In this document: positions 1-864 of the stretch, in pieces | How positions within the stretch are numbered: the first letter of the stretch is position 1 | Layout of the letters: every line of letters begins with the position of its first letter | Assembly (NCBI RefSeq): GCF_003334335.1 | Contig: NZ_QOWQ01000142.1 | DNA length: 864 bases | Strand: one strand, 5' to 3' | Origin: Escherichia coli | GTDB taxonomy: Bacteria > Pseudomonadota > Gammaproteobacteria > Enterobacterales > Enterobacteriaceae | The notes under the pieces: model-generated | Databases searched by the model: none | Told to the model about the DNA's origin: nothing | Seen by the model: only the letters and a program-made list of their open reading frames with translations | Translations under genes and position numbers: made by a program

Positions 1-204
1 GGGACAACGCCACGCTCCGTTAACGCGGTAAACCCCGGTGTGTATCGTTTTTGATTATCCCCGCACACTCGCGCAGAGGAGTCTCCCGGTAGGGCTGCGG
101 TCTCTGTTCATGTGGGAATACGGCGACGATACTGCGCAAAGACATGCTTCAGAAATACATAAGTAAACTAAAATATTGTATCTCTGTGGCTAATTACGTA
201 AATT

Positions 205-228
205 GGTGGCTTGGCCCCTTTAGCCACC
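205..228 (-). terminator. Candidate stem-loop, possibly an intrinsic terminator, about 35 nt downstream of the Rz stop
   Basis: GGTGGCT (205..211) and AGCCACC (222..228) form a perfect 7-bp GC-rich inverted repeat around a 10-nt loop. On the minus-strand transcript the stem is followed by AAUUUACGUAAUU, a weak and interrupted U-tract. On the plus strand no U-tract follows. Confidence 0.25.
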
Positions 229-262
229 GGCAAATCTTCAGCGGATTATCCTTGGCCGGTTT

Positions 263-736
263 TTATCTGAGGCATTGCTCACGAATGTATAGCTGTGCCC
301 CTTCCAGCTGCTTCTGCATTGTCATCAACCGTTCTCTGAGGATGAAATAATCCCGTTCAGCGGCGTCTGCCAGTCTGGGGCCGGTTGCATTATCCACGCC
401 GGAGGTGGTGGGGGCTTCACGCACGGAGCCTGGACAGGTGGCGTTGATCCGCAGGCGCTTACGACCAGCGGCAACGTCAGCGCGAAGAGTTTCATTTTCA
501 GCTCTCGCATCGGCTAATTCCCTCGAGTATTTTGCATCGAGCGCAGCAACATCGCGCTGGCGCACCTGCATATCAGTAATGGTTGCGTTCGCCAGCTTCA
601 GTTCACTGGCTTTGTTATCGCGCTGCGCTTTGTAGGTAATCGCGTTATCACGGTAATGGTCTGTTGCCATCCACAGCGCTCCACAGGCCACCAGCAGAAT
701 AACGATAAACGCGGAAAGCATTCGGTTTATGTTCAC
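263..736 (-). CDS. Rz: Rz-family i-spanin (inner-membrane spanin subunit, annotated in many genomes as phage endopeptidase Rz/RzpD-like)
   Basis: The 157-aa ORF starts at GTG 736..734 and ends at TAA 265..263. It has a short N-terminus with one Arg, then a hydrophobic transmembrane segment ([19 protein letters not shown]), then a charged, Ala/Arg/Glu-rich periplasmic domain. From memory it aligns closely with lambda/P22 Rz: motifs [75 protein letters not shown] and a C-terminal EQC are all shared. Two periplasmic Cys are present (INATC and EQCLR), matching the disulfide-forming Cys of lambda Rz. An alternative start is ATG 721..719, giving 152 aa; neither start has a strong Shine-Dalgarno. 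Confidence 0.9.
325..510 (-). CDS. Rz1: Rz1-family o-spanin (outer-membrane lipoprotein spanin subunit), embedded in the +1 frame of Rz
   Basis: The 61-aa ORF (ATG 510..508) lies wholly inside the Rz gene in the +1 frame. It has a lipoprotein signal peptide with a charged n-region (MRELKMK), a hydrophobic h-region ([10 protein letters not shown]) and a lipobox VSA|C (Cys20, codon 453..451). The mature 42-aa peptide is very proline-rich (11 Pro) and carries a second Cys (Cys30). From memory, the mature segment [29 protein letters not shown] is nearly identical to lambda Rz1. GAGGG lies 9 nt upstream of the ATG. An alternative start is ATG 495..493 (MKLFAL..., 56 aa). Confidence 0.85.
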
Positions 737-864
737 CCCAGCAGCCCCGACGAAGACAACATCATCCAGGCCATGGAAAGAAAAAGAGCAACCAGCATTA
801 GTGAAAATGAAATGCCGACAATTACACAGAGGATCTTCGCCAGCGTTATGAGTTTGTCTGACAT
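733..864 (-). CDS. Hypothetical small single-pass membrane peptide (43 aa) upstream of and overlapping the Rz start; function unknown
   Basis: The ORF runs from ATG 864..862 at the window edge to TGA 735..733 and encodes [43 protein letters not shown]. It has a short polar N-terminus, a hydrophobic stretch of about 28 residues consistent with one transmembrane helix, and a short Ser/Gly tail. Its stop overlaps the Rz GTG start in a GTGA arrangement, which suggests translational coupling. The ORF was too short for the supplied ORF track. Its ribosome-binding site lies outside the window, and the ATG could be internal to a longer ORF. Confidence 0.35.

Follow-up and report, generated by a model that had tools for sequence, protein, structure and literature searches.

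In phage T7, RNase III processing hairpins are located between genes in both the early and the late transcripts. HK022 carries the put RNAs, two-hairpin elements of ~70 nt that lie just downstream of PL and PR and modify RNA polymerase. Noncoding RNAs have also been described in lambdoid prophages: AgvB, AsxR, and the other EcOnc sRNAs of EHEC are 51-60 nt long, bound by Hfq, equipped with a terminator, and encoded 3' of PR' near stx (PMC4104026). Here, we analyzed an 864-bp stretch of Escherichia coli DNA (the window), the first 262 positions of which an earlier note, made from the letters alone, had singled out as lying downstream of the spanin gene Rz.

Sequence 100% identical to the window occurs in a prophage of E. 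coli JE86-ST05 and of other strains; the PhiR12 phages share 99% identity with the window. Its source is a lambdoid prophage whose late-gene strand corresponds to the minus strand of the window; on this strand the order is lysozyme, two small ORFs, Rz/Rz1, region 262..1, cos, Nu1, A, W, and portal. No cos site is present inside the region. The cosN cohesive-end sequence GGGCGGCGACCT was located at positions 4884-4895 of locus L001, an exact relative of the window, which places it 106-117 nt beyond window position 1, and the Nu1 start codon lies further on, at L001 4707; region 262..1 is therefore the noncoding stretch between the last lysis gene and cos. On the minus strand, window positions 1..262 form the noncoding terminal part of a lysis cassette that belongs to a lambda-like prophage.

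The exact-match records name the Rz gene "lysis protein" or "endopeptidase Rz." The embedded Rz1 gene is annotated neither in the RefSeq chromosome record nor in the PhiR12_1 phage record. The lysis cassette also has an unusual insertion in the lysozyme-Rz interval, namely the two small ORFs at window 733..864 and L001 5879..6061 (both on the minus strand), with a very hydrophobic 43-aa product (a "hypothetical protein" in RefSeq) and a 60-aa product.

Starting from the Rz stop codon, the region consists of a 72-bp allele-specific flank, a 52-bp AT-rich empty "moron" slot, and the first 140 nt of a longer module. We consider this descriptive part of our explanation, a noncoding lysis-cassette end composed of Rz flank, empty slot, and module start, very likely to be correct. 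The GC content is 53-62% across 1..140 and 30% at 141..200 in 60-nt windows, as the earlier note had observed in describing the left 140 bp as moderately GC-rich and the next 60 bp as AT-rich. Directly 3' of the Rz stop codon, the flank contains a hairpin, ACCGGC/GCCGGU. A second hairpin, GGUGGC/GCCACC at ~205..228, was rejected as a conserved feature, being lineage-specific and absent from relatives.

Among the loci collected, 139..190 matched exact relatives only (L001, L002, and L079); the spacers of relatives contain no ORF either, and blastn of 139..262 against the right end of lambda gave no match. Elsewhere, the slot between Rz and the module is occupied by bor on the opposite strand (lambda, ev087, and Stx2 II) or by a Rha-like gene (Lys8385Vzw). 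Many phages have an empty slot, and the arrangement seen most frequently has the module beginning ~20 nt past the stop codon of Rz. Because other phages hold differing content at this place, we interpret the AT-rich spacer as an empty variable slot and not as a decayed gene. The suggestion that the region is a prophage module junction is borne out, since it sits between the lysis cassette and cos/Nu1 with a slot for bor, a Rha-like gene, or nothing at 139..190; the comparison with the equivalent region of relatives, which the earlier note had recommended, revealed just this variation in slot content.

Window positions 1..140 belong to a noncoding module of ~183 nt (L001 5140..4958) that continues for 43 nt past the left edge of the window. 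Its terminal hairpin, H5, lies outside the window, and its 3' end is ~60 bp before cosN. The BLASTN search with 1..262 that had been proposed as a check returned about 400 of 50,697 phage records, nearly all of them covering the module part, 1..138 or 30..138, and only 6 records covered at least 80% of the region. We built a covariance model, R1, from a MAFFT alignment of 31 diverse copies. R1 scored 150.1 bits on window 1..140 (minus strand; a match to positions 1-141 of the 184 in the model, truncated 3') and 203.7 bits on the complete L001 copy, and it identified one copy per locus in 98 loci.

We gathered 208 loci from two IMG/VR pattern scans and other sequence records. In all 208, the module is on the late strand, past the lysis genes and before the packaging genes or intervening morons. 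Its nearest upstream neighbor is Rz at 0-50 bp (47 loci), Rz at a greater distance, Bor on the opposite strand (37 loci), or a Rha-like gene (30 loci), and the downstream neighbors are YbcV-type, TonB-like, Nu1/cos, the 933W small terminase, and others. The 5' junction is constant at TGCGCnGUAUCGUC (window 138..) against at least 8 unrelated left flanks. Likewise, the 3' junction is constant after GGUGGAAGAAACNGGA against at least 10 unrelated right flanks, which include the lambda-type cos, a second cos type, the 933W-type small terminase gene, and ybcV-type morons. The module is a discrete noncoding unit that in every locus shares the direction of the late operon and lies where the lysis genes give way to those for packaging.

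BLAST located the module at 11,016 places (median of 2 and maximum of 11 per genome) across 4142 of the 5426 complete E. coli genomes; 691 of these places are on plasmids. Lambda itself carries a copy between bor and lambdap78 (J02459 46,866-47,034; R1 score of 126.9 bits), as does the DLP12 prophage of K-12 between borD and ybcV (NC_000913.3 579,007-579,176; 132.7 bits), and neither record annotates a feature at this position. In Salmonella phages of the ES18/SPN3UB/S135 type, the module occupies the right genome end. When species-representative genomes were scanned with a strict pattern, it turned up in Escherichia only, plus evident contaminant contigs; the reach beyond Escherichia came only through BLAST to the Salmonella ES18-type phages.

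Exact copies also appeared on short contigs (L128, L133-L136, and L138) of Nanosynbacter, Pseudomonas, Thiomicrorhabdus, Collinsella, and Alkalicoccobacillus assemblies, and these are almost certainly the result of contamination or mis-binning. In the one iss plasmid examined, pEC2341_2, only the 5' domain is present (L140 2498..2603): homology stops right after the 3' arm of helix P1, and the copy lies ~170 bp upstream of iss, beside Rz/Rz1 pseudogene fragments. The pEC2341_2 copy is a phage relic travelling with iss. One IMG/VR contig, L223, contains two full-length copies 1.8 kb apart (2521..2703 and 4306..4487, minus strand; 201.8 and 201.5 bits), which may bracket an inserted moron. Two types of cos adjoin the module, the lambda type, GGGCGGCGACCT, and one reading ...ACACGGGGCGGGCGGCGCGG, and both are preceded by a common motif, TGATAACCATTATCATTTT..CGGGTCCT. 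The module is also found in pac-type phages (933W and ES18), whose terminase genes adjoin it, and in lambda it is 1.4 kb from cos.

Table 1. Features of the window, with predicted helices of the module given as RNA of the late (minus) strand
Feature	Coordinates	Strand	Basis or remark
First three quarters of the ~183-nt noncoding structured module	1..140	-	Covariance model R1
AT-rich lineage-specific spacer	139..190		GC 30%; slot of bor, Rha-like gene, or nothing elsewhere
3' flank of Rz allele, noncoding	191..262	-	Local BLAST and alignment; 79-89% to few lineages with a related Rz allele
Rz (i-spanin)	263..736	-	ORF list and exact-match records
Rz1 (o-spanin lipoprotein)	325..510	-	Embedded in Rz, +1 frame; 61 aa; lipobox LVVSAC
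P1 5' arm, GUAUCGU	126..132	-	Pairs with 42..48
P1 3' arm, ACGAUAC	42..48	-	Pairs with 126..132
P2 5' arm, UAUUCCCACAU	110..120	-	Pairs with 56..66
P2 3' arm, GUGCGGGGAUA	56..66	-	Inside the most conserved stretch
P2b, CGCAG/CUGCG	95..99 with 72..76	-	Encloses P3; 97.7% paired; one C-G to U-A double change
P3 hairpin, CCC/GGG	92..94 with 85..87	-	96.5% paired; loop differs in Salmonella copies
Hairpin H4	1..36	-	Outer GGGG 33..36/CCC 1..3 plus one base past the window; inner CCGCG 24..28/CGUGG 10..14
41-aa ORF	20..145	-	Spurious; TAA closes the frame in 93 of 95 distinct module copies
68-aa ORF, antisense to Rz	144..350	+	Very probably spurious

RNAalifold, applied to the late strand, yielded the helices P1 (GUAUCGU/ACGAURC) and P2, and inspection of variants yielded P2b/P3, the two-tier hairpin H4, and H5 (Table 1). 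Of the seven pairs of P1, 99.4% of cells are paired in 97 distinct copies, with U-A/U·G/C-G and C-G/U·G changes. P2 has compensatory double changes in four pairs, and in lambda a C-G pair is swapped to G-C. P2b/P3 is the weakest part of the structure model. The inner stem of H4 exists in at least 8 sequence-distinct compensated versions, including CCGCG/CGCGG, CUGUG/CGCAG, CACGUU/AACGUG, UCUCAU/AUGGGA, CCGCGC/GCGCGG, CGCG/CGCG, and CAGC/GCUG; E. coli phages alone account for at least 7, and double changes were found in 4 of its 5 pairs. H5 reads GUCCGG/CCGGAC, GUCCUG/CAGGAC, or GUCCGG/CUGGAU in E. coli phages. Outside the helices, the module contains near-invariant unpaired stretches, e.g. AAUCAAAAACGAU, and a conserved 17-nt purine-rich loop, UGCGAUGGUGGAAGAAA. 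The substitution-event profile falls to near zero in the most conserved stretch, GAGUGUGCGGGRAUAAUCAAAAACGAURCACACCGGG (window about 33..70).

The clearest compensatory evidence comes from the comparison of the E. coli and Salmonella versions of the module. In the Salmonella ES18/S135-type copies, which are 78% identical, P2 is altered from UAUUCCC/GGGAAUA to UAUCAUC/AAUGAUA by three double changes and one mismatch (Salmonella-type arms UAUCAUCGCAU / GUGCAAUGAUA), and H5 from GUCCGG/CCGGAC to UCUCGA/UCGAGA by four double changes. The inner stem of H4 in this clade is CAGC/GCUG, and P1, P2b, and P3 are retained.

Pairing extends to 96.3% of cells in the MAFFT alignment from which R1 was built. 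In the alignment of 97 distinct copies made with R1, a procedure that favors the structure, it reaches 97.1% of cells versus 94.7% in shuffles. Double changes affect 15 of 41 pairs compared with 5.8 ± 1.6 in shuffles (0 of 500 reach 15), a figure to be read with most copies being >80% identical and the strongest covariation coming from one divergent Salmonella clade and from recombinant variants. Slid controls gave 2-11 double-change pairs with 36-64% of cells paired. When E. coli and Salmonella copies were balanced, pairing was 95.6% versus 87.3% in the shuffled set, and the covariation score was 0.273 versus 0.133. The independent covariation events are few because the copies are closely related and recombine. 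Within these bounds, the alignments show that the predicted helices (P1, P2, P2b/P3, H4, and H5) are preserved by compensatory substitutions.

Two copies depart from the common architecture: in L202 (5531..5705, minus strand), a 9-nt deletion removes P3 and P2b is kept, and in Lys8385Vzw (L006 1273..1453, minus strand), an 11-nt tandem duplication (GTATCGTCGCC) affects the P1 5' arm. An alternative hairpin, GUGUGC/GCACAC followed by a U-run, was considered as a switch or terminator and discarded, as it is not kept in the window, lambda, or plasmid copies. A Chi-like octamer in the H5 loop (GAUGGUGG) was also set aside, not being conserved among variants.

The same pairs can be read on either strand, and 96.3% of cells pair on the late strand compared with 86.4% on the opposite strand; G·U cells number 125 and A·C cells 17. 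Late-strand C>T events exceed G>A events about 2:1 in 79 distinct copies (45 versus 23 in unpaired and 23 versus 12 in paired columns). Part of the G·U excess is therefore attributable to a general C>T bias, which is seen in unpaired columns too. We consequently do not take the excess of wobble pairs as proof of strand, its weight being reduced by this bias, and retain the cell-level comparison alone. On that footing, the G·U pairs, which can form on the late strand only and help to preserve the helices there, suggest that the RNA is copied from this strand, a preference that fits the invariant orientation of the module in the late operon.

No promoter or terminator owned by and conserved with the module was found. 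A scan for Rho-independent terminators over L001 4600-5900 returned 0 terminator-like sites; the inner stem of H4 is 4-6 bp long with a 7-11-nt loop and is followed by a partial U-run only. The region contains a single σ70-type promoter site (TTTACG-16-TACAAT, 202..175, minus strand), which is at chance level (2 found versus 1.6 expected) and has a -10 hexamer that is not conserved. With the Rfam 15 covariance models, nothing reached E ≤ 1 in the window, in the extended locus, or in five other contexts, lambda-, 933W-, and Salmonella-type ones among them, and full-text literature searches retrieved no description of the module. The earlier proposal of a small RNA site thus holds in part and in another form: 1..140 makes up the larger share of a conserved module whose fold is backed by covariation, but the region has no conserved promoter or terminator of its own. 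Of the case that the earlier note had named as refuting its reading, a conserved intergenic spacer with no transcript, the first half stands, as the region is both conserved and intergenic; its position in a Q-dependent late operon would imply transcription during lytic growth.

We propose that the module acts as RNA within the Q-dependent late transcript, and we regard a functional RNA structure on the late strand as probable. Its most likely role would be that of a cis-acting processing or stability signal of the late transcript, a specific assignment that we offer tentatively, as one possibility. In this model, the imperfect rod of ~26 bp formed by P1, P2, and P2b and the two hairpins that flank it would set the lysis message apart from the downstream packaging and head message, or would protect it, much as RNase III sites do between genes of phage T7; the likeness to RNase III sites concerns the architecture of this predicted rod only. 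We favor cis-acting processing or stability because the module has no promoter or terminator of its own and places a long imperfect rod and two hairpins at the border of two gene blocks. The role would be modest at best, considering that the lambda copy has diverged and the iss plasmid copy is truncated.

More broadly, we lean slightly towards the view that in E. coli, Shigella, and Salmonella the majority of lambdoid phages and prophages, lambda included, carry an unrecognized ~183-nt structured RNA at the lysis/packaging boundary of the late transcript, a distinct family with a role in late-mRNA processing or stability or in trans. The spacer after Rz is ordinary; the module is a credible new structured-RNA candidate. 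About three quarters of complete E. coli genomes, as well as lambda, the most studied phage, contain this sharply bounded unit, which has neither annotation nor an Rfam family. Should it prove to be a functional RNA, the late operon of lambda, a textbook system thought to be fully mapped, would gain a post-transcriptional control point, and prophage annotation would gain a compact marker of the lysis/packaging boundary.

The module could instead be a boundary sequence without a function of its own, maintained by homologous recombination among lambdoid phages, with incidental helices. Its conservation is no better than that of the neighboring Rz gene, and its identity among phages (80-94%) resembles that of Rz. 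Folding energies are no better than those of shuffles (z = +0.82 for the window copy; mean of -0.4 over 20 copies, range +0.8 to -1.5), and single-sequence MFE folds recover the consensus helices about half the time. Moreover, the module is itself a mosaic in which 5'-domain variants are combined with differing H4 variants, and iss plasmids keep a truncated copy where no late transcription is expected. However, neutral DNA would be cut at random by illegitimate joints, whereas both ends of the module keep their exact nucleotide position, with at least 8 different neighbors adjoining the one and at least 10 the other. The compensatory double changes in P2, H4, and H5, including three and four adjacent ones in the Salmonella clade, and the near-invariance of unpaired stretches such as AAUCAAAAACGAU also argue against this reading, and we consider a functionless linker unlikely.

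A further alternative is that excision from the late transcript frees the module to serve in trans, either as a small RNA or as a protein decoy, with targets in the host or the phage. This would suit a discrete, structured unit of ~183 nt with a purine-rich 17-nt loop (UGCGAUGGUGGAAGAAA) and invariant single-stranded stretches, and prophage morons are known to encode regulatory sRNAs (PMC4104026). Nevertheless, no conserved promoter lies upstream of the module, whose commonest arrangement leaves just ~20 nt to the Rz stop codon, and it has no Rho-independent terminator or U-tail. The Hfq-bound prophage sRNAs described in the main text of PMC4104026 are located 3' of PR', and EcOnc13, the one mapped here, lies between Q and the holin gene. 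We therefore doubt that the module acts in trans. For the same reason of location, an identification with the AgvB/AsxR/EcOnc sRNAs was rejected.

It is improbable that the module acts on the opposite strand, serving genes of the bor/iss type as their promoter or as a regulatory region upstream. It does lie 100-230 bp upstream of bor/iss in lambda, ev087-type phages, and iss plasmids, where it would be read on the bor-sense strand, and the HK629 record annotates a predicted promoter, TGGACA-15-TACAAT, inside a lambda-type copy. Yet most copies, that of the window included, have no adjacent bor, both hexamers are confined to the lambda-type variant (the consensus being CGGTCA / TACGGC), and the G·U pairs favor the late strand. 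The predicted σ70 promoter of HK629 is at L209 915..941 (minus strand, bor-sense), corresponding to about 46,880-46,906 in lambda. Its -10 hexamer was created by lambda-specific substitutions in the P1-P2 linker, and these changes may be an adaptation for bor expression.

The records of identical or 99%-identical DNA in RefSeq and GenBank annotate nothing from Rz to the small terminase subunit, with the exception of one 40-aa hypothetical ORF of PhiR12_1 outside the window. This agrees with the judgment of the earlier note that 1..262 has no convincing ORF and rules out a conventional flanking gene in a frame that it had missed. Both ORFs that it mentioned are in the ORF list, the Pro/Arg-rich one of 41 aa (MSLRSIVAVFPHEQRPQPYRETPLRECAGIIKNDTHRGLPR; 6 Arg and 5 Pro) on the minus strand and the one of 68 aa on the plus strand that runs antisense into Rz; two others had gone unmentioned, at 38..166 (plus strand, 42 aa, GTG start) and 168..233 (minus strand, 21 aa). 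The 41-aa frame is open in this lineage only, through a change of TAA to GAA. The first third of the 68-aa ORF lies within the lineage-specific spacer and the remainder is antisense to Rz; a relative, L015, has the same antisense frame with another N-terminus. Variable columns of the module distribute over the codon phases as 20/20/15, without 3-base periodicity, and several copies contain 1-nt indels. The plus-strand ORF 38..166 was dismissed as a small protein gene, finding no support in periodicity, indels, or frame conservation, and ORF C87 of Stx2 II as an annotation artifact over homologous DNA. The absence of a Bor-like C terminus, also remarked on before, was confirmed when lambda Bor served as a tblastn query for the window (the top hit had an E-value of 0.65 and spanned 13 residues). 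A decayed gene, as once suggested for this region, or an unrecognized small protein gene thus appears largely refuted and is hardly credible: short ORFs do occur on both strands, and a few phage records label homologous DNA "hypothetical protein" or "Rz-like spanin," but there is no similarity to Bor and no codon periodicity, 1-nt indels are present, the 41-aa frame is closed in nearly all copies (Table 1), C87 is not kept in frame, and related spacers are free of ORFs.

Compared with the RNase III hairpins of T7, the module is likewise predicted to form an imperfect long hairpin with internal loops between blocks of a polycistronic phage transcript. There is no sequence relationship between the two; the module has three domains, whereas the T7 element is a single hairpin, and cleavage of the module is only putative. 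The put RNAs of HK022 are likewise cis-acting structured elements in lambdoid operon transcripts, cis action being a proposal for the module, which has no promoter near it and is located where the lysis cassette ends. With AgvB, AsxR, and the EcOnc sRNAs, the module has in common that it would be a noncoding RNA at a conserved position in lambdoid prophages; it differs in its length of ~183 nt, its place after Rz, and the lack of a terminator and of an Rfam match.

The 139..190 slot recalls the moron insertion sites of lambdoid phages, as far as these are presented in PMC4104026, which cites Juhala et al. 2000, since it likewise holds bor or a Rha-like gene in relatives; in contrast to such sites, it is empty here, with no detectable moron remnant. 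The closest counterparts are the spacers of lambda and of K-12 DLP12, which contain homologous sequence that follows the lysis genes and is oriented just as the module of the window is. In lambda, bor precedes the module and ~1.4 kb (p78 and p79) separates it from cos, whereas the phage of the window has neither; the lambda copy itself has a replaced H4 region and a mismatch in P1.

Follow-up and report, generated by a model that had tools for sequence, protein, structure and literature searches.

A small gene directly upstream of Rz in Escherichia coli prophage lysis cassettes encodes a predicted one-helix inner-membrane peptide

By position and accessory status, the closest analogue of the gene described here is lysA of phage P2. 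Ziermann and colleagues (1994) are reported to have found that LysA is a non-essential membrane protein that affects lysis timing and whose gene lies after that of the endolysin and before the spanin genes lysB and lysC. LysA is far larger, spans the membrane several times, and has no sequence relationship to the 43-codon open reading frame considered below (ORF43), for which we only infer a timing role. Holins and antiholins, such as lambda S105/S107 and the phage 21 pinholin pair S68/S71, resemble ORF43 in being small inner-membrane proteins of lysis cassettes. However, they have two or three transmembrane domains (TMDs), or one TMD and a large domain, together with a charged C-terminal tail and genes that lie upstream of the endolysin gene, whereas ORF43 has one TMD and an uncharged tail and lies downstream of R. 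Type I toxins (Hok, TisB, Ldr, and Zor) are hydrophobic single-helix peptides of fewer than 60 aa that are targeted to the inner membrane. Unlike these, ORF43 sits in a phage late operon, and simple scans detected no promoter of its own, long 5' UTR, or cis-antisense RNA. The Mu "releasin" gp25 (DUF2730), which acts at the inner membrane in lysis, is a 99-aa protein whose TMD is N-out and whose acidic cytoplasmic domain, 73 aa long, is indispensable in the model of its action (PMC9239132). Both gp25 and ORF43 are small non-holin membrane proteins whose genes lie only a few genes away from those for a SAR endolysin and spanins, but ORF43 lacks a soluble domain and a Pfam match and is also found beside a non-SAR GH108 endolysin.

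In E. coli O157:H7 Sakai, a member of the ORF43 family itself, XECs191, has been described as a formerly unannotated intergenic small gene that is translated, with the assignment "inner membrane, 1 TMH" (Huecker et al. 2017, PMC5597208). Full-length identity within this protein family is 67-100%. In LB, this gene had an RNA RPKM of 30.0, a footprint RPKM of 12.6, an RCV of 0.43, and a coverage of 0.55 (PMC5597208). The footprint signal is weak and was recorded in uninduced lysogens, and Sakai carries more than one copy of the locus. XECs191 occupies the same place directly upstream of Rz. It belongs to the 933W type, in which the start of the ORF43 homolog overlaps the stop of ant as TGATG; starting from this ATG, XECs191 has 5-6 extra N-terminal residues, and Rz begins 7 nt past its stop, in a different frame. 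Our searches of the literature on the peptide, XECs191, PhiR12, and Stx-phage lysis cassettes returned this Ribo-seq catalogue entry and no functional study.

The window, by which we mean the whole 864-nt stretch of E. coli DNA that was analyzed, contains the following features of ORF43 and the spanin genes:

733..864, minus strand: ORF43 coding sequence, 43 aa plus TGA, with an ATG start (ORF listing, PGAP annotation, PHROG match)
751..861, minus strand: predicted single alpha-helix, residues 2-38 (AlphaFold2, mean pLDDT 88.7)
760-834, minus strand: hydrophobic membrane-spanning core, residues ~11-35 (hydropathy)
790..819, minus strand: most conserved stretch, V16-G17-I-S19-F20-S21-L-M23-L24-V25, with a small/polar GxSFS face mid-membrane (16- and 19-sequence alignments)
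263..736, minus strand: Rz i-spanin gene, with a GTG start in the ORF listing (PHROG 13, E 1.5e-73)
325..510, minus strand: Rz1, the o-spanin lipoprotein gene, nested within Rz in its +1 frame (signal peptide and lipobox ...LVVSAC)

The original prediction of a 43-aa, one-TM open reading frame directly upstream of Rz agrees with the ORF listing, the hydropathy profile, the AlphaFold2 model, and the "1 TMH" assigned to the homolog, and cassette position and the predicted helix support its placement as a small membrane-protein gene between endolysin R and spanin Rz. Because the window holds 11 ORFs of at least 20 aa, a length of 43 codons is not significant by itself, and the case for the gene is made by comparing copies. 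The peptide is identical to RefSeq WP_001280932.1 (a PGAP-called CDS named "hypothetical protein"), the exact protein is present on at least 1000 contigs, and several complete E. coli genomes carry DNA copies that are 100% identical. In hmmscan, residues 1-43 align with positions 7-49 of the 49-position PHROG 4906 profile (E 2.1e-23). NCBIfam returned nothing for ORF43, and no homolog carries a Pfam domain. ORF43 is a real phage gene encoding an inner-membrane peptide with one helix, previously catalogued and uncharacterized, and already known as a RefSeq entry, a PHROG family, and a homolog detected by Ribo-seq. That such a gene had been missed by annotation is true of the 933W, phi24B, and Min27 records, in which the annotation under the ORF43 match is "none," and untrue of RefSeq/PGAP, PHROG 4906, and XECs191.

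The peptide is laid out as ~10 N-terminal residues, a helix of ~25 residues, and an uncharged tail of ~8 residues, with a hydropathy peak of 2.89 over residues 11-29 (mean of the best 19-residue Kyte-Doolittle window). As its only two lysines are N-terminal and the tail is uncharged, the orientation is probably N-in/C-out. Residues V16, G17, S19, F20, L24, V25, W33, and L36 form the conserved core of the family in the 16- and 19-sequence alignments. Three known classes of lysis protein differ from the peptide in their defining features, and antiholins, which bind and inhibit their cognate holin and whose loss advances lysis, offer no sequence family for comparison. Holins do not fit the single helix, the 14-residue C-terminal flank lacking charged residues, or the absence of a Pfam holin family, and ORF43 showed no similarity to holin S or the holins of the L104 locus. 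An i-spanin would have a periplasmic coiled-coil domain of ~100 aa where ORF43 has ~8 residues after the helix; there was no PHROG spanin match and no similarity to Rz N-termini. The 43 residues include no acidic cytoplasmic domain of ~70 aa as in a releasin, and none of the homologs matches a Pfam family such as DUF2730.

Of 5,426 complete E. coli genomes, 1,750 carry ORF43, with 4,658 places in all, and 276 phage records hold full-length matches with 65-100% identity. It is common in E. coli prophage lysis regions, including those of Shiga toxin phages (most of the sequenced ones), and is carried by the plaque-forming phages PhiR12/PhiR5. Word-index and profile HMM searches of 1.84 billion representatives placed the family in E. 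coli/Shigella prophages only, returning this same narrow family and no distant homolog with a function. The cassette here has a class II holin upstream of R and a SAR-type lysozyme. ORF43 lies downstream of the endolysin gene and mostly directly upstream of Rz, and this placement is kept across related prophages apart from three loci (L103, L055, and L104) in which the gene after ORF43 is not Rz; in L104, ORF43 lies alongside a non-SAR GH108 endolysin. These occurrences, in which Rz or a SAR endolysin is missing, prevent the naming of any one partner for ORF43. Rz-like DNA occurs at 19,064 places in comparison with the 4,658 for ORF43, and about one-quarter of Rz loci have ORF43. ORF43 is a discrete, exchangeable accessory cistron, and it is dispensable because most Rz loci do without it. 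The interval between R and Rz takes in foreign genes, such as ant in 933W and ORF60 (PHROG 1115), a frequent upstream partner of ORF43. The same interval is strewn with small-ORF fragments, for example, a truncated ORF60' in L103 and L055, and in the window type a terminator-like hairpin follows R.

A strong Shine-Dalgarno sequence (GGGAGGA) lies 6-7 nt before the ORF43 ATG, just past the end of the window and visible in the full record, which supplies the ribosome-binding site sought for this start codon. With this signal, with no gene in the other frames, and with relatives in which the ORF43 frame stays open and stops fall in the Rz frame and most of the others, the original prediction of a small gene here stands. 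The junction table contains at least four unrelated upstream junctions of ORF43, each bringing its own Shine-Dalgarno sequence and start codon, and mosaic junctions coincide exactly with the ORF43 start and stop. Within the late operon, the gaps between ORF43 and its neighbors are 2-14 nt. The suggestion that ORF43 might be a remnant of a rearranged lysis region is not borne out, as it has no similarity to the DNA of the region and retains its start signals in every mosaic context. Origins as a piece of the Rz TMD, holin S, the R SAR domain, or ORF60 were rejected, as was an origin by local duplication, because no similarity was seen.

Four features lie at the junction between ORF43 and Rz:

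733..736, minus strand: GTGA, in which the ORF43 TGA (735..733) overlaps the in-frame opening codon of the Rz frame, GTG 736..734 (sequence, ORF listing)
719..721, minus strand: alternative Rz start ATG, 11 nt past the ORF43 stop (chosen by PGAP; CDS 5144..5602 in L001)
728..730, minus strand: ATA codon aligned with the Rz ATG (Met-Asn-Arg...) of 933W-type and other alleles (junction alignment and table)
732..782, minus strand: candidate mRNA hairpin, in which the pyrimidine tract CUUUUUCUUUCC (codons 26-30) pairs with the purine-rich ORF43 3' end GGGGUGA (MFE folds)

The overlap of the ORF43 TGA with the Rz GTG as GTGA (736..733) is present as originally described. The aligned alleles show that it is peculiar to the window allele, arising from a 5-nt spacer deletion together with an ATG-to-ATA change at the ancestral Rz start. 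The distance from the ORF43 stop to the Rz start is -4 or +11 nt in the window type and +7 nt in five other alleles. GGGTGA is invariant at the 3' end of ORF43 in the junction alignment, and the Rz ribosome-binding region falls inside this 3' end. The choice of Rz start in the window allele (GTG 736 versus ATG 721) merits reconsideration. The Rz1-equivalent genes of relatives match Pfam PF06085 (Rz1).

The reading that we favor, and to which we give about an even chance of being correct, is that ORF43 is a late inner-membrane micro-protein of the Stx-type lambdoid lysis cassette that also passes ribosomes to Rz. Because a sense-strand promoter was not found and the gene lies inside the operon, ORF43 would share the late, Q-dependent transcript of the lysis genes. 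Ribosomes ending ORF43 would re-initiate at Rz, given that the Rz start is 0-11 nt from the ORF43 stop and that the Rz ribosome-binding region is within the ORF43 3' end; the "translationally coupled" of the original prediction is best read in this conditional sense. Where ant or ORF60 DNA separates R and Rz, ORF43 may restore a coupling that lambda gets by the R/Rz overlap. The conserved G17-x-S19-F20-S21 face could pack against a membrane protein of the cassette, namely, the holin, the Rz TMD, or ORF60, and the peptide would then tune lysis, in its timing or its membrane step, without being required for it. Among the small cistrons, ORF43 is usually the one nearest to Rz/Rz1. A bolder and more tentative proposal, which we regard as rather unlikely, is that ORF43, alone or with ORF60, represents a new class of lysis micro-protein: a single-helix regulator that would bind the pinholin, the SAR domain, or the i-spanin TMD through GxSFS and set the timing of lysis and Shiga toxin release in Stx phages, with no homology to any characterized holin, antiholin, releasin, or spanin.

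The position of the Rz start and of the Rz ribosome-binding region in the invariant ORF43 3' end would also suit a pure coupling leader, the translation of which makes the mRNA accessible and hands ribosomes to Rz, now that inserted DNA separates it from R, while the peptide has no function. The candidate hairpin, which is predicted to occlude the Rz ribosome-binding region, points the same way. Its MFE folds beat those of shuffled sequences in four alleles (z = -3.0, -3.5, -1.9, and -1.5), and pairing is kept in 82.7% of alignment cells versus 40-56% in slid controls. The alignment holds no covariation, the RNAalifold consensus is weak (-3.8 kcal/mol), and coverage of the Rz ribosome-binding site region by the hairpin is suggestive only. 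Amino-acid constraint, which a leader of this kind would not require to be strong, is moderate: dN/dS is 0.31-0.50 between the window and 933W types, whereas the remaining two sense frames give ~1-2. The median pairwise value is 0.51, and close pairs have values only somewhat under 1, so that the alleles indicate only moderate purifying selection on ORF43. A marginal synonymous excess (MST-based) reached a binomial P of 0.019 but was not significant in a base-matched permutation (P = 0.15), an outcome owed in part to recombination, which has made mosaics of the alleles. A leader should nevertheless tolerate indels and polar residues, whereas the ORF43 frame has no stops or indels in 20 alleles that differ by up to 20% in DNA (no-stop permutation P = 0.009). 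Every allele retains the mean hydropathy, the mid-helix G-x-SFS motif is conserved, and replacements are conservative, with 4 of 35 TM replacements being charged, strongly polar, or Pro versus 28% expected (P = 0.018). ORF43 is also retained at the three loci in which a gene other than Rz follows it, and we consider a functionless leader peptide unlikely.

It is also improbable that ORF43 is a cargo gene apart from lysis, such as a toxin-like membrane peptide or a superinfection-exclusion or lysogenic-conversion factor residing in the R-Rz gap. ORF43 is small and hydrophobic like toxins of the Hok/TisB class, the gap accepts foreign genes such as ant in 933W, and the window type has the hairpin after R noted above. 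However, simple scans found no sense-strand sigma70-like promoter upstream of ORF43 in four contexts (weak or non-consensus sites could escape) and no antisense promoter consistent across contexts, and no Rfam family matched in the window. PADLOC defense models gave 0 families for ORF43, ORF60, ORF31, and ORF28, and the tight packing of 2-14 nt from its neighbors ties ORF43 to the late operon. The low RNA and footprint signals in uninduced Sakai cultures, which a cargo gene expressed in the lysogen could produce, are compatible with spontaneous induction.

The narrow host range of the family, its absence from about three-quarters of Rz loci, and the values of dN/dS near 1 for close pairs could indicate a decaying or non-functional ORF43, in effect a recombination scar that has stayed open by chance and recent common ancestry. 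Frameshifted or truncated alleles do exist in the databases (P0074, P0076, P0105, and P0113), and fragments such as ORF60' litter the R-Rz interval. Against this explanation, which we hold to be quite improbable, are the absence of stops across the 20 divergent alleles, the conservative replacements, the re-creation of a Shine-Dalgarno sequence and start codon at no fewer than four unrelated junctions, and the ribosome footprints reported for XECs191. No neighboring gene resembles ORF43, and there is therefore none from which it could be a fragment.

That the true coding frame is another is highly improbable: the Rz frame is indeed open across 737..864 in the translations but has no ATG, GTG, or TTG there and no start codon upstream of GTG 736, and 933W-type relatives, in which Rz uses a different frame with many stops across ORF43, rule out an N-terminal extension of Rz and settle a question of frame that had originally been judged impossible to decide, whereas the antisense -1 frame (4967..5209 in L001, 80 aa, plus strand of the window), although stop-free in 20 of 20 alleles with a dN/dS of 0.41, is rejected as a composition artifact, its openness and low dN/dS being automatic because no synonymous recoding of ORF43 ever closes it (P = 1.0) and because wobble positions are shared with ORF43, and its start and end vary in every allele (34 to 80 aa) and it opposes the direction of the late operon.

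The annotation of ORF43 should be made consistent across phage records, from which it is missing in 933W, phi24B, and Min27. The gene is present in about one-third of complete E. coli genomes, inside a cassette that times cell burst and toxin release. If ORF43 does not tune lysis, it is one more small prophage ORF; if it does tune lysis or the expression of Rz/Rz1, it would be an added component of the best-studied lysis paradigm.

The window presents, in reverse-strand view, the lysis region of a lambdoid E. coli prophage. Its DNA recurs at 100% identity in several complete genomes (e.g., NZ_AP022815 1213241-1214104), and the plaque-forming phages PhiR12_1, PhiR12_2, and PhiR12_5 are 99% identical to it. 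The features are as follows, where a position in L001, the full record around the window, equals 5865 minus the window position:

864 to 733, minus strand: ORF43, 43 codons
736 to 263, minus strand: the i-spanin gene Rz (PHROG 13, E 1.5e-73)
510 to 325, minus strand: the Rz1 lipoprotein gene, embedded in Rz
L001 4804-4986, just past the high end of the window, same strand as ORF43: ORF60 (PHROG 1115, unknown function)

The gene order in L001 is class II holin, YdfR pseudogene, lysozyme R (177 aa), 156 nt, ORF60, a 14-nt gap, ORF43, Rz/Rz1, and terminase. ORF60, a neighboring cistron 14 nt upstream of ORF43 that has its own SD sequence, encodes 60 aa; the N-terminal half is basic, and a transmembrane (TM) segment follows at the C-terminal end. 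The 156-nt interval carries a terminator-like hairpin; this strong element (L001 4738-4770; 14-bp stem and T-rich tail) lies directly behind the lysozyme gene within the late operon and would be read through by Q-modified polymerase only.

The original prediction described a hydrophobic 43-aa ORF whose TGA stop overlaps the GTG start of Rz, and this ORF, the encoded peptide, and the overlap (GTGA) are all present as described. The single hydrophobic helix also holds up, with a mean Kyte-Doolittle value of 2.89 over residues 11 to 29 and one helix predicted by AlphaFold2 at residues 2 to 38 (pLDDT 88.7), and a ribosome-binding site, GGGAGGA, lies 6 to 7 nt ahead of the ATG, just beyond the window end. 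With 11 ORFs of at least 20 aa in the window, a length of 43 codons is unremarkable, and the case for ORF43 depends on comparative and experimental evidence. PGAP annotates it as WP_001280932.1, a "hypothetical protein," and over its full length it matches PHROG 4906 (unknown function; E 2e-23). The exact protein occurs on at least 1,000 contigs, and blastn located 4,658 copies, carried by 1,750 of 5,426 complete E. coli genomes. Full-length tblastn matches (65 to 100% identity) were found in 276 phage records, including 933W, phi24B, Min27, and most Stx1/Stx2 phages, where ORF43 is mostly unannotated. The homolog in 933W-like phages was identified in O157:H7 Sakai as the novel translated gene XECs191 (1945984-1946130), with an RNA RPKM of 30.0, a footprint RPKM of 12.6, an RCV of 0.43, and a coverage of 0.55 in LB, a predicted inner membrane location with one TM helix, and a "real" call from the authors' classifier (Huecker et al. 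2017, PMC5597208). The footprint signal is on the correct strand but weak, and comes from uninduced cultures (PMC5597208). The existence of ORF43 is thus already known from RefSeq, PHROGs, and the 2017 Ribo-seq catalogue, and we consider it highly probable that ORF43 is a genuine translated gene with a membrane peptide as its product.

The most telling point for ORF43 as a gene is that mosaic breakpoints coincide exactly with the start and the stop of its frame, the pattern that a functional gene unit should show where phage genomes are mosaic. The DNA upstream of ORF43 is unrelated between phages, and four upstream neighbors were found:

ORF60
a 189-aa Ant, in the 933W type
a 231-aa ANT-domain protein, then a 31-aa TM ORF
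the 31-aa ORF alone

Each of these junctions provides an SD sequence and a start codon for ORF43; in the 933W type, the start ATG overlaps the ant stop (TGATG), which adds 5 to 6 residues. The R-to-ORF43 gap of different Stx phages holds two unrelated antirepressor-type genes, P22_AR_N/ORF11CD3 (189 aa; 1917-2486 of the 933W locus L007) and ANT-domain (231 aa; 1711-2406 of locus L005).

At the downstream end, an alignment of seven junctions shows an invariant GGGTGA, after which five alleles have 7 nt of purine-rich spacer and then ATG-AAC-CG (Met-Asn-Arg). The window type lacks 5 nt of this spacer, and the ancestral Rz ATG there reads ATA (window 730..728), so that Rz must start either at the in-frame GTG 736..734, overlapping the ORF43 stop, or at ATG 721..719. 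PGAP chose the latter, 11 nt downstream. With the GTG start, Rz would retain the Asn-Arg pair that other Rz proteins conserve. Annotations of this start conflict, as the PhiR12 records place it approximately 50 nt further in. Under either start, Rz initiates 0 to 11 nt from the ORF43 stop, with its ribosome-binding region within the 3' end of ORF43, which makes coupling by termination-reinitiation plausible. In lambda, R lies directly before Rz, the two overlapping by ATGA, and ORF43 would re-create such coupling where extra DNA parts R from Rz. In single-sequence folds, the purine-rich end of ORF43, which includes the Rz initiation region, pairs with a pyrimidine tract inside the ORF in a hairpin (window 732-782, minus strand) whose energy beats shuffles (z = -3.0, -3.5, -1.9, and -1.5 in four alleles). 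The alignment allows this pairing in 82.7% of its cells versus 40 to 56% in slid controls, with the structure itself derived from one of these sequences; no covariation was found in the alignment, and RNAalifold's own consensus is weak. The predicted hairpin is thus a hint only. A role as a coupling leader and nothing else we regard as unlikely.

The peptide has a short N terminus with its only two lysines, a helix of approximately 25 residues, and an uncharged tail, which suggests an N-in/C-out topology, with the caveat that 933W-type alleles have an additional Arg behind the helix. The most conserved residues (V16, G17, S19, F20, L24, V25, W33, and L36) include a small/polar G-x-S-F-S patch mid-membrane, probably of the helix-helix packing sort. 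Searches of Pfam, NCBIfam, and PADLOC returned no similar family; comparisons with holin S, the SAR domain of R, the Rz TM domain, and ORF60 gave no similarity; and a profile searched in full against 1.84 billion representatives yielded 29 matches, all in a narrow E. coli/Shigella prophage family. ORF43 differs from holins in TM domain number, position, and the lack of a charged tail, from i-spanins in having no periplasmic domain, and from the Mu releasin gp25, a 99-aa protein with a 73-aa acidic cytoplasmic domain (DUF2730), in lacking those features. By these comparisons, no characterized lysis protein is homologous to ORF43, and position and architecture place it among the small accessory membrane proteins that lysis cassettes encode; we take P2 LysA to be its nearest analogue by position.

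In all, 5,201 genomes carry Rz-like DNA, at 19,064 places versus the 4,658 of ORF43; approximately three-quarters of Rz loci therefore lack ORF43, which is accessory. Its direct upstream partner is usually a small TM ORF, either ORF60 (an adjacent pair in 1,039 of 5,426 complete E. coli genomes) or the 31-aa ORF (PHROG 6632). Fragments of the ORF60 family (40 and 28 aa; PHROG 4493/3246) also adjoin Rz. In EPEC E2348/69, a row of four small TM ORFs lies between R and Rz (L103 2286-2851), as it does at L055 1271-1850; its members overlap or are 1 to 14 nt apart, and a truncated ORF60' overlaps the ORF43 stop by GTGA. The row runs from the 31-aa ORF or ORF60 through ORF43 and ORF60' to a 28-aa piece of the ORF60 family. 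Mini membrane ORFs seem to gather in the R-Rz gap, which has the look of a recombination hotspot. In STEC306 (NZ_CP091016; L104 1801-2323), the ORF60-ORF43 pair lies behind a non-SAR endolysin of the GH108 type in a cassette with two holins; what comes next, in place of Rz/Rz1, is a 60-aa protein (PHROG 7528, unknown) that has a signal peptide and a lipobox (...FFLVGC), and the cassette contains no recognizable spanin. ORF43 thus occurs independently of SAR endolysins and, in some cassettes, of Rz; this speaks against a role specific to one partner and in favor of a general one at the level of the membrane or of expression. No sense-strand sigma70-like promoter was found ahead of ORF43 in four contexts, and it lies 2 to 14 nt from its neighbors within the late operon, so that late, Q-dependent expression is likely. 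That such an accessory membrane peptide is cargo with no part in lysis, as a toxin or an exclusion factor, seems improbable for a cistron packed this tightly in the late operon.

Among 20 distinct ORF43 DNA alleles differing by up to 20%, no stops or indels interrupt the frame, which stays open in only 0.9% of trials when the same substitutions are placed at random sites. Pairwise dN/dS between the window and 933W types is 0.31 to 0.50 in the ORF43 frame versus approximately 1 to 2 in the two other sense frames; 28 diverged pairs have a median of 0.51. Replacements within the helix are of the conservative kind, as 4 of 35 involve a charged or strongly polar residue or Pro versus 28% expected (P = 0.018), and mean hydropathy is 1.9 to 2.5 in all alleles. 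Synonymous counts alone are not significant in a base-matched permutation (P = 0.15). Selection on ORF43 is real but moderate, and we think it very unlikely that the ORF is a non-functional scar.

The Rz frame is, as originally noted, open yet startless across 737..864, and the coding frame had been judged undecidable from the window; comparison with 933W-type phages decides for ORF43. There, the Rz ATG lies 7 nt past the ORF43 stop in a different relative frame, which has many stops across ORF43, so the open Rz frame in the window is accidental. An antisense ORF at window 656-864 (plus strand) runs past the window end (80 aa; L001 4967..5209) and covers ORF43 completely together with the Rz start. 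Its frame is stop-free in all alleles with a dN/dS of 0.41, but both properties are automatic: it stays open however the ORF43 protein is synonymously recoded (P = 1.0), it shares its third codon positions with ORF43, and its ends, nowhere conserved, vary in every allele (34 to 80 aa). We rejected this antisense gene as a by-product of sense codon composition, and coding by another frame is scarcely credible.

We give about even odds to the fuller reading, in which ORF43 is a real, late-expressed inner-membrane microprotein and an accessory cistron of the lysis cassette that both passes ribosomes to Rz/Rz1 and tunes lysis through its helix face. Ribosomes translating ORF43 would be handed to Rz/Rz1, and the conserved helix face would contact another membrane component, by which lysis would be tuned.

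Follow-up and report, generated by a model that had tools for sequence, protein, structure and literature searches.

An embedded lambda-type Rz/Rz1 spanin gene pair in the lysis cassette of a lambdoid Escherichia coli prophage

On the minus strand of the 864-nt stretch of E. coli DNA analysed here (the window), positions 263-736 are read, with a probability of about 96%, as a lambda-type two-component spanin of embedded architecture, in which the Rz1 o-spanin gene lies inside the Rz i-spanin gene, within the lysis cassette of a lambdoid E. coli prophage. This reading is carried by what was observed of the open reading frames (ORFs) and their frame relation, of family membership, motif conservation and dual-coding constraint, and of the genomic context, and no finding speaks against it. 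The features are collected in Table 1; every ORF of consequence in the window lies on the minus strand. The pair is the last gene unit of a late lysis cassette, in a late region like that of Stx phages and followed by lambda-like head and tail genes. Such a pair is already known textbook biology, as an example of embedded genes, and is not a new finding; it has little weight as a discovery given that the allele family is present in approximately 40% of complete E. coli genomes, that is, in thousands of genomes.

Table 1. Features of the 864-nt window (positions count from its first nucleotide)
Feature	Position	Strand	Remarks
orf43	733..864	minus	43 codons; single-helix membrane-peptide ORF; starts exactly at window edge (ORF list)
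Rz i-spanin gene	263..736	minus	157 codons; GTG start 734-736, TAA stop 263-265 (ORF list)
Rz N-terminal membrane helix	665-721	minus	approximately residues 6-24; from hydropathy
Rz periplasmic Cys C101	434-436	minus	aligned with lambda Rz C99
Rz periplasmic Cys C155	272-274	minus	aligned with lambda Rz C152
Rz1 o-spanin gene	325..510	minus	61 codons; ATG start; wholly inside Rz (ORF list)
Rz1 signal peptide		minus	residues 1-19; predicted
Rz1 lipobox VSAC (V17-S18-A19-C20)	451-462	minus	predicted lipidated Cys20; Gly at +2
Rz1 second Cys, C30	421-423	minus	aligned with lambda Rz1 C29
Rz1 penta-proline P33-P37	400-414	minus	aligned with lambda P32-P36
Shine-Dalgarno-like GAGGG	519..523	minus	inside Rz coding sequence, 8 nt upstream of Rz1 ATG; putative, read off the sequence
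Non-coding stretch, Rz stop to cos/terminase region	1..262		no convincing gene; bor absent

At least 10 complete E. coli genomes carry the window on the chromosome with 100% identity, and four complete genomes deposited for phages of the PhiR12 series match it at 99% identity, with K-12 MG1655 or E. coli C given as the host; a literature search on the PhiR12 phages found nothing relevant. Related sequence was present in 2219 of 5426 complete E. coli genomes, with 2 places per genome as the median and 13 as the maximum. In both a genome copy (L001) and a phage copy (L002) of the locus, the genes follow one another in the direction of transcription as the Q antiterminator, a nanS-p-type esterase, DUF1378, DUF826, a 71-aa class II holin, YdfR/DUF1327, a 177-aa lysozyme, orf60, orf43 and Rz(/Rz1), and then, after approximately 556 nt, the terminase genes Nu1 and A and lambda-like head genes. 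The sequence-only reading had placed the pair in a late or lysis region of a prophage and had pointed to holin and endolysin genes upstream and terminase or bor-like genes downstream. This placement was borne out, with holin and lysozyme upstream and cos and terminase Nu1/A downstream, while bor is absent here. The N-terminus of the lysozyme is hydrophobic and rich in Gly and Ala, resembling a SAR domain, and SAR endolysin plus pinholin is the combination in approximately 99% of Stx phages (PMC8136144).

Between the lysozyme gene R and Rz, orf60 (L001 6879-7061, minus strand; 60 aa) lies 15 nt past window position 864, carries a C-terminal hydrophobic segment and matches PHROG 1115, a family of unknown function. 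It fills the gap in which Stx phages such as VT2-Sakai have ant/Rha, and the R-Rz spacer is a swappable mosaic slot.

The alternative that survives best is that both genes are intact but belong to a prophage that is defective or cryptic, so that the cassette is a remnant never used in lysis, which we regard as unlikely. It draws on the number of matching places in E. coli genomes (as many as 13 in one genome), many of which are likely remnants, and on the pseudogenes of the representative prophage, in which YdfR, between holin and lysozyme, is truncated and DUF4752, ea22 and DUF551 are frameshifted. The damaged genes are nevertheless accessory only, whereas in a 50-kb view the prophage extends from integrase to tail fibres with the holin, lysozyme, terminase, portal, capsid and tail genes intact, and the cassette recurs at 99% identity in the four deposited phage genomes. 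The representative prophage, whose completeness the earlier reading had left for assessment, thus has its core modules intact and looks complete, and a cassette still functional in lysis is plausible. The prophage carrying the pair is common in E. coli and probably functional.

The translation of Rz matched Pfam PF03245 'Bacteriophage Rz lysis protein' (1.5e-48, model positions 1-125 of 126) and PHROG 13 'Rz-like spanin' (1.5e-73), and direct BLASTP against lambda Rz (NP_040646.1, reference from NC_001416) gave 70% identity. Its Kyte-Doolittle 19-residue hydropathy reaches a maximum of 2.46 at residues 6-24, Arg5 sits ahead of this helix, and no second hydrophobic segment was found; with a single N-terminal helix and the remainder in the periplasm, Rz would adopt a type II topology. 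Besides the two periplasmic cysteines, a third one, C18, lies within the membrane helix. Many database records name Rz 'endopeptidase Rz' or 'phage endopeptidase', labels which we take to be legacy annotation. The reading that they stand for, namely that Rz is a periplasmic endopeptidase and not a membrane-fusion spanin, is very improbable, as PF03245 is the sole Pfam match, a peptidase domain was not detected, and the genetics of lambda Rz/Rz1, with coiled-coil, linker and proline-rich fusion-like domains, support membrane fusion (PMC5295617).

As to the start of Rz, PGAP places it at an ATG at window position 721, against the GTG at 734-736 of the ORF list. In one related allele (L078), the N-terminus reads VSINRIISAF, with the internal Met changed to Ile and the N-terminal extension kept, and in L073/L079 it reads MVSINRILSAF, with ATG-GTG upstream, no internal Met and the extension again kept. 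Because these alleles keep the extension without the internal Met, we prefer the GTG at 736 over the ATG at 721, so that the coordinates given by the earlier reading are better than those of PGAP, whose Rz is probably too short. The NINR/SINR extension gives a positive charge ahead of the helix, like MSRV in lambda. At the opposite end, in some alleles (L010, L073, L079 and L062), the 3′ part of Rz runs approximately 10 residues beyond the C-terminal Cys (QCTKLAFYYPEDI). Lambda Rz does not tolerate truncation of residues 151-152 and can dispense with R153 at its very end only, and these truncation data have been taken as a strict chain-length requirement.

Rz1 starts 226 nt into Rz, which places it in the +1 frame (226 mod 3 = 1), and ends 62 nt ahead of the Rz stop, so that it is fully embedded. 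Its translation matched PF06085 'Lipoprotein Rz1 precursor' (1.2e-21, model 1-40 of 41), with the match starting exactly at Cys20, and PHROG 3198 'Rz-like spanin' (6.9e-31), and was 69% identical to lambda Rz1 (YP_001551744.1, reference from NC_001416) in direct BLASTP. Under the Lol-sorting rule, Gly at position +2 of a lipoprotein predicts outer-membrane localisation; Rz1 has Gly, a non-Asp residue, at +2 and is predicted to be an outer-membrane lipoprotein. The VSAC of Rz1 fits the lipobox consensus [LVI][ASTVI][GAS]C as quoted in PMC6139136. The GAGGG ahead of Rz1 may serve as its Shine-Dalgarno sequence. Hence a gene within a gene in a different frame, both on the minus strand, was recovered as claimed from the sequence, the Pfam, PHROG and lambda matches place both translations in the Rz and Rz1 families, and, as for the intact pair with periplasmic Cys residues and lipobox that had been described, C101, C155, C30 and VSAC all align with functionally mapped residues of lambda.

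Conservation was followed in 83 loci, comprising 80 from viral contigs, the genome copy, the phage copy and lambda, which represent 36 distinct Rz/Rz1 allele pairs and from which Rz1 was extracted by homology. All 83 have an intact Rz1 that occupies the +1 frame, is completely enclosed by Rz and carries the lipobox Cys, the lipobox being VSAC in 82 and VVGC in lambda. Loss of the lipobox Cys or of the frame among homologous loci would have spoken against the pair, and both were kept throughout. The second Rz1 Cys is kept in 81 of the 83 loci. In the two others (L068 and L078), residue 30 is changed from Cys to Ser and the C-terminal Rz Cys is retained; in lambda, the disulfide of either Rz C152 or Rz1 C29 is enough (PMC5295617), and Ser30 is compatible with a natural counterpart of this either-disulfide rule. 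Many relatives have PPAPP in place of PPPPP in Rz1, and the third proline of this run in lambda Rz1 is the position that tolerates Ala (PMC5295617).

To what extent the overlap restricts both genes was quantified by comparing codon positions among 36 unique, indel-free nucleotide alleles. Of the third positions of Rz, 37 of 67 were variable outside the overlap, against 17 of 61 within (Fisher p = 0.002); of the first positions, which correspond to the wobble positions of Rz1, 9 of 67 were variable outside and 16 of 61 within (Fisher p = 0.08). Within the overlap, the length differs internally from lambda by one 3-nt indel only, which leaves both reading frames unbroken and lengthens the linker of each protein by one residue. 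Because of this codon-position pattern and the frame-preserving indel, constraint on both genes is directly visible, and the earlier claim that the arrangement constrains the evolution of both is upheld by the lower variability of Rz third positions inside the overlap. The Rz/Rz1 alleles therefore offer a clean quantitative example of dual-frame constraint.

Rz1 is unannotated in the RefSeq/PGAP genome and in the PhiR12_1 record, and NCBIfam models searched against five ORFs, Rz and Rz1 included, gave no match. The missing annotation and the missing NCBIfam model are annotation gaps and not evidence of absence; Rz1 is routinely overlooked by automatic annotation (PMC8136144, PMC6139136). That Rz is real and the embedded +1 ORF a chance open frame and no gene, as its lack of annotation by RefSeq/PGAP and the PhiR12 depositors and the artefactual nature of another ORF overlapping Rz (antisense, 405-635) might suggest, can be dismissed as next to impossible in view of the two family matches, the 69% identity to an experimentally characterised protein, the intact frame with lipobox in 83/83 loci, the reduction in Rz third-position variability inside the overlap only, and an indel whose length is divisible by 3.

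The antisense ORF at 405-635 (plus strand, 76 aa) was itself considered as a third overlapping gene and rejected, despite a match to PHROG 35444 (6e-40) and an open frame in 84 of 85 loci. Its openness is a by-product of the amino-acid composition of Rz, because only two codon contexts, before Q38 and Q60, allow a synonymous antisense stop, and PHROG 35444 itself is probably an artefact built from antisense gene calls.

Directly upstream of Rz, the TGA stop of orf43 overlaps the Rz GTG start in the sequence GTGA, an overlap that suggests translational coupling. The peptide has a hydropathy of 2.89 at residues 11-29, and its ribosome-binding site is the strong AGGGAGG. Its sole family is PHROG 4906 'unknown function' (2.1e-23), the annotated genome lists it as the hypothetical protein WP_001280932.1, and all 115 database clusters matching it are hypothetical except two labelled 'membrane protein', with every named one from E. 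coli; a literature search for the peptide or its accession found nothing relevant. In 79 of the 83 loci it is intact, of constant length and next to Rz on the upstream side, with 17 protein alleles down to approximately 65% identity, and by tblastn it adjoins Rz upstream in 276 phage records, nearly all from Stx or lambdoid phages of E. coli/Shigella, where it is usually unannotated. Variable sites by codon position number 20, 14 and 21 of 43, which does not clearly point to purifying selection, although a membrane helix such as that of orf43 would be expected to show first-position changes between hydrophobic residues. We offer only as a doubtful conjecture that orf43 is an undescribed accessory component of pinholin/SAR-endolysin cassettes; such a role could be, for example, that of a modulator of lysis timing, SAR-endolysin release or spanin accumulation. 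It may also simply be a coupling leader that sets Rz expression. Conserved and mostly unannotated in Stx-type phages, orf43 poses a small question for phage-lysis specialists.

Beyond the Rz stop, searches of 1..262 against PHROG, NCBIfam and Rfam gave no matches. Window positions 23-138 are common to lambda and most relatives in the coverage profile of the 83 loci and are 76% identical to lambda 46868-46981, a non-coding interval flanked by bor and lambdap78. Farther left, 106 nt from window position 1 (L001 5884-5895), is the lambda cosN sequence, which reads AGGTCGCCGCCC on this strand. Segment 151-262, by comparison, is a rare mosaic common to only 5 of the 83 loci, and most relatives have a longer insert there. 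The mosaic junction spans 141-288, where similarity to most relatives stops at approximately 282-288 and returns at approximately 140, with the break falling among the 8 terminal codons of Rz (LYIREQCLR vs EYIRTQCLK in relatives). A plus-strand ORF at 144-350 (68 aa) was rejected as a gene, having no family match and lying mostly in the segment common to 5 of the 83 relatives.

RNA of the minus strand at 150-262 folds slightly better than shuffled sequence (z = −2.6, with 1 of 200 shuffles as good), against z = −1.5 for the plus strand, and contains a GGTGGCT/AGCCACC hairpin at 204-230, 3′ of the Rz stop; neither a T-tract nor a terminator call was found for this fold. A scan of the window for promoters and terminators returned one promoter-like match at chance level and no terminator, Rfam with permissive thresholds found nothing in the whole window, a repeat search found short, chance-level repeats only, and a PADLOC defence-system search of Rz, Rz1, orf43 and orf60 gave no match.

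How the pair would act can be proposed by analogy with lambda, from which topology, lipidation, disulfides, complex formation and membrane fusion are transferred here (PMC5295617, PMC6139136). Rz would sit in the inner membrane with type II topology, its periplasmic domain forming a coiled coil, and Rz1, translated from the embedded +1 ORF, would be a small proline-rich lipoprotein anchored by its lipid in the outer membrane. Each would form disulfide-linked homodimers, and the C-termini of the two proteins would interact to give a complex spanning the periplasm. Once holin and endolysin have removed the peptidoglycan mesh, this complex would collapse and fuse the inner and outer membranes, which would complete lysis.

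In practical terms, the value of the locus lies in annotation, with Rz1 missed by RefSeq/PGAP and by phage depositors alike and the PGAP Rz probably too short.

Compared with known systems, the pair resembles lambda Rz/Rz1 in the nesting of Rz1 within Rz in the +1 frame, in its place at the end of the lysis cassette, in the N-terminal transmembrane domain and both periplasmic Cys residues of Rz, and in the 19-residue signal peptide, lipobox Cys20, second Cys, PPPPP and conserved core starting AWIMQP of Rz1. Lambda genetics have assigned homotypic disulfides to Rz C99/C152, and roles to Rz1 C29 and PPPPP (PMC5295617). Lambda Rz starts with ATG and overlaps the stop of R, whereas the Rz of the window starts with GTG and overlaps the stop of orf43; the latter has two extra residues in the N-terminal/transmembrane region and ends in QCLR instead of QCR, with one residue more before the terminal Arg, and the lipobox of Rz1 departs from the lambda VVGC. 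Unlike in lambda, bor is not present downstream, and the partners are a holin annotated as class II and a lysozyme with a SAR-like N-terminus, in place of lambda S105 and R.

The Stx phages 933W and VT2-Sakai ('pham 1301' of PMC8136144) have Rz proteins 83-85% identical to that of the window, although with a different N-terminus, MNRVLCVV. They share the late backbone of Q, nanS-p esterase, DUF1378, DUF826, S, R and Rz/Rz1, as well as an orf43 homologue directly upstream of Rz, which in VT2-Sakai lies in the ant-Rz gap. In VT2-Sakai, Rz and Rz1 are both explicitly annotated, ant lies between R and Rz, and bor lies downstream; in contrast, the representative locus has no stx genes, orf60 replaces ant/Rha and bor is absent. 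Its head and tail module is lambda-like with cosN, against a podoviral one in 933W. Among Stx phages, Rz/Rz1 occur in 277 of 279, paired with a SAR endolysin and a pinholin (PMC8136144).

Follow-up and report, generated by a model that had tools for sequence, protein, structure and literature searches.

Module exchange and overlapping-frame constraint as probable sources of uneven divergence from lambda in an Escherichia coli prophage Rz/Rz1 pair

The spanin locus and its setting

The window analysed here, a stretch of 864 nucleotides from Escherichia coli (contig NZ_QOWQ01000142.1 of assembly GCF_003334335.1), forms the end of the lysis cassette of a lambdoid prophage, with the genes on the minus strand (Table 1). 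Rz1 (o-spanin) lies wholly within Rz (i-spanin) and out of frame with it (offset of 226 nt, i.e. the +1 frame). The GTG start of Rz (736..734) overlaps the stop codon of the upstream ORF (GTGA), and an alternative ATG start (721..719) is the one chosen by RefSeq, giving a protein of 152 aa. The upstream ORF, which stands outside the spanin pair, corresponds to the RefSeq hypothetical protein WP_001280932.1, matched phrog_4906 ('unknown function'; E = 2e-23) and reached a Kyte-Doolittle maximum of 2.89 at residues 11-29.

Table 1. Position of the genes, modules and segments in the window, with nucleotide identity to lambda and the number of window-lambda differences at Rz codon positions 1/2/3.
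Feature	Position	Strand	Identity to lambda	Differences (1/2/3)	Basis or remark
43-aa hydrophobic ORF	733..864	-			ORF list; directly upstream of Rz
Rz (i-spanin) ORF, 157 codons	263..736	-			ORF list, Pfam, PHROG
Rz1 (o-spanin) ORF, 61 codons + stop	325..510	-			ORF list, Pfam, PHROG
Rz N-terminal transmembrane module, codons 1-26	659..736	-			nonhomologous to that of lambda
Rz central block (HYRDN... to ...MQKQLEG), all of Rz1 inside	301..658	-			lambda-homologous by alignment
Rz C-terminal tail module + stop	263..300	-			further diverged from lambda, apparently reassorted independently
Rz N-terminal/TMD codons	656..736	-	45%		no homology
Rz 5' periplasmic part (Rz-only)	511..655	-	88.3%	3/1/13	
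Shine-Dalgarno-like GAGGGA	519..524	-			8 nt 5' of Rz1 ATG; read from pairwise alignment
Rz1 signal peptide, codons 1-19, lipobox VSA/C	454..510	-	77.2%	3/3/7	overlaps distal end of Rz coiled-coil 1
Rz1 Cys20-Pro29, lipobox Cys + flexible linker	424..453	-	60%	1/3/5	overlaps start of Rz L2 hinge
Rz1 functional core, Cys30-Gly61	328..423	-			overlaps mutationally silent Rz hinge
Rz1 Cys30-stop	325..423	-	88.9%	8/2/1	
Rz 3' end	263..324	-	69.4%		

Rz matched the Pfam family PF03245 (Phage_lysis; residues 31-155, model positions 1-125 of 126; E = 1.5e-48) and phrog_13 (Rz-like spanin; E = 1.5e-73). An N-terminal transmembrane segment, preceded by Arg5, was predicted from hydropathy (Kyte-Doolittle 19-mer maximum of 2.46, residues 6-24), and the two periplasmic cysteines Cys101 and Cys155 aligned with lambda Cys99 and Cys152. 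Rz1 matched PF06085 (residues 20-60 of 61, model positions 1-40 of 41; E = 1.2e-21) and phrog_3198 (E = 6.9e-31), and possessed a lipoprotein signal recognized by pattern, with a basic N-region, a hydrophobic core and the lipobox V17-S18-A19-C20. The mature protein was proline-rich (11 Pro in 42 residues), with PPPPP at residues 33-37, and its Cys30 aligned with lambda Cys29; a penta-proline and a Cys available for disulfide bonds between molecules are o-spanin features as defined in PMC5295617.

The preliminary description of this DNA had quoted peptides of Rz1 and Rz and compared them with those of lambda. The Rz1 ORF exists and translates exactly as quoted, and the quoted peptides and lambda sequences proved accurate on comparison. 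The mature protein had, however, been taken to begin at 'CVKPP' (Cys30). The lipobox, the Pfam match from residue 20, and the lambda protein, whose signal sequence comprises residues 1-19 and whose Cys20 carries the lipid (PMC5295617), place its start at Cys20 instead.

Several E. coli chromosomes carry prophage DNA that matches the window at 100%, and the Escherichia phages PhiR12_1, PhiR12_2 and PhiR12_5 are 99% identical to it across its whole length. In E. coli JE86-ST05 (NZ_AP022815), the gene order was class II holin, lysozyme, two small ORFs and then the genes of the window, followed downstream by lambda-like terminase, portal and protease genes; PhiR12_1 had the same holin/lysozyme-then-Rz arrangement. 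RefSeq labels Rz, the final gene of this holin/lysozyme cassette, 'lysis protein', and the exact protein is already found under that name in public databases (180 contigs), as is the exact Rz1 protein under the name 'Rz1 family lipoprotein [Escherichia coli]' (~1000 contigs). According to Kongari et al. (2018, PMC6139136), embedded o-spanins often go unannotated and wrongly placed i-spanin starts are common. Both problems were present here, with Rz1 uncalled and the Rz start inconsistent, and the locus thus illustrates lasting annotation faults of this type.

No NCBIfam family was matched by Rz, Rz1 or the 43-aa ORF. Searching the entire window against Rfam (E <= 1) gave no match, and a scan for terminators was likewise negative. 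A hairpin 3' of Rz (window 206-229) was dropped from consideration, the 101-nt region folding no better than shuffled sequences (z = -0.59).

Divergence from lambda in the two overlapping frames

Outside Rz, no homology to lambda was found either upstream, where lambda has R and the window the 43-aa ORF, or downstream, where lambda has bor. Across the homologous block, identity to lambda was heterogeneous (chi-square p = 0.003-0.007), and the unevenness is therefore real, beyond chance. At the protein level, Rz1 was identical to lambda Rz1 at 10 of 19 residues in the signal peptide (residues 1-19), at 3 of 10 residues between Cys20 and Pro29, where one indel was also present, and at 29 of 32 residues from Cys30 to the end (signal peptide and linker versus core, Fisher p = 0.0002). 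As mature Rz1 starts at Cys20, its first ten residues show the strongest divergence in the whole protein.

Uneven divergence had been pointed out in the preliminary description, and these tests support it, although the diverged Rz N-terminus lies at ~659..736, beyond the interval 325..510 to which the observation had been assigned. The wording 'nearly lambda-identical' for mature Rz1 holds for the protein from Cys30 but not for the DNA, as the Rz1 core resembled lambda no more closely in DNA (88.9%) than did the 5' periplasmic stretch coding for Rz only (88.3%).

The distribution of the nucleotide differences over codon positions was then compared between segments (Table 1). In this arrangement, Rz1 codon position 3 coincides with Rz position 1, and Rz position 3 with Rz1 position 2. 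In the region of the Rz1 signal peptide, seven of the 13 differences fell on the Rz wobble position (Rz1 position 2), whereas in the Rz1 core eight of 11 fell on the Rz1 wobble position. This flip was significant between signal peptide and core (Fisher p = 0.02) and more so between everything upstream and the core (p = 0.0005).

Substitution rates were estimated by the Nei-Gojobori method, which was not designed for overlapping frames and gives noisy dS on segments as short as these (10-33 codons; 30-145 nt). The Rz-only 5' part had a dS of 0.41 and a dN of 0.065 relative to lambda. Over the signal-peptide codons of Rz1, dS was 0.51 and dN 0.17 in the Rz frame, while in the Rz1 frame dN exceeded dS (0.29 and 0.21, respectively). 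In the Rz1 core, the Rz1 frame had a dS of 0.39 and a dN of 0.057. Overall, silent-site divergence from lambda was ~0.4 in whichever frame was constrained, throughout the central block. In the Rz1 linker, 9 of 27 aligned positions differed (33%), in addition to a 3-nt indel; this rate is near the silent-site p-distance (pS of 0.31-0.37 elsewhere), as would be the case if both frames are relaxed there. The low dN of the Rz1 core relative to its dS, together with the switch of the constrained frame, agrees with the purifying selection on the C-terminal domain of the o-spanin that had been proposed beforehand as one of two explanations.

The frame bias was repeated in the phage pairs lambda-3W, window-3W, lambda-phiSG1, window-phiSG1 and 3W-phiSG1, where the differences in the signal peptide fell on Rz1 position 2 and those in the core on Rz1 position 3. 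Since the contrast between signal peptide and core recurs in distant pairs, it is a property of the family and not a junction specific to one pair. Among 104 unique alleles, the codon-position spectrum also differed between the Rz-only 5' part and the Rz1 core (p = 0.007); for the signal peptide versus the core alone, the population mutation counts were too small (p = 0.44), and the argument is carried by the codon-position tests on single and multiple pairs. Identity between P22 and the window was 75% under the signal peptide and 52% in the Rz1 core, the reverse of the lambda pattern. P22 has a different Rz1 type and was rejected as an uninformative comparator for a lambda-like junction; the better conservation of its signal-peptide region is expected if Rz coiled-coil 1 is the conserved target.

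The other explanation proposed beforehand was a recombination junction inside the cassette. If placed within Rz1, it would make the signal-peptide and linker DNA a mosaic patch from a donor more distant than that of the flanks, which we regard as unlikely. The profile itself would fit such a patch, with identity to lambda falling from ~88% to 77%, then to 60%, and returning to ~88%. Moreover, relatives carried block-like alternative haplotypes in the Rz1 linker and core, those of the linker lying exactly where identity dips, and PhiR49_2 encoded a hybrid Rz1 in which a lambda-type signal peptide and linker precede a 'QPAPD' core of the window type. Crossovers within the gene thus do take place in the population. 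On the other hand, silent divergence in the constrained frame was similar in the signal peptide (0.51) and its flanks (0.41 and 0.39), and the 33% difference of the linker equals the silent p-distance, as for unconstrained DNA of equal age. The contrast and the codon-position flip also recurred in every pair tested, distant ones included, and the dip matches regions of both proteins that are experimentally silent (PMC5295617). With silent divergence uniform across the boundary and the flip found family-wide, a junction between the Rz1 signal peptide and core on the window lineage was abandoned. The contrast within Rz1 is best accounted for, from these substitution patterns, by selection acting through a switch of the constrained frame, and no junction is needed. 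A small ancient patch may be present in the Rz1 linker.

Junctions of the transmembrane and tail modules

The identity plot along the gene showed non-uniform divergence from lambda with an abrupt breakpoint at window 657-661 (204-208 on the reverse complement), just 5' of the HYRDN codons (maximum chi-square of 53.8, reached in 0 of 300 permutations), where identity rose from 45% to 88% within ~5 nt. It is here, and not between the Rz1 signal peptide and core, that the proposed recombination junction inside the cassette was located. The position corresponds to the boundary between the transmembrane domain (TMD; residues 1-24) and the periplasmic domain of lambda Rz.

The junction was further examined in the 104 unique alleles, which were obtained from 160 IMG/VR loci and named phages. 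The lambda, window and 933W types of TMD converged at one nucleotide position, just before CATTACCGTGATAAC. At least nine combinations of TMD, middle and tail were found among 180 loci. The lambda TMD was joined to a P22-type remainder in HK140 and 3W, to an HK620-type remainder in PhiR70_1 and HK620, and to a lambda middle with a YIRTQC tail in PhiR49_2; the window TMD was joined to a P22-type remainder in phiON-2011. E. coli SCU-108 combined the 933W TMD with the lambda middle and Rz1 and the window tail, and phage 689R5 a lambda-like TMD with a window-like middle and the window tail. That lambda Rz functions with an artificial TMD (PMC5295617) explains the free exchange of this segment. Together, the alleles strongly support window 657-661 as a true mosaic joint, at which the TMD module is swapped as a unit among lambdoid phages.

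It is very improbable that no module was swapped and that the Rz N-terminus diverged fast in place, as a transmembrane helix needing only hydrophobicity. The function retained with an artificial TMD (PMC5295617) does imply a weak constraint on TMD sequence, and the Pfam Phage_lysis model also leaves the TMD out. Divergence in place does not account, however, for a rise in identity over ~5 nt, nor for a mismatch that extends upstream into a different gene (the 43-aa ORF versus lambda R). In the relatives L050 and L057, the TMD was 94-100% identical to that of the window, though the 5' periplasmic segment was 90-95% identical; in phiON-2011, the TMD was 81% identical and the P22-type remainder 52-72%. 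The lambda TMD was likewise found, with its protein sequence nearly unchanged, on P22- and HK620-type remainders, and the co-inheritance of TMD type and central-module type was not constant. The data likewise gave no support to the idea that the 43-aa ORF and the TMD module are closely coupled in inheritance, as relatives with a 77-82% similar ORF had a 933W-type TMD.

A second, weaker breakpoint was detected near the 3' end of Rz (window 300-333), its value being reached by 6 of 300 permutations (p ~0.02). Relative to lambda, the Rz-only 3' part was near silent saturation, its pS of 0.84 exceeding the value of 0.31 for the 5' part (Fisher p = 0.005); ~10 synonymous sites underlie the tail junction. 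Many relatives were 98-100% identical by segment to the window up to window 297 (568 on the reverse complement); past this position they differed at 14 of 34 positions and lacked the next ~100 nt. The window tail was shared, at ~92%, with prophages in ~480 E. coli genomes, where it was joined to other middle modules, while most relatives having the window TMD bore a YIRTQC-type tail. Judged by these comparisons, the tail is a third module of Rz, apparently reassorting separately from the remainder of the gene.

Chance fluctuation over short segments is the least credible account of the unevenness: the segments are indeed only 30-145 nt long and some tests were marginal (second breakpoint, 6/300; population counts, p = 0.44), but it is contradicted by the heterogeneity along the block (p = 0.003-0.007), the protein contrast (Fisher p = 0.0002), the first breakpoint (0/300) and a codon-position flip (p = 0.0005) replicated in independent pairs.

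Proposed reading and comparison with known systems

The unevenness between window and lambda is thus quite probably due to module exchange at the Rz TMD, and at the tail, combined with a partition of constraint between the two frames of a functional-looking lambda-family spanin pair. From its sequence, Rz would be an inner-membrane protein with an N-terminal TMD, two coiled coils and a hinge, and Rz1 an outer-membrane lipoprotein; both are presumably expressed and would lyse cells as in lambda. Lambdoid Rz would be a three-part mosaic composed of a TMD module, a central module with Rz1 and a short C-terminal tail, reassorting at two conserved stretches, one just after the TMD and the other, MQKQLEG, before the tail. 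Homologous recombination at these stretches is the likely route of exchange. The window Rz would then combine a TMD unrelated to that of lambda, a central module at ~0.4 substitutions per silent site and a further diverged tail.

Within the overlap, each stretch of DNA would in essence work for a single protein of the pair. Where the Rz1 signal peptide is encoded, conservation would act on the Rz frame, which specifies the end of coiled-coil 1, and the signal peptide would take up the Rz wobble changes. In the Rz1 linker (Cys20-Pro29), both frames would be free of constraint. From Cys30 onwards, the Rz1 frame, encoding the penta-proline/AWIM/...LNGIIS core, would be conserved and the Rz hinge would take up the Rz1 wobble changes.

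More tentatively, Rz could be a three-cassette gene whose anchor and extreme C-terminus are freely swapped at the two conserved stretches (one being MQKQLEG), while the central segment, coding for Rz1 and for the Rz parts that act with it, is passed on as one co-adapted unit. The TMD might move together with the small, putatively translationally coupled membrane ORF upstream of it, both belonging to a unit for lysis timing or compatibility. We hold this extended scheme to be possible but doubtful; if true, natural variation could be used as an existing collection of domain swaps for the study of spanin function.

As an embedded spanin pair the locus is a textbook case, and both the system and the principle are already known. 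As in the window, lambda Rz closes the lysis cassette, and Rz1 lies in its +1 frame with the same relative start and a Shine-Dalgarno-like element upstream (AAGGAG at the position aligned with GAGGGA). The two also share the lipobox Cys20, a second Cys (Cys30 in the window, Cys29 in lambda), an Rz1 core identical at 29 of 32 residues, and an Rz periplasmic domain ~80% identical with both periplasmic Cys kept. They differ in the unrelated TMD module and the upstream neighbour (R in lambda, the 43-aa ORF in the window), in a one-residue insertion in the Rz1 linker of the window accompanied by an extra Rz residue (CPGS in the window, CQ-S in lambda), in the tail (TQKYINEQCR in lambda, a different tail of 11 residues in the window), and in bor, present downstream in lambda and absent from the window.

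The Stx phage 933W was closer, its central module being 88-95% identical by segment to that of the window (83% over the 30 nt of the Rz1 linker), and the Rz1 of the 933W/PhiR12 type, like that of the window, read MRELKMKL...CGSTPP...ISSSE(R/N)G. In contrast to the window, 933W possessed another TMD (MNRVLCVVII...) and a tail of the lambda type, and its Rz was followed downstream by bor. More generally, lambdoid phages are known for a mosaic exchange of modules with abrupt transitions between related and unrelated DNA and many module combinations, as in the HK97/HK022 and HK620 comparisons. In the window, unlike in this general picture, the junctions are intragenic and lie at domain boundaries of Rz, not between genes.

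For the overlap itself, the closest reference is the near-saturating mutagenesis of the lambda pair, in which the silent domains of Rz1 were the sensitive domains of Rz and the reverse (Cahill et al. 2017, G3, PMC5295617). In that map, mature Rz1 falls in the silent L2 hinge region of Rz, Rz1 residues 32-54 form the key functional domain, and function was kept when Rz1 residues 25-30 were replaced by a Gly-Ser linker or Rz residues 100-115 by Ser-Gly repeats (PMC5295617). It matches the pattern of the window in signal peptide, linker and core, with no conflict. The map was obtained by mutagenesis of a single lambda allele, whereas the present analysis concerns natural variation, which independently reproduces the same reciprocal constraint. 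The locus also shows how a real mosaic junction, at the TMD boundary, may be told from an apparent one produced by constraint in overlapping frames.

Annotation of Rz and its upstream neighbor

The annotation of the Rz start and of the embedded Rz1 gene is inconsistent between records. RefSeq begins Rz at the ATG at position 721, which yields a product of 152 aa, and the record of Escherichia phage PhiR12_1 begins it at the ATG at position 670, with which the transmembrane domain (TMD) would be lost. The ATG of the 933W-type Rz aligns with the GTG at window position 736. Rz1 is annotated in neither the RefSeq nor the PhiR12_1 record.

After the endolysin region, Rz is preceded by a small hydrophobic ORF assigned to phrog_4906 (a family labelled as of unknown function). 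The TGA that ends this ORF shares bases with the GTG start codon of Rz in the motif GTGA, which suggests that the two genes are translationally coupled. Database matches retrieved approximately 1000 contigs carrying the exact sequence of this ORF, and its co-inheritance with the Rz TMD type was not strict among the relatives compared.

Features of the lysis region, in window coordinates
Feature	Position	Strand
Non-coding DNA between Rz and the terminase small subunit gene	1..164	
Stretch of ~100 nt immediately 3' of the Rz stop	165..262	
Rz1 (o-spanin)	325..510	-
Range of Rz starts	670..736	-
Hydrophobic ORF (43 aa)	733..864	-

Sequence between Rz and the terminase gene

Most close relatives lack the stretch immediately 3' of the Rz stop, which shows as a gap in the alignment; it accompanies the Rz tail of the window type. 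Segments of this stretch occur in ~480 E. coli genomes at ~92% identity. No gene is annotated in this stretch, scans for Rfam families and for terminators gave no match there, and its predicted fold was no better than that of shuffled sequence. In many relatives without these ~100 nt, the adjoining stretch toward the terminase gene was present at ~80% identity; it contains only short unannotated ORFs. By analogy with lambda, cos should be located farther downstream, beyond the window.

Variant Rz genes and cassette layout in relatives

In three IMG/VR relatives (L007, L061 and L072), the Rz frame ended in ...TKLAFYYPED(I/T/NA) rather than ...QC(L)(R/K), an ending that points to a 3' end that is different or fused, or to loss of the C-terminal Cys. 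In phage 1720a-02 (L177), a gene annotated as 'putative endopeptidase' combined a window/933W-type middle module and Rz1 with an unrelated, non-hydrophobic N-terminus. As a chloramphenicol acetyltransferase gene adjoins it, this gene probably represents an Rz that was engineered or disrupted and lacks its TMD.

In the NZ_AP022815 prophage, which carries the window context (L001), a YdfR-family pseudogene and a hypothetical gene on the opposite strand are both located between the holin and lysozyme genes (L001 4159..4500). The lysis cassette of this prophage is therefore interrupted, whereas the S-R-Rz genes of lambda are contiguous.

Follow-up and report, generated by a model that had tools for sequence, protein, structure and literature searches.

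A GTG codon overlapping an upstream stop as the probable start of the Rz spanin gene in a common Escherichia coli prophage

The Rz gene of a very common Escherichia coli prophage offers two in-frame initiation codons at its head, and the question it raises is which of them the ribosome uses. Both lie within a stretch of 864 nt, analysed here and referred to throughout as the window, all genes of which are on the minus strand. An initial annotation of this DNA had recognised the gene as Rz and had named GTG 736 and ATG 721 as its candidate starts, and both positions were confirmed on the minus strand, in frame and five codons apart. We argue that GTG 736 is the likely main start of Rz, a view that draws on the geometry of the junction with the upstream gene and on the pattern of conservation among related loci.

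Several E. coli chromosomes carry prophage DNA that matches the window at 100% identity, among them NZ_AP022815.1 (1213241–1214104). The inducible phages PhiR12_1, PhiR12_2 and PhiR12_5 match it at 99% identity, and there are matches in 2,219 of 5,426 complete E. coli genomes, at roughly 7,400 places. The chromosomal copy (locus L001) has, in order, a class II holin, a YdfR pseudogene, a lysozyme, ORF60, ORF43, Rz (labelled 'lysis protein') and the terminase genes, with Rz at the end of a holin–endolysin lysis cassette. The edge of the window at position 864 coincides exactly with the ATG of ORF43, and from there it runs through Rz into the region ahead of the terminase genes. What it contains is the last part of the lysis cassette in a lambdoid, Stx phage-related prophage of E. 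coli. The lysozyme of L001 has the C-terminus ...ACWGIDR, which we take to be R21-like.

Between Rz and the terminase side, window positions 1–262 are without an annotated gene in RefSeq and hold short open reading frames only. A sigma-70-like match at window 202–175 (minus strand) is at chance level, as were all matches returned by a scan for promoters and terminators, and a search of the window against Rfam gave no match at E ≤ 1. Further upstream, a terminator-like hairpin, AAAACCCCG...CGGGGTTTTGTGTTT, was noted by eye between the lysozyme gene and ORF60 (L001, approximately 3738–3778), a position that falls within the expected late operon.

The gene and the features on which its identity turns are as follows.

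263 to 736, minus strand: the Rz i-spanin gene, encoding the 157-aa form if it starts at GTG 736 (open reading frame list, PHROG 13, PF03245, identity to lambda Rz).
668 to 721, minus strand: the N-terminal transmembrane helix of Rz, residues 6–23 (Kyte–Doolittle 17-residue maximum of 2.54).
325 to 510, minus strand: the Rz1 o-spanin lipoprotein gene, 61 aa, in the +1 frame of Rz (open reading frame list; PHROG 3198 'Rz-like spanin', E=7e-31; lipobox LVVSAC).

The name Rz, already proposed in the initial annotation, is borne out by a match to PHROG 13 'Rz-like spanin' (E=1.5e-73), in which residues 4–157 cover profile positions 2–154, and by a match of residues 31–155, the periplasmic coiled-coil domain, to Pfam PF03245 (E=1.5e-48). 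The protein is 71% identical to lambda Rz, and its cysteines C101 and C155, invariant in alignment A1, are the counterparts of lambda C99 and C152. NCBIfam returned no match for Rz, Rz1, ORF43 or ORF60. From these similarities the identification of Rz as a lambda-type i-spanin with an embedded Rz1 is secure, and the gene family and its arrangement are well known, the start ambiguity itself being of a kind already described for spanins.

The two candidate codons lie at, and just past, the end of the small upstream gene, where the following features are found.

733 to 864, minus strand: ORF43, the gene of a 43-aa single-helix membrane protein, MSDKL...GLLG-stop (open reading frame list; PHROG 4906, E=2e-23; WP_001280932.1).
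734 to 736, minus strand: GTG, the best-supported Rz initiation codon (invariant in 147 of 147 loci; overlaps the ORF43 stop as GTGA).
719 to 721, minus strand: ATG (Met6), the alternative start (the choice of PGAP; ATT in 12 of 147 loci).
728 to 730, minus strand: ATA (Ile3), which aligns with the canonical ATG of sister Rz alleles (DNA alignment A3).
745 to 748, minus strand: GGGG, a weak Shine–Dalgarno-like element inside ORF43, 8 nt before GTG 736 (pairing with the 3' tail of 16S rRNA, -5.0 kcal/mol).

Read on the minus strand, the ORF43 frame ends ...CTG CTG GGG TGA, and the Rz frame, which begins one base earlier, reads GTG AAC ATA AAC CGA ATG CTT TCC. The TGA stop of ORF43 occupies 735–733, and the overlap of the GTG with this stop that had been described at the outset is confirmed as the 4-nt sequence GTGA at window 736–733. 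GTG 736 is the first ATG, GTG or TTG past an in-frame stop 50 codons upstream. A second in-frame start-like codon within five codons is expected by chance in about 21% of cases, given the base composition; the two nearby start-like codons are a real pattern and no statistical anomaly.

Ribosome-binding signals at the junction are as modest as had been claimed, pairing being weak at both starts (-5.0 kcal/mol for the GTG and -6.0 kcal/mol for the ATG), and the pairing site of ATG 721 lies 12 nt away from its codon. ORF43 has a pairing of -11.3 kcal/mol, from AAGGGAGGA just beyond the window edge. The RNA of the junction folds no more stably than shuffled sequence (z = -1.63); in its minimum free energy fold the GGGG/GTG region is base-paired to codons of ORF43, an arrangement that would suit coupling.

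The two starts would give proteins that differ at the membrane, and on this point the initial annotation also held, the hydrophobic maximum spanning residues 6–23. Initiation at GTG 736 would place fMet-Asn-Ile-Asn-Arg ahead of the single membrane helix, so that Arg5 would sit in a short basic tail on the cytoplasmic side and the coiled-coil domain would be periplasmic; lambda Rz, with its Met-Ser-Arg, is built alike. Only the GTG start supplies Arg5, and a protein started at ATG 721 begins with the membrane helix itself. The topology (type II, N-in) is predicted from hydropathy, and for such an N-in, C-out anchor the positive-inside rule favours the form that bears Arg5.

Related loci came from IMG/VR viral contigs, which were scanned once for protein similarity and twice for DNA patterns. 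The sample of 147 loci in which the starts were compared was anchored inside the membrane helix only, downstream of the GTG, and consists of loci that share the junction type of the window. At all 147 the sequence reads GTG followed by AAC, AGC or AAT and then ATA AAC CGA, with zero stops or frameshifts, an invariance that is confounded with that of the ORF43 stop, two of the three bases being common to both, and that comes from loci so closely related that few independent events are counted. ATG 721 is kept in 92% of these loci and is replaced by ATT (Ile) in 12. The initial annotation had reasoned that the ATG would be favoured if homologues consistently lacked the GTG; what was found is the opposite, the GTG being lost at none of the 147 loci and the ATG at 12.

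These 12 loci are informative in themselves. Seven retain ORF43 and the GTGA overlap, and in them the GTG is the sole start preceding the helix. In the remaining five the upstream gene is an unrelated one, for a Dam methylase, and the sequence reads ATG GTG AGC ATA AAC CGA ATT; in this cassette homology to the window starts at about the GTG, as would be expected if a gene boundary lay there. PGAP calls a 158-aa protein, MVSINRIL..., where the internal ATG is missing. The ATT variants encode full-length Rz proteins (147–166 aa), among which four or more periplasmic alleles are represented, and their Rz1 lipoprotein genes are intact, so that they are to be regarded as maintained and not as decaying genes. 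Two E. coli genomes contain the ATG-GTG/ATT variant as an exact copy (100% identity). For the ATT variant of the L077 type no exact copy was found, the best match being 95% among complete E. coli genomes and 92% among phage records.

A different view of the junction is provided by sister alleles in what we call the type B arrangement (loci L070, L071, L081 and L082), where an ORF43 homologue is followed by an Rz allele beginning MNRVLCVV.... Here the sequence is ...GGG TGA AAGAGAG ATG AAC CGT GTT, so that 7 nt, rich in purines, separate the stop from a canonical ATG. In DNA alignment A3 the type B ATG corresponds to the ATA (Ile3) of the window, the following AAC CGN to Asn4–Arg5, and Val4 to Met6. 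The spacer of the window is 2 nt as against 7 nt in type B, that is 5 nt shorter, and the lack of these 5 nt brings the GTG of GGGGTGA into frame with Rz. From this alignment the window junction looks derived from a type B-like arrangement.

The same alleles bear on whether the codons between GTG and ATG encode protein. Asn/Ser-Arg after the start position is conserved in the sister alleles and in lambda (MSR), and the codon for Arg5 varies synonymously, being CGA, CGT or CGC across alleles and AGA in the Met-Ser-Arg of lambda. Such synonymous variation of the Arg codon is, in these alignments, a signature of selection on the amino acid. Position 2 of the PHROG 13 profile falls on Rz residue 4, and this alignment, together with the retention of Asn/Ser-Arg through synonymous codons, argues that the codons separating the two candidate starts evolve like coding sequence. 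The codon of Met6 has as its counterpart GTT or GTC (Val) in the type B alleles and in lambda Rz, and ATT (Ile) in other relatives; Met6 most likely acts as an interchangeable hydrophobic first residue of the helix, where Met, Ile or Val may stand.

Against this background the case for ATG 721 can be weighed. If Rz started there, the protein would have 152 aa, the five upstream codons would be an untranslated spacer, and the GTG would matter only for its share in the ORF43 stop. As a start codon ATG is canonical and intrinsically stronger than GTG, and it is the choice of PGAP, whose coding sequence for Rz (L001 4144–4602) encodes 152 aa, as well as of several phage records, that of phage P13374 among them. 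In public databases it is the 152-aa form that bears a name, with 180 contigs as against 43 on which other pipelines call the 157-aa form. The position of the ATG at +11 nt past the ORF43 stop still permits reinitiation (PMC10666635), and, with the codon kept in most loci, a part or even much of the initiation may take place there. However, ATG 721 has no Shine–Dalgarno sequence at a usable distance, and its product would be without the N-terminal Asn/Ser-Arg that lambda and all the sister alleles share. It is ATT in relatives whose Rz and Rz1 are intact, Met6 aligns with Val or Ile, and the supposed spacer never contains a stop or an indel across the 147 loci. We therefore regard a main start at ATG 721 as unlikely, and on the comparative evidence the ambiguity is largely resolved in favour of GTG 736.

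It is also conceivable that both codons are used, by leakage or as a regulated dual start, giving two Rz isoforms, one of 157 aa with the cytoplasmic Arg and one of 152 aa without it. The geometry resembles that of a dual-start motif, with a basic residue between two in-frame starts, and both codons, kept together in 92% of the loci, are within reach of a ribosome that has ended ORF43. Yet a second start-like codon this close has the substantial chance expectation given above, and the second start is not conserved, being ATT in 8% of loci and a Val codon in the type B alleles and lambda Rz, for which reason a required dual start is unlikely. No report of i-spanin isoforms was found in the literature searched, and we know of none for any i-spanin. 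Taken as a whole, this reading strikes us as quite improbable.

Two forms of unconventional decoding were considered as well, and together they seem highly improbable. In one, initiation would take place at ATA 730, which occupies the position of the sister-allele ATG and lies 5 nt past the GGGG run; but AUA initiates very poorly in E. coli, and a proper GTG stands two codons upstream. In the other, a -1 slip on G GGG UGA would create an ORF43–Rz fusion with two membrane helices. The Rz frame is indeed -1 to that of ORF43 and is open for 50 codons upstream, and the tRNA-Gly could re-pair on the GGGG beside the stop. Against this, there is no conspicuous RNA structure that might stimulate a slip (fold z = -1.63, with no Rfam match), and the -1 frame of type B stops within five codons; the fusion is thus not conserved and the slip probably without meaning.

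If GTG 736 is the start, the way in which it would be reached is suggested by the junction. Ribosomes would load at the strong Shine–Dalgarno sequence of ORF43, finish that gene and restart at the overlapping GTG by termination–reinitiation, and, because of the GTGA overlap and the weak Shine–Dalgarno pairing of the GTG, initiation of Rz probably depends largely on ribosomes terminating on ORF43. In lambda, R and Rz overlap as ATGA, and an overlap of -4 nt is the commonest arrangement in native E. coli gene pairs (PMC10666635). When the stop was moved to +14 nt in such pairs, reinitiation fell by 40–80% (PMC10666635), a figure in view of which some initiation may still occur at ATG 721, at +11 nt. 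The gene identities, the junction geometry and the conservation pattern are observed, and from them we infer both the coupling and the codon that the ribosome actually uses; in the literature searched, no mapping of the N-terminus was found for this Rz or close relatives, and publications on the ORF43 peptide, on EHEC ribosome profiling and on Stx-phage lysis cassettes gave no experimental data on the Rz start or on ORF43.

Were ORF43 not translated, such coupling would not apply. The initial annotation had held that the choice of Rz start bears on whether this upstream frame is genuinely translated, which is reasonable, although the evidence is divided: a strong, conserved Shine–Dalgarno sequence and an intact frame speak for translation, and the substitutions are only weakly protein-like. 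ORF43 is intact in 24 distinct DNA variants, has homologues down to about 60% identity and keeps its Shine–Dalgarno sequence in at least four unrelated upstream contexts; its profile is that of a conserved single helix, always found adjacent to Rz, in two junction types. The pooled dN/dS is 0.66 versus 0.88–0.91 in other frames. Variable sites are evenly spread over the codon positions, with no third-position excess, and the Rz frame is also open across ORF43. Judged by these features, ORF43 is probably translated. A search of the K-12 Qin prophage for a comparable small protein backed by ribosome profiling showed that it has no ORF43 and that its Rz belongs to a different family (DUF2514).

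The ORF43 family (PHROG 4906) consists of single-helix membrane proteins of 43–49 aa in 115 protein clusters, and its matches with a named source are all from E. coli; one homologue lies at L235 683–832. At every locus examined ORF43 was found directly upstream of Rz, and it equals ORF53 of the O104:H4 Stx2a phage P13374. Just upstream of ORF43 is ORF60 (L001 3804–3986, PHROG 1115), the gene of a 60-aa small membrane protein, relatives of which, ending ...AIRWW-stop, themselves stand immediately before Rz in further cassettes (L058, L061 and L066). Small membrane frames abutting Rz seem to recur in these lysis cassettes, and many Stx-type prophages, the phage P13374 of the O104:H4 outbreak being one, have ORF43 and ORF60 placed after the SAR endolysin gene and before those of the spanin.

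ORF43, with ORF60 beside it, is the only loose end with some promise. Subunits of one complex are over-represented among overlapping gene pairs (PMC10666635), and one could imagine ORF43 as a new membrane component of Stx-type lysis cassettes, produced in fixed ratio to Rz through the GTGA overlap and acting as an inner-membrane partner or regulator of the spanin, an idea that we offer as speculative and rather doubtful. As a weaker alternative, the GTG/ATG pair may yield two Rz isoforms that differ in membrane insertion.

The relevance of the start is mainly one of annotation. The 152-aa Rz of NCBI is probably five residues short, and this form of a very common prophage gene would then be without the Arg that helps to orient the membrane anchor. 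Gene callers often misplace spanin starts by avoiding overlaps, and 34 i-spanin starts have been corrected (Kongari et al., PMC6139136); the split between 152-aa and 157-aa calls fits that description. A still shorter Rz, of 135 aa, is annotated in the PhiR12 records (L002 4195–4602) from the ATG of Met23 (window 670, minus strand); it has no membrane helix, and this start was rejected because it removes the helix. Rz1 is unannotated in all six records examined. Correct N-termini are needed if spanins are to be recognised automatically, and the locus adds one clear example to a known problem of overlap avoidance, leaving the understanding of lysis unchanged.

Several known systems may be set beside this junction. 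In the lambda holin S107/S105, likewise the product of a lysis gene, a membrane helix is preceded by two in-frame starts that stand a few codons apart and flank a basic residue; in the window, by contrast, the second start is not conserved among relatives and the protein is an N-in spanin, for which, to our knowledge, no antagonist isoform has been described. The coupled E. coli pairs with a -4 nt overlap (Huber et al. 2019, PMC6728339; 2023, PMC10666635) share with the window a co-directional NTGA overlap and a strong Shine–Dalgarno sequence for the upstream gene only, the downstream gene being without a strong one of its own. They differ from it in that the start in the window is GTG and that coupling and ORF43 translation are here inferred from the sequence. 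The type B sister alleles, 85–86% identical, have the ORF43 family directly upstream, the same Rz family and an embedded Rz1, but they possess the AAGAGAG purine-rich, Shine–Dalgarno-like spacer and an ATG, whereas the window must use either the overlapping GTG or the downstream ATG. Lambda Rz/Rz1 itself has the endolysin gene R upstream, where the window has the gene of a 43-aa membrane protein, and it starts at ATG with a three-residue tail, MSR, where the window would have a GTG and the five-residue tail MNINR. The two nevertheless agree in a short tail with a single Arg, one N-terminal helix, two periplasmic cysteines, an Rz1 embedded in the +1 frame, and a 4-nt overlap of the start with the upstream stop, ATGA in lambda and GTGA in the window.
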